DNA of 64,000 nucleotides from contig CAVQMO010000010.1 in NCBI GenBank assembly GCA_963713605.1, forward strand, positions 480,001-544,000, in the 5' to 3' direction. The stretch comes from an uncultured Nitrososphaerales archaeon (GTDB taxonomy: Archaea; Thermoproteota; Nitrososphaeria; Nitrososphaerales; Nitrososphaeraceae). The first letter of the stretch is position 1. Each line of letters opens with the position of its first letter. The translations under genes were made by a program, and so were the position numbers. This document shows, in pieces, positions 1 to 64,000 of this stretch. The notes beneath the pieces were generated by a model. The model saw nothing but the letters and a program-made list of their open reading frames with translations. It did not search any database and was not told the DNA's origin.

Positions 1-431
1 TATCATGCTCATCCAAGTAATGAACTGCCTCCAGGAATTGCATCAGTTAACTATAACGTTAGGTAACATGTATGCAGCACTTCCCGCCTATTCAGGACTT
101 TCTTTGCAAGACTACCTTAGTGATGATCATTCCTTGGACTCGAATCGAGGCCAACAAGCAGGCAGCGTTGGAATGAGTCCAGATCATGAACCTGTAGTAT
201 AGCAGCCATGTATGATACGGCTGGAATAAGGCCTGAGGAAGATGCTAAAAGTCAAACACATTTCAATTTTTATCAAGCGACTATTAATAGGTACCAAATA
301 ACAGGATAAGATCGTGAAGGATGGATACAGATGGATAGTTGCTTTTCATTTTAGAAAGCATTTTAGAACATTTTGAACTATCCTGACATCATTGACTAGC
401 TTAGGGGTGTACTGACATGTCTAAGATAGTT

Positions 432-855
432 CAAACATATCCTTCCCTTGCCTTAGACCAGTTTATTTTGTAATCGTCATCTCGTATTTTATGGAAAAAC
501 TGCGCGCAACTGCAGAGACATGCAGATTGATAGAACTATGAGACAACTTACGGATATCCCTTAGGTAAAGGACATAATCAGTTACCATTTGCTTTGTCAG
601 TTTAGGACTATACTCTCGCAGTGGTTCAATGTCGTTAATTTTGTAGTGTGTTAAAAATTCGTTGATGTGATACGAATACGTCCGCTTAGTCTGATTCGAT
701 AGGCTACCTGTCGTTACCTTATATCGATAGTAGATGATCGGAGTAGGAGATGTGGGTTCAGTTGAAGGTTGCTGTTGTTGTTGCTTCTGCTCTAGATTCT
801 CTTCGTCCACCACAGGTTTATCATAAGGAATCCAGTTATTATAGATAGTATTCAT
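432..855 (-). pseudogene. Tyrosine integrase N-terminal (SAM-like) fragment, frameshifted and truncated
   Basis: TKRTYSYHINEFL...VTDYVLYLRDIRKLSHSSINLHVSAV pattern; continues in another frame as DDYKINWSKA and then stops; no catalytic domain. Confidence 0.7.
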
Positions 856-1215
856 TAGTTATAATTTGGTGTCCAACGAATCTCTAACATGTTCATAATT
901 CTATCTAGTCTCTTTTGAAAAATCTATTTCAGTTTTTGAGCTCGAATAGAAGAATTCATAGCTAATTAGTAAATTAACAATGTATTAGACTAGAAAGATA
1001 TACCTAGTTTGCCTTATTGGATAACAACTAGTTATCAAATCACTATGTTTCATATGCGGTAATTTCAGACAATGATATCAACTCCAAACTTCGGCCATTT
1101 GTCACAATCTACAAATAAGCAAGATGAATGCAATGGTTTATTTTCGCCCTAACCTATCTGGGTATTAACGAATACCGAATCAGAATTCATAAAAAAGAAG
1201 CTGAACCTTGTAGAA

Positions 1216-1692
1216 TTGCCTGGCGAAGGTGGATTTTATAGGGAAACTTACAGATCTAAATTTTCCACCACTTACACATCTCGAAAAAACAAAATTAAAG
1301 TATCACAAGATTATACGCGCTCTACGGTGACTTTGATCTACTACTTGTTAGATGGAAAGGGTCACTTCTCTGCCTTCCATAAGCTTAAATCAGACGAAAT
1401 TTGGCACTATTATAGGGGAAGCCCAGTAACGATCTATGTCATTGACAACAAAGGTCATTTGACACGAATTAGGCTTGGAAATGATATCAGTCAGGGAGAG
1501 CATTGCCACGCCATCATCAGAGCCGGTTTGTGGTTCGGAGCCAGGGTTGATGATATTACCTCGTTCGCGCTTATTGGATGTACGGTTACTCCAGGCTTTG
1601 ACTACAAGGATTTTGAGCTAGGTACAAGAAGTAAATTGATTCGGATGTTCCCAAAGCATAAAGCAACAATATTGAGTTTGACTCACGAATAA
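1216..1692 (+). CDS. Cupin domain protein (DUF985/Cupin_5-like)
   Basis: PGEGGFYRETYRS, SAFHKLKSDEIWHYYRG, GCTVTPGFDYKDF motifs; the frame stays open upstream to 1153, so the start is uncertain. Confidence 0.9.
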   Translation: MPGEGGFYRETYRSKFSTTYTSRKNKIKVSQDYTRSTVTLIYYLLDGKGHFSAFHKLKSDEIWHYYRGSPVTIYVIDNKGHLTRIRLGNDISQGEHCHAIIRAGLWFGARVDDITSFALIGCTVTPGFDYKDFELGTRSKLIRMFPKHKATILSLTHE

Positions 1693-1795
1693 TTCCTCGA
1701 ACAACTTTGGGGGGAGTAATGGTTAGGCATTCTATGAAGCCACAACAATTTAAGATCGATATTGCAATTATAAGAAGTATGTTGAGTAAAAAAAT

Positions 1796-2128
1796 ATGGT
1801 TAGACTGGTCCGGACAGATAGGGAAAAAGGACTTCTCATGTTAGAAGTGCGAAAGAGCGAAATTGAAGACATTTTGAGTTCAATCGACGAGATGACTGAA
1901 CTGCAACAAATATTCCTCCTAGTGAATCTTCCCGCTACTGAGGAGGATAGAAGAAGGGTCGATAGATTTAAGCACCTAAGAGAAGATTTTCGGAAATTGT
2001 TGAAGCCCATAACTTGGGTAATACGACGATGTACTTCTTTCAGCGGCAATTTCTTGGTCAAATGCATCTTAAAGATGCAAAAAGGGATAATGGATCATGA
2101 AATAAGGTTAGTTCCTAAAATATCTTAG
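1796..2128 (+). CDS. Hypothetical protein (C-terminus possibly frameshifted)
   Basis: ATG ORF with protein-like helical N-terminal two thirds. Confidence 0.5.
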   Translation: MVRLVRTDREKGLLMLEVRKSEIEDILSSIDEMTELQQIFLLVNLPATEEDRRRVDRFKHLREDFRKLLKPITWVIRRCTSFSGNFLVKCILKMQKGIMDHEIRLVPKIS

Positions 2129-2464
2129 GATTGTGCATCGTAGCACCAATAATATAATATCGACGATGAAGCAGATACAGGTATAACCTAAGTCTGGGCG
2201 CTTTTTCACATGCTAAGTGGTAGCTAGTATGATTTACTCTCTAAATTCATGGTTCAGCGGCCGAGTATTGTTTTTGGAGAGCCAACTATTTTCGTAGTTT
2301 ATGAGTTAGGGGGACCAGCCACCCTAGATGCGTATTCTTGATATGCCTAAGAGCACGTTGTCATTGAGGTTGATTTACCTGTCCTATTTTAAGACCATGC
2401 AACTCGGCTGCAGTCAATGCAAGATATTTACGGTGATAAATGGTGGTGCATTGGCGACTAGCTA

Positions 2465-2683
2465 TTATTGTATTGTACGTTTCATACGTAATTTTTCCTT
2501 ACCCTTTCTATTGTTAGGTGACGTTCTGAGAGGGCACTTACAGCATGGACAGATATATCCCTCATGAAATAAATACACTTCACATCTACGGCAATATTTT
2601 ATCCCAAGACTATAACTTCCAATACTTGAACCCATTCTTGTACATATGTTGCGACAAGGCAAATGAAACATAATAAAGAACAA
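2465..2683 (-). CDS. Small Cys-rich Zn-finger-like protein
   Basis: CRNIC...YCRRCEVYL...CPCCKCPLRTSP. Confidence 0.7.
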   Translation of the reverse strand: MFFIMFHLPCRNICTRMGSSIGSYSLGIKYCRRCEVYLFHEGYICPCCKCPLRTSPNNRKGKEKLRMKRTIQ

Positions 2684-2914
2684 TTTGAATATCCTAAAAG
2701 TATTGTAATACCTCGCTGTGAGGGGGAGTATCCCCTCCTATTACCGTTGATTATCCATTAAGAATACATGAACTTGTGTCTGAGTTAGATGTGGGCTGTC
2801 TAAATAATAATATGGAAGATCTCCATTATTATATTTGAATTAAGATTAACTGCAAATTAACATCTCAAATAACTAGAAACAATCGAAAACAAGATCCACG
2901 TATGGTTATAAGCC

Positions 2915-3592
2915 TCATTTCTTATCGTCTTGAGGAATACTTCTCAACTTAGTCTTGTGCCTTTGCCATAGAACGAGGACAAGGATAGTTGAGACTACAA
3001 TGACAATTGAAGGTACTAGAATATAACCCATCATATCAGAGGCACCCCATAAGCCAAAAAAAGTGGACTTCACTTCAATTGGGAAAGTGAAGGAAACTTG
3101 ACGACCGGTAAAATAAATATCAAAGACGTCTACAAAGAGACTGTAGATACCGGGTTTTTCGAATTTGTACTGGTAAGTATAATGCCCGTATGGAACAGCT
3201 ATGGGTCGATTCAAACCCGACAATGTACTTCCATCATCTTTGATTGTTATATCCACCGGAATTCCACTTATGTCATCGCCGTTGACGGCGGCTATGGCTA
3301 TAAGAATCTTAACAGTTGTACCCGTTTGTGGCTGCGGGGAATCGGTTTTTACACTGACGTCATAATTTCCTATTCTTTGTTGTAAACCACCTACCGGCAT
3401 ATCTGCATGTGAATCAGCAGGTGTGAACAAAAGAACCAGTAATCCAAATACAATTCCTACCATGCAAGTCTTCGCAAGCTTCTCATGGAAATGAATATGG
3501 TAATTATAGTGATGAGAGTTGAGCCAAGTCCCGACTCGTAAAGAAAGGCATATAGTCATAAAATCCTCAATAAGATCCTTAAAATTCCACAT
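2915..3592 (-). CDS. Secreted, C-terminally membrane-anchored protein (Ig/YtkA-like beta domain); true start probably near 3463
   Basis: Signal-like MVGIVFGLLVLLFTPADSHA, YQYKFEKPGIYSL motif, C-terminal TM helix followed by basic tail. Confidence 0.7.
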   Translation of the reverse strand: MWNFKDLIEDFMTICLSLRVGTWLNSHHYNYHIHFHEKLAKTCMVGIVFGLLVLLFTPADSHADMPVGGLQQRIGNYDVSVKTDSPQPQTGTTVKILIAIAAVNGDDISGIPVDITIKDDGSTLSGLNRPIAVPYGHYTYQYKFEKPGIYSLFVDVFDIYFTGRQVSFTFPIEVKSTFFGLWGASDMMGYILVPSIVIVVSTILVLVLWQRHKTKLRSIPQDDKK

Positions 3593-4066
3593 AAGACTTA
3601 CAATAATTATTCCTTAAACCATATATTTTTCTTGTCCCTAAGCAAGCCTTTAGCAAAAAAGCACCTCGACAAAAAAATAAGACTACAGATACTATCCACA
3701 TTCACCATATTAGATCAACTACGAAAGGTCGCTGATTGACAATGTAGCGTCATTTTCGATTATATCAGTTGATCTTGGCTGTAGCAGTTCTCTAATCGGT
3801 GTGAAAAATTGGTAGCAAGCTTGCCACTTGCCACTGAATGAAGTTCAATAACAATAATTATCCAACAACTTTGGATGTTAGGCAACTGAATATACTTGAG
3901 ATCTTGAATTGGTTTCGGATCAAATCGCGAATCGAGATCTTTCGTATGTTCGTCAGATAAGATCAAAAAATGTTCGTGTAATGGGGAACTGTGAAAATGA
4001 CACTTCATATCCTCTATAACTAATCAAACTAACCCAATTATACTATATCATTGCTCCAAAAGGATC

Positions 4067-4411
4067 ATGGCCATGATATTTTCCGGAAAAATGATAGCAA
4101 TAATCTTCGCATGTGTTTTTACAATTCAAGTTGGAGTTATGATGATGCCTTTGACAAATCTGAATACAGTCCAAGCTGAAGACAAGAGTACCAGTATTTC
4201 ATGCGACGGTGTTGGAATGTGTGAGAAAACTGAATGTGTCGATGGGATGTGTAATTCCAGTCCGACAAATTCTTCAAAAATCGTCGATAGCCCATCATCA
4301 CCGTTGTCAAGAGCAGACGATGGAGATTCTCAGAGTGCGGACAACACAACTAGCACATCTTTAACACCTCTTGATCAACGAATGAGTCTACGCGAAGGTT
4401 TGAAGAGATAG
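4067..4411 (+). CDS. Small secreted Cys-containing protein
   Basis: Signal peptide ending VQA; SCDGVGMCEKTECVDGMC followed by S/T-rich tail. Confidence 0.7.
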   Translation: MAMIFSGKMIAIIFACVFTIQVGVMMMPLTNLNTVQAEDKSTSISCDGVGMCEKTECVDGMCNSSPTNSSKIVDSPSSPLSRADDGDSQSADNTTSTSLTPLDQRMSLREGLKR

Positions 4412-4675
4412 GGAGGTTTCTCTTCGCTAGTTTTTATGCTTAATTACAAGCCAACAAAGCAAATCAAAAGGGTGAAAAATAAAATGTGATGTGTATTCCG
4501 TAACTCTCTCTCATTTACTCAATGTATAATCATAGGACCTATTCTAACAAACAATTTCGTGCAATGGCTGTGATGGAATAGAAATACATATTGCTTTTCC
4601 AAAACAAGAGATGTTAAGAGATTGACTAATTGACAATAGCTGGCACTGTAAATTCCATTTAGATGCCCTCCACAA

Positions 4676-5690
4676 TTAGTTGCCTTCTAAAACATAATTG
4701 ACAAGAGAATCAAGATTAGCAGTAGCAAGGCAGCAAACCCTGTCTGCACCTCCATAGTAGAGGAATAACTTTCCGTCTATGACACACGCGCCAGAAGGGA
4801 ATACTACGTTATTAACATCACCACTTGTCTCGTATTCTTTCTCTGGTTCTAGGATAGGATGTTTACATCGTCCTAGTATTCTATTGGGCTCATTCAAATC
4901 GAGGACGGTCTGCTCCTGCCCTATAGACCTTAGATTTACTTACGCCGTGGTATATTACTAACCAACCTCGCTTAGTTCTAATGGGGGGTGGACCAGCTCC
5001 AACTTTTGCAGCTTCCCAATCTTGTTCGGGCTTTAAAAGTATTGAATACCTCTGGAAATTTGTTAGGTTGAAACTCTCAGCGAGCCATATACTTGGTTTG
5101 TCCACACCATATGACTCTCCGATCCAGGAACTGGGCCTATGCAGGGAAAAATAACACTTTCCATATTGTCGCTTTGATGATTTTAAATCCGTCGATGTGG
5201 GAGCCATCTTTGATGAAAAATAAACAACATCCTTATCGTCATGCGATCTAGACGTTATGAGTCCCAGTCGTTTAAATTCACGGTAGTCTTCCGTTGTTGC
5301 CAGTGCTGTAGAAACGGTTGGAAATTCCCTAATATAGTTCGAAGGAACTACGTAGGTAAAGTAAGCTCTAGATTCCAGTTCGAACAGACGAGGATCTTCT
5401 ATGCCATATCTTTCATATGCCTCGACCGGTTCGGTAGCCATACCATTATTTCTTGTAAATTTAAAGCCATCATTGCTGGAAGCATACCCTATCCTTGAAA
5501 TGTAATCCTTGTACTCTCCGACTGCACGATAAAGCAAATGGACCTTGTCACCGTCGTATAATGAGGCACAGTTAAACACTGATTTTGATTCCCACCAATT
5601 CTTTTCGTTGGGTGCTAGAATGGGGTTGTCATAATATCTTTCAAGGATTGTGTCTGCCGAGCCCACAGTGTACTCGTTCATAAGCTCCAC
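4676..5690 (-). CDS. GH130-family glycosidase/phosphorylase (DUF377), split by a +1 frameshift near 4910
   Basis: NPIL, HLLYRA, GIEDPR, KVGAGPPPIRTKRGWLVIYHG, then PILEPE..YE..GDVNNVVFP..LYYGGAD in the second frame. Confidence 0.9.
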
Positions 5691-5926
5691 GTCAGTAATT
5701 TATAATGTTATACCACCAAAGTGCGGGTCCTTTGATTTTAAGATTTGTCATGGTTGGATGTTACTGTGTAACATGCCTAATCTTTCCTAAGGTGTAAGAT
5801 GTCAACAGATGTGCTCCAATCAATTAATTCTATAGTAAGATTGTATACTATTTTTTATCTATACAACAGATCACAAACACGTAATAACACAATAGAATTA
5901 GGTCACTTTGTAGCAACAGAAAAAAT

Positions 5927-6571
5927 ATGATTCCCCCATATCCATATGCTAGTCAGGAATTGGCGGTTGTTAGTGAACAAGATAATATCATAGGTTCTGC
6001 CTTACCTGACATCGTCTATTCTCGGGGTTTAATCCATAGGTTTGCTTCAGTCTTCATACTTGATGGTCACAATCGACTATTATTGCAAAAACGAGCCTCT
6101 CACAAAAGAAGACACGGTGGTCTTTTTTCTGAATCAGTCAGCGCTCAAGTAGAGTTTAACGAGAGTTATCTCCAGGCAGCGACTCGACGTATTCAAGAAG
6201 AGCTGGGACTTATAAGCCACTCCGACCCGCTCTTAGAGATTTGTAAGATGTACATGGACGTAAAGGAGGAACACGATGATAATTGTGATAGCTACGCGTA
6301 TCTTAATAATGGCGGATATGGTCGAAGTAGCATCGGCAATCGCTGGAAAAAGACTGCATTTGTTACAATCTACAAGTTATACTTGCGTGATCATGAAACA
6401 ATAAAGCATATCTCAATCAATCCTTCGGAGATATCTAACATATACATATTAGAGTTGGACCGCGTAACAGAATTTTATGATGCTAGCCCGGGTCTCTTCG
6501 TACCCGGCTTCGGATTCACGTTAAAGGCATTCCTAGATAACGGGACATCCACAGATCAAATTCGCAGATAG
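5927..6571 (+). CDS. NUDIX hydrolase, IPP-isomerase type 1-like
   Basis: GLIHRFASVFILD..RLLLQKRA..K, ESYLQAATRRIQEELG. Confidence 0.8.
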   Translation: MIPPYPYASQELAVVSEQDNIIGSALPDIVYSRGLIHRFASVFILDGHNRLLLQKRASHKRRHGGLFSESVSAQVEFNESYLQAATRRIQEELGLISHSDPLLEICKMYMDVKEEHDDNCDSYAYLNNGGYGRSSIGNRWKKTAFVTIYKLYLRDHETIKHISINPSEISNIYILELDRVTEFYDASPGLFVPGFGFTLKAFLDNGTSTDQIRR

Positions 6572-6782
6572 GTAACGGGTCAGTTCTTATAGTATTCATC
6601 AAATTCGGAATGCCACGCTGGTTGACCTGAATATAGTCTCCTCATAGTTAGTATTTAGCCAATGACCAAAGCATAATATAGACCGATATGAGAGGAGATT
6701 CCAATGTCACATGTTCACTTGCTAAGATATAATAAATGCGACAATGAGCAGCTGTGGTGTCCGAGTACATGGTCTGATTGAA

Positions 6783-8190
6783 ATGAAAGTGAGAACCATA
6801 AATCCGGCGACGGAAGAAATTCTTAGAGAATACGATATACCCGCTGAAGAACACATTCTGCGAATGACGAAGAAGGCTGAAGAAGCATTCAAAACAGAAT
6901 GGAGATTAGTAGGGAACAATAACGGGCACAGGAGAGCCGATTACATGTATGACTTTGCCACCCAATTAAGGAAGGAAAAGGAAAAACTCGCTACTATAGC
7001 TACCAATGAAATGGGTAAAGCGATTAAGGAGTCTAGGTCAGAGGTAGAAAAATGTGCTTGGGCGATAGAATATTTCGCAGATCATGGGGATATATTTACA
7101 ACGGATGAGGTTATTAATACAGATGCTAGGAAGAGTCTTTGTTACTTTTGAACCCTTGGGCGTTATCGCAAGCATTATGCCATGGAACTTTCCATACTGG
7201 CAGGCGCTGAGATTCGCAGCTCCCTCTCTTATGTCTGGCAATACGATTGTACTTAAGCCAGCAAGTGCCACGATGCAATGCGGAATAGAAATTGAGAGAA
7301 TTTTTAATGAAGTCGGATTGCCAAAGGGAGTATTTCAGACGGCAGTAGGCGATTCCAGGGTTGCAGAATACTTGATCGAGTCCGAGAGTACAAACGCCGT
7401 TACCTTCACAGGGAGTGTTCCTGTGGGTTCCAAAGTGGCACAAAGGGCTACAGCCCACCTGAAGAAGACAGTTCTGGAACTAGGAGGTAGTGACCCATTC
7501 ATAGTGTGTGAAGACGCTGACATAGAAAAAGCCTCTACTGGGGCAGTAAAGGGTCGCTTTATCAATTGTGGACAGAGTTGTATCGCCTCAAAGCGATTCA
7601 TAGTCGTCGATAAGGTTGCAGATGAGTTCGTCGAGATGTTTGTACAAAAAACAGAAAAACTAAGAGTTGGAGATCCATTGTCTGAGGATACAGATGTAGG
7701 ACCACTGGTTAATCCTTCAGGTCTAGAAGTCATAGAGGGAATGGTCAAGCGGGCCATCCGTCAAGGAGCAGAGTTGCTTGCCGGCGGAAAGAGATTGAAA
7801 AGTAAGGGGTATTATTACAGTCCAACAGTGCTTGGGAAAATACATCATGATATGGAAATCGCTCAGGAGGAATCCTTCGGGCCTGTCGCACCGATACTGA
7901 TTGCTGAAGACGAAAAAGCCGCTATTAAAATTGCAAATGATTCCAAATTTGGTCTTGGAGCAAGTATATGGACACAAAACTTGGATAAGGCTGAACGACT
8001 ATCTAGAATGGTAGAATCAGGGATCGTGACTGTTAACAATGTGGTGCTCTCTGATCCAAGGGTTCCATTTGGTGGGATTAAGAATAGTGGATTTGGACGT
8101 GAGCTATCAAAATATGGTATGCTTGAATTCGTAAATATAAAATCTGTGAGGTTCTACGACCAGCTTGCAAAGACTCATCATGTAGAATGA
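6783..8190 (+). CDS. NAD(P)-dependent aldehyde dehydrogenase (succinate-semialdehyde DH-like), +1 frameshift near 7138
   Basis: TINPAT, EMGK, PWNFP, FTGS, LELGGSDP, GQSC, EESFGP, PFGGIKNSGFGRE. Confidence 0.95.
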
Positions 8191-8567
8191 TAATTTTAAC
8201 TGTCTACAGGTCCGGATATCATTTGGAATACGCGTAGACCAAAACATCAACAATAAGTTTTTCCCTCCTATTTCCTCTTCAGGTTGAGGGTAATGAAAAG
8301 AGCAGTCACAGACTTTAGCATCGAGATATTCCACGTGATACTGATAGACTTAATGCAAACTAGTTTATTAGAAGTAAAACCAACTACTAAAAGATCTCCA
8401 CAACAAAGTGCGCTAAACATTACAGAAAAGTCCAACAATAATCATGAGTTAGATGCCTTACGAAATGGAAAGCGCGTGAACGAACAACGCAATAGCCTCT
8501 CTCATTCTAAGGAAATACAACAAGGTTTATCAGACTTGTGATTTAGAAATAGCTTTAGAAACAGGCG

Positions 8568-9011
8568 TTGAGTATCGATGAAATAGACTCCAAGATTTTG
8601 AAAAGAGTCCTGGTTGATGCAAGGCTTTCGTACAGGAAGATCGCCGAACAAATAGGAGTTTCAGCTCCGACTGTCCTTTCCAGGATAAACAAACTTCAGT
8701 ATCAACGAATAATAAAAGCTTACTCCGCAATTGTAGATCATGAAAAATTGGGCTACGATTTGACGGCGATAATAGAGGTAACTGCTCAGAAGGGAAAGAT
8801 CGTAGAAGTTGAGCGTGCGATGTCTAAATTTCCTAATGTATGTGCTGTTTATGACATAACAGGACTAACTGACATGGTAATTATAGCCAAATTCCGAAAC
8901 CGTAGAGAACTAAGCAACTTTGTCAAGAGAGATCTTGCTCTTCCTTCGATTGAAAGAACAAATAGTCACATGGTCCTCGTTACTGTGAAAGAGAATTTCA
9001 GTTTTTTCTAA
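8568..9011 (+). CDS. Lrp/AsnC family transcriptional regulator
   Basis: IDEIDSKIL..L..DARLSYRKIAEQIGVS HTH; YDITGLTD RAM domain. Confidence 0.95.
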   Translation: MSIDEIDSKILKRVLVDARLSYRKIAEQIGVSAPTVLSRINKLQYQRIIKAYSAIVDHEKLGYDLTAIIEVTAQKGKIVEVERAMSKFPNVCAVYDITGLTDMVIIAKFRNRRELSNFVKRDLALPSIERTNSHMVLVTVKENFSFF

Positions 9012-9388
9012 TTGAATAGAATCTGTTGCTAACACCGACTTGGAAGTAGTTTTCCGGCTCAAATAGGATTTGAATTTCGCGAAATCTGTCATGTACTATC
9101 TAGGTTTGTTTTGTAGAAAGAAATTTTAGTTTGTCAATCTAAGTCATATGTATTGAATCTATTGGTTATGTTCATAAGATGACCGGCATTTGAACGTTAG
9201 AAAGAAAGAATAACTGACAATTGAAATCCTCGAATCACCCTTTCCTTTCTGGCCACACCTCTCAATTATTGCGTTAATGAAGTCTCCTTCTTCAAACTGC
9301 GAACTTAGAAAATCACTTTGAGCTATTGAAATCGCAAATAGCGATAGCATCCAAAGAATAAAATTGAAAGGTGAGTAATAGAGCTCAG

Positions 9389-9506
9389 GCCGGGTACCCG
9401 AGCTAGGTAAGTCGTCGACCCTAAAAGGGGTCAGCCTCGAGATCTAAGGCTTACGTGTAAGCTGATGTCCGTCAAGGACTCGTGGGTTCGAGTCCCACTC
9501 CCGGCG
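9389..9506 (+). tRNA. tRNA-Ser(CGA) with two introns: 9410-9425 (position 21/22) and 9442-9459 (position 37/38)
   Basis: Acceptor GCCGGG/TCCCGGC with G73; anticodon stem TCAGC/GCTGA with CGA at 9438-9440; long variable arm GTCC/GGAC; T-arm GTGGG-TTCGAGT-CCCAC; BHB motif in the D-loop. The 5' acceptor strand is one base short. Confidence 0.9.
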
Positions 9507-9699
9507 CTACAGTCGTGGGTTGATACCGAAAATAAGAAAGAAACCAAAACAATTATTGCTGGGTTCAGTCCAATGGAGGTTAACTAGATTAGTGAGAGGT
9601 GATCTAAAGACCGTAGAGTCAAACCCATGCCCTCCTGACATCGGTACAAAATCTAGAGATGTCGAGACCTGCAGTCTGATATCTATAGTACAATACCAG

Positions 9700-10340
9700 T
9701 CAAACTATATCGCAACAGAATGAATATTCTTTTGTTAAAAAAATGGGGTTCCGAAGGTGTTGGCTTTGGTAAATTCGCACAACTATTAGCAATAGCAATA
9801 GATTATAATGATGATGTATATGTTACAGATACCACTAGTGTCTCCAACCAGATCCAGAAGTTTACCAACAACGGCACATTTATCACTTCATGGGATGTTT
9901 TAGGCATTAGAGATGGGGCTTTTACTAATGCTAGGGGAATAGGTGTAGATTCATCTAATGATGTGTATATTACAGGCGGTGGGAGCCCTAACCCTGCAGT
10001 TCAGAAGTTTACCAACAATGGTACTTCTATTGCTTCATGGGGATCCACGGGCTTGGGTAATGGCCAATTTATATCTCCAGGTTGGATAACCGTGGATTCT
10101 GGTGATAACGTATATGTTGGTGATTTCGGAGAAAATTACCGTATACAAAAGTTTGACAGCAATGGTACTTTTATATCGAAATAGGGAACACCAGGCACTG
10201 GTGACGGAGAATTCAATAGCCCTGCTGGTTTAGGAGCAGATTCTTCAGGAAATATATTAGTTGTTGATGAGGGTAACAATCGTATACAAAAGATCGTGGG
10301 AATAGCCGAATACAGGTATTTGCTCCCCAATGAATCATAA
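9700..10340 (+). pseudogene. NHL-repeat (6-bladed beta-propeller) protein with N-terminal frameshift and in-frame TAG at 10182-10184
   Basis: Repeats of KWG..G.G.GQF..P.GI.VDS..NVYV.D..N.RIQKF; the repeat continues in frame past the TAG (SK*GTPGTGDGEFNSPAGL). Confidence 0.85.
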
Positions 10341-10513
10341 AATTGTTTCAGCTTAAAAAATGAAAAATATATTATAGATACATTTTGAAGAAAGGCAAAA
10401 AGAAAAGATATAGCACCAAATATTAATCGCGTATCTATGGATCCATAAACCCGTAAAATCACGACAATCACTCTCTCCCGGTGCCTATCGTAATCCATTG
10501 ATTATATCGCTAA

Positions 10514-11071
10514 TTGACAGTCATTGATTTCATGCGCAAACACAAACTGATAGAACTTCGAACGATTATAGATGAAAGAATCGGATCGCTAACCGAAGAG
10601 GTGGAAATAGCAACTAACGTGAAATTGAATCCACTTTACATAGCTGACCGGCGGGATGAAATTGAATTTTTACGTTGGACTGCAACTGTTATCAACTCAA
10701 TCTTAACTCGCGATATTGACCGAAAACAAGTACAACTTGGAACAACTAAAATGCGATTACAGTTGTCAGATATTATCGAATTTGAAAATATATTACATAA
10801 CAGAATTGAAGAGCTAAATTTGAAGCTTAAAGAATCGAATAATCTTAGGGAATCAGATATTCTAATAAATGAGATCGATACGCTCGAATCTGTTCAGGGT
10901 CGTTTGGCCGATTTAAAGTATGGTGATAAAGCACGTGCCATAGAGATAGCAGAAGCTAATAATGATTTTCGTCAGTCGATCAGGTTGCGAAAGCAGCTAA
11001 ATAAAATACAAGATCTTGAAGATGAAATTAGCGCTCAATGTTCAAATACTAAATTAAGATGGACATCTTAA
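10514..11071 (+). CDS. Hypothetical helical protein
   Basis: 185-aa ORF with coiled-coil-like composition and an internal EIE.L/EIDTL repeat. Confidence 0.7.
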   Translation: MTVIDFMRKHKLIELRTIIDERIGSLTEEVEIATNVKLNPLYIADRRDEIEFLRWTATVINSILTRDIDRKQVQLGTTKMRLQLSDIIEFENILHNRIEELNLKLKESNNLRESDILINEIDTLESVQGRLADLKYGDKARAIEIAEANNDFRQSIRLRKQLNKIQDLEDEISAQCSNTKLRWTS

Positions 11072-11108
11072 TTGACAAATATCTTATGAGAAGATGTATA
11101 TCTTTTCT

Positions 11109-11345
11109 CTAAATACACTTCAGCAAGAAACTGCAGCTTTCACACGTATACACTAACTTATCGAAGCTCGAGCACAATTCCATGATGTCATTACAGCGCG
11201 GGCATTGGATCTCCATGTCTAGCTCAGACAACACCGGCTCTTCTTTTCGCTCTGGTACGCTAGATTCTTGTAGTGTTTCGAGAACCTGATTTTCGGGCTC
11301 CTGTTTTGGGGGAACGAGTTTAATATGGTTTTGTCTTGGCAACAA
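11109..11345 (-). CDS. Small Zn-ribbon protein
   Basis: CPRC...CESC. Confidence 0.75.
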   Translation of the reverse strand: MLPRQNHIKLVPPKQEPENQVLETLQESSVPERKEEPVLSELDMEIQCPRCNDIMELCSSFDKLVYTCESCSFLLKCI

Positions 11346-11539
11346 TAATAGTAATCAAATATGACTAATATATCCAAGCTGACTTTGAGGGGACGGACGG
11401 GGGAGCTAGATGAATTACAGATCCCCCACTCCCCGTCTATGAGTTACTACAGAGAATATTAACAATAAGTCAAAATAAGTTAACATAAGACAGCTTGGCG
11501 TGAATTATAAAAAATGATCATGGAAATGCTAAACAAACA

Positions 11540-11839
11540 ATGAGTTTATTTCCAGACGAAGACGTTCTTACTAGAGAAATAGAGACTTGGAGAGGCTTTA
11601 TAGATAAACTCCCTTCAGACGAAGATAAAGCCATTTTGACAAAGCTGCTAAATGACTGTTACAAGTATTCTGTCGCGATAAATATTCATGCACAAGAACA
11701 TCCATTTCCAACGGAGTCATTAATTATGTCGTTGTTGTTGTCTCAACACAAAATCATTATTCATTTAAAGTCTATGATACAATCTGAACAGATTAGTAAT
11801 AGACTAATTCACATTGGCACACAAGATGACGACGAATAG
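11540..11839 (+). CDS. Hypothetical protein (small family seen in Nitrososphaeraceae)
   Basis: ATG start with TATA-like TTATAAAA upstream; IETWRGF..L..EDK..L.KLL..CY pattern. Confidence 0.7.
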   Translation: MSLFPDEDVLTREIETWRGFIDKLPSDEDKAILTKLLNDCYKYSVAINIHAQEHPFPTESLIMSLLLSQHKIIIHLKSMIQSEQISNRLIHIGTQDDDE

Positions 11840-11981
11840 ACTTCAGGCAACCGCTACAAATTGTCAGATATCAGTTCATAGCAATTGAAACTATTTCGGC
11901 ATAGGCATATGTCCACACTAATGACTATCTCATTCTATACATTTCCAAAAAAAGAGATTATTGACTAGGTCAGCAAAATCT

Positions 11982-12293
11982 TCAGTTGGAAGCACTTTTC
12001 AATGTATTTCTAACTGCTTTAGACATATTTTTATGAGCTGCTCTGTTTAATTCTAGTGCTTCTTCTCCGTAGGCCTGCAGACCATATTGTGCGCCGTCAC
12101 TGCAGGTTATTTCTACAAATGAATATTCTAGCCCATTAGATAGACGTGATAAACTTACAGATATTTCGCTTAAAACGCACGAGCGGAGCAATTCATTCAG
12201 TGCTTCTACACTGTTGCTGTAGCCAACAGACGTAGGCGGTAGTGTTTCTTGAGCCAATATGTATAACGTATGTGGGGGGGAATAAATTAACAA
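11982..12293 (-). CDS. Hypothetical protein
   Basis: Protein-like ORF (YSFVEITCSDGAQYGLQAYGEEALEL); start uncertain. Confidence 0.6.
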   Translation of the reverse strand: MLIYSPPHTLYILAQETLPPTSVGYSNSVEALNELLRSCVLSEISVSLSRLSNGLEYSFVEITCSDGAQYGLQAYGEEALELNRAAHKNMSKAVRNTLKSASN

Positions 12294-13234
12294 TATTCAA
12301 AAACAGTTATGAAGAATCATGACGAGCTCTTACAAATCGATAGCGAGCTTTTTAATCAAAAAAGTCGGCTCCGGTATATCTCCAACTGCTAACTGCTGCA
12401 TCAAAAACAAATTCATATCCGCCTTGACAACAAATAGTAATGCTTGGATTATCATTCGGTAATATGATATTTGGCCGTTGTTTATTCTTATTTGATGAGT
12501 GTCGCTAATTCCAAACAAAATCAAATACTGCCCATCTACTCCGTCGAGTATACCATTCTCCGTAAATGTAGTAATGCCAGCGCCGCTACCAGCCACTCTT
12601 ATTACTGTTGCAATTGGATCTATCGGAATTTAAGATTCGTGAGAATGCAGCAGAGCATGCTGTTAAAGATCATATATACAAGGAAGATATCATGACGCCA
12701 GAAATGAAAGAAAAATAAAATAACATATCCGGAGTCATGAGTTGTAATTCCAACAACACATTGTAATCTAATCTCTACATAGCTCTTTGAAAGTTAGATT
12801 GACTTGAAGTCTGTCACTTGTATTATCTATTATAAATGGCCGAGAAATACCGAGAATAAATTCTTGTCAAGATCCAAAGCGAAAGTATTGATTTATGAGA
12901 TACGCAAACCCAATTAGAGCAAAAAATCCAGAAAGAGCCAACGTGAATTTAAGTAATTCTTTTTTCAATATCCATACTATGTTTTCACTTTGTTTTTAAG
13001 CGTATTTCATGTATCTTTTAGCAGAATTGATGGTCATTCAATTTTATACGATTGTACTGGATCATTTCAGTCTTATCTATATTTTCAGACCCATTCATGA
13101 TTATAATTTCATTTAACTCGTTTGTTTTTGAAATTCGCAGTACTATTAGATATCACTAGTACTAGTTCCGGTACTTTCTAATAGGTAGATGAATCAAATC
13201 ATCTAAAATCCAGCATCGTACTTGATCCACTGTA

Positions 13235-13426
13235 TTGCATTGGACCGAAAATTGTATTTGCAATGAGTGGAAAATAGAATTAATTAAGATAGATAATTCA
13301 AGAACTGAGCTTCGGTGTAGTATATGTCACGGTCTGATTGGTTGGTGGGATGAGCCGCAACGCATAAAGAAGATAATGCCATTCAAGCGAGCTTGGCCTG
13401 AAGAAGAATGTTTGGCCATGTGCTAG
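13235..13426 (+). CDS. Small Zn-ribbon-like 'HWTE' protein upstream of the peptide array
   Basis: H-x4-C-x-C...C-x2-C; paralogue at 29859-30065 conserves the protein sequence. Confidence 0.75.
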   Translation: MHWTENCICNEWKIELIKIDNSRTELRCSICHGLIGWWDEPQRIKKIMPFKRAWPEEECLAMC

Positions 13427-13439
13427 TTAAAATAGAAAA

Positions 13440-13452
13440 GATATCTGATTTA
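13440..13452 (+). promoter_or_regulatory. Imperfect palindrome GATATCTGATTTA upstream of peptide gene 1
   Basis: Same motif at the same distance (58-62 bp) before four paralogous genes. Confidence 0.6.
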
Positions 13453-13509
13453 AATGAGAGCCCGATTTTTCACAATGCAGATAAGAATGATTCTCTCGCT
13501 TGCTATTAA

Positions 13510-13752
13510 ATGAATACCAAATACATGGTTATTGTAGCAGCAATGGCAGTAATGCTAGTTGGTGCGACAGCTCTTGCAACGGAAGACGCATTTGCTGGGG
13601 GTAAGAAGAGAGAATACAATCAAGCGACATCTCAGGCCAACGCCTGTGGAAATGGTGAATTGCCATTGAACGTGTTCTGTCAAAACATTGGCTCACAAGT
13701 TCAAGGCGATGAAAACGCAGTAGCAGCCAGTGGCAGCCAAAGCACAGATTAA
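13510..13752 (+). CDS. Secreted Q/N-rich two-Cys peptide, copy 1
   Basis: Signal peptide ending AFA; NQATSQANACGNGELPLNVFCQNIGSQVQGDEN. Confidence 0.9.
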   Translation: MNTKYMVIVAAMAVMLVGATALATEDAFAGGKKREYNQATSQANACGNGELPLNVFCQNIGSQVQGDENAVAASGSQSTD

Positions 13753-13765
13753 AACAAATCAGCAT

Positions 13766-13779
13766 CTCTTTCTTTTTTT
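13766..13779 (+). terminator. T-rich archaeal terminator after peptide gene 1
   Basis: Pyrimidine/T tract directly after the stop; similar tracts follow copies 2, 3 and 5. Confidence 0.5.
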
Positions 13780-13815
13780 GTCGTCTGGCTGGTAACACTT
13801 AGATCTAATAGAAAA

Positions 13816-13828
13816 AATATCAGATTTA
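13816..13828 (+). promoter_or_regulatory. Imperfect palindrome AATATCAGATTTA upstream of peptide gene 2
   Basis: Identical to the motif at 30079-30091. Confidence 0.6.
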
Positions 13829-13889
13829 TGATATCGTCTCTCTACTTGCTTAATTTAGATAAACTTCACTCTCTCATTAGGCTATCAGT

Positions 13890-14151
13890 ATGAATACAAA
13901 GTATTTCGTAATTGTTGGAGCGATACCAGCTATGCTCATCGGAGCTACAGCATTTGCAACAACAGACAGTGCATTTGCCGGAGGCAAGAAAAAATATGAA
14001 AAAAATCAAGTGATCTCACAGACTAACGCTTGTGGAAATGATGAACTACCACTAAATATTGGATGTCAAAACATTGATCCCCAGATTCAAGGCGATGAAA
14101 ATCAAGTAGCTCTCAGCAGCAGATCAAGCATTCCCATCCATAGCGCCATAA
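13890..14151 (+). CDS. Secreted Q/N-rich two-Cys peptide, copy 2 (+1 frameshift near 14114; corrected C-terminus VALAADQAFPSIAP*)
   Basis: Same motif; the alternative frame restores AADQxFP as seen in copy 5. Confidence 0.85.
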
Positions 14152-14219
14152 CAGATAGCTCCACAACGTTCTTCTTTTGATCCTTTTGTTAGCTGTATTT
14201 TCCATATATTGATGGAACA

Positions 14220-14232
14220 TAAATCAGATTTA
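14220..14232 (+). promoter_or_regulatory. Perfect palindrome TAAATC-A-GATTTA upstream of peptide gene 3
   Basis: 6-1-6 inverted repeat, 59 bp before the ATG. Confidence 0.6.
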
Positions 14233-14290
14233 ATTTAGTGCTTGATCTTTCTTAAGATAGAAAAGTAATACGCCTATTACCATTGATAAT

Positions 14291-14524
14291 ATGAACACAA
14301 AATATTTCGTAATTGTTGCAGCAGTGGCGTTAATGTTAGTTGGTGCAACGGCACTCTCTACTACAGATAGCGCATTTGCTGATAAGAAATACGAGAAGAG
14401 TCAAGCTGCATCTCAAGTAAATGATTGTGGTAATGGTGAATTACCATTGAACGTCTTCTGTCAAAATCTATTATCTCAAATACAAGGTGATGGAAACGCA
14501 GCTAACATAATTGGAGTGCAATAA
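14291..14524 (+). CDS. Secreted Q/N-rich two-Cys peptide, copy 3
   Basis: Signal ending AFA; SQAASQVNDCGNGELPLNVFCQNLLSQIQGDGNAA. Confidence 0.9.
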   Translation: MNTKYFVIVAAVALMLVGATALSTTDSAFADKKYEKSQAASQVNDCGNGELPLNVFCQNLLSQIQGDGNAANIIGVQ

Positions 14525-14736
14525 CAAGCAGACCGGAAGCCGACTATCACCTTTTTTTTGATTTTGAACTTGATGTGAAATTATAGCGTCCTATGATTGA
14601 TGAGGTAATAATGACTAGTCTGAAATATCTAAGATTTTTTTGTTAAATATGATAGAATAGTTATATGACTACTGTATTCTATTGTTTTTTCTTAATTGAC
14701 ATTAACGCCAAGCAACATACTATCTGTTGACAGAGT

Positions 14737-15024
14737 ATGAATTATAATGCAATAGCTATAGCTATATTTGGACTGAGTATGATCCTAATAGCTTTGAATT
14801 CACCTATCTCTACCCATTTAGTGTTTGCAGGTGGTTATGAGAAGAGTCAAGTTATATCTCAAGTTAATGAATGCGGAAACTATTGGTTTCCAGTGAATAT
14901 AATATGCTCTAACTTAAACTCCCAGACCCAAGGTGAAGAAAATAATGTCGCAATAGCCACAACCCCAGAGAGCGGAAGCACAGATTCTAACTCCAACACA
15001 AATTACGGTACTCCATTTCCGTAG
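14737..15024 (+). CDS. Secreted Q/N-rich two-Cys peptide, divergent copy 4
   Basis: Signal ending VFA; SQVISQVNECGNYWFPVNIICSNLNSQTQGEEN plus S/T/N tail. Confidence 0.85.
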   Translation: MNYNAIAIAIFGLSMILIALNSPISTHLVFAGGYEKSQVISQVNECGNYWFPVNIICSNLNSQTQGEENNVAIATTPESGSTDSNSNTNYGTPFP

Positions 15025-15239
15025 AGCTTTATTGGCTAAAAAGCAACCCATAGAATACGATACTACTCCGCAACTTAGCACCATGGAAACTAAAGTCTCA
15101 TGTACTTAGAACTATAGCAGTGAATTAGGGGTTAATTTTCGTTCAATCGTAATCTGAAGAAATAGTATAGAGATTCACAAATTGTTACTATCTATGGAAT
15201 GTAGTAGTAATGAGTTTTCATTTCACTCAGCAATATCAG

Positions 15240-15425
15240 CTTCTAATAATGGTGTGTTTGTTGTCTGGGGAGAAGGTACTGACCCAAACTTCCATACAAA
15301 CATTCTTTTCAAGAGTAGCGCTACAGACTGGATCCATATTTGACCGAACAATAAGTCTCACTAACCATCAGGGTAATCCAGGCGTACAGTCAAACAGTCC
15401 AGCAATATCATCTTCTGCATCGTAG
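15240..15425 (+). pseudogene. Remnant of a BNR/sialidase-like repeat protein
   Basis: VFVVW..., FFSR...GSIF..TISLTN..GN...S..PAISSS fragments across frames. Confidence 0.4.
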
Positions 15426-15708
15426 TGCTCCAAATCTACCAATGACCGAGTAAGCGAGTAAACGAATAAATCGGACATTAAGAATGATTGAAGAGAAACA
15501 GAATGGACGCTGCATTTCTTGTAAAGATCATCTTGTTGTTCGCAGTGGACGACCAAGAAATTAATATAGTCTACCCATCGGTTGAATTTCATTATAAAAT
15601 AAATTACAAAATAGCAGCTAGTATCAGTCGGTAACAATAACCAATATGACTGTAACAAGTGATAACAGATCGAAAAAGCTTTGTAGCGCTCATTGCCAAT
15701 AGAATATA

Positions 15709-16032
15709 TTGCAAGTGGTATTAAACAAGCAAGAAAAAGAACATCTTGTGGTCAAGCTGTATCACGAAGGTAAGTCAATTCGGGAGATAGCACAGCAAGC
15801 GCATTTATCTTTTGGGACCATAGGCAAGATCGTTAGACGAATAAATAGCCAAGATGAAGATGAAACTGTACCGAATGATATGATTAATAAAAGCAAAGAA
15901 ACTCAGGCATTGAATCTCTTCTTGCAAGGTAAGCGCCCCGTCGACGTTGCTATAGAATTAGATCTCAGCAAGGTAGAGAATATATTACAAGAATTTTGGG
16001 TATTGAACAAGCTAGACGAACTTGCCAATTAG
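15709..16032 (+). pseudogene. Truncated double-HTH protein of a multicopy family
   Basis: LY.EGKSIREIAQQAHLSF..IGKI and ALNLF.QGKRPVDVAIELDL; ends abruptly. Confidence 0.65.
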
Positions 16033-16103
16033 AGTCGAATCCAATACTGAACAAGTCGACCGTGGAATCTCCAATAAGAACTAAATAGCCAGTTTAGATT
16101 TAA

Positions 16104-16376
16104 TTAGATCTCAAATTCTTTCACAGTATTTTCTGATATATTAAAATAAACTTGGTTCTCATCATAACGGTGAACCTTAGTTTTTGGAATCAAAAATACG
16201 TGTTCTTTTTTATTTTCACCATCTATTACAACAAGCTTATCTTTGTATTCCGCAAACACTCTTCCAATTTCTCTACCTTGGATGATATTTTTGTTAGTTT
16301 CATTATAGTTTATGATAGCAGAAGCTCTATGAGATGCATAATACTCTACTAATAAATCATCTCTATTATCTCTCAT
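16104..16376 (-). CDS. Small PRC-barrel-like protein, paralogue 1
   Basis: IGRVFAE..DKLVVID....VFLIPK..V..YD. Confidence 0.6.
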   Translation of the reverse strand: MRDNRDDLLVEYYASHRASAIINYNETNKNIIQGREIGRVFAEYKDKLVVIDGENKKEHVFLIPKTKVHRYDENQVYFNISENTVKEFEI

Positions 16377-16514
16377 TCCAAAAGTTATTCATAAAAGTAT
16401 ATAATCATTATATTTGGTTTATTTCAAATTCATAGACGGCAGTATAAGAAATATCAATAAATTAACATCTATGACTTTCCGGCCATATATCGAATAAAAT
16501 AGTGGTGTTGTCAA

Positions 16515-16895
16515 CTACATCTCAAATTCTTTCAGAGAATTTTCTGAGATGTTAATATCTACCCGCTTATCACCGTAATAATCGATACTTTTCTTGGGGA
16601 TCAAATATACATGAGCTTTCTTAAAAACATCATCAACTATTATTAGTCTATTTTTGGATTCTGCGATCACCGTTCCAATTTCTCTGTCTTTATTATGAGA
16701 CAAGAAAGCTGAAGCACTATAAAAAGTATAGTTTCCCAATGAATCACCAATACTGACTATATTGCTTTTCATAGTGAAACACTGGGAAATATCCATAAAA
16801 GTATATAACCGTTGGTAAGTTTCGTGCGCTTTTATAGAATAATTGATCTTTGGTGTAATCACGACAGCAATAAGAACAAAGCCGCTTTTAGACAA
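16515..16895 (-). CDS. Small PRC-barrel-like protein, paralogue 2 (true start probably near 16772)
   Basis: Clearly homologous to 16104-16376 (IGTVIAE...YLIPK...NISENSLKEFE). Confidence 0.6.
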   Translation of the reverse strand: MSKSGFVLIAVVITPKINYSIKAHETYQRLYTFMDISQCFTMKSNIVSIGDSLGNYTFYSASAFLSHNKDREIGTVIAESKNRLIIVDDVFKKAHVYLIPKKSIDYYGDKRVDINISENSLKEFEM

Positions 16896-17079
16896 ACTGC
16901 ATATGTAGTCTCAAGAGCATTTGTAGCCATGAGCATCTGAAATATCCATCAATCGCTAAAATAGATTCAGGATCTATCCACATTTCCAGAAACTATATCG
17001 AGCACTTTTAAGAGTAGACTTTTGTACCAGTGAGGGACATATGACCGCAAAATAACAGATAATAAAAACTGTAGCAATT

Positions 17080-17559
17080 CTAGGGAATTTGAAAAACATC
17101 TACTTTATCGATTGCAATTTCTTCCACTATTTCAGACCATTCGACACGATATATGTTATCTAATGCTCTAATATTCTGCAGGATTTGATGTAATTCCTGC
17201 GACGATTTGTAGCGTATCTGGGCACCCAAATTAATCTCTGGGCTGCCTATTCGCAATGATGCACTCACGATATTTTTGCTGTTTTCTTGCACGATATTGC
17301 TGGCAGTTGAATGCGGATCACCACCATTATTCATGCCGATCAAAAGATCAGCTATTCTCCAGCCAAATGTGCTAAGATCTATACTATACATCTTATTCAG
17401 GATGGATCTTTCTAGGGCGGCTCTTCTTCTTTGAACCGTTGATAGCGGAGCTTCTATCTTTTCTGAAATATGTTTACTTGATAAATGGGGGTCGTGAATT
17501 AACTCGTTTATGATACTCTTGTCTATTCTATCCATCGAAGCTCTGTTATTATTTTGCAC
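17080..17559 (-). CDS. Lrp/AsnC family regulator
   Basis: MDRIDKSIINEL..DP..SS..ISEK...PLSTVQRRR..LE HTH. Confidence 0.85.
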   Translation of the reverse strand: MQNNNRASMDRIDKSIINELIHDPHLSSKHISEKIEAPLSTVQRRRAALERSILNKMYSIDLSTFGWRIADLLIGMNNGGDPHSTASNIVQENSKNIVSASLRIGSPEINLGAQIRYKSSQELHQILQNIRALDNIYRVEWSEIVEEIAIDKVDVFQIP

Positions 17560-17973
17560 AAATTTCCCTTCGATGATAGATTGTACATCACGCCATAATA
17601 GGGGTTTGGGTAGAATGAGAGCATTTCTTGACTCTTCTAAGCATTTAGAGCATCTTATTTGAGTAAATTATCTACACTGATATGACAATTAACCGGCAGA
17701 ATAGCTAAACAGAGGTTACGGCGCAACTAAAATGCCATCGACAGTACCGTCAGCCCATCGAACAATATCACAATCACAGCTCATTGATTACAATCGGATA
17801 ACTGAAAAGTTAGCAGCCGCAAGCAGCGATGGCGAAGTTTAATGGCAAATGGATCGATATCTATTTCATAAGCATTAGAAGGCAACGGTATTCGATGTAA
17901 TCTCCAACCTTTAAATGGAAATATACACCATTAATTACCAACACTTATATACCCACCTAGATAGAGTAACGAC

Positions 17974-18610
17974 ATGTCAAAGAGAGAACAAGACAAAGTC
18001 TATCGAAGACACCAAAAAGGTCGCTGAACAAGCGAAAAGCGTAGAAGATAAACTCGATGCAGCCGTAGCATTGCAAGAAATTGGACAACGACAAGTGACA
18101 GCACAAGAATTTCAATCTACAATTGAACGTTCACTAGATGAAACAAAAAAGAATTTAAGAAAATCAATAGATGAAGCAAAAAGTCAAGTTCCACAATATG
18201 CAAACGTTGTTAAAAACTATGAAGAACAAGCACTCGAATCAACTGGAAAAATGGTCGAAGATTTTATCGAAACTCAAAAGACGGTAATGAATTCCATCTT
18301 TAGTTCTGCAACGCCATATTATGAGAATGTTAATAAAATGTACAATTATTGGTATTCTCCAAAAGTCTCAGCAGAGACATATATCAGATCTGTCAACAAT
18401 ATTGCTGAAAACCTCTCAGCATCAGTAAGAATAAGCAATGACATCTTATTTGGAAATATTGAAGCTTTTGGAAACGCATTCGAACGAGCACAACGACATA
18501 CAAAAGAGCTTTCAAGAATAAATGTGGATAATGCAAAAACCATCGCAAACACAGCAAGAGAAACTGCTGCAGAGTTATCAGTTAATAGACAAAGAGAAGT
18601 TTACACATAG
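17974..18610 (+). CDS. Helical hypothetical protein, phasin-like composition; +1 frameshift near 17995
   Basis: TATA box CTTATATA at 17944-17951, ATG at 17974 (MSKREQD) out of frame by one A; SLDETK.N..KSIDEA..Q.PQY pattern. Confidence 0.7.
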
Positions 18611-18697
18611 AACTGTCTGTCAGCTAGCCATCTAGTTAGATATAACTAGATGAATTAATTATTTTTGTTCTGTGCTCATCTAGGAACGCAACCCTGT

Positions 18698-19160
18698 TCA
18701 GTGCTCAAAATCTTGAACTTCCAAAGTATCAAAGTCTGTCCACATATTCATTCCAGTAGCAACAAAAACCTGAAAGTGAAGATGTGGCAGATATGTATAC
18801 CCGGTCATACCGACTCTCAGCTATTTCTTCACCTGCTCTGACATGTTGACCAGCTTTCACTCTTGAACTATTGTAGCTTAAATGATCGTATCTTGAGTAT
18901 TCTCCATTTGAGTGCATAATTACAATGAAGTTGGTATGACTCCAATAGATTGGGTTAGATCCCCCAGTATTAGAGTCATCTTTAACAAAAGTCACTAACC
19001 CGTCAGCTGCAGCAAGAACAGATGTCTCTTCGTCAGCTATAAAATCAATTGCGTTTCGAAGGTTGCCTTGGTGAGCAGGCGATGAACTTCTATCGATACG
19101 CTGTAACTGATCTCTCGATACCGGTAGTTTATATCTATTAATAGCATTTTTACTCATCAT
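18698..19160 (-). CDS. M23-family metallopeptidase, +1 frameshift near 18815
   Basis: H-x(6)-AID, VLAAADG.V, H.NGEYSRYDHL; second frame gives VGMTGY...PHLHF. Confidence 0.9.
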
Positions 19161-19443
19161 AGGTTTTGTTTCTTATTGAGATGTCATACTGTATAACTTT
19201 TAACGGTTTTATAACTCAATTCCACTCGAAGTATTGGTTGTTGATACCCTCAGCCCATATCCGTAAAATATAACAAAAAGCGGTTGTTGGGCGCCAACTT
19301 GATCGCTCATGGGGTTGAGATTGGATATTACCATTCAATAATAAGCAATATTGAATAAAAGTATTATAATAACGTTAGACATGGTTAGCCAACAAGCTCT
19401 TTAGAAATATTCTATATATATAAAAAATAGAACGTAGCCGACT

Positions 19444-19737
19444 TCACCAATGTCTGTTGCTGCCATCTTTATCAAGGTAATCGGCGATTTCATCAAATGA
19501 CAAACCCGAGTCATTCAGATCAATCATGAAAAAATCATCATGAAGGCCAGTTTTTGCTAAGGCGGCATGTACACTCATAGTTATATCAGAATTAGGGTTA
19601 CCATCCCAGCCGAAATAAGACAAGATGACACCCATCGCGCATCTTCCGTTAATTCCATCAGTGTATTGCTCTCTGATCTGTGTATACTGCTTACCATATG
19701 TACGCAGAATCTGAGAAGCAGTCAATTCATGTTTCAA
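19444..19737 (-). CDS. Hypothetical protein
   Basis: GRCAMGVILSYFGW...LNDSGLSFDEIADYL. Confidence 0.7.
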   Translation of the reverse strand: MKHELTASQILRTYGKQYTQIREQYTDGINGRCAMGVILSYFGWDGNPNSDITMSVHAALAKTGLHDDFFMIDLNDSGLSFDEIADYLDKDGSNRHW

Positions 19738-19820
19738 TAGTTGGTTGTAAACAACAAGCTATTTAGAGACTGCAGATATACTCTCTTCGTAAAATATAAC
19801 ATCTTCTCTGATACTAGTGG

Positions 19821-20012
19821 ATGAAAACAACATCTAATCAAGTTAAATACCTTGTTGACTTGCTTATAGCAATGGTTCTCGGAACTATAGTGTACGTAAT
19901 TCTAGTTATTATTGCCATAATCATTATAATATTACTGCTAAAGTTTCTATTTCAATTGTTCTTTGTAATACCTGTTGGAACAGACTATTCTACCGATCTT
20001 CTGTATGCTTAA
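19821..20012 (+). CDS. Small membrane protein
   Basis: Long hydrophobic stretch. Confidence 0.45.
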   Translation: MKTTSNQVKYLVDLLIAMVLGTIVYVILVIIAIIIIILLLKFLFQLFFVIPVGTDYSTDLLYA

Positions 20013-20102
20013 GAGATTTTATTGCCGATGAACTAGAAATAATATTGAGTTTAATAGCGTAGTATTTGTGATAATAGTGTCTCGGACTAGAAGCTGAAGT
20101 TA

Positions 20103-20693
20103 TTACTGCCAGATTTTTACAATAACAGCATTCTCTGTAACATCGCAAGATGATTTTGTTTCAAATGCTACTTCCAACAGATATCTAGAGATCTCTTTAA
20201 TTAGATACGAATACTTCCGTCCCATGTCATGCTCAATAATAATTTTATAGATACCCCCAATGACTTCAACTCTGTGTGACATCTGTGCTATTCTTAACCA
20301 TGTTTCTGCAATCTCTGAGATTGATGCAATATTAAACCCTCCCCGTAGAAATAAACATACATCTACAAGATCATTCTTTGCCGTCTCCATGGCTAGCTCA
20401 TTTAATTCATCATTTGTGAGTTCGTTAAGCAATCTAATTAAAAATGATTTTGGCAGATAGTATAACTTGGCATGTGCTGCCATACTATGCCAATCAAGAT
20501 ATGATTTGATTATCTGGTTAACAAGTGTATTTGGAGAAATATTTCTAGTATTGGCTGCTTTACGCAGTTGCTCTAATTTTTCTTTTGATAACCGAAATGT
20601 AGCACCCTTAGTAGATTGTTTAGTTATTGTGCCGCCGGCTTCAACAGACCCAGAGAAATAACTGACCATAATTAAATATTGCACCAGATACAC
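20103..20693 (-). CDS. Ribbon-helix-helix N-terminal domain protein
   Basis: TFRL....LEQLR..A....ISPNTLVNQII..Y.DW. Confidence 0.75.
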   Translation of the reverse strand: MYLVQYLIMVSYFSGSVEAGGTITKQSTKGATFRLSKEKLEQLRKAANTRNISPNTLVNQIIKSYLDWHSMAAHAKLYYLPKSFLIRLLNELTNDELNELAMETAKNDLVDVCLFLRGGFNIASISEIAETWLRIAQMSHRVEVIGGIYKIIIEHDMGRKYSYLIKEISRYLLEVAFETKSSCDVTENAVIVKIWQ

Positions 20694-20803
20694 CGAATGC
20701 TTATTCTAAATAACATCATTTTAAATCTGTATCGACACGTGTCAGTTTTTTCGCTTCAAGAAACAAACTGGATGATGATGTCTTTCTCCGCAGCAAATAA
20801 GAT

Positions 20804-21082
20804 TTATTTGAACTTGGCTTGATCAATCCTAGCTAGTTTTTCTTCTAACGCACGACTCTTTTGATTTAGTTGTCGATCCAAGTTCGATATGATCTGTTTC
20901 TTTTCTTCAATCTTCATATGATATCGCATCTGTAACTTATCCAGTTGTAATAGACTTGAGCTTAACTTTACTATTTCATCACCTAATCGCTTCTTCTTCC
21001 ATTCCAAATCAATTGCATTGCTGCTCAGTCTTTGAAACCTGTTTTGCAATGACGGCAGATAATAGCTCGCATATCTCTGCAA
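20804..21082 (-). pseudogene. Coiled-coil fragment, possibly the C-terminal part of the 15709-type HTH family
   Basis: LPSLQNRFQRL...DLE.KK heptads; no good start. Confidence 0.35.
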
Positions 21083-21505
21083 CTTGAAGATATATTTTCT
21101 ATTTAGTATTCGATGTCTAGTACAGTTCTACACTCGTGACATAATTTAATTACAAGCTGCTCTTTGTCGTTGCTTAATGTTTGCATACTACATATTTGGA
21201 ACTGTTGTTAGATAGCTTTTTCTATTTGCTATCACCTGCTACTGCATTCAAGCGCGCTGCTACTGATTGCTACTATTTGTTATTTTATGTCGAATATACT
21301 GAGTCCATCGCGATGGATTATCGTTAGAATATCTTAGATATTGTGTTCAGACATGACAGGCAGTCAATCATAGTATATCTCCATAGTAGTACCATATTCC
21401 AGACAATACTTCAATCACACTGGTTACGTGTCAAAGCATATCAACATTGACGTGGCACTTCAGTAGAGTTAGTTTAGGTAGCTCTTTGACTGTCCATTAT
21501 CTACG

Positions 21506-22189
21506 ATGCGGTCTCCAGAAAAAGATACATCGATAAAAGCAGTAGTACAGAAAGAGGGCCTCCCTATTAGGGTTATTCAGCTATATGTTACTGATGATAG
21601 TTCGGTGAAGAATGCAGTAGATCATATAATATCTGAAGCTGGCCGAATTGATGTTCTGGTAAACAATGCAGGTTATTCACTTGGAGGCGCATTAGAGGAT
21701 CTTTCAACAGAAGAGATTAAGTCTCAGTACGAAACTAACTTATTTGGACTGATAAGAGTTACTCAAGCAGTTCTACCCACAATGAGAAAACAAAGATCAG
21801 GTAGAATTCTAAATATAAGTTCGGGTGCTGGTATCTTTGGTTTCCCCGGATTATCAGTTTATGTTAGTACTAAATTTGCCGTCGAGGGTCTGAGTGAATC
21901 TATTGCATACGAATTGGAGCCATTTGGAATACGAGTGATCTTGATAGAACCTGGCTTTGTTAAGACTAACTTTGAACATGCAATGATCGTAGCCAAAAAA
22001 GCGCAAGACCCGGCATCGCCATACTCTGAGCTGATGCAAAAAATAATGGCTAGTGCGAGGGAACTAGCAAAGAATGCATCTGATGCAGAATTAGTTGCAA
22101 ATATTATCTTGGATGCTGCTTCCAATCCAAATCCTCGTCTCCGATATTTGGCAGGTAAAGATGTAGAATCTTGGGCTGCAGGTAAGTGA
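21506..22189 (+). pseudogene. Short-chain dehydrogenase/reductase lacking the N-terminal GxxxGxG and the C-terminus
   Basis: IDVLVNNAG, NISS, YVSTK, IEPG present; starts at (AT)MR. Confidence 0.85.
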
Positions 22190-22380
22190 GGCGCATACTC
22201 AATACATAATTTCTGGTAGACTCAAAGTAGTAATGGATGATGGTACTGAAGAAGAATGTGGTCTTGGAGATGCTGCTGTAATTCCTCCTGGATATAATAC
22301 TTAGGTTGTGGGAAATGAACCTGTGGTTGCTATAGATTTTACTGGTCTAAAAGAATACGCCAAGACAGATAATTTCTTGA
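22186..22380 (+). pseudogene. Cupin C-terminal fragment with internal stop
   Basis: HTQYIISGRLKVVMDDGTEEE...GDAAVIPPGYNT*VVGNEPVVAIDF. Confidence 0.75.
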
Positions 22381-22535
22381 CAGAAAAACTACTGACTTAG
22401 TTTCCACTATTTCTCCATCTGATGTATTCCACTTCTAAAGGCACTACATCCTGGGGTGTGGGGATTCTTACAACTTGCAACGTGACCGCTAAGTGACAGT
22501 GTTGGCGGCAATCTCTGGCAGAAGAACCTTTGGCT

Positions 22536-22571
22536 GATGCGTTCAGATTGTCGCTACAGTTTTGGCGCTAA
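22536..22571 (+). pseudogene. Terminase-large-subunit-like extreme C-terminal remnant
   Basis: DAFRLSLQFWR*, matching DAFRLSLQFWH* at 44404-44439. Confidence 0.6.
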
Positions 22572-22791
22572 GGTGCAGAAGCATACGCAGACTCACTTAT
22601 CATTCACTGGCCAGATAATTACACTTCTTTCAATATAATAAGTTGCAAAACCTGTGAATAGCAGTAATCCAACATTCATACAGTTCACTGGAGGGGTCAA
22701 TTGCGCAACAGTACGCTTGGATACTGGGACTCGATTAGGTATATGAAAAAAGAGATAATAATGACTATTAGGATACTAACAACTGCAAACA

Positions 22792-23121
22792 TTGACCTCT
22801 TTGCCTACCGATCCTAACGATAACGATAACGACGATATCATACTGATGAATGAACTAAGGATTCACGATGAAAGTCTAACTAAGGAAATGTTTGATGTGG
22901 TTCTGGATCAGAATAAAATGCTAAATGTTCTAATAAAGAAACTTCAACTTTATAACGAAACCGAAGCTGCTTTGAAGGAGTCCAGGAATAAACTCGTTGT
23001 AGGTTTCATGAAAGTGGCAGTAGAAAATAGAATGATGATTACACAGATAAAGAAGGATATGGAGCTTAAAGTTGGAGATCTTGCGAAACGAGTAGAGAAG
23101 TTAGAAGAAGGAAGAAAATAG
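22792..23121 (+). CDS. Hypothetical coiled-coil protein
   Basis: Heptad-rich ORF ending LAKRVEKLEE. Confidence 0.55.
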   Translation: MTSLPTDPNDNDNDDIILMNELRIHDESLTKEMFDVVLDQNKMLNVLIKKLQLYNETEAALKESRNKLVVGFMKVAVENRMMITQIKKDMELKVGDLAKRVEKLEEGRK

Positions 23122-23690
23122 AAATAGCTAAACCATAAAACATGAACAAACTACTAGAATACCATAGACTGTTATACCAAATATTTAACTGTTACCAGAA
23201 CAGAATTTATTCCCTTTAGTGGTAAACTATCCTTAATCGGTATAGGGAAAGCCATAGCCCGGCAAATGAGGTAGGGGAGAGAGTATAGGAAAAGGAGGTG
23301 AACAAGGAGAGATGAAATCAAAGAACACAAGAATATGTAATTGTCTGCAAAGTTAAAAAGGCCACTGTTAGAAACCCAAACGGTCAATGGTGCTGCCGTA
23401 AGTGTAACGGCACAGTCACAATAGTGACTAATACGATTGGACGAATACTTACTAGGAACCCAGAACTTGCAAAGGTAATAAGTAAAAAGCAGTAGTAATA
23501 GTACTACCCTGATTTTATCGAACCTTTTTCCCGGAAACACGTTATTCTTACTGTTTTTTACCTTGCAGCCTGACTTTTCCCTGAAGCAGTTATATAAAGA
23601 ACTATTGCGGAAGGTTGAATAAATGAGCTATAGAAATCATTTGTTTTGTATGTGTAAACGGCTGCTACTAAGACTTTCATTCACGCGTCT

Positions 23691-24149
23691 ATGATATCAC
23701 TGGATACTACGGTCGAAATTGGAAGTAGAAGAAGGAGCCGAAACAGCAGCTCGAAAAGAACCTACGAAGAGAGACTATCGGATGTCTTTTCTGCTTTCGC
23801 TGATGAAGATGCATTAAAGTTGTTTGAGACGATCGCTCAGCATCAAAACACTAGCATGAGTGATTTTGATACCAAGAAAAAGTACTACAGCCGACTTACG
23901 AAGTTAAAAGTCAATTCACTCGTTAAAAAGAAAAAAGATAGATACGTGTTAACGGCCTTTGGATCTAGCATGTACCAGGCTCTTCTGCATATGAAAAAAA
24001 CTCAATATCTATATTGGCAGCTCCAGGTGATAGACGCATTAAATGGAAAACTCCAAGGTGATCAACTCAAAGAGATGATCGAGTCGCTAATACCTGAAGG
24101 GGAGATTAGGAAGATATTACTCACTAATGGTTTGGCCTTCCAGACCTAA
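23691..24149 (+). CDS. Winged-helix protein
   Basis: TKKKYYSRLTKL...LVKK....YVLTAFG. Confidence 0.75.
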   Translation: MISLDTTVEIGSRRRSRNSSSKRTYEERLSDVFSAFADEDALKLFETIAQHQNTSMSDFDTKKKYYSRLTKLKVNSLVKKKKDRYVLTAFGSSMYQALLHMKKTQYLYWQLQVIDALNGKLQGDQLKEMIESLIPEGEIRKILLTNGLAFQT

Positions 24150-24298
24150 AGTGATAGCAATTCACAAGCACTCTGACGATGGTGTTCATCATCATCATTT
24201 CTGGCGGGACCAGAGCGTAAAACATGCAAAACACTTGTTTGAATGAAGCACCATACATAAAATAGCTTTAGATTATGAAGTATAGACATTCAGAAGCG

Positions 24299-24722
24299 AT
24301 GCAGGAACAAATACAATGGCGCAGGGATAAAGTCCTCGAACTAGGCGGTAAGGCCATAGTGAAAGAGAGATTGCCAGAGCTTTACAAATATCTGCTCCCA
24401 CTGCCACTGTACATAGAGATATTGTTTATCTGAATCATCATGCTAAAGAGAATATCCGCAACTATATCGATGACCGCTTGCCAGCGAATATCAAAAGTGT
24501 ATGGCAGGGATTTCCGCCATTATGAAAGAATCTTGGAATACCGCAGAATCTGCAGAATCAGAAGGCGCTACTGGTAGAAGAGACAAGCTCCGGGCGCTAG
24601 GTCTGGCTAAGGAATGCTACGCTATGAAGTTAGACTTGTTATCATCTGCTACTATTCTGGAGAGGGCCATTAGATTTGTTGAGAATCATCAAAGAAGCCA
24701 TGGTAAAGCAATAGTTCACTAG
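24299..24722 (+). pseudogene. HTH protein of a multicopy (possibly proviral) family, two frameshifts
   Basis: QIQWRRDKVLEL / GHSEREIARALQIS..TVHRDI.YL...AKENI..YIDD.LP / EYQKC..GI..IMKESW...ALGLAKECYAMKLDLL. Confidence 0.7.
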
Positions 24723-25152
24723 TCAAAAATGAGGCTCAAATAGTGAACTATCAATATGGCCAGGGTTTGATTGATGAGCCAAAATAAGGAAGTAACAGTA
24801 GAACAATGGAGGATTACAGTGTGCTAAATCTCCAGCTATCTTTTTTTAATGGTAGATTCCAGTTTTTCATCGTTTACGTGTAATTTTTGTGTCTGCTATT
24901 AGTACAATTCCATGTGAGCACTTGGCACCAATACCGCTGTCGACAAGATTATATCGCAAGTTGGTGAGCTACTAATATTTCAAAAGTATACTATTCAGTC
25001 TGGGCTAAAGATCTCTGGCTGGAGCCATAGTGAATGCTATTGCTAATTATCTAGACACATTTTAATACGAAGCTACAATTCTCACACGAAACGGACTGCC
25101 TCCAAGGCGTGCCTCCTGCTATTCTAACAACTAAAAACTTTGTTTATAAATA

Positions 25153-27327
25153 GTGGTTACATATAACGTCGTGGTGTCTGCAGATACGCCTCCTACAAAC
25201 AAATCCGAGATATTGTATGGAGTGGAAAATGCTATTGGAAGAGAACTTTATTTTATGTCCAATGTAAAAGAAAAAATGGATATATTCTTCGATCACAGAG
25301 CTCCCTCTATAGTTGTAGGAGTTGAAGAATACAAGAATGGCTACATTGAGATAAGGAGTCGAGGCGGAAAAATAAGAGCTTTAACCGAGATTACGAAGGA
25401 CAACCTCGTTTATTGCAAAGAGTTAATAAAACTAGTCAATGAACTTCGCAATTTAGACGGAATAAGGGGAGGGATGGCTGTAAACGGTTTGGAGTATATG
25501 GCTACCACAGAATTGCGCAAATCAAACCGTTCAACTCATATTATTTACAGTAACGTCAAAGAAGTTGTAGAACAAGGACAGTACATTTTTGACACCCTAT
25601 GGAATGCAGCCATTCCAGCTGAGAAGAAGATAAGGGAGATTGAAATGGGGTCAGTACCAGCCGCTGAACCGGCAACAATAATAGAGAATAATCCTAAAGA
25701 AATCATTAAGCAGTACAGGCGCATTGCCGAAAGCTCTAAGCAACTTTCCGGCTGTTTGACCTCAGGGGGAATGGAATATAGTCACAAATATTTTTATGAT
25801 ATACAGAAGAAATTGCTAGACAAGCAAAGGAGAGGAGAACATAAAGGAATTAGATATATTACCAAGATTGATAGAGATAATATTGAATTAGTAAAAAAGT
25901 ATCTGATATCAGGGACACAAATTAAGCACGCTAGGAGTCTACCACCGATGAGCTTTGGTTTTTCAGATAAAGAAATTGTCGCCACAATAGATAAGATGGA
26001 ACACGGCAAAAGAGCACAAAATCTTCTTATGAGTAACGAATCTGCCTACCTTAAGCATTTTGGGTCTATATTTGAAGAGTTATGGAACAACGGAGTCGAT
26101 GCTCCAGACCGGATCAAAGATATTGAAGAAGGGATAGATTTGGCAGAAATAGAGATCATTGCTAATCCTAGGGGGGGAATAGGCAGAGCATGGAGCGCTA
26201 TTAAACATGCAAGGGAAGAAATTTTGATCATGTTCTCTTCTGCAAACGCATTGCGTCGGCAGATACAGATGGGGGGGCTAGGTTTACTAAAAGACGCCTC
26301 AGAGCGGCGGAACTTACAAGTAAAACTATTGATTCCTCATGAAGATGACCAAAGTATCCTATCTACAATAATACAGGAATCGAAACCGTATTGTCCAAAA
26401 GTAGATTTTAGAAGTATGGAGAGAAGTTTTGGTACCAGAATAACAATAGTTATAGTTGACAAAAAAGAATGTATAATCACTGAGTTAAAGGACGATTCAA
26501 AAGATATTTCATATAAGGCGGCTGGTTTATCAACGTATTCAGATAGCAAATCAATTGTCTCTTCGTACGTTTCCATTTTTCAGAGTATATGGAAGCAAAC
26601 CGACTTGTATGAACAACTAAAGGTACATGATAAAATGCAGAAAGAATTCATTAATGTGGCCGCACATGAGCTAAGGACTCCTATTCAGCCAATACTTGGA
26701 CTATCAGAGAATCTTCTCTCTAGTGAAGGAACTATTGAAGAATATCATTATATACTTAATGCTATTTCAAGGAATGCAAAACGACTGCAGCGAATTACCG
26801 AGAATGTTCTTGACGTTACAAGGATCGAGAGTGGGGCGTTACCACTTAATAAGCATCACATTAGACTAAAGGATCTAGTTTTTGGTATCATTGCAGACTA
26901 TAAAAACAATGAGTACGGTGGACCAAAGAAATCTAAATTATTCTTCCATATTGAAAAGGATGGTGTTGCTGAGAGTAGAATTATTGTTGATGCCGACGAA
27001 GAAAGGCTGACCCAGGTTATCTATAATCTTCTAAGCAATGCCACAAAATTCGTAAACAAAGGCGGTAGGATTGATGTGAAAATAAAAAGGCTCAAAAAAA
27101 CCAGGCAAGTTGTTATTAGTGTCTCAAATACTGGTAAAGGAATAGATCCAGAAATCTATCCTAGACTTTTCACCAAGTTTGCGACAAATTCGTTTGTAGG
27201 AACTGGGCTGGGACTTTACATCGCAAAGAATTTAGTCGAGGCACATGGAGGTAGAATCTGGGCTAAAGATAATCATGATGGAAAAGGGGCTACTTTTTTT
27301 ATCAGCCTCCCGTTAGTTAGAACCTAA
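25153..27327 (+). CDS. Cytoplasmic sensor histidine kinase
   Basis: EFINVAAHELRTPIQPI H-box; NLLSNA, GKGID, GTGLGL boxes; no TM segments. Confidence 0.95.
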   Translation: MVTYNVVVSADTPPTNKSEILYGVENAIGRELYFMSNVKEKMDIFFDHRAPSIVVGVEEYKNGYIEIRSRGGKIRALTEITKDNLVYCKELIKLVNELRNLDGIRGGMAVNGLEYMATTELRKSNRSTHIIYSNVKEVVEQGQYIFDTLWNAAIPAEKKIREIEMGSVPAAEPATIIENNPKEIIKQYRRIAESSKQLSGCLTSGGMEYSHKYFYDIQKKLLDKQRRGEHKGIRYITKIDRDNIELVKKYLISGTQIKHARSLPPMSFGFSDKEIVATIDKMEHGKRAQNLLMSNESAYLKHFGSIFEELWNNGVDAPDRIKDIEEGIDLAEIEIIANPRGGIGRAWSAIKHAREEILIMFSSANALRRQIQMGGLGLLKDASERRNLQVKLLIPHEDDQSILSTIIQESKPYCPKVDFRSMERSFGTRITIVIVDKKECIITELKDDSKDISYKAAGLSTYSDSKSIVSSYVSIFQSIWKQTDLYEQLKVHDKMQKEFINVAAHELRTPIQPILGLSENLLSSEGTIEEYHYILNAISRNAKRLQRITENVLDVTRIESGALPLNKHHIRLKDLVFGIIADYKNNEYGGPKKSKLFFHIEKDGVAESRIIVDADEERLTQVIYNLLSNATKFVNKGGRIDVKIKRLKKTRQVVISVSNTGKGIDPEIYPRLFTKFATNSFVGTGLGLYIAKNLVEAHGGRIWAKDNHDGKGATFFISLPLVRT

Positions 27328-27520
27328 ATCATGGATCTTAGTAACTTTAATTATTAACTATCATTTTTATGTGGGTAGATTAAGATGATTTAATGAGCAG
27401 CAAATTACTCTATGCAGGACACATCTGCGAAGGCATCTCTGAATGGCTCCAAGTGTCTCATTTTTTTGCACAGAAGTGTCAAACTCCATTAAAATAACTC
27501 CAAGCCATCCTGACCTGACT

Positions 27521-28087
27521 TTACTCTTTGACCCGTTTCAGAATGTTCAGTATTTCCATGAGCTGTTCGTGACTCAGTTCAGCCTTCTTTAGGATTGCGG
27601 TGTCAAGATTATACCGTTTTAACTGCTCGAAAACGTGTTTATCCTTGATTGTATTTAACAAGAGCTGCGATGAAAAGGGTTTTTGCAATAACTCTATAAC
27701 TTTTTTGAGCTCCTTGACAGAATTCACCAACGTTTCTTTGACGTAGGCTGAAGCGAAAATGATTCTTTGACGAGGATTAACTGCAAGGATTTCTTTGGCT
27801 ACTTGTAATCCGTTCATTCCTGGCATTCTATAATCTAGTATCACTGCTTCAAATGGCTGAGCATTAGTGGATATTGCTATTTCTTTACTTTTTAACAGAC
27901 GCATTTCTTGAAATTTCTCCAGATAGAATTTTGTGCAATCTTCTCCATTATCCATTAAGCTAACTTCATAACCGCCCTTCTCCAGAGCCATCTTGTAGGT
28001 CAATGCAGTATCTTCGTCATCTTCGGCTATGAGTACCCTATTGACTTGCCTTAATTCTGGGCGCGTGGTTCGTTTTCTCCTTCCCAT
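27521..28087 (-). CDS. Response regulator (receiver plus short C-terminal helical extension)
   Basis: LIAEDD, ILDYRMPGMNG, FASA, QKPF. Confidence 0.95.
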   Translation of the reverse strand: MGRRKRTTRPELRQVNRVLIAEDDEDTALTYKMALEKGGYEVSLMDNGEDCTKFYLEKFQEMRLLKSKEIAISTNAQPFEAVILDYRMPGMNGLQVAKEILAVNPRQRIIFASAYVKETLVNSVKELKKVIELLQKPFSSQLLLNTIKDKHVFEQLKRYNLDTAILKKAELSHEQLMEILNILKRVKE

Positions 28088-28669
28088 TCGGGCTGTTGAA
28101 TATTTAACACCCCTATTTTATTTTATGCTCCTGGGGGACGTCCCAGAATGCCTCTATAATGCCACGATTGGAAGTATGCACCTGATTAGATGTATCGCTT
28201 ACGGCTTTCTACAATTGGCCAGTTACAACAGCTAGAACTCGCCAGCGACCATTTTCGCTGTTGTTACATTCGCTATTGTTACATCCAGGATTCATCTGCT
28301 ATTTACCGTTACTAATAAAATGCCTCTGACTCTTTAATCTAGAATAAATAACTGACATACCGCTTATTTATAAAGCCTTGAGCATACAACTTCAAAATGG
28401 TTCTTGGACTAAATAGGAAAAGGGAATGGGGTGACGAATCCAAAATCTTTGAACTTTCGTATTTTATCGGTTTGGCTACGTTTGGCAAGCTCAGGAAAGG
28501 GGCTAGTCAATAAGAATTTCTCAGAGAAGGGATGTAGGGATTGTCGTAATAGGCACACCAGAGCTAGCCTATTACAAGACATAGAGAGGATTGCTTTTTG
28601 TATTTTTCATCTTAGTGTAATTGATTCTGGAGGAGTCCCCTACACTATACAAAGACCAACCTTCGTAAT

Positions 28670-29500
28670 AATATCTCAGGATACTCCACCAATATTATTT
28701 TTATCTACCTCTCCCATAACTGTAGAAGCTACTGACACTGAAGGTGGCTTAGTTACATATACAGACTACTGCTACGGACGCGACGAACGAACCTCTTGTA
28801 CCAATTTGTAACTTCTTCAGGGGACTCGCTCCATTAGGCACTTGGCAAGTTCACTGTTCTGTAACTGACAAAGGCTCACCTACAGGACCACCCCTAACTA
28901 CAAGCGGCTCTCTACTGCGAGAGTGATAGATACAACTCCACCGTCATTAACAGTACGATATGACAAGACAGTAGAAGCTGCTGGTCCTGATGGAGCAGCA
29001 ATTACATTTGAGGCTACTGCAACTGATATAGTAGAGTTGATGGAAGTAACGTGTAACCAAGCTTCAAGTTTTACTTTCCCATTAGGAACAACTACAGTCA
29101 CATATACTGCAAAAGATTGGTCTCCAGGTAGTCCAGATGCCCAAGAAACATTCACCGTAACGGTCATAGATGCAACTAAACCTGTACTTTCAGGTAGACC
29201 AAGCGATATAACAAAAGAAGCTGAAAACATTAGTGGCAGGTTGAAGTAACCTGCAATCCGCCATCTGGTTCTACATTCCTATCGGGCACAACGACTGTTA
29301 CCTGTATTGTATCCGATGATGTTGGAAATGCAACACAGACTTCATTCAAAGTAACAGGTCCTAGTGGTAGATACGAAACGACAAAATGTAAGAATAACAT
29401 CAGCTATGGATAAGCACGGCAGGCCTGTATCAAATGGTGCGGCCATACCATTAAAGTCAATAACATTCCAACTTAGCAGACCAATAGACCCATCTAGTGT
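28670..29500 (+). pseudogene. HYR-domain surface protein remnant with several frameshifts and deletions
   Basis: DTTPP.L, TVEA.GP.GA, F.ATATD, FPLGTTTVT.TA.D repeats in several frames. Confidence 0.75.
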
Positions 29501-29512
29501 TACTAGTACAAC

Positions 29513-29716
29513 ATGTATGTAGATACAGGGAAAGAATACACGGTAGATATTACTGATAACGGTAGAGAGGGAGACGGTATCGCAAGAATAGAAGGTTTAA
29601 TAATCTTTGTAAAAGATGCAAAAGCCGGATACAAAAGCGTAAAGATTAAGATTAAATCTGCAAAAGATAATTTTGCTACTGCAGAAATAGCAGCAGGTTC
29701 AACAGATATGACATAG
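29513..29716 (+). CDS. Stand-alone TRAM domain protein
   Basis: V..GKEY.VDI.D.GREGDGIARIEG.IIFV..AK.G....IKI......FA.AEI. Confidence 0.85.
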   Translation: MYVDTGKEYTVDITDNGREGDGIARIEGLIIFVKDAKAGYKSVKIKIKSAKDNFATAEIAAGSTDMT

Positions 29717-29858
29717 GTTTTTGTTTATACTATTAGACCAATAATAGCTAAAAGACCACGTGAGTCTGTTAAATCTATCTAGAACTGATCATAGTACTAT
29801 TCTAATGGAATGATGGATCACAGCGCGTAATATCCTATATTGCCTATAATAAATCATA

Positions 29859-30065
29859 TTGCATTGGACCGAAGACTGCATTTGTAGTCGGTGGATCACC
29901 AATTCCAAGACTTTAGAATTTTTCAAGATAAGTGATTCAAGAACGGAGCTTCGAAGCAGCAGATGTAAAGGTCTTATAGGCTGGTGGGACGAACCTCCAC
30001 GAATAAAAAAGATTATGCCATTCAAACGGAAGTGGTCGAAAGAAGAATGTTTGGCAATGCGCTAG
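29859..30065 (+). CDS. Small 'HWTE' protein, copy 2
   Basis: Paralogue of 13235-13426 (SRTELR, GLIGWWDEP.RIKKIMPFKR.W..EECLAM). Confidence 0.75.
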   Translation: MHWTEDCICSRWITNSKTLEFFKISDSRTELRSSRCKGLIGWWDEPPRIKKIMPFKRKWSKEECLAMR

Positions 30066-30078
30066 ATCTAATAGAATA

Positions 30079-30091
30079 AATATCAGATTTA
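30079..30091 (+). promoter_or_regulatory. Imperfect palindrome AATATCAGATTTA upstream of peptide gene 5
   Basis: 62 bp before the ATG; flanks match 13801-13830. Confidence 0.6.
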
Positions 30092-30152
30092 TGTAATCGC
30101 CTGATTTTGCTTAATCCACATAAGCATAACACGCACACAGAATGACAGAAAA

Positions 30153-30422
30153 ATGAACTTCAAATATATCGCAATGTTCGCGATAATAGCAGCAACATTA
30201 GTGGGAACAACAGCAGTAACAGTAGATAGCGCTTTTGCCTACGAAAAGAATCAGGCTATCTCACAAGCCAACAGCTGTGGAAATGGTGAACTACCATTTA
30301 ATGTCGGATGTCAAAATATTGATTCTCAGATTCAAGGTGATGAGAACGGTGTATCACTAGCAGCCGACCAAACATTCCCAGCGATCCAAAACAACGAACC
30401 AGAACCAAAACCTGTGAAATAA
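30153..30422 (+). CDS. Secreted Q/N-rich two-Cys peptide, copy 5
   Basis: Signal ending AFA; YEKNQAISQANSCGNGELPFNVGCQNIDSQIQGDEN. Confidence 0.9.
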   Translation: MNFKYIAMFAIIAATLVGTTAVTVDSAFAYEKNQAISQANSCGNGELPFNVGCQNIDSQIQGDENGVSLAADQTFPAIQNNEPEPKPVK

Positions 30423-30808
30423 TTTAGCGTAACCACCATATTTTTTTGATGTTCTAGAGATCAACCATACATGCAGGATTCGTCCTGATATTATAACTAG
30501 TTTATCAAGATAGTTTAAACCATATTTTGCATTTGGTCTGAATTAGTGTATAGCAGATGCTCTTAGTAATAGGTATCTGGTTCTTCTACTAATCATTAAT
30601 CCAAATGAAAAATAAATCGTATACTCAGAATGATAGAAGTCAAACAGAAATGGACTTTGTATCTCTTGAAGAGGACATATTACGCGAGATCATGCTGTTG
30701 TAAGTAGTGGATGCCCAAGACATTATTATCAGAAATACTGTGCGGTCCAACATCATATTATTTAGCCGTCAATCTATCGATAGCCTATCTAGCTATCGAT
30801 CATTGTTA

Positions 30809-31210
30809 CTACACACCAGAACACAAGTTATCCTCGTCTTTGTCGTGGAGCTTCATAAGCTCTGCGCTCGCAGACTTCTGTCTAACAACAACTTTATTTG
30901 TCTTATAGAATTCTAGTTCCATTCCTCTTGTTAGACTATATTCTATTCTAAATGATTCGTCAGTCGAGATAGGCATCAGTTCGGTGTTATGTGAATTACA
31001 AATAGGACAGTCGAGTACATGTGACGGAGACCCATGTAAAGATTCTAAATCGTTAATCTCGAAATAGGATGCGCACCAATAACAGGAATTACAGATTACA
31101 AAATAGACCTTATCGATAGGTTGTAAAATTGTATTATTTTCTCTAATATTAGAAGAGAGTTCGGTTGTTTGCAACAAGTCATTTGCTATATTAAGCCTTA
31201 CAGATTCCAT
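30809..31210 (-). CDS. Zn-finger-containing hypothetical protein
   Basis: FVICNSCYWCAS...CPIC. Confidence 0.75.
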   Translation of the reverse strand: MESVRLNIANDLLQTTELSSNIRENNTILQPIDKVYFVICNSCYWCASYFEINDLESLHGSPSHVLDCPICNSHNTELMPISTDESFRIEYSLTRGMELEFYKTNKVVVRQKSASAELMKLHDKDEDNLCSGV

Positions 31211-31905
31211 ACCATTCTCGTCTCTCTTTGAACGCAGGTTGTTTTATACGTTGCCATTATAGGGGAGATATAGACTTATTGGCATATTTGTAAGCCAAAA
31301 TCAAATAACATTGCACTAAAGTGATATTAATTCATGAAATAACGATTATTACAGATATCCCGCACAATAATAATATTTCTAATTCTGGTCAGAAATCACT
31401 CAATGTGGGTAGTAGGTCACATCTGTCGACTTCATTACTAGCCTAATCATGTAAAAGTTTAACCTTTCAGTCTAAAAATCAGAAACTTCCTAATGCTGCG
31501 TTGCCTATGGTTGGCCTCATGGTACATATAAAAAACCTTGCGATAATTTACTTTCTTTACTTTTAATAGCAGCTAACTCACCTAAGTAAGACTTTGACCA
31601 GTAAGTAATCTGGAAGTCTCTAATTCTATATATTACTAGGTAAGTCAATTTTGAATTGATACAGTACAACCTACTCTTGATGATCTTGGAAACTGATTAC
31701 TTTAAACAAGTCTCTAGTATCAAAGAATAGCGTCCTTGATGGCTCAACTTGAGGATACTAAGGGTTTTCATCTTCCATAAGATCTTGAAGTTCTGATAAG
31801 GGCTTGTTGAATTTCTCTCGTAATTCAGTCAATAAACGTGGAATGAACATCAAAATCATCGAATATCAATAAAAGTATATCTCTTTCCATCGCGTAATGA
31901 TATGA

Positions 31906-32046
31906 ATGGTTTTCAAGTGTGGCAAGTGTGGCAGTGTATTTGATGAAAAACGACGCTTTGAAATACATAAACAAACACATGACCGAAAGTCTAAGGTCAG
32001 TGAGTACGGTTCACCTGAATTCAGTCAAGATAGTTTACGAGGCTAA
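31906..32046 (+). CDS. 46-aa C2H2 zinc-finger microprotein (absent from the ORF track)
   Basis: MVFKCGKCGSVFDEKRRFEIHKQTH. Confidence 0.8.
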   Translation: MVFKCGKCGSVFDEKRRFEIHKQTHDRKSKVSEYGSPEFSQDSLRG

Positions 32047-32350
32047 TCGTTCGAAATAAGTGGGAGTATGGGTGTAATCAGAACAATTACAGGGCTACTA
32101 TTCTATATTGATTAATTTCTTCAAATACCATTACTACGTCAAACCAGTTTACCTTTAGAAATTTATGTGGCAGCCGCTAAATTTCCATTGGATCGTAAAA
32201 CAAAACTTTTCAGCTCTGATTACATGTTCAAAATTAAGTTCATTGCTAATCCTCAATCTTCTAAGTTATTGATTCGGTCAATCATCAGATTCAATTAACA
32301 GGTTGATTAGATCACTATGGATCAATCAACTGATAGCATAGTTGAACGCG

Positions 32351-32974
32351 CTAAGATGAAGAATATTTGAACTTGCAGTAAAAGCCGTTCTTTCCTGAAT
32401 TATTCCATTGGTATCCAAAGTCATTGTAGGCGTTTCTAGTTGAGCGTGCGATTACCAAATCACTTTCGGGGACAGCAGAAAATGCCGGATTGGTGATGAG
32501 AGCCTCTTTATTCTGGTCTGCTCCGTGAATCATTGATTCGCAACCATCTGCGCCTTCCTTCGATTCTGAACTCAATCGCAGACTGTTTGATACCTAATAT
32601 TTCCCCGAATAGATCTTCGCTGCTCCAAAGAATCCGCCAGATTGTCCGGAGTAAATTTTAGTAATGGCATCCGACTGTTCTGCTGTTGCACGCTGGTCAA
32701 TATACATCGCAACTTTCCACTTCGGTCCAGTCAGCATGTTCCCAGGGGCATGAAAGAAAGCTACCACATTCAGATTATCTAAATCAATATTACCAAAGTT
32801 ACCTCCATTGATATGCCATGCAGGTATTACATCACAAAAGCCCTTATCTGGATCAGCCATAAATATGCACGGACAAATTATATCACAATTACAGCTTTCA
32901 AAATAATCACCTTCAATCTTCCAGGAAGGTGACGATAAGCTGGGATCAGATTGATAAGTGGCTGCAGAAGACAT
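32351..32974 (-). CDS. DUF1326 family protein, frameshift near 32615
   Basis: W.IEGDYFESCNCDIICPC, GFC, YID.RA..EQ; C-terminal W.NSGKNGF. Confidence 0.85.
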
Positions 32975-34055
32975 AGTAGATCTGTAATACTACCCAGAAT
33001 ATAAGATTTTATCTACATTATTAATTGTTTAACAAAGAGATTGTAACCAATATCATGACGATGCATTCTACTACATTTCAACCATATCGAACACTGTTCC
33101 ATAGTGGAACCAAAAAGCTTTTAGAATCATGCAGATGGATTTACAATTAATATAACCCATAATGCCAACTTCGAAATCGAAGTTCGCTACAGATGAACAT
33201 CAATTAGTAGAAATCGATCTTGGTCCCAAATTCATAATACCATATGTGATACCAAGAGGCGTTTCGTTTCTAAATAATCATATAAGCGCGCGTTACTAAG
33301 AGATGATATAACTCAATACCGCTTCTCAAATGCATTTTTTTTAATACCCTATTCTAGTGCTAATTGAAAAGATCATTTCAGCTATATTATGTGCATTAAA
33401 AATTCATAGCTATATTCTATTACCAATGACCTGGAGTTGGGTGGCTAAATAATATTATGTTTAATCGCACAGTATTTGTGGTAGTAATGCCTAGGACGTC
33501 CGCTACTTACAATAGCATGATTGTTTGTGATGCGCCCTCCGCAAGAAATACAAAGTCCATTCTGCTTAGTTTCGATTATTCTGAGAATACGACTTATTTT
33601 TTCGTTGGGATTAATGATTAGTGGAAGTATCAGATCAGTGAGTACCAGAGTAGAAGCTAATGAGACTTTTTATATATTAAAGTAGATTGAATACGCAATA
33701 TATTTTGAGTAACATGACTGAAGCTAATTTTAAGTGATTATTACAATATTCGATATGCGAGGAACGGTTAAGTCTGCTTTAACATTTACGACTAGATTTA
33801 GAATCAGATTTAACCTGTTGAATCGTCGGTAGGCTCTGCACTACCTGATAATTAATTTGCGCAATTAAAGAATCGAATATCAAGACTCGACTGTGGAAGG
33901 AAGATGATGTGCCTCTCAACATTTATTTTACCAAGCCATTCTTGAAAATAGCCCGTTTGTAAGGGAACCATAACGTCAACCATGTGTGTTGACTCATGAA
34001 CTACATAAAACTATTATCCAGTCAAGTCCGTTTAGGATCTAGCGAGAGAAATTCA

Positions 34056-34786
34056 ATATTACTCCGGATGTTCTGGGAGTTATACATCTTGGCAGGGCCC
34101 ATTTTATCCTAAAGATATTGAAAATTCCAAGTGGTTAAAATATCATTCCAAGATCTTCAATTATGTTGTTACACACGACAAGAGACTAAGGAATTTCGAT
34201 GAAGATCAATTGGATTACTTCTTTATCAATCTCTGAACTAATCCAGTTGCCACCAACCATACAGATTGTAGAAGGTCTGGAGGCCTTAAAGAATATCCTT
34301 CCACACCTTGACAGAAGTTTCAGATATGCCGTAGAAAGACATAGATCCTGGTTTCAAGATCTTGCGTACAATCTCTTCGCAAACAATAAGATGTGTTTCG
34401 TATGGAGTCAATATGCAGATATACATACTCCTCCAATAGTCACTTCGGATTTTGTATTTGTAAGATTCATTAGTGACAGAACCATACAAGAAAAAAATTT
34501 CGGGCAAATTCAGATTGATAGGATAAAAGAAATGAAGAAGGTCGCGCGAAACTTCAAGGATAATATTAATGAAGGAAATTTATCAAATGTAAGGTGCTAT
34601 CATTGCACCAAACAATCATTACGCCGGCTTTGGCCCAGGTACAGTAAATATCTTCAGACAATTGTTGGGTCTAGAAGAAGCAAAATGGGGAAATGAGTAT
34701 GATTCAAAGGATGATCTTGGCGAGAGCTATAATGGGAACAAGAATAATCGCTCGTCTGTCCTACTTTTTCAAAGAAGAATTGAGTA
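34056..34786 (+). pseudogene. DUF72 family protein with deletions and frameshifts
   Basis: GCSG..Y.SW.GPFYP, VTH.KRL, QLPP, RYAVE.RH.SW, VRF, NNHYAGFGP fragments. Confidence 0.8.
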
Positions 34787-35001
34787 AAGTCTGAATTGGT
34801 CGATATTCTCACTATAAGCCATATCATTTTTTTCTATAAGACGGAGTTCGACGTATCGCCGATACCTTCTAATTCAGATTTGAAGGCACAAACACACATT
34901 AATAACGATTGATTTTCAATGATGTTGGGAGATGTCAAGTCTCCCGATGCGTCATTCCGTCAAATACAATAAAATTAGATTTCGAATAAGCCTTATCACA
35001 A

Positions 35002-35316
35002 TTGAAAATATCTGAACTATGTAAAATGATTGAATATTCGATTCAATCTGGAAGATATCCTCTAGATCAGGAAACTGAAAGACAATTGTCGGGTCTCGTG
35101 CAAGTAATCAACAGATCTTCGTCTGATGACCTCAAAGAGAGTGACATCAAAATAGAAGTAAGATTACAAGATCTTTACGTATTGAACAACTACATTCAAA
35201 GTATCCAACATCTACCAGGAGTCATTGAAATCGATGCATTAGATTCCTTTAAGATGCTGAGTAGGCGTACTGGAAGAAAAGAGAAACCTAATATTTCATT
35301 TCATTCACCGAACTAG
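35002..35316 (+). CDS. Hypothetical protein
   Basis: TTG-start ORF with protein-like composition. Confidence 0.7.
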   Translation: MKISELCKMIEYSIQSGRYPLDQETERQLSGLVQVINRSSSDDLKESDIKIEVRLQDLYVLNNYIQSIQHLPGVIEIDALDSFKMLSRRTGRKEKPNISFHSPN

Positions 35317-35703
35317 GACATCATTATTTCAAAAATTTGGTATTTAGAAGGGATAAATACCATTATACAATCCCTTTGAGGCTATTCTGTCAATGGCAAT
35401 CGAACCTTTAGTGTACTAATTCTATTCAAAAATCCGATTTCATTTTCAAATAAAACTTAATATTCGGTAGGTATTACCATGGAGAGCTTGAAAGCTTATT
35501 CAGATTTTAGACTTAGGTTTTTCAAGATCACTAAGGTTTGAGTTGTCGTCATAACCAGTTGATTGACACTATCATAGCCAATCTTGGAGAGCCATTGGCT
35601 CAGATTCAAATGTTTATATAAAACTAAGAAAATGTAGCGTTACTGTAGAAAAATAGATGGAATGGATGGACGGATGGAATCCTATACTGTTAAAGCATGA
35701 AAG

Positions 35704-36843
35704 TTATCCACCTATTGTATGCATCAAATTCAAAGAAGATTTTAATGCGTTTGCCTTAATGATCTTGATTATCCCTTCGGGCTTTTTCACCACATTTTCT
35801 GCAATCTTCTTCTTAATATAATAATTTGGCTTGCCGCTTCTCAGCATATTCCTAAGATCATATCCTGGGTTTTCATAAAGACATGTCAACAATCTGCCAT
35901 CTGAAGTTAGTCGCATTCTATCGCAGCTGGCGCAGAAAGGCTCAGTCATTGATGGGATAAATCCAATTATCCCCCTTCCATCACAAAATGAGAAAAGTGT
36001 AGCAGGATCGGATTTATGGTTTTGGTTGTAATATTTATTTGGATTATTCATGTGGTTTATACTATTGGTATCATTGGGGTCGCAATTTGAAGTATTATTT
36101 AAAGGCATCACTTCTCCCAGGTTTCTAGTTATCAGATCGATCATTTCTCTTTTACTATAAACCAAATTTGATTGCCAAATTCCGCTCCCATCTAATGGCA
36201 TAAATTCTATAAAGCGTACTATGTGTCCAGTATCTCGTGCAAAATTAGCAAAATCAACAATTTCATCGTCGTTCCACCCTCTTATTACCACGGTGTTAAT
36301 TTTTACATTTAAGCCGGCACTTTCAGCAGCACTAATGGCTTCAATTACTTTGTTGAAGCTATTTATGCCGGTTATCTCTTTGAATCTTGATGGTCTAAAG
36401 GTATCGAGACTTATATTAACGCCTTCAAGTCCAGCTGCTTTCAACACTCTGGCTTTTTCTCCAAATAACATGCCATTCGTTGTCATGCTAATTGATTTAA
36501 TACCCTCTATCCTGGTCAATGTAACTATGAGGTTCTCTATATTTGGTCTTAGGAGAGGTTCTCCTCCTGTCAGTCTTATTCGCTCTATGCCAAGATCCGC
36601 CAGAATAGAAACAAGCCTTGAGATCTCACGATAATCTAATATATTATGCTCATTAAACCATCTAACCTTTCCTCTTGGCATGCAATACATGCAACGCATA
36701 TTGCATCTGTCTGTAACTGAGATCCTAAGTTTTTTTGCAATTCTACCAAAGTTATCAACGAGTACCTTCTTGCCCTCACGATCATCATGTTCATCTATTT
36801 GATGCTGTCTCCTTTCCACCTCCCTTATTTCCTCCCCGTCCAC
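35704..36843 (-). CDS. moaA: GTP 3',8-cyclase (molybdenum cofactor biosynthesis radical SAM)
   Basis: LRISVTDRCNMRCMYC, LTGGEPL, RFIEFMP, FCASCDRMRLTSDG...CL, C-terminal IGG. Confidence 0.97.
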   Translation of the reverse strand: MDGEEIREVERRQHQIDEHDDREGKKVLVDNFGRIAKKLRISVTDRCNMRCMYCMPRGKVRWFNEHNILDYREISRLVSILADLGIERIRLTGGEPLLRPNIENLIVTLTRIEGIKSISMTTNGMLFGEKARVLKAAGLEGVNISLDTFRPSRFKEITGINSFNKVIEAISAAESAGLNVKINTVVIRGWNDDEIVDFANFARDTGHIVRFIEFMPLDGSGIWQSNLVYSKREMIDLITRNLGEVMPLNNTSNCDPNDTNSINHMNNPNKYYNQNHKSDPATLFSFCDGRGIIGFIPSMTEPFCASCDRMRLTSDGRLLTCLYENPGYDLRNMLRSGKPNYYIKKKIAENVVKKPEGIIKIIKANALKSSLNLMHTIGG

Positions 36844-36909
36844 CTTACAGTATCATACAATTCGATAACCACAATTTTAGCCTTTAATCCATCCTCGCTA
36901 TCTTGTAAA

Positions 36910-37564
36910 TCATTTTTCTAATCGTTTGATTTGTTCCAGAAAATAGTGCTTCCATCCTATAGGTAAAGCATCAACTTTTACTGCACGTCGCATCGTTTGG
37001 AAATCCTCCCTTTCAATTGAGTATAGTCGCGCTATGTCACTAATAGTAATTCGATTTGGATCTTTTGTAATTTGCTCAATCGAATCACCTGTTGCGACTT
37101 CACCTTCCTTTGATACCTTAAAGTATATTCCAGAACGGCCGCTAGCCAGAAACTTTTTGATGATATCCATACGTCCGAATTTAACCCCAAGTTTGTAACA
37201 AGGCATCCGTGGCTGTGTTGCTATTAACAGTGGCAGATCCTATTCTAAAAGTATCACCTACGTTAATCTCGCTCTCGATCAGTCCTTCTACGGTAAGGTT
37301 TTCTCCAAACATTCCGCTTGGCATCGCTAAATCGGGAAAAACGCTGTGCCAATATGCGTAATGCTTCACAGAAGATGCATAAACTGCTTTATCAGGCCCA
37401 CCATGCACAGTTAAATCTGCTTGTCTGTCACCGTCAAGATTAAACGTTTTCAACCTTATACGTCCCTTAACTGGCTCTTTGAAAATACCTGTTGTTAATT
37501 TCTGCCCCTCAAAATCAATCTCTTTTGGAAGGGATACATTGACAGAAAGTATTCTAGCCGTCAT
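36910..37564 (-). CDS. MOSC domain protein (YiiM-like), +1 frameshift near 37225
   Basis: TGIFK, GD.QADL.VHGGPDKAV, FGENL, then QPRMPCYKL, GRSG.YF.V..EG. Confidence 0.9.
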
Positions 37565-38109
37565 TCGTGTGCCTCCGATTGAAGGATATTTTCAACACAC
37601 GTATATTATGTCACAGATATTTAAGTATCTGGGAGCACAGATTAGCAGATATATTTGCGCAGGTATATGTAACTGGCCCTTGCGATGAGGAAGCAACTAA
37701 TATCATCATCATCTAATGTGAATCCAACTTTAAACACAAGCAGCACAACAGCAACGCCTGTTCATGAAGGAAAGCGACCACCACAGTAACAGAAGGCTTG
37801 CGGTCCAGATAAACTCAGATAATAGTCAAATAATCACAGATCAACAAGATGCTATATTCGGCCAGCTGTTTCAAGGGAAGAAGAATATAGACCAAAACAA
37901 AGCAAATGACTTTGACTTCTGTCTGTACATTCGTTATTTAGTGTGCTATGCTATGTCTATTCTGTTTTATCGCCTTTGTTAGATGCAGCTGACGGGACTA
38001 ATCACCTCCAGGTGTTTATGAATTGGAGCTGGATGCATGATTACAGATGTAAAGAGCAGACGAATAGGGATTGCAGGAAGAAATAAGGAATAAGAAACGA
38101 AAAAAGAGA

Positions 38110-38946
38110 TCAGTCGCTTATTGAGACAAAGTTGCTGCCAAAGTTGGTGCAGCTACTTCCATCTACACATCCATCAATGCTTTGCACATTGCTTTGTTCC
38201 ACTGTATTCCCTATAGAGGACTCAAACAGAGCTGTGTTCTCAGCAGCACTAAAACATACAGAACCTTGAGCACATCCAAGGTTTGTTTGCAAGTTTTGCT
38301 GGGTCAATATATTGCCCCTACCTATGCCTTGTTGTGACGCATAATTAATTGCATAATTCTGGCATAAGGAACCGTCTAGACACTGACCATTCATCTGAAT
38401 GTTAGAATGAAAAATGGTATCGGCTACAGAGAAACCTTGTGATGCTAGATTGAATGCTTGATTGAAGCATCCAGATCCGACGCAATCAATGTTAAACTGA
38501 TCATTAGATTGGTAAATGTCACTAAACTGCGTAGCAAACTGTAACGCTTGATTAAGGCCTTCATTACCAGCAGCAGCTCCAGGACCCATTATCCCCAAGT
38601 TTTGTTGGTTGTTGTTTTGCAGTACAATATTTGGAAAGCTAGACTGCAGAAAAGCATAGTTTGTTGATAAGTTGATACAACTAGCATCGGAGCATATTGC
38701 ATTTAACTGGAATGCGTTTTGGTTAACGAATGCATCACGGAAAGAAACGTCAGCAAAATTGGTATATGGAAAGAGGGGAGATAGTGGTCCATTGAAGCAG
38801 CTTGCAGCACTCATACAATCTATATTGTACTGCTGCTCATTTTGAATTATCTGGTTACCGAATGCATAGGCTTCCTGTGCCCCCAGTATAGACGATAAGT
38901 TTCCTGCTGTAGAAGCAGTCATGGCTACTGCAGCCGTCGTCGACAT
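38110..38946 (-). CDS. Secreted Gln/Asn/Cys-rich repeat protein (seven ~35-aa repeats)
   Basis: Signal-like N-terminus ending AQEAYA; repeats of Q-x-N-x-Q-x-N-x-x-C-x4/5-C-x-N-x-A-x-N; the true start may be upstream at about 39013 with a frameshift. Confidence 0.85.
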   Translation of the reverse strand: MSTTAAVAMTASTAGNLSSILGAQEAYAFGNQIIQNEQQYNIDCMSAASCFNGPLSPLFPYTNFADVSFRDAFVNQNAFQLNAICSDASCINLSTNYAFLQSSFPNIVLQNNNQQNLGIMGPGAAAGNEGLNQALQFATQFSDIYQSNDQFNIDCVGSGCFNQAFNLASQGFSVADTIFHSNIQMNGQCLDGSLCQNYAINYASQQGIGRGNILTQQNLQTNLGCAQGSVCFSAAENTALFESSIGNTVEQSNVQSIDGCVDGSSCTNFGSNFVSISD

Positions 38947-39329
38947 CGCTGTGCCGGAAAGTTTACAGCCGTAGATACGCCTTCTTTCAAGTCATATCGC
39001 GATATTGGTCCATTAGCGCCACTTATTCTTATATATGACAATATTCAGTAATATTCTTACTTTTTATTCTTATATAAGTAATCTGAACGATTTTGCTGTA
39101 AAAGTGATACTTTGCCGATTTTGAGGTAATCTTCTTTCGTAAGGCTAGTGGCTATGGCTCTCCTCTTGTCTGATAGCAATCCATTCCCAGATAGGTTAGC
39201 AGTCACAGTGTCTGCAACTTTGCTCACAAACCATCTGGCTTGTTGGCTCAGGCAGCAACAAAAGCAACAATCGCGCTAGCAGCACGGTTTGAATGAACGA
39301 TTGAATGAATTTCATCGCTGTTTAACGAG

Positions 39330-39524
39330 ATGAAGCAAATGCTTGTCAACCTTGAAAAAGGAACCCGGAAGAAGTTGGTTAAAGAGTTCCACCAGAGGAC
39401 TGGTAACGAACTCCAAGATGAGTGGTATGAATCTGAGGATTATGAAGACTGGATGAGGTCACTACATCCTGACTATGATGAGGTTGTTAGTCGTCGCGAA
39501 CAAATAAGTAAAGTAAACCGTTAG
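39330..39524 (+). CDS. Hypothetical protein
   Basis: Short acidic/aromatic ORF with ATG start. Confidence 0.45.
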   Translation: MKQMLVNLEKGTRKKLVKEFHQRTGNELQDEWYESEDYEDWMRSLHPDYDEVVSRREQISKVNR

Positions 39525-39837
39525 TTACCTTGGGTTCCCGCGTTTGCAGAGCCTCAGAGACTCATCCAGATATTACTGCCATCATTTAATCATCGCACGA
39601 CCAATTTTCTGCCTGGTTTCAAGAGTCCACTTCTTACCACGATCGATTTAATATCTGCAGAACGTTAGCATATAGTTCATCACCAGATGTTAACAAGAAC
39701 TTGAAGACACCACTTCCAACATTGGTGTTATCAGAAGGTGGGGTACCTACTACACATATACTAGTAGTTAAGATTACACGTACTAATATTTTTAAAGCAA
39801 AGGAAGACTAAGGATAAGTTGAGTTGATTTCAAAATA

Positions 39838-40020
39838 ATGCCACTGGCAGCAATGTTGAAGCCTTCAACTCGGCCAGTTGTCGAGGTGACATGTCCAGAT
39901 GCTAACTGCGGATATGTTACGACAACGGTACGAGTCAATAGTCAGTTCATTAATTGCAGCAAGTGTCACAAGGCAATAAAAATATCCTTTAACAGAAAAA
40001 AGGCGGAAGGAGGGAATTGA
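39838..40020 (+). CDS. Small Zn-ribbon protein
   Basis: CPDANC...CSKC; TATA-like TTTTAAA upstream. Confidence 0.65.
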   Translation: MPLAAMLKPSTRPVVEVTCPDANCGYVTTTVRVNSQFINCSKCHKAIKISFNRKKAEGGN

Positions 40021-40411
40021 CTTGGTACCTCAATCTTCTTTCCGCTTTGATTGCCGTTGTGATACACAGCCCTTCATGCAGAGGTACGAAGACCGATTCG
40101 TTCGAGCGATAGATCATTCTACTGAATTTAGCGCTAGACGATTGGATTCTCTTCGCTTAGGGAGTGGTACGCTTGACTAACATACAGCAATCTGGAATAA
40201 ATAATTTCGCGATCCAAAACGCCTGCACTGAGTACCTTTGGGATCAAGTTACTTCTCTATTTTGCAATCGCGGCCATCCATTGCCTGTTCATTCTCGCAA
40301 CAACGATCCTAGGCATAGTCATTGTGTAATCCGCGGATGCCCCTGTAGTTATTGCACACCGTACAAGTCATGCGTCCAAAGAAACGGCCACTCGCGGAGG
40401 GTTCATGGTAG

Positions 40412-40699
40412 ATGACGAGAACTACGAAGGACACTTTGTTCACAGAGAAGCCCATCAAACATTATGAAGATATTGGACTAAGACCTGTGGGGATATTTCT
40501 TCCCAGTAATGCCGCCGGGTTAGAATGGAAAAAGGCATATCCAGATCCCGAATTTCGATGGTCTACTACTACACTACCGATTAAGCAAGATCGGTATGCG
40601 TTCGAAAATGGTGCTACGATGCTCGGACGCACGCACATTAAAGACCCAGAAACAGGGCAATATTATAATCTAAATGTATTAGATACCGTCATCAATTAA
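40412..40699 (+). CDS. Hypothetical protein
   Basis: ATGA overlap with the upstream ORF; protein-like composition. Confidence 0.55.
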   Translation: MTRTTKDTLFTEKPIKHYEDIGLRPVGIFLPSNAAGLEWKKAYPDPEFRWSTTTLPIKQDRYAFENGATMLGRTHIKDPETGQYYNLNVLDTVIN

Positions 40700-41661
40700 T
40701 AGATGCATCCTCTTGGGACTGGGTAACGGACAGGTTACGAGATCTAGTTAAGGAGTTCCTATTAAGTGTCGGAGTAGTAAACGGTGATTACAGCCAGAGT
40801 CTACTTGATGTCTTCAAGAAATCCACGTTTGTCACAAAGACTCGGAAGGCGTATGGTCATCGCAACTTTTGGCTGTCAAGACAGCAGAGGAAGGCAATTG
40901 GAACCGCTGATTGCAGAAAGGGACGCGAGTTTGAAATCAAGACTGATAACTCTCTTGGTTTATGCACATTTTTTCCATATAAAGTTTTTAAGATTAGGAA
41001 GGCCCTATGTAGGAGTAAATATGGCTAAGGTTCCAAAGGTTCCATATGGTATCCGAGTGTTCTCAGAAATAATGCACTTGAATCTTGAGCTGTGATTTGT
41101 GGTTGACTTATTTTCTTTCCCGCAGTATTGGTCATACGCGATTATACTCATTGTATAAACACAATCCAGCCAGTTAAATGCTCCTTGAATCCCATTTCTC
41201 CGAAACTATTCTTCCAAAGTAATTTGCACTAATCTATCTGGTTCGGTCGGATACAATACACTATATCATCTAATTCTATTCTAACATTTTTATCATCCAG
41301 ATCTGGAAATACAATATCAATGATCTTTTTCATAACATCATTTTGATCAATGGCAACTTATATACTCAGATGTATTATGCCGGTTAATTTCAATCTTAGG
41401 AAGACTATTACTCATTGATACTCAATCTATGCTAGTATAATGTATTTACGTCACGTACCATGTACCACTCTTACTGCCGTCCCCTCTCGAGATCTTGCAT
41501 TCTAGCTGTCAAAGCCATTAATTGATCAGAAAGGTGTGCTATGGCATCATCCTTCATCTTATCCCTTTCTCTAAATGACTGGTTTAGCTCTTCTAGTTCC
41601 TCTGTTTTGCTTTGAATATCTGCACCTTGTCTTTCGAGTTGATGCACATTCAGAAACGTAA

Positions 41662-41803
41662 GAACTAAAGCGTAGGATAGGTGAGTTCGAAAATATTTAG
41701 GAGTATTACACTGAAGAACAGATTTGGCAGATGAGATATGGAGACAACATGCAGATCATACCTGTAACATCCATCATTCAGAACCTGATAGTATCGCTAA
41801 GAC
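41662..41803 (+). pseudogene. Terminase-large-subunit-like remnant with stop and internal deletion
   Basis: ELKRRIGEFENI*EYYTEEQIWQMRYGDNMQIIPV / HPS..NLIVSLR, homologous to 61187-61385. Confidence 0.7.
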
Positions 41804-41859
41804 CAAAACGTAGAATTAAAGATAAGGTTAGAATTCTCAAATATTGTAAACCCACAAGA

Positions 41860-42770
41860 TCCAAGTTCTAGTTATCAAGTTATAGTTAGAACCAGAAATG
41901 CAGCGAATGTTGTGATGGATGGCCCTACTCTTTCTGTAGCATATAACATAAAGCAGATAGGCACTGATGATTTAGAAAACGGTGCAATTACAACCGACAA
42001 GATACTCCAGGGGCGGTAACCGGAAACAAGTTAGAAGGGACGACAAAACTAGAATTTGGTACGTGTACGAGGTTCCTGCCTTCGATTCCTCCATTACAAT
42101 TCAGGGACATAATTTGCCCTACCCCACAAGGGGTACAACCTGGTGATCAGATTGTTGTAGAACATAGTAGCCTTACGATTTGTTGCCCTGAACCGGTACA
42201 TACCAATTCGGTCATCTCCACCAGCGGTCTTGCATTTGGATTCATAAATCCGAGTGAATTCTATTTTACTTATAGCGTACCCGTAACAATAAGTTATATT
42301 ATTTTTAGAACTCAATAACACAAGAACGAAATATGTGTTATAGCCCTCTTGTGCATCTGTTACCCATATTTTTATCAGATTTGGGATATAACTAAACAGA
42401 TTATTCTATCAGAACTCGCTTTATGCGTCTTTGAACCTCCGAAGAATCTCTGATTAACAGATGAACTTGAGGCTTATGTACTAGTCGATACAATTACTAC
42501 GACCATAGCATTGTAAGAACAATGACAGGTATTTTATAACCTTCAATCGAACTCTCGAATCTCATATAAAAGTTCCAATATAAAATGGGTATTCCAAAAT
42601 AACCTAGGTACGGTAAGTAAGTATGGACAAACGTTAACCTATACAGTAACCAATGCTGTCAACGTACCAGCAGGTACAAAGATAAGATTAGAGTTTGCGA
42701 ATAACAATAACCCACTAACTCCCAGTGCTAATTATCAGGTTATAGTTATGACAAGAGGTGACATGACTTT
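41860..42770 (+). pseudogene. Fragments of a decayed surface/secreted protein
   Basis: IGTDDLENGAITTDKI..GAVTGNKL repeat-like piece and GQTLTYTVTNAVNVPAGTKIRLEF piece. Confidence 0.4.
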
Positions 42771-44340
42771 TAACTTATCGCAGGAGGCAATTAAGAAGTG
42801 GGTGATGAATTCGAAATGAGAAGTCTAATCAGAAATAACTTGATTCGTTGTTTCCAGTTCCTTCTTACAACATGCACATAGGTATACCCAACTACCTGCC
42901 AGTTGAACCTGGTAGCCCCTTCACTATTTCTACAAAATGTCCATGTTACGCTTTTTCTTGCAAAACTGCCCTCCTCAACCGTTTTCATCCATTTTTGTCT
43001 TCCTATCATCATTGAAAACTATCTCTAAATCGAAAAACTGTGTATATACAAAATATATTCACGGGATTAGCCAGGCCAAGGTCGATATCGCAATATGGTA
43101 ACCAGGCTATTGCCTTGCCCTATCCACTGTATGATAGTGTGCGATTGAGGTAAAAGATTAAAAGAGCTTTCCGGAACTTGGTTACCCTTATGCCTCCATA
43201 GAACCGAATAAACCTTGTCAGCAACTCACTACCCTAAGGTGTCAAGTCAAGAGAAATTTTGACATGTTCATTGAGACATAGTCGAGCTATTGGTTAAGCT
43301 ATAACGTTATCTAGAAGAATAACAACCTATATTTGTCGTATGTGAAAAAATTTATAGTGCCGACCGAACCTCTAGTTCAACTTGCAGACCGGCCAATCAT
43401 ATCATCTAGCAGTGATATTGATACATCTGGCCTGGAACCATTGGAGATACAGTTGATTGCTAAATTGATGAAGTTGTATATATACATTGAATTTTTATCT
43501 TTAGAAATCCATATTTATGCATTTAACTTTGCCAATTGAGAATGTTATCTAATATCATGTCTCGATTCATACCGCAACTATCATGTCACGATAAAACTAG
43601 TATGTCGTGAAAGTGTTACTATGGAACAGTGATGTCAACTCCAACTACCAAAACTAGCTTGATGGTTTTAGACACTCTGTGAGTGATCATCACGAATGCA
43701 GAAGCCATAGCTTTTACTGTATTGGTATTTCACCGTACTTTACCAACTGTCCCGTTCTGCTGGAACTGAGCTCCTATAGGTCGGGAATCAAATCAATTTT
43801 GTTTCTGCTATAGGAAGACCCGTTGATGATCGTTGGGTTTTCCATGAAATAATATTATTCAATAATACGCAAAGCGAATCATTGTCTTTACTAAATAATA
43901 GTATCGGTTTATCCAAGGATACTGTTGGCAATGAGCCAGATTATATCTGACTATAATCTAACTAATTTGGTAAGTCTTCTCAGATGAATTCTATGTTACG
44001 AGATCCTGAAAGTCATCACTTCACTTTTTTTTAATTATAATCCATATTTTATTTATGTTCAGGCTGCTTTATCCAAGATTTGGGTTTTTGCAGACTTGGA
44101 TTATAATGACATTTTACACAGTTTATCTGCATATTAAAACACTGCTTAAACTTTCAGATTCTGAACATTCATGGTGCCATAAACATTTCACTAATTGTTA
44201 AGTATTGTCCTTACATCTACCAAAGGACTACAGATCCTGTGATAATAGAAATGATTCGATAATACAACGAGTAAAACTCTAATTCGCTAAGGCGTCCCGG
44301 ACTTTTGATGATAGGTTAGAAGAAGACACGAACTATGACG

Positions 44341-44439
44341 ACGACCGTCGAGAATGGCGAAGGTGCTTTCGACAAGGAAGCAACTAGTCATGATGACTTA
44401 TTTGATGCATTCCGTTTATCTCTGCAGTTCTGGCATTAG
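44341..44439 (+). pseudogene. Terminase-large-subunit-like C-terminal remnant
   Basis: TVENGEGAFDKEATSHDDLFDAFRLSLQFWH*; HDD..D..R is the last nuclease motif. Confidence 0.7.
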
Positions 44440-44696
44440 CCTTCGGTCAGCAGACGCCAAGCGTGATACTCTACTACTGCTTCTCGATTGCTGTTTTTGT
44501 CGTTGTCGCTCTGCTTTATGAACTCTGCAAAGTTTGTACAATCCATTATACTGTTACAGTAAATGCAAATCCATCTCATCTTATCTCACTGTAAAGTACT
44601 CATAACGCAGACATTGTTTATATAACATTCTTATATAGTTCTGAAACAATGAGATGACGACGGTGGTTCTGCATTCTTCACTCTCTTTTTGTCCTT

Positions 44697-45105
44697 TCAC
44701 AGATCATTGTATTCTCTCGACCCACCGAGATGCCACTCAGGTGGTTCAAAAGGATCTGCATAGTAATGCGTTTCATGTGCGATCTTACCATTTCTGAACT
44801 CCATGATACCTACCGCATTAATTGGACGCCTATCATTATAGGTGATAGCTAATTCAGTTATCCAGAGATTTTCTTCTCTACGAACTCGCAGGGTTTTAAA
44901 AGTGACTTTAGCGGGGTAATGTGACCTGAGTTCGTATCTGTCGTGCTTACCGTTCGCCGGACTGTACATTATGGCAGCTATTTGTTTTGTTCTATCATAG
45001 CTTCCGTAATGAACAAGATTGCTCAACTCTATTCTTTCAAATCTTTCTGGCTTTTCTGCTAGATATCCTAATGCAATTATGCCTATGGGCTTAATTGTTG
45101 ATGCT
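44697..45105 (-). pseudogene. Chimera: nitroreductase C-terminal fragment joined in frame to a SnoaL/NTF2-like fragment
   Basis: KPIGIIALGY.AEKP...ERI.LSNLVHY followed by LRSHYP...LWITE..ITY......VGIMEFRNGKIAHET.YYADPF.PPEW. Confidence 0.65.
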
Positions 45106-45128
45106 TCTCAAAATAATAAAAGTTTCTT

Positions 45129-45281
45129 CTAGATTGCACCTCTCCTCTCTCCAGACGTAGGAGCAGGAGGAGTAGATTTCCGCTCTTCCGACTTTCTTTT
45201 TGCTCTTGAGCTAAACAATATCCCTGTTAGTACTGCAAAGGCACCCACCACAATTCCATACATGAATACTTGATCTGCCAT
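45129..45281 (-). CDS. 50-aa single-TM microprotein (absent from the ORF track)
   Basis: MADQVFMYGIVVGAFAVLTGILFSSRAKRK..., TATA-like motif upstream. Confidence 0.55.
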   Translation of the reverse strand: MADQVFMYGIVVGAFAVLTGILFSSRAKRKSEERKSTPPAPTSGERRGAI

Positions 45282-45961
45282 AACTACTAATGCAGAGAGT
45301 AAAAGATAAAGTTATACATACAACCACGCAACTAGACGACCCCATATTCACTTGAGGCAGACATATTTACTTATTAGATGCAAAATAAACAGGTTAGCTC
45401 CGATGATGAATTTTGCGTAATTTTATTGGTTATTCTTGAAATAATCTATTTATTAATCTAGCTGTGGAAGTGACTGGATTCCCGAAGTCAAGCAATGACA
45501 TCCATAATCAGTTACGGAGGCAGGCAGCAGAAAAACTAACTACTATTCGATTTAAAATATTATAATTAATCACTACAGTATGAAGAATTTCTGAAATTGA
45601 TATAGTAATATCTCTTTAGATTACCTGCTAAACTACTAATTTCTTTTATATCATTAAATTCATTTCTTCTATGTACTGCTATTCCCAAGGAACGCAATTC
45701 ATTCAACCACTACTCATATTTTCCAGAGCATTCATGCAGGATGACCAATACAGCCCTTATATTTTTCCCGTTATTATTAGGTGCGAATACATGCTTCAAA
45801 AGGTACATCACATCATATTAGGTACGTCTAGTAAACTTGAATACTTACTACACTTTTTATGGTAGATGGCAGGCGTAGGGGGTTCACCTACGGCTTGTTA
45901 ATAAATATAAATAAATACGATTACCACTAATTACTAGTAATGAAGGTGAGATGGTCAAGAA

Positions 45962-46225
45962 ATGTCTTACCAACAACAACAACAACAACAAGCGGAACAA
46001 CAAGTTCCGGTTAAAAGAAGGTACAAGAGAAACTAAGAAAAAAGATGCACAATCGAACAATATTTCAGCTGCTAGAACAATTGCTGAGATTCTGAAATCT
46101 GGCCTAGGACCTAGAGGAATGGACAAGATGCTTGTGAATTCACTTGAGGACGTAACAATTACAAATGATGGTGCAACGATTCTCAAAGAGAATTGATGTG
46201 CAACATCTTGCTGCAAAGATGACAT
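45962..46225 (+). pseudogene. Thermosome (group II chaperonin) N-terminal fragment with poly-Gln (CAA)7
   Basis: [13 protein letters not shown] / LKEG...[21 protein letters not shown]...[14 protein letters not shown] / IDVQH.AAKM, then sequence ends. Confidence 0.9.
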
Positions 46226-46258
46226 GTATCTATTCAAAGGGATTTAAATCTCTGTGAT

Positions 46259-47254
46259 GTGTATTTATCTATAATAAGGTGTATTCGGTTTGTGCTTAAA
46301 AACTGTAACATAAGCGATATTTGTAGAAGAAAGCATTCCCATATTCATATTCTGACTGACCCAACAAATGGAGAAGTTATCTGTATCGATTGTGGAGCAG
46401 TCATTGCTGAAACTGGTCCTGAGTGGAGTGCTTTTGCTTACGTTGAACTCAATTTAAAAGGTAGGGCGGGAATGCCAGTGTCTTTAGCCATACATGATCA
46501 AGGACTTTCTACAGTGATTGGAAGAAATAAAAGAGATTTTTCTGGCAAAATAATTGATGATTCAACTATGCGGTCACTAATCGAGAGAGTAAGGATCTGG
46601 GATTATCGTACGCAAACCAAGGATTCAAAAGGGTGGAGCCGGAAATATGCATTTCGCCAGCTCGATAATTTAAAGGAAAAACTGTCATTACCTTATCCTG
46701 TGGTGGAGAAGGCGGCTTATATTTACAGAAAAGCTCAACGAAATGACATAGTAAGAGGTAGAACTATAACTGGGGCGATGGCAGCGTGTGTATACATTGC
46801 ATGTAGAGAAGCTGGAATACCAAGAACATTTGACGAAGTGGCGAGAACCACTAATATTACACGTAAAGGGGTCTCAAATGCGTATATTGCAATAGTGTTA
46901 GGACTAGAGCTTAAGATACCATTGATAGATCCTATTATGTATTTAGTTAAACTGGCCAATAAGACACATGTTGACGAAAAGATAAAAAGATATGCCTTAG
47001 GCTATTTGAAGCAGATCATAGATAGCAATATATCAGCTGGCAAAGATCCAATGAGTATTGCAGCAACAGTTCTCTACCTTGCATGCTTGAAGTATGGTGA
47101 TGAGAGTAAAACTCAAAGGTACTTCGCTGAAGCAGCTGGCATATCAGATGTCACAATAAGGAATAGACGCCAAGAACTACAAAACAAGATCCCCTCTATG
47201 ACTTCAAAAAATAGTAAATCAAGGCGAGAGACTGATCAGGATCACGAACTCTAG
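46259..47254 (+). CDS. tfb: Transcription initiation factor IIB paralogue (start probably somewhat downstream)
   Basis: TDP.NGEVIC.DCG.V Zn ribbon, GPEW.AF, HD.GLST.I, two cyclin repeats (RGRT...AAC.YIACR; AGKDP...AA..LYLAC; TIRNR). Confidence 0.95.
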   Translation: MYLSIIRCIRFVLKNCNISDICRRKHSHIHILTDPTNGEVICIDCGAVIAETGPEWSAFAYVELNLKGRAGMPVSLAIHDQGLSTVIGRNKRDFSGKIIDDSTMRSLIERVRIWDYRTQTKDSKGWSRKYAFRQLDNLKEKLSLPYPVVEKAAYIYRKAQRNDIVRGRTITGAMAACVYIACREAGIPRTFDEVARTTNITRKGVSNAYIAIVLGLELKIPLIDPIMYLVKLANKTHVDEKIKRYALGYLKQIIDSNISAGKDPMSIAATVLYLACLKYGDESKTQRYFAEAAGISDVTIRNRRQELQNKIPSMTSKNSKSRRETDQDHEL

Positions 47255-47919
47255 ATCATCATATTCATATTACATACTACCTCATGTATAGATAATTTAG
47301 ATCTGCAAGTACTCTTGTCCTATATGTGCACAGGTTTTTAATTATTGGAGCATCATGTGTTAGTATAATTCTTCTTATTTTTTCCCATTTAATTTAATAT
47401 TTACAATATTTCATTTAATGATGATCTATGATTTATTTTTTTTATCACAGCAGATGCTACTGCCGTGGAATAGTGAGAAGCTGTGTTATTAATGCGGCCA
47501 AGATAATCGAGTTCTTACATGAAGAAAGGATAAGAAGAGTTCACTCCTAACTTGAGTTGCAGGTATCTGAGTATGCCTTATTCATAACTTAGGCTTTGAC
47601 ATGAAAGATTGGTTATAAGCCCTTTGGCTTGGGATTTGAGGCACTGATTGGTTAACTAATATAACCTCAGCTCGTCCAAGGCAATCTTGTCTTTTATTCT
47701 CATGAAGTAATCTGCTATGTGGTCAGCATCCTGGCCAGCAGAAATTTCTCAAATATTCAGTGCTCTTAAGCGTGTAGCTTGCTGTAATATCTTCACGAAA
47801 GTATCTCTGTCTGTTAGAGCATGAAGTAGATCGTGATTATCTCTTATCTGGATCTTTGGATTTTCCTTTCTCATGATCTGCAGGTATACTCAAAACCTCA
47901 AAGACCTGTTACAAACTCC

Positions 47920-48200
47920 TTATTCCACACAGATTCCAGGTACTGCAACTTTCTTGAACAGATGAGGAGATGCCACTGTACTGGCATCTTGAAATGTTCG
48001 ACAGATTCCCAAACTACGTAGTTAATGAAGGTACCGCTTCCACCTATACCTTTGTGTAGTTGTGTCGAGATGAATCCTGGCTGCTCCTTAAATTTCCCAG
48101 CTTCAGTTGCCCATCCTTTTAGAAACTGATCGAATTCCTCAGGGTCTATACTGAATTTGTTCATCAATATAACTGGACCAACATCTTCTTCCATCTGCGT
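47920..48200 (-). pseudogene. Antibiotic-biosynthesis-monooxygenase-like protein, N-truncated with internal deletion
   Basis: PVILMNKF, QPGFISTQLHKGIGGSGTFINY.VWES; SPHLFKKVAVPGIC in another frame. Confidence 0.8.
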
Positions 48201-48414
48201 ATGAAGTAGAGAAATCAGAAGTCCAAGAATAAATCAAGCCAATACGAAAGAAGATGAAAGCGTGACAGAGATCCATATGCTAACTAATTATGCAAACCAC
48301 AAATAATGTGTTTATGCTGGATGCTTTCTCCTCTAATTCTCATACACTATATGATGTTAATTGTTGTTATATATTGGCAAAATGGATTAGATGTATATGT
48401 TAGTTGAATGAAGG

Positions 48415-48825
48415 CTAACCTGTAACTTTTCTTAGTTCCTCAAGTAGCATTATTAGCTCGTCTTCATTTCCAACTACATGATCTGAAAAGTTCACCGGCC
48501 ATGGAGTGGGAACAGGGTCATTTGCCAGTAGAATCACTTTCTTATTTGAGTTCTTTGCTATATACATTTCAATCCCAGTACCATAACTTGGTCTATCTGC
48601 TACTACAACAATAACGTCTGCCTTTTCCATGAACTGTAAATCATGGCTCACGATCTGTTGTGATAGCTCTTTCTTATCCCTGAAATCTCGAATATCTGAA
48701 TAATCCATTCCTTTATGTACTAGGTGATCAACTATATCAATTCCTTTTTGATGAAGAGCAGCATACATTCGTCTTATTTTATCAACACCGCCATAACCTA
48801 TCGATCCACATACCATTACTCTCAA
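48415..48825 (-). CDS. Nucleoside 2-deoxyribosyltransferase-like protein
   Basis: DL..MEKADVIVVV...PSYGTGIEM..A. Confidence 0.8.
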   Translation of the reverse strand: MRVMVCGSIGYGGVDKIRRMYAALHQKGIDIVDHLVHKGMDYSDIRDFRDKKELSQQIVSHDLQFMEKADVIVVVADRPSYGTGIEMYIAKNSNKKVILLANDPVPTPWPVNFSDHVVGNEDELIMLLEELRKVTG

Positions 48826-49326
48826 ATGATCTCATTTTATAGCTAATGTTATAATGTATATTTCGGTCTGTATGTCCACGACCTATCTATTTAGCTATGA
48901 CATACATCGAATATGCTTAAGCATTGTTCACAAAAGTATTTTTCACGTGAAGTACGAATAACTTTGACATCTCTATTCGTTCGGAAGCAGCTGTTACATC
49001 TTAGGATGAAATCATTAGTATCAGGATCCCATTCTTCCATAGATGATTTCTAATCTTTGAAGGTATTTAATAGTGTGTTGTAAGCCGTAGGTATGCGAAA
49101 AGTAATGTCTGCAGTATTTGATACGGCCAATGGATATTCTAATATTATTTATTACGCTTGATACAATCTAACTTCTGTTCTAAGACCCCTTTGAGAACAT
49201 AGGGCAATAAAGCACCACTTAAAAGTGGATTCTCTCAAGAAGTATGACAAAAATAATTAGTGTGATAGGAATCAATAAAAGCGTAGATAACTGAATGTAA
49301 ATAGATACAATAACTGCAATCATTTT

Positions 49327-49632
49327 ATGTCTGGACCTGTACTACACGACAAAATACAAATAAAAGAAAGAAGAGAGAGTGTTTTGGTTCTTCTTACTAA
49401 GGGGATGAAAGGCTATGAAATAGCCAAAGAATTAGACGTTGATGCATCGACTGTGAGTAGAGATATCCAATATTTAACCTCCCAATCACATAACTAACTA
49501 AATTCATTGGCTAGGGAAGCCCTTCCATTTATTTATCAAACCTCAATAGAGGGAATAAGAAATATACTCAAAGAATGTTGGAAAATTTATGGTGCTGAGA
49601 GTAACAATAATGATTCTAAGAACAAATATTAG
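49327..49632 (+). pseudogene. HTH protein related to the 24299 family; in-frame TAA at 49495-49497, truncated
   Basis: IKERRESVL.LL.KGMKGYEIAKELDVDASTVSRDIQYL...*...LPF.Y...IEGI..ILKECW. Confidence 0.7.
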
Positions 49633-49973
49633 CATTTTGCGAGATTGAATTTCAAGTAAAGAGATTGTTTAGATTTAGATTCATATCCTTTCTAAAATTA
49701 AAGTGACACCTGAACAAGACCATGACCTACACCCTTTGGATCACTTATTACCACCACTACTAATCAACCATAACATAATAGATATTGCCAACATAACCAA
49801 AGCAAAACCAAATGTAATCTTAACTACTATATTGTCCAGACCTAATATCTCTCTAAAGTCGATCATACTTTTAACTATCTTTAGCAGTAACCTCTGTTAA
49901 CGCCCTTAACGCATATTTCAGTATTATTCTTGTTAATGAGGTAGAATAAATTTGTGACCTAAGCTATTACTTG

Positions 49974-50147
49974 TTAACCTCCTTCTATCCACCCTTTAGT
50001 ATCCAAGAATTTTACATTAACTGTCACCGATACGTCTATCATATCTTCGAATTTGTTTTGTTCATTGTCTGGAATTTCAATGACGATTTTATCATGTTGT
50101 TTATTAACGCGGCTTAGAAATTCAACTTCCCTAAATATGTCTATCAT
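49974..50147 (-). CDS. 57-aa protein, possibly AbrB/SpoVT-like (absent from the ORF track)
   Basis: EFLSRVNKQHDKIVIEIP......F......V.VNV. Confidence 0.45.
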   Translation of the reverse strand: MIDIFREVEFLSRVNKQHDKIVIEIPDNEQNKFEDMIDVSVTVNVKFLDTKGWIEGG

Positions 50148-50576
50148 GACCTCCTATCCCCACTTAACGCATTAAACCTATAAAATTTTCAATAGGTATG
50201 ATGCTATGTCCATCTTTTTTTAATAAATTGTTAGCTTATCTTATCCGCATTAATGCTAATTTGAGAACTTATTGTATAGGATGATATCATTGGTACTGTT
50301 GCGGGCATATTAGTATGATGATCATTCATATCTCAGCTAATGAAGGTTTGAATGATGCTCTTTTAGGTGTGATAATAGTATGCAAATAGCAGGTTAAAAA
50401 TTCAAATCTATTACCATAATATTGAATGAGAAAAGGTGGGCTGGGCGGCTTAATCTGTTTGGGAGAGTGCACCGAGAAGTCCTACCATCATGCCTACGTT
50501 GATGCAGTCAAGAATTTCTTTCCGTGTGGCGGTACTTAATATTGCGGAATACTAAGAACAATCCATTTGTCTACGT

Positions 50577-50792
50577 TTATGTTAGTTCAAGTTTCAATAC
50601 TTCTACTGCGGGAACATTCAGGAGAACTTCGCTTCCATTAAATCCTTCTACAAATGACTTAGGTATCTTAAAGACATGCCTTCCCGTCATTAAAAAAAGT
50701 GAATCCTTATCGATTGCAATAATATTTCCCCTGTCATCATTGTCACTGGAACGCACTCCTTTTAATACCAGTCTATCCCAATTTTGGATCAT
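50577..50792 (-). CDS. Small PRC-barrel-like protein, paralogue 3
   Basis: W..LV.KGVRSSD..D.GNIIA......VFKIPKS.VEGFNGSEV.L. Confidence 0.7.
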   Translation of the reverse strand: MIQNWDRLVLKGVRSSDNDDRGNIIAIDKDSLFLMTGRHVFKIPKSFVEGFNGSEVLLNVPAVEVLKLELT

Positions 50793-50853
50793 TTCTGGTA
50801 TATTACTTATCCATAACTAATTATATAAAATGATCTAAAATCAGAAATCTTCA

Positions 50854-51228
50854 TCATGTAAGCATGGGCAGAATGTCTCTTATTATCTTGTTGTGATCTG
50901 CATCTACCTCGGTTGTAACCAAGAGCAAATGGTTTTCTTCTAACGGAAATGTTATCCTTTTGATTTTCTCATATTCTGACATCGCATATTTTCCTTTACC
51001 GACTTTAGATGCGAGGGAGTTCCTTAAAGCCCATCTGGCTAGGGCTTGCAAATTTGATCTTTTAGTTTCCTCGGGAGATAGGAGATTTGTTATTCCTTCA
51101 CGCTGACCACCATATTTTATCGCACCGGAATCATCACACACACCAGCGAATCTTATCTTGGATTCCAGACCAAGGATGTTTTTGCATAGTCTATCAAAAT
51201 CCATAGTCATAAGGTAATAAATGAACAA
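50854..51228 (-). CDS. Roadblock/profilin-like small protein (DUF6659-like)
   Basis: IRFAGV.D..G....GG.REG...LL...E; GKGKYAM.EYEKIKRITFPL. Confidence 0.75.
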   Translation of the reverse strand: MFIYYLMTMDFDRLCKNILGLESKIRFAGVCDDSGAIKYGGQREGITNLLSPEETKRSNLQALARWALRNSLASKVGKGKYAMSEYEKIKRITFPLEENHLLLVTTEVDADHNKIIRDILPMLT

Positions 51229-51655
51229 ATCTAATAAATATTCTGTTAAATAAATTGGGTAGTATTCTGGGCGAACTGAATTTAATGGAGACTTGTGATT
51301 GTAAGCATCGAAAGTGAAAAGACCCTGTTGATAAGTAGGCCTAGTATGTTGGCAATCGATAAGTAAAATATGACTCCTTCATCACTCTTTACCAGCACCC
51401 TCTAGCACTACCATTTGCCCCCCTCCATAATTACATGATACCAAGCCCCCCGAACCAGGAGAAAACATTTCTGCGGAGGAGGACAAAAACAGTCCACCAG
51501 GTAATTGACCTACTTCAGAAGAAGAATAAGAATTCTTTACATACGTTTGGTCTTCTAACATTACCAAGGATCAAAGCGTAATGAACTCGTATCTGCTTTC
51601 TGTGTATTGCAATTGAAATCGTTATTAATTACACTTACTAATACTCTTTTACAAA

Positions 51656-52288
51656 ATGTCAGCCAGGTTCAACGAGAACGATAGTGGTAGCGGTGCATCA
51701 GCGAATGTTATTGCAATTGCAGGATTAAATCTTGCTTTATCATATGAAAATGCAGCTGTTGATAGACTGGAAAAGAGGTTATCCGAAGGTATAGTGCCAG
51801 AAGTTAAGGATAGGTTGAGACATCATCTTGAGCAGACTAAAGAGCAACAAGAAAGGATAAGAGAAAGGATCAAAGCGTTGGGAGGAAGAGAGCTAGGAAT
51901 GGAGCCTACATATGAAAAAGGTAAATTACCTATACCAGAACCTCCGAAACAACTAAAGATGATGATTGAAAGCACCGGTTCAGAGAAAGAAAGAGAAGTT
52001 TGGGAATCGCTAAATGATTTGATTATAGAAAGAGCAGAAGCTATTATGTATAAAGGAGGAATTCAAGCACTAGAGCTCCTTAAAGCAGATAAAAAAACTG
52101 TTAAGGCCTTAGAGAAGAATTTGAAAGAGGAAGAATCATTTGGAAATTGGTTAGAGAAGAATAACCCAAGGATAGCTAAAAGATTAATGACAATGCAGAT
52201 TGAGGAAAAGAAAAAGTATGGAAAGAAGAAGAAAGTAATAAAGGATGAGAAAGAGGCCGTATCAGCAACAGTAACAGCATCTACATAG
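51656..52288 (+). CDS. Ferritin-like DUF892 family protein
   Basis: ALSYENAA..RL, HHLEQT..Q.ER...RI..LG, E.AE...Y, NLKEEE. Confidence 0.85.
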   Translation: MSARFNENDSGSGASANVIAIAGLNLALSYENAAVDRLEKRLSEGIVPEVKDRLRHHLEQTKEQQERIRERIKALGGRELGMEPTYEKGKLPIPEPPKQLKMMIESTGSEKEREVWESLNDLIIERAEAIMYKGGIQALELLKADKKTVKALEKNLKEEESFGNWLEKNNPRIAKRLMTMQIEEKKKYGKKKKVIKDEKEAVSATVTAST

Positions 52289-52904
52289 GAGATCAACTCT
52301 TTCGTTCTATTGAGAGACTTCTTCAGTCATTCAATAGCTGAGTACGGTTTCATCCTTAAAGATAATTTCTAATTCTCGTTCTGATTGGAGATAAAATACA
52401 ATTGGCAGATGGAACCTCCAAAGAACATTATACTCTTATTATAACAGTTCTTATGATATTTTCATAACCTCATAGCGACGAAGAAGGGCACCTTTGAAAA
52501 TGGGATATGACAAGTATAATTCTAACTGGAGCGCCTGGTGTAGTGAGCAGATGGATGTTGCTCAGAAACTAAAGGATAGTGATGGATGCTAATATCGGGT
52601 TAACTGCAGTAAAGTGAGTGTGTGTTTACAGTGTACATTTCTATATACAACTAAAACAAAAGAACCAGTCAGGTTCAAATGAAGTCAAATTACAATATCA
52701 AGATGGGCTAATTGAAAATGATAGATTCCGTATCTGTGTAAAATCACTTAATTTTGACAAATCATCATGTGATAGTACAGGCGAAGAAAAAAGGACAGAA
52801 CATGTATTCATAAACCTATTCTGAGAAATTCGCCAAATATTCAAGAACAAGAAGGTGAAAGCCAGTCACAAAGTCAAAGCCCACTCTCAGAACAAAGCCC
52901 AGAC

Positions 52905-53110
52905 CACAACCATCATATACCTACCGTTTGGCCCAACGGTCATGGAATACCCATATACAAATGGGTCATATTCTCGCACTTTTGTTCCTTCTGGCGTTTC
53001 ATATTCCCTAACTAAATCTTTAGGAGTGTTTGATTTAAATTGCTTAAATCCTTCTTCGAACTCCCTTTCCATACGATTTCGCATCTCATCAAAGCTCTTA
53101 AATACATTGT
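52905..53110 (-). pseudogene. Archaeal Hsp20 N-terminal fragment
   Basis: FDEM..RMEREF....F......PKDLVREYETPEG.KVRE..PFVYGYSMTVGPNG; alpha-crystallin domain absent. Confidence 0.85.
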
Positions 53111-53625
53111 CAAAAGTCTTTACTGCTAGAGACTTTATAATCAATAGTACAACTCCTTGTAATCCTTCTGTGTATTGAATACAATGCAAGAATTAAGATC
53201 GCTATTGATACTACTCTCAATGGAACTTGATATATTGCAAGAAAATTAGAAGCAATGACACCTATTGTGCCAAATGTGGATATCAGAAGAAAGCCTATCG
53301 ACGAACAACTGCTACATACTCCAGATATGACGCCTAACGCAGATCCTGAAAACAAAGACGCTCTACTAATTCTTATCCTTGAATGTTTGATGACATACAC
53401 ATTCATACTAACCAGTATTCCTAATAGAATAGAAACTATGATAGTCAGGATAAACCCTACAATCGCATCTTCAGGAAGGTAAAAGATCCATATAGGTTCG
53501 AAGAATAGTAATTGATCAAACATATTAAACAGAATCCAGAGGGGGATAGCTACGACAGCAGTTAGAGCTATATAGGATGGGATTGAAAAAACATGCCTAA
53601 CTGATAATGGAAGTAATGATATCAT
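53110..53625 (-). CDS. Multi-pass membrane protein with CxxC, downstream of DsbA
   Basis: Several TM helices; GVCSSCS. Confidence 0.8.
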   Translation of the reverse strand: MISLLPLSVRHVFSIPSYIALTAVVAIPLWILFNMFDQLLFFEPIWIFYLPEDAIVGFILTIIVSILLGILVSMNVYVIKHSRIRISRASLFSGSALGVISGVCSSCSSIGFLLISTFGTIGVIASNFLAIYQVPLRVVSIAILILALYSIHRRITRSCTIDYKVSSSKDF

Positions 53626-53656
53626 TCGTCTTTCTTACAATCCTCTCTTTTACCTT

Positions 53657-54400
53657 CTATTGTCCGGAGTCATCTAACTTTTTGTCTATCACTGATTGAA
53701 ATGCAGGAAAAGGTTGTGCTCCTCTTATCACCTCTGGATCTGAACCGTCGATGCTCTGTACTATGATAAAATTAGGTGTATCAAAAAATCCTTTTGAATT
53801 CGCAAGTTCCACATCTTTATCGATAAATTCCTTATATTTTTGAGTATCAAAACAAGAGTTGAACTGCTCTATATTCAATCCTGGTATTTGAGACGCGAAC
53901 TTCCTCAGGTTCTCTTCATTAACCCATCCTGTATCAATCCCTTGTTGATTTTCATATAACAAATTGTGAAACTGCCAGAACTTTCCTTGATCGTTTGTAC
54001 ATTGAGCAGCTAGATGAGCACCCATGGAATCGAATCCTCTGTTTGGTAAGTGTTTAAATACTAAAGCTACCCGTCCTGTCTGAATATATGTTTCATTTAT
54101 TAGGGGTTCAGTATTTTTTACAAATCTTGCACACAAATGACATTGAAAGTCACTAAAATCAATTATAGTAATAGGAGATGAAGGATCCCCAAGATATGGC
54201 GAACCTTGTTGAATTAATTGTGAAAGAGAGTATTTAGTAGTAGATGGTATTGCAGTCACAAAGGCTGAATCAAAAAACGAATTATGGGAGATCGGTGTAG
54301 AGATGATGACAATCATGATGGGTAACAACAAGATTATCATAATCTTGGAGTTCATAATTTTTTTATTCAATAGTAATACTATTCTTTTTATTATAGACAA
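53657..54400 (-). CDS. DsbA/BdbD-like thioredoxin-fold disulfide oxidoreductase
   Basis: N-terminal TM/signal, LGDP.SPITIIDFSDFQCHLC, QGKFW.FH..LY.NQ, TP.F, GAQPF. Confidence 0.92.
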   Translation of the reverse strand: MSIIKRIVLLLNKKIMNSKIMIILLLPIMIVIISTPISHNSFFDSAFVTAIPSTTKYSLSQLIQQGSPYLGDPSSPITIIDFSDFQCHLCARFVKNTEPLINETYIQTGRVALVFKHLPNRGFDSMGAHLAAQCTNDQGKFWQFHNLLYENQQGIDTGWVNEENLRKFASQIPGLNIEQFNSCFDTQKYKEFIDKDVELANSKGFFDTPNFIIVQSIDGSDPEVIRGAQPFPAFQSVIDKKLDDSGQ

Positions 54401-54888
54401 TGTATAAAGTCATTTTGTCCTATATCTAATAGTTCGAAGTTAAATTCAATGGTGTACGCCCAACTATGTACACAGATAGTATGTCCAACTATGTACACGC
54501 AGCAATTGCTACCCTGCGTTAGCAATTGGCCAGGTGTACAGCTTACTGTGGTCTCTACTTCTCCTTCTTCTGGATCAGGCATTTCAACTGGACAGTCAAA
54601 TGGTGGAGATTTTCAGGTGAATCGTCTGTTGCTAATGGTGTAAATTCTTGCGCTCTCCTCCGGTTAATATTCCGGTCCATGTGAGCTCATCATCTCGCAT
54701 TCATAATATTTATTGTGACTAGTAGCTAATGTTTTTAAAACAAGAGCTTCAGTATCAATTCATTGTCTGTAGTTTTACTACCATCTTGATATACGTTTAA
54801 TCCGATTTAGGATAAGCAAATTTATGCAAAAACATATCAGAAAATCTTAAATTTTACAAAGTGTGTATGATATACATGATGTATATAT

Positions 54889-55473
54889 TTGCGATCGGAA
54901 TCCTGGCCACAGTACCTTGGGGCATCATTATTTCTAACAAGCAACCAATTTTCATTGCCAGACCAGCAAGCGATAGCTCAAGGTCAACAACAGGAAACTG
55001 CAGTCGGCCAAAAAATTGTACAACAAGGTACAGTTAGTTCAGATGTGGACCCTTTGAAGGGACATGAAGGTCACCAAGCAGCAGTAATTCTTCCCCCAAG
55101 GAATGACAGCGCAGTATATTCTGGCACGCTAACATTTACGGCCAGTAAGCCAGTACAGGTAGCAGTAATAAACTTGTACAATTTAGATAATGCAACGACT
55201 GCACGAATACCTGAGAAATTTGGAACTCTTCTTACAGCAGATGCACCATGGAACACCAGCGCTACTGTTACTCCTTTGATGATGAATGTAGAGTATTTAG
55301 ACTCACCCACTATGTCCAAATCTGTACCTTTTGTTGGAAATTTGGTTGCACTTCATACGATGGACGGAGAGCCATTTATTGCAAATTATGTGGTAGCAGC
55401 TAACGTACTTAAACCTCAAATAGTCAATAACCTTGATAGTGCAATGGCCACCACTACAAATTCGACTGGTTAA
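54889..55473 (+). CDS. Secreted hypothetical protein (N-terminus possibly frameshifted)
   Basis: S..DPL.GHEGHQAAVILPPR.D..VYSG.LTFTASKPV.V, ALH...GEPF. Confidence 0.75.
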   Translation: MRSESWPQYLGASLFLTSNQFSLPDQQAIAQGQQQETAVGQKIVQQGTVSSDVDPLKGHEGHQAAVILPPRNDSAVYSGTLTFTASKPVQVAVINLYNLDNATTARIPEKFGTLLTADAPWNTSATVTPLMMNVEYLDSPTMSKSVPFVGNLVALHTMDGEPFIANYVVAANVLKPQIVNNLDSAMATTTNSTG

Positions 55474-55638
55474 TGCTACTGTTCTAGATAATGCCATTAG
55501 AAGTGGAGACTTACATAGTGCATGCGCAATAGACAGAGCAAAGTACCTTATCCATTTTCTTCGTGCTATCCACGAATTGATTCGATTCTCTATATCTGCA
55601 ATGAGAATGCATAATAATATCCGATATTATATTCATTT

Positions 55639-55917
55639 ATGGCTGCAACCACATTTCTGGTCTTTTATAGATTCAAGAGTATGAACAGTGATGAAGCGGC
55701 TAAAGCTAAATCTGAGTGGAATGATCTAAGGAACAATTTACCATCAGGAATAGAACTCGCTGGTGAATATAATCACGCTTGGGGAACTGAATATAATGGA
55801 TTCTTACTATTTGAATCAGAAAGTAGTGATGCATTCCTTGATTGGTGGTCAAAGTTTAAAGACAATATAAGATGGTATATAGAACAAACACATACGATAG
55901 CTGCTAGAAGACGTTAG
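55639..55917 (+). CDS. Small dimeric alpha/beta-barrel-like protein
   Basis: GIEL.GEY.HAWGTEYNGFLLFE. Confidence 0.75.
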   Translation: MAATTFLVFYRFKSMNSDEAAKAKSEWNDLRNNLPSGIELAGEYNHAWGTEYNGFLLFESESSDAFLDWWSKFKDNIRWYIEQTHTIAARRR

Positions 55918-56145
55918 TTAGCAACTACTTGGCGACCGGCCTCAGCATTGTCGCAATTACATAGATAGACCAATCAAGTCAAGTTATGCCTCTACCCAAT
56001 TAATCCGAATCAAATTGGTTTTGTAAGGCATTACAGGGAAAGTTCGTTTTGTCAGAGTTTCCATAAGTTAAAAAATATTAGGTTAATTTTTAATCATATT
56101 CAATTTCGCTGCATTCTTTTCTTCCTTCTTATTCAAAGTTATTTC

Positions 56146-56478
56146 CTAGTGCTTTTTATTCCAATGATCTACAAAATCATCGATTATTGGCTGAAGACAG
56201 CTTTTACATAATTCATTATGCCGTTTTGCAGTTTTTCCAATATTGTTACCATAATTAATGCAATGCCAGCATCCTATAAACGGAGTCAGATAAACTACTC
56301 TATATCCTAAATATCTTGAGGTATATCCCCATGCTTCCCCCACTATGCACATCTCTGGCTTGCAAATAAGCAAATGTAAATCATCCCTATCGAGATCGCT
56401 TTTAATCAAACGTAACTGACACACAATGGACCATAAAACAATAAAAATGGAGCTAACGAAGTTAAGACCCCTTACCAA
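56146..56478 (-). CDS. Hypothetical Cys-containing protein, possibly decayed
   Basis: CIVGEAWGY, GCWHC, F..HWN.KH. Confidence 0.5.
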   Translation of the reverse strand: MVRGLNFVSSIFIVLWSIVCQLRLIKSDLDRDDLHLLICKPEMCIVGEAWGYTSRYLGYRVVYLTPFIGCWHCINYGNNIGKTAKRHNELCKSCLQPIIDDFVDHWNKKH

Positions 56479-56795
56479 TTTTGGTTTTGGACTTGATGTA
56501 TAAGAAAAGAGACAACCAGCAGTGGAGAAATCTATTTAAAAGAAGGAAAAAGACTAGTGTACTTCCATCCTTCTAAAGTAGGAGTTCATCTCTATCTCTA
56601 GCCAATCACTTAGCGCTTTATTCATATTTTTAGTAAAACGATCTTTGTGAGTATACCATTTTATTTGACTTGTACTGACAAATTGTATATAGTTGCCTTT
56701 ATCCAAAAAAATAGGATCGCCACACCTGCACAATTTCTTATCGGATAGACTTCCTTTTCAGGCAGTTAATTTTGATCTTCCCATTTATCCTTAAT

Positions 56796-57180
56796 TTATT
56801 TTTCTTCAATCGTTTCGCTGTAGGCATCACAAGTTAATACCATCTTGCATTTGACACAGAATTTCTGATTTGTATCCGACCCTAATTGACAAAACATCAG
56901 CAAGACAATGGCAATGCGAATGAAAAGGCAGACTCCTTTCCCATCGGGGTTATTTTCAGCCCAAATTTTACCTCCGTGAGCTTCAATAATGCTTTTTGAT
57001 ATAAATAGACCAAGCCCGGTTCCTATAAAGGACTTGGAAGCAAACTTTGAGATCATCTCTCTATGTCTCTTCTGAATGTTGACAGGTATTATCTGCATGT
57101 CTCCCGTCCGCATCAGCCAGAGCTGCCCCTCTGTGTAGTAGTGATAGTTCTCGAATTCACCATTCCTTCTTTTCAGTCGG
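56796..57180 (-). pseudogene. Three-part chimera: terminase-like fragment, HATPase_c fragment, integrase-type C-terminal Zn ribbon
   Basis: LKRRNGEFENYHYYTEGQLWLMRTGDMQIIPVN | SKFASKSFIGTGLGLFISKSIIEAHGGKIWAENN.DGKG | QKFCVKCKMVLT.DAYSET. Confidence 0.75.
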
Positions 57181-57405
57181 TCAGAACAGGAGATGCAAAT
57201 AAGAGAGATCATTAAAGAAAATATGGATCATATCAAATCATTTCAGGAGATTAAGTCACAGGATTTATCGAGAGACGAAATTGATGAAGTGGTTAATTTG
57301 GTAAAAAAAGAAATATCGGGGTGCGAAAACTCTGAAAGATGATAGGACATAATTATTTAACTCTAAATCACCAACCTAAGGGAGTCATAAATCTTTTATC
57401 CTAGA

Positions 57406-57924
57406 GTGGTTACCCTTGAGTATAAACAACGCGAGAAGAATGTGAACAATGATAGAAACGATAATTCAGAGCTAAAGAAGGGGGCTGTACATGATGGAAA
57501 GTTAAAGCCAGCTCACATAAAATCTACATCATCACCATTAACTTCTCAGCCCCAACAGCAGAAGAGGATTCTAGTGATTGACGATAACCCGGATATTGTG
57601 TTTACCTTACGTGTTGGACTAGAAAGTGATCCAACTATGCAGGTTTTTGGTTATGATAATCCAGTTACTGCTCTAGTAGAATTTAAACCTAATTTTTACG
57701 ATTTATTACTAATTGATGTAAACATGCCTTTGATGGACGGATTTCAATTAGTCCAGAATTTAGTACGTCGGGACCTCAATATCAGGGTTTGCTTTATGAC
57801 CTCCGGTGAAATAAATATGAATGCAGCAAGAGAAGTGCATCCACTCAAGAGTATTGGATGTTTTATCAAGAAGCCAATCACTGCAAAAGAGCTGTTAAAG
57901 CGCATTAGAGCAGAGTTTGAATAG
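57406..57924 (+). CDS. Receiver-only response regulator
   Basis: ILVIDD, LLLIDVNMP.MDG, FMTS, FIKKP. Confidence 0.93.
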   Translation: MVTLEYKQREKNVNNDRNDNSELKKGAVHDGKLKPAHIKSTSSPLTSQPQQQKRILVIDDNPDIVFTLRVGLESDPTMQVFGYDNPVTALVEFKPNFYDLLLIDVNMPLMDGFQLVQNLVRRDLNIRVCFMTSGEINMNAAREVHPLKSIGCFIKKPITAKELLKRIRAEFE

Positions 57925-59207
57925 AATCAGAATTAGAGAAACAATTATTCCACCTAGAGCATAATCTTTCGAGTACACGCCATCGGTGATGTTGGTGTCT
58001 CTCCGCACTTACTCTGCGGGTTTTCTGTACACTTGGCTGGCCAACGACCTATTAAGTCGATGTATAAAGACCTGGACGACCTATTAAGTGGGGTGGTTGA
58101 GGATTAGATGACAACTATGAAAAGCACACAGATCCCATAGGTGACTAGGTTACCTTGCCGGACAAATTAAAAATATTGGATAAATAGGAAAAGATCTTTT
58201 CTTTATAGAGGACTAAACTATCAGATAAGGTGTTTCATGTAAAGACTTTCTTAAGATCTGACGTTGCCATATGAAATAACCTATTTCGCAATTATATTGT
58301 CTTTCACGTCCATTGCGAAAGCTGGTTCTGGACCAGGGTGAATTAAGAAAATATCTAGACGTTGTAATAAAGGAAGTAAAAAAAGGAGAAAGATCTTCAT
58401 CACCTAGCTAGTAGTACAAAAGGGGTTAAACTGATACCCTAAAGTTATCCGCGGTAGCTCAAATGATTAAACTAGTATTATTCGTTTGTGTAGTCAGTAT
58501 TATACATCGTCGATCTAGAAATCAGTGGGCTTCGCACATATCAAAATCACTGAAAATAGTGGTTCCTTAATAAGTTGAGTATTTTAGAACTAAATGTGAA
58601 TCAGTGCGACATCGAGACGGCGGTACAAGGTGTGTTTTTCTAAAGTCTTAATGTTAATATAGGTTAGTTCTCAGTGCTTTCCTCTTCTTATTACTGTCGC
58701 TTCCGAAGAATCATACTGGCATTGAATAATGCATGAATAAATATCCACCTTTATGGAAACTACGGGTTAAAAACTGCTAGTATCAAGATTGTACTTTGGA
58801 AGTTCATAGTTCATAAGTACAAGCCTCAACGAATCTAATAGATTGTCATGCGAGGTCAGTTGCTTATCGAGTTTCCACTCATCTGAATCAAACAAAGCGC
58901 GAGTATGCAAATATCAAGCAGGATTTGACTCAGGAGTTTTTGAAATTCATAAAGATAAGTGAAGAATGTGAGATTTTTGACTTAAATTTTGGGTTCAGAG
59001 TGTTAACAGCCGATTATCATTATATCTTTTATCTACAATTCACGTACGTGTGAAGATCAAAGTATCTACTGTTCCCTTTAATGTTCACAAATCATTTTAT
59101 GATGTCTCTAGAGGCATAATAAACTCCTATCCTTGGAATGTAGTGCAATATCGCAAGCGACATCATTCGTGAAAATTTGGAACTTCCTTACTAGTAATAT
59201 CCTTACT

Positions 59208-59432
59208 CTACTTCCATAAGTCTAAATAAGCGGCTATTGACTCCGCCAATCTTCTATGAAACCACGCCATATCGGAATCGCCTAGGCTTGCAAATCGCTT
59301 ACTTAAAGCCACTTCATTCTTAAAAATCTCAACTAAACGAGCCTTTTCTCTGGCTTTATCCCTATCTAAATACTTGTCTGTCACCTTTAAAAGTTCGTCT
59401 AACTCTGATTGCCTTTCTTCTGGACTTGACAT
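59208..59432 (-). CDS. Small helical protein, paralogous to the C-terminus of 59595-59984
   Basis: LVEIF.NEVALS..F...GD..MA..HR.LA.SI. Confidence 0.65.
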   Translation of the reverse strand: MSSPEERQSELDELLKVTDKYLDRDKAREKARLVEIFKNEVALSKRFASLGDSDMAWFHRRLAESIAAYLDLWK

Positions 59433-59594
59433 AAGTTGACTTGATGCTTCTAAGTTTTAAGGGTTAGTTAGTCGTATATTAAATCACATTGGGATATATG
59501 GAATTAATGGCAAGAACCCAGAACATAGAAATCATAGGTAATCTGATTGATAGTTTTGTTCATGCCGAACTCTACTGCAATGATATGATGGCTC

Positions 59595-59984
59595 CTATTT
59601 TATCCATCCGATTATCAATTCAAGATCTCTTAAAGTATTGTGTATTGCATGAGCCATTGCTCTATGCTGTGATGCTACAGTAAGATCATTTTGTCCAACA
59701 AATACCGACGCCAGAGCAATCTCTCTCTCAAAGTCACGCACCAAGATATCTCTTAATCTGTTCCCTGCCGTTCTGAAATCATCATCTAATCCGTGACCTA
59801 GTTTTCTGCTAAGACTGAGCAATATCATTTCTCTCTCACTCGAACTGGATACTTGGTTACGATTCGCTTGGATAACGGGCCAGCAACAACACTCAGATTG
59901 GGAACAGTGTGGACAGGATGTTGGTGACGGGCTCTCGACACACTCTTGAAGACTGCAGCCACAATCGACGCAAGTCATTTTCAT
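59595..59984 (-). CDS. Protein with Cys-rich N-terminus and helical C-terminus
   Basis: CVDCGC...C......CPHC....CCC. Confidence 0.7.
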   Translation of the reverse strand: MKMTCVDCGCSLQECVESPSPTSCPHCSQSECCCWPVIQANRNQVSSSSEREMILLSLSRKLGHGLDDDFRTAGNRLRDILVRDFEREIALASVFVGQNDLTVASQHRAMAHAIHNTLRDLELIIGWIK

Positions 59985-60607
59985 ATAGTTTGATAATACT
60001 GGGCTTCTTATAATATTAATGCCAGAACAACAGAGACATCCTGAGTGTCATCTTTCAAGTTCGCAGTGTTTTTAAGCGAAATCAGCCAGGTACAACTGAA
60101 AAATGGATGTTGAGGAAGCCAAGGCATTGTTGAAGGGGAGAGGCAGTTATGAATAGGCATCATTGCTATATGGTAACAGTATCCAAAAGAGAAGGCAGTC
60201 CGGTACGCCGTATCGATATGGATGGAACGGATGCGATTCTAGCATTAGGCATGATTAGACTGCTTGCAGTTGAGGACACGGTTGGAGACATACTTATCGA
60301 AGTTCATCAAATACCTAATCCCTTCACAGATAAACGATCTTTATAAACAAGGTAAAGTAAAAGTGCAGATTACTGTGACAGTTAAAGACGGAAGGATAGT
60401 AAGACACCTCGCCTAACCGCAAATCACTCACAGAAACTTATGAGCAGATCATCTAGCAGCAAAGCAGAGATTAGGTGTTGGTCAGATTGATGATAAACAT
60501 GCAATGTTCCTAAGGTTAAAGAACACGAATCCCTAAAGTAAGAAGGGTTTTACTAGCCAATACCCGACCAGCAAAGAGATAAGATACCAAGCCAAGTCAA
60601 GGCAGGT

Positions 60608-60632
60608 CTAACTAACTAACTAACTAACTAAC
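60608..60632. repeat. (CTAA)6 microsatellite
   Basis: ctaactaactaactaactaactaac. Confidence 0.9.
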
Positions 60633-60715
60633 CCTTCGATCGTTTGTTCTTTATTCTTTGCTGCAATTCTAGGGTTTACTGTACGTTTGTGCGTTGGATT
60701 TCTTGTTTTGCTAAA

Positions 60716-61517
60716 GTCCTGTTTGAGAAGATAGAAAGAGAGCCAGAGAATACCTGTTTATACAAACGGTTATTTCTAGACTATACATATGGCATAGACA
60801 AGATATACAGTAGGGAAGGTATAGCACTAGCACAGAAATCTCCTTCATTTGAGAGTGAATACAACCTCAAATATCTGGGTAAGGTCGGCAACGTATTTCA
60901 TACTCTGGACATTGAAGCAGCTATAGTAACGGAGCAGCAAGGTCAGGAAATGCTGGACTGGTCGACAAGTACGATGATAGGCATGGGTATTGATGTTGCT
61001 TGGGGAGATACATCAAAGTTTGCTATCGTCATTACTCAACACAGAAACAACAAAGTGGAAGTGTTCTATGCGGAGAGCTTCGACAAACCACAGATGAATC
61101 AGATAATAAATCACAATCTACAACTGAAACAAAGACATCATATAACGAAGTTGTACGTGGATGGTGCGAATCCAGAAGTCATTAGGGAATTGAAGAGGAG
61201 GATAGGTGAGTACGAGAACTACCACTACTATACTCTCTGGCTGATGTGGACTGGCGACATGCAGATCATCCCAGTCAACTTCCAGAAGAGATACAGAGAG
61301 ATGCTGCAATGGACATATACACTGATGTTCAAGAGGTTTATCAAGATACATCCTTCGCTGCAGAAACTCATAGTATCTCTTCACACTGCAGTTGTGATAG
61401 ATGAATGGAAAGCTAGACAAACTACAAACATCACATAATGATATTCTTGATTCTTTCAGACTGGCGCTTTGCAACTATGAGCCTCCAAAAAATCTGTATT
61501 CGTTATTGGTAAGGTAG
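60716..61517 (+). pseudogene. Terminase-large-subunit-like gene: C-terminal nuclease part, ATPase part missing, frameshift near 61410
   Basis: FE.EYNL.YLG..GNVF linker; GID..WG...FAI; YVDGANPE.I; HND.LDSFR (RNase H-like acidic motifs). Confidence 0.75.
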
Positions 61518-61660
61518 AAGTTTTTCAGTACGAGAAAGGTATAGGTTTATCATCAAAAATTGTCAGCAAATTTTTTTCTTACAAGCAAAGCAACAATTGA
61601 TGTTCCAATAAATGTAGCACTCCAATATAACCATAGATTATCCAAAATCCCTCAATATCT

Positions 61661-62212
61661 CTATCTTAGAGATGAGGGTGTAGAAGTCTCTTTATATCTT
61701 ACATAAGGACTCGATTGATGAAAATAAGCTATGTATCCAACTATCAATGATAGAAATACGATAAGGTCGTAGATGAAATATGACGGGCTCAAATATATAT
61801 CACTGTCGAGCTTATCGAGACATGAAATACAGCCAGTCACTACATAGAGATATTGTTCCATTCCTGCAGAATCAGCAACTATGAAATTCCAAGATTGACT
61901 AATTAGCGCAACAACAATAAATGACTTAACCAATCGCATATCCTTAAAAAATGAATTTCTAAACAGAAACCATGTCAAAGTAATTAGCAAACCTAGAATC
62001 ATCACATTGTACAAGTAATGAAATAGTTCTTTAGCAACCTCCGAGTCGTGGTGATCGCGTGTTAATTGAGAACCTACCATAAACTCTTGGATCGTATGTG
62101 CCAAATTTCCCCAGATAGAAAGCCCACTTATAATTAGAGTTATTGATAATATAATGAATCCTTTCATCACTAATTTCTTTTCATCGCATCGTGATTTTAT
62201 GGATAATGTCAT
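61661..62212 (-). CDS. Membrane protein with His cluster and CxxC
   Basis: About four TM helices; RDHHD, GCISC. Confidence 0.7.
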   Translation of the reverse strand: MTLSIKSRCDEKKLVMKGFIILSITLIISGLSIWGNLAHTIQEFMVGSQLTRDHHDSEVAKELFHYLYNVMILGLLITLTWFLFRNSFFKDMRLVKSFIVVALISQSWNFIVADSAGMEQYLYVVTGCISCLDKLDSDIYLSPSYFIYDLIVFLSLIVGYIAYFHQSSPYVRYKETSTPSSLR

Positions 62213-62483
62213 CTAATTCGAATCACCACCTGCACTTCAAACACGGCAAGTCTTGTCGCATCTATGACAGCACATCTGTTTGTTAGAGACGGTGATTTGA
62301 TACTCACGTTTAATTATGACAAGAAGTTACTTAACTCTTCTTGTATTATAAGTTGGTTAGTAATATCGTCGAAGCATTGAACACAGAACCATATGCAAGT
62401 TAGTAATAATGATGCTACAAAGTTCAGGTTCCAATGTTACAATAATTTAATCTATAGGCTGTCTAATTAATCTCATTCTATAT

Positions 62484-62684
62484 TTGATTATTGTGGCATT
62501 AATAGAACTGATTGTAGGTCTAGCATACCTGGTAATTGGATTCATACTGACGTATTTATCTTTGGAAATAACCTGGCATTTCACTGCATGCAGGATCACA
62601 GAGGGTGACGCAAAAATGATAAAACCGTGTCTGTTCAAACAGGCTAAACTATTACTTGCAACAGTACCTAATATGAGTACTTAG
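62484..62684 (+). CDS. Small membrane protein
   Basis: TM helix then LE..WHFTAC. Confidence 0.5.
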   Translation: MIIVALIELIVGLAYLVIGFILTYLSLEITWHFTACRITEGDAKMIKPCLFKQAKLLLATVPNMST

Positions 62685-63092
62685 AGCCAACGACTAGGAT
62701 ATAAATGATCCAAATCTATTATTTTTTACTGAATTATGGCAAGACTTTAAAGTGCTTTAAAAGATTTACGAGGAGGAGATCTGTTCAATGCGACTTGAAC
62801 TCACAAGCACAGTATGAGTGGTCTCCAATTTTAGAAATTATCAATAAGCGCACGGCTTATATATTATAGATATCTTGAAGCTACCCAGTGTTATTATTAT
62901 GGTAACATCTGTCAAAGGATAGATAAGCTACGGGAAGATGAAGAACTGGTTTATGCGGCCACTTTGTTAAGTCCTTGCAAGGTTATTATGCTAATACCCC
63001 CGACAGAAACTAAATGATTTCCTTTAATGTTTGTCACGTTTCAAATAAAAGTTTAGGCCGCATATTTTAAATAGTTAACGCAATAGAACTTC

Positions 63093-63575
63093 TTACAACG
63101 GCAAATCTGGTGATCGGATTTGTTGTGCCCTATGCGTAACTAACCTAAAGATCGCTCTTTTCTTGTTAAGAATAATTGTTAGAGTCGTAAGTATATATGT
63201 TGTCTGCATTACTTCGGTTAACAAAGCTATGGGATTCTTATCTTGCAACTCTATGCCTGTTATTTCATTTGGAATCCTTGTCAATGCTATCAGTGAGGTT
63301 AGTGCAATAGTTCCTATTAGACCTGCATAAAACCAGCGTGTATTCCAGTTTAATGCCATTGGTATCGCCCAGAAGATTTGTGCTATTCCAGATATAAGGA
63401 ATAAGCCATCAGTATATGGAAGTAATTCCATGGGAAAATTGAGAGGCTTCATTGAAGGCCCGATCATTATTAGGTGTAGAATCCCTGCAATCATAGTAGT
63501 TGCTGCTGCTATGTAGAATAGAACATGATTTTCGAACAAAACAGTTTTCACGCCAAACCGTATGACACTTGACAA
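63093..63575 (-). CDS. Four-TM membrane protein
   Basis: AA..T.IAGILHL, F.ISGIAQIFW.IP, WFY.G..GT, TR.PN.ITG. Confidence 0.8.
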   Translation of the reverse strand: MSSVIRFGVKTVLFENHVLFYIAAATTMIAGILHLIMIGPSMKPLNFPMELLPYTDGLFLISGIAQIFWAIPMALNWNTRWFYAGLIGTIALTSLIALTRIPNEITGIELQDKNPIALLTEVMQTTYILTTLTIILNKKRAIFRLVTHRAQQIRSPDLPL

Positions 63576-64000
63576 TTACCACAAACCTCCAACTACGTCA
63601 TTCTTAATTGATTCATAGTCCATACCATATAATGGCTTCAGTTTCTTATGTAGTATCATTATAATCCTTTATCACGTATGTTGATGAATTATGATTAAAC
63701 ATACTACTTGGTAATCAGTAACGAACAATCTTGGCAAATCAAAGATAATATTTAGGAGCGTTAATCCCTGTAGGGTGCCCATTGTAACCAATTTATCGAA
63801 ATAATAGAATTTGTTAGTTGGGTGGCCTTAGGTTTCACCAATGTCCCGGCTTACGATAGTGCAGTCCGTTCAACACATGTTTGTATTGCACTAGAAATAT
63901 AATCCACACCGATACGTTATGGAACGACTCTAGTTCTGCAGGAATTGTGTTCGTGATCATGAACTCACGTATTGTGAGTAATGGTGAGGTACAACCTAAT

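Follow-up and report, generated by a model that had tools for sequence, protein, structure and literature searches.

A large multigene family of secreted-type, Q/N-rich two-cysteine peptides in Nitrososphaeraceae, candidate subunits of a cell-surface coat

The Streptomyces chaplins ChpA-H comprise short secreted subunits with two Cys residues together with long multi-domain forms, and they build an amyloid surface layer (PMC5618241). In the functional amyloid proteins CsgA and FapC, conserved Asn/Gln networks are described as stabilizing stacked imperfect repeats (PMC12822426). The sheaths of Methanothrix and Methanospirillum represent a secreted archaeal amyloid-like envelope with disulfides and with cap or adhesin domains (PMC11576556; further papers on the subject are PMC10593813 and PMC6242892), and the main text of the survey describing them contains no Nitroso- or Thaumarch- taxa (PMC11576556). 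Members of Nitrosocosmicus are reported to be without slp and slaB and to possess a wall of ~18 nm and hairs of ~30 nm of unexplained make-up, for which Han et al. proposed a possible glycocalyx; glycosyltransferases are numerous (PMC11559005); what substitutes for the S-layer in this genus is an open question according to both Nicol et al. (PMC6776761) and Han et al. (PMC11559005).

The DNA analyzed here, referred to as the window, is a stretch of 64,000 nt from an uncultured Nitrososphaerales archaeon, an ammonia oxidizer of soil (GCA_963713605.1, CAVQMO010000010.1, positions 480,001-544,000, forward strand). It contains four adjacent genes for short Q/N-rich proteins and a fifth copy further downstream, with the following features.

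13235..13426, plus strand: four-Cys ORF of 63 aa with a TTG start; its stop directly adjoins the copy 1 motif
13429..13483, plus strand: 55-bp family upstream motif, likely the promoter of copy 1 (55.1 bits)
13510..13752, plus strand: copy 1, subtype B, signal peptide and Q/N-rich C-x10-C core
13769..13779, plus strand: T-rich tract 3' of copy 1, likely a terminator
13805..13859, plus strand: upstream motif of copy 2 (25.9 bits)
13890..14180, plus strand: copy 2, subtype A, with an intact core and a tail that looks frameshifted near 14115
14209..14263, plus strand: upstream motif of copy 3 (48.2 bits)
14291..14524, plus strand: copy 3, subtype C, terminating exactly on the last conserved Gln of the core
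14552..14559, plus strand: T8 tract 3' of copy 3, likely a terminator
14737..15024, plus strand: copy 4, subtype D, with an aromatic YWF loop and a C-terminal PFP
29859..30065, plus strand: 68-aa paralog of the four-Cys ORF, ahead of copy 5
30068..30122, plus strand: upstream motif of copy 5 (76.9 bits)
30153..30422, plus strand: copy 5, subtype A

A sequence-only reading of this DNA had described four adjacent co-oriented genes plus a fifth at 30153, and all five are present where it placed them; the array start it set at 13235, by contrast, belongs to the separate four-Cys ORF, and the first peptide gene begins at 13510. None of the five proteins had a match in Pfam or NCBIfam; nor did the 63-aa four-Cys ORF (13235..13426), for which a search of the ESM Atlas also returned nothing informative. 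The N-termini, read by eye from the sequence, comprise a short n-region and then a hydrophobic stretch, closing with AFA in copies 1, 2, 3 and 5 and with VFA in copy 4, in agreement with the Sec-type signal ending in A/V-F-A that had been proposed. When the five proteins were aligned, copies 2-5 shared 38-72% identity with copy 1, with Q38, S41, Q42, N44, C46, G47, N48, P52, N54, C57, N59, Q63, Q65, G66 and N69 invariant in all five. The common core claimed earlier thus held for the C-x10-C spacing and the Q/S/N/C/G skeleton but not for its opening residues, as copy 1 has REYNQ and not YEKxQ. Similarly, copies 1-3 had each been assigned a motif and a terminator of their own: motifs were found at all three, and T runs follow copy 1 (T7) and copy 3 (T8), as well as copy 5 (T7), but the longest run past the called stop of copy 2 is T4. 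The missing long T run is explained by the tail of copy 2, which looks frameshifted near 14115, with a family-type tail in another frame reaching its stop at 14149-14151 (compare the paralog C3:226113). The upstream motif of copy 4 scored under our cut-off of 18 bits. As had also been stated, no modifying enzyme or transporter was recognized among the 68 ORFs of positions 8000-20000, which were inspected by eye and, for 8 of them, scanned for domains.

We find that these genes belong to a large, selected family without annotation, which has its own upstream motif, ordered mixed arrays, and tandem and cargo-fused forms. An HMM built from the cores, the check suggested by the sequence-only reading, recovered 46 ORFs at E<1e-3 in the 4.1-Mb genome, compared to one match at E 0.5 among reversed ORFs, and many copies in congeners. 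A signal and a full core in one frame with short tails make up 34 of these 46 ORFs, the other 12 being broken, fused or non-standard. Among the 39 distinct cores, whose median nucleotide identity is 72%, differences at codon positions 1, 2 and 3 numbered 4876, 4293 and 12273, respectively. This third-position excess, together with the level of identity, indicates that the copies are old, selected paralogs; the excess and the near absence of reversed-ORF matches also show that the array is not due to chance. The copied unit comprises the gene with its motif, plus the end of the four-Cys ORF, an ORF that often lies upstream. No published description of the family was found in searches of non-subscription full-text literature. 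Nineteen sequencing runs contained 5-21% of the words searched, and such word matches bear on neither expression nor habitat.

The 55-bp motif sits ~25-80 bases 5' of the start codons of family genes. A matrix built on 29 sites and applied at the 18-bit cut-off yielded 39 sites in the genome and none in the shuffled strand; 34 of the 39 precede family genes, including 6 outside the training set, and 2 of the remaining 5 precede secreted-type collagen-like ORFs. The motif is likely the promoter of the family genes. Subtypes A-D were assigned by our own sorting rules, with A and B abundant and C and D minor, and the array of the window reads B-A-C-D. All 33 distinct tandem arrays found here and in relatives mix subtypes with none repeated, a result obtained in 0 of 20,000 shuffles, and D is final in 21 of the 22 arrays that contain it. 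Since orthologous arrays are not independent, the order is to be taken as evidence of conserved cassettes and not as a probability.

Two or three cores per chain occur in tandem in the proteins P0261-P0263 and L243. In the fused forms, the core follows the signal peptide directly as an N-terminal tag on extracellular cargo domains. Out of 56 longer representatives, 5 contained CARDB, NHL, VWA, CHRD or TSP3 above the Pfam cut-off, 2 had weak matches to MG2 or SpaA_2, and 49 had none. The genome under study itself encodes an Ig-like/BNR-like fusion of the core, and more distant cores, scored at E 3e-5 to 6e-4 in searches of small locus sets, precede collagen-like repeats. No sortase-type or membrane anchor was seen in the long forms that we read.

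The core comprises 45 residues and is rich in Gln and Asn, with Q+N accounting for 25.7% and G+A+S for 28% in a set of 154 diverse cores, all of which keep both Cys residues. Its conserved positions are mirrored around the loop, pairing C15 with C26, N13 with N28, Q11 with a small residue, a variable, hydrophobic position with Q32, Q7 with Q34, and S10 with S31; the mirrored part is followed by G35-D-x-N38, alternating hydrophobic residues and a final Q46. This is the pattern to be expected if two strands faced each other around a buried Q/N zipper closed by a disulfide, with an arc and a third strand following. Structure prediction gave models of low confidence, the AlphaFold monomer having a pLDDT of 50 without secondary structure and a three-repeat protein of the related family described below having a pLDDT of 41 with hairpins at the Cys loops. 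The two sequence matches obtained in the PDB (E 1.1 and 1.5) were at chance level, and matches in the ESM Atlas came only from Nitrososphaerota clusters.

The chaplins are the best organizational analogue of this family: both are multigene, short, signal-bearing (here as read by eye), and marked by two conserved Cys residues and an NxCGN pentamer. They differ in Cys spacing (x10 here, x17 in most of 32 chaplin domains fetched), in composition (Q/N-rich here, Val/Gly/Pro-rich in chaplins), and in gene number (~46 against 8), and no sortase-type anchor was seen in the long forms read here. Homology to chaplins was rejected, as none of 5 full proteins and neither of 2 cores matched PF03777, for which both chaplin controls, retrieved by motif from metagenomes, gave E values of ~1e-29. 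The profile comparison with chaplin and curlin that the sequence-only reading recommended lent no support to a relationship: hhalign aligned 9 columns only, at a probability of 11%, with NxCGN alone in register, and the genome had no match to the curlin repeat (PF07012, Curlin_rpt), with the E. coli control positive. A scan of viral sequences for chaplin-type loci returned 2 loci, neither of which was chaplin. The description of the peptides as chaplin/curli-like hence survives as an analogy, based on multicopy, two-Cys, Q/N-rich proteins with tandem and fused forms, but not as homology.

With FapC/FapB of Pseudomonas and the enterobacterial curli proteins CsgA/CsgB the family shares imperfect repeats with conserved Asn/Gln, a similar size, major and minor subunits, and tandems joined by flexible linkers (PMC12822426). 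In contrast to these systems, there is mostly one repeat per gene, the genes are dispersed, and the core would carry an internal disulfide; no csg-type secretion operon was recognized among the flanking ORFs of 8000-20000. Fap amyloid relies on three FapC-type repeats encoded in the fap operon, whereas single-core genes without Pfam or NCBIfam match are found here. The methanogen sheath proteins are of 150-350 aa or longer and form two six-stranded sheets (PMC11576556), as opposed to a 45-aa core without PDB sequence match. The S-layer protein of the Nitrososphaera type resembles the peptides in being exported and among the most transcribed, and its role may be the one that the peptide family takes over; it differs in that it is one lattice protein of 1,200-1,400 aa, which was not found in the genera with peptide expansions.

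We determined the distribution of the family in 120 genomes of Nitrososphaeraceae, with genera coded g1 (that of the window), g2, g3 and so on. The core profile matched all 13 genomes of g1 (3-59 matches each), all 7 of g3 (6-26 each) and the single genome of g8, as well as one genome each of g5, g11, g12, g29 and g30; there was no match in 16 genomes taken from the order's other families, and the weak peptide matches in S-layer-bearing genomes were off-frame or unrelated. The family forms 3507 protein clusters at 90% identity and 479 at 50%, of which the best 150 were listed, and its named holders are Nitrososphaeraceae or Nitrososphaerales MAGs or archaea named less precisely. His-rich N-terminal extensions are found in g3 and g32. 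Loose searches, in which some matches in other genera span mainly the signal region, pointed to separate multicopy, signal-bearing, two-Cys, N/Q-rich families in g12 (9/13 genomes, up to 34 matches), g32 (10/11) and g29 (4/5), and to repeats in g34 like those of the g2 family described below. The g29 family had no profile similarity to the window family, the g2 family or chaplins, and searching 5 genomes of g12, g29, g32 and g33 with a three-repeat profile gave no match.

For the S-layer, the query and its anchor were identified by synteny with the slp locus of N. viennensis, beside rad50; the query had a weak match to an S-layer family (E 4.9e-13, far under the cut-off) and no PDB match. The resulting profile detected 8 of 13 genomes in g30, thus missing 5, along with 1/1 in g4 and 1/14 in g5 (partial); divergent S-layers could escape detection. 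It detected none in 15 other sampled genera, including 0/14 in g1 with the genome under study, 0/14 in g2 and 0/7 in g3; the anchor was present only in g30 (7/13) and g4 (1/1). In the genome under study, which is 87% complete, an unfiltered S-layer search gave a best E of 2.3. Conversely, five peptide queries had no real match in the S-layer-bearing g30 or g4. The hosts of the window family are therefore without a detectable S-layer gene. Genera g5, g6, g9, g10, g11 and g33 lacked both a full S-layer match and a demonstrated expansion of the peptides, with single candidates only. Because S-layer loss may be one ancestral event, the mutual exclusion of peptides and S-layer is not a statistical test.

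Weak matches in g2 led to an 89-aa family of similar build, hereafter the sister family, which is present in 14/14 genomes of this genus with 4-48 matches and has named members in Ca. Nitrosocosmicus franklandus, hydrocola and arcticus. Its chains carry 2-10 repeats, and among 156 repeats 147 contain two Cys residues, 8 none, 1 three and 0 one. Its hhalign comparison with the window family spanned 33-34 columns, in which both Cys residues coincide, at a probability of 14-32% (3% in global mode), and scored 19.6, whereas 40 column shuffles reached 17.7 at most; a relationship between the two families is thus suggestive only. Four named sister proteins correspond to NFRAN_0947, 1051, 1351 and 1352, as mapped by a constant accession offset, and all four genes fall in cluster FAM004011_0 of Dreer et al. 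(PMC12448741). According to the same source, the summed TPM of the 28 genes of this cluster in N. franklandianus is 49,421 in biofilm and 57,062 in planktonic cells, the 28 genes being the authors' clustering with 4 of them tied to sequences here; NFRAN_2587, a member by that clustering, ranks 4th in expression, and the largest rise among the cluster's genes is a log2FC of 1.0 (PMC12448741). In these published data, the cluster, with 4/28 genes tied to sequences, amounts to ~5% of TPM, and the S-layer gene of N. viennensis reaches 22,694/32,376 TPM at rank 5. The summed TPM of the cluster exceeds that of the S-layer gene and differs little between biofilm and planktonic growth. Transcription of the sister family is thus constitutive and resembles that of a principal structural component, which weakens the earlier suggestion of a biofilm fiber.

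Altogether, we consider it probable that the peptides assemble themselves as cross-beta subunits into a coat on the cell surface and that they also serve cargo display. Under this model, the family genes would be co-expressed from the common upstream element, whose occurrence is observed and whose promoter role is presumed, and their products would be exported by Sec and cleaved past A-x-A, as their N-termini suggest. The disulfide Cys15-Cys26 would then close, consistent with the pairing of Cys in 154/154 cores and its loss only pairwise in sister repeats. Each core may form one rung, with strand 7-15 opposite strand 26-34 as the mirror pattern implies, followed by the G-D/E-x-N arc and a third, hydrophobic strand, a fold likewise modeled on the residue pattern. 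The abundant A and B rungs might co-polymerize with the minor C and D, and core-tagged fusions could join the same polymer and so display NHL, VWA, CHRD, Ig-like, BNR-like and collagen-like domains. By extension from the sister family, which belongs to another genus and is only weakly related, the polymer would represent a constitutive wall or hair layer and not a biofilm-induced fiber.

Several of these observations could be read otherwise. If the core were an attachment tag binding to a wall of glycan or lipid, or to a different scaffold, with the short forms serving as abundant coat decorations that do not polymerize, one would understand why it precedes many cargo domains at the N-terminus and why the Nitrosocosmicus wall has been read as a possible glycocalyx, with many glycosyltransferases (PMC11559005). 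We judge this unlikely, since most copies are free of cargo (34/46 are signal plus core with short tails), and a run of ten repeats, joined by short Gly linkers and with Q/N residues in an inward-type pattern, is well suited to self-stacking. Endospore appendages of Bacillus consist of small disulfide-linked subunits held together by strand exchange, with collagen-stalked tip proteins, and a non-amyloid filament of this type is, in our estimate, less likely still. A core of 45 residues with 26% Q/N would make a small folded subunit, the PDB gave no match below E 1, and Cys can vanish pairwise, even though the Cys pair of the window family is invariant, major and minor subtypes form ordered arrays, core-plus-collagen fusions exist and Nitrosocosmicus cells bear hairs.

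We regard as improbable that these are soluble secreted peptides such as signals, archaeocins, RiPP precursors, or metal-binding or redox peptides: they are indeed short, secreted-type and two-Cys, with His-rich N-terminal extensions in g3 and g32 and a four-Cys ORF frequently upstream, but with their conserved core and variable tails they are unlike diversifying toxins, tandem and cargo-fused forms exist, no modifying enzyme was recognized nearby, and the sister family accounts for ~5% of TPM. For RiPPs in particular, which the sequence-only reading had already thought less likely, the region 8000-20000 holds no recognized modifying enzyme or transporter and the core is conserved instead of variable; tandem and fused forms with a conserved core fit a polymer subunit better. 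It is very improbable that a mobile element spread the copies as selfish or neutral repeats, or that they are artifacts of assembly. The joint copying of gene, upstream motif and four-Cys ORF end and the 12/46 broken or non-standard copies might be seen that way, but the codon-position bias, with its third-position excess at 72% median identity, largely refutes it, and congeners share subtypes and arrays within a family of 3507 protein clusters.

Taking the peptides as subunits of a self-assembling coat, we tentatively advance a broader possibility, in which we place clearly less confidence: in most lineages of Nitrososphaeraceae, the S-layer may have been replaced by a wall polymerized from dozens of short disulfide-closed cross-beta peptides from genus-specific families, the module doubling as a tag that builds enzymes and adhesins into the wall. 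Some of the most common archaea in soil would then have a primary envelope of peptide amyloid, which could account for the thick wall of Nitrosocosmicus and its hairs. The envelope presumably influences how ammonia is captured. Candidate wall genes are now named in a cultured strain, i.e., NFRAN_0947, 1051, 1351 and 1352 by accession order and NFRAN_2587 by the clustering of Dreer et al., and short peptides can be synthesized, which makes the question of the Nitrosocosmicus envelope directly testable. If the model of a self-assembling coat is right, archaea would have an amyloid coat that is encoded by many genes and displays cargo by design, and several percent of unannotated transcription in soil nitrifiers would be explained.

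The window holds two members of a family of small, Trp-rich ORFs with four cysteines, listed here with other ORFs that lie near copies of the Q/N-rich, two-Cys peptide gene.

9720-10184: NHL-repeat ORF, upstream of the peptide array
13235-13426: four-Cys, Trp-rich small ORF
15182-15343: short fragment directly after the array; by eye, it looks like the BNR-like repeat proteins at locus L259
18729-19160: ORF of this archaeon that weakly matches families of peptidoglycan endopeptidases of the M23 type
29513-29716: small ORF just upstream of the copy 5 cassette, which we take to resemble a TRAM-domain protein
29859-30065: four-Cys, Trp-rich small ORF

Genome-wide, the four-Cys family is represented by 15 matches (E<1e-4), and no family match to it was found in Pfam, NCBIfam or Atlas. 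The distance from the end of the four-Cys ORF to the peptide core was 170-200 bases in six cases, with the stop of the ORF touching the upstream motif. The four-Cys ORF is possibly a zinc-binding regulator that is copied along with the cassette. At G000:C3:113134 (minus strand), elsewhere in the same genome, the motif, here scoring 72 bits, precedes an unrelated membrane- or signal-anchored gene, as does a four-Cys ORF; it is as if this gene had captured the promoter of the cassette. The NHL-repeat ORF and the BNR-like fragment flanking the array may both be relics of cargo genes.

Contigs C5, C12 and C10 of this genome encode collagen-like proteins of the secreted type whose N-terminal module is degenerate and has two Cys (loci L256, L257, L258 and L261); one of them ends in an NHL propeller, and the family motif lies upstream of two of the genes. 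These collagen-like genes are broken, as are 12 of the 46 family copies, and copy 2 shows an apparent one-base frameshift downstream of the core (window 14110-14151). These breaks may come from assembly indels, rather than marking pseudogenes.

In genera g3 and g32, spacers rich in His or in Asn separate signal and core (loci L035, L037, L038 and L327-L330), and metal binding by these spacers on the surface is possible. Helical, Cys-bearing cargo that looks alike, by eye only, was seen behind differing N-terminal modules in different genera (L288:1926-2636 and proteins P0295 and P0410). In the weakly related sister family of Nitrosocosmicus, L252:1388-3388 encodes a protein of 667 aa with ten repeats and an acidic tail, which makes it a natural candidate on which to test for a solenoid structure.
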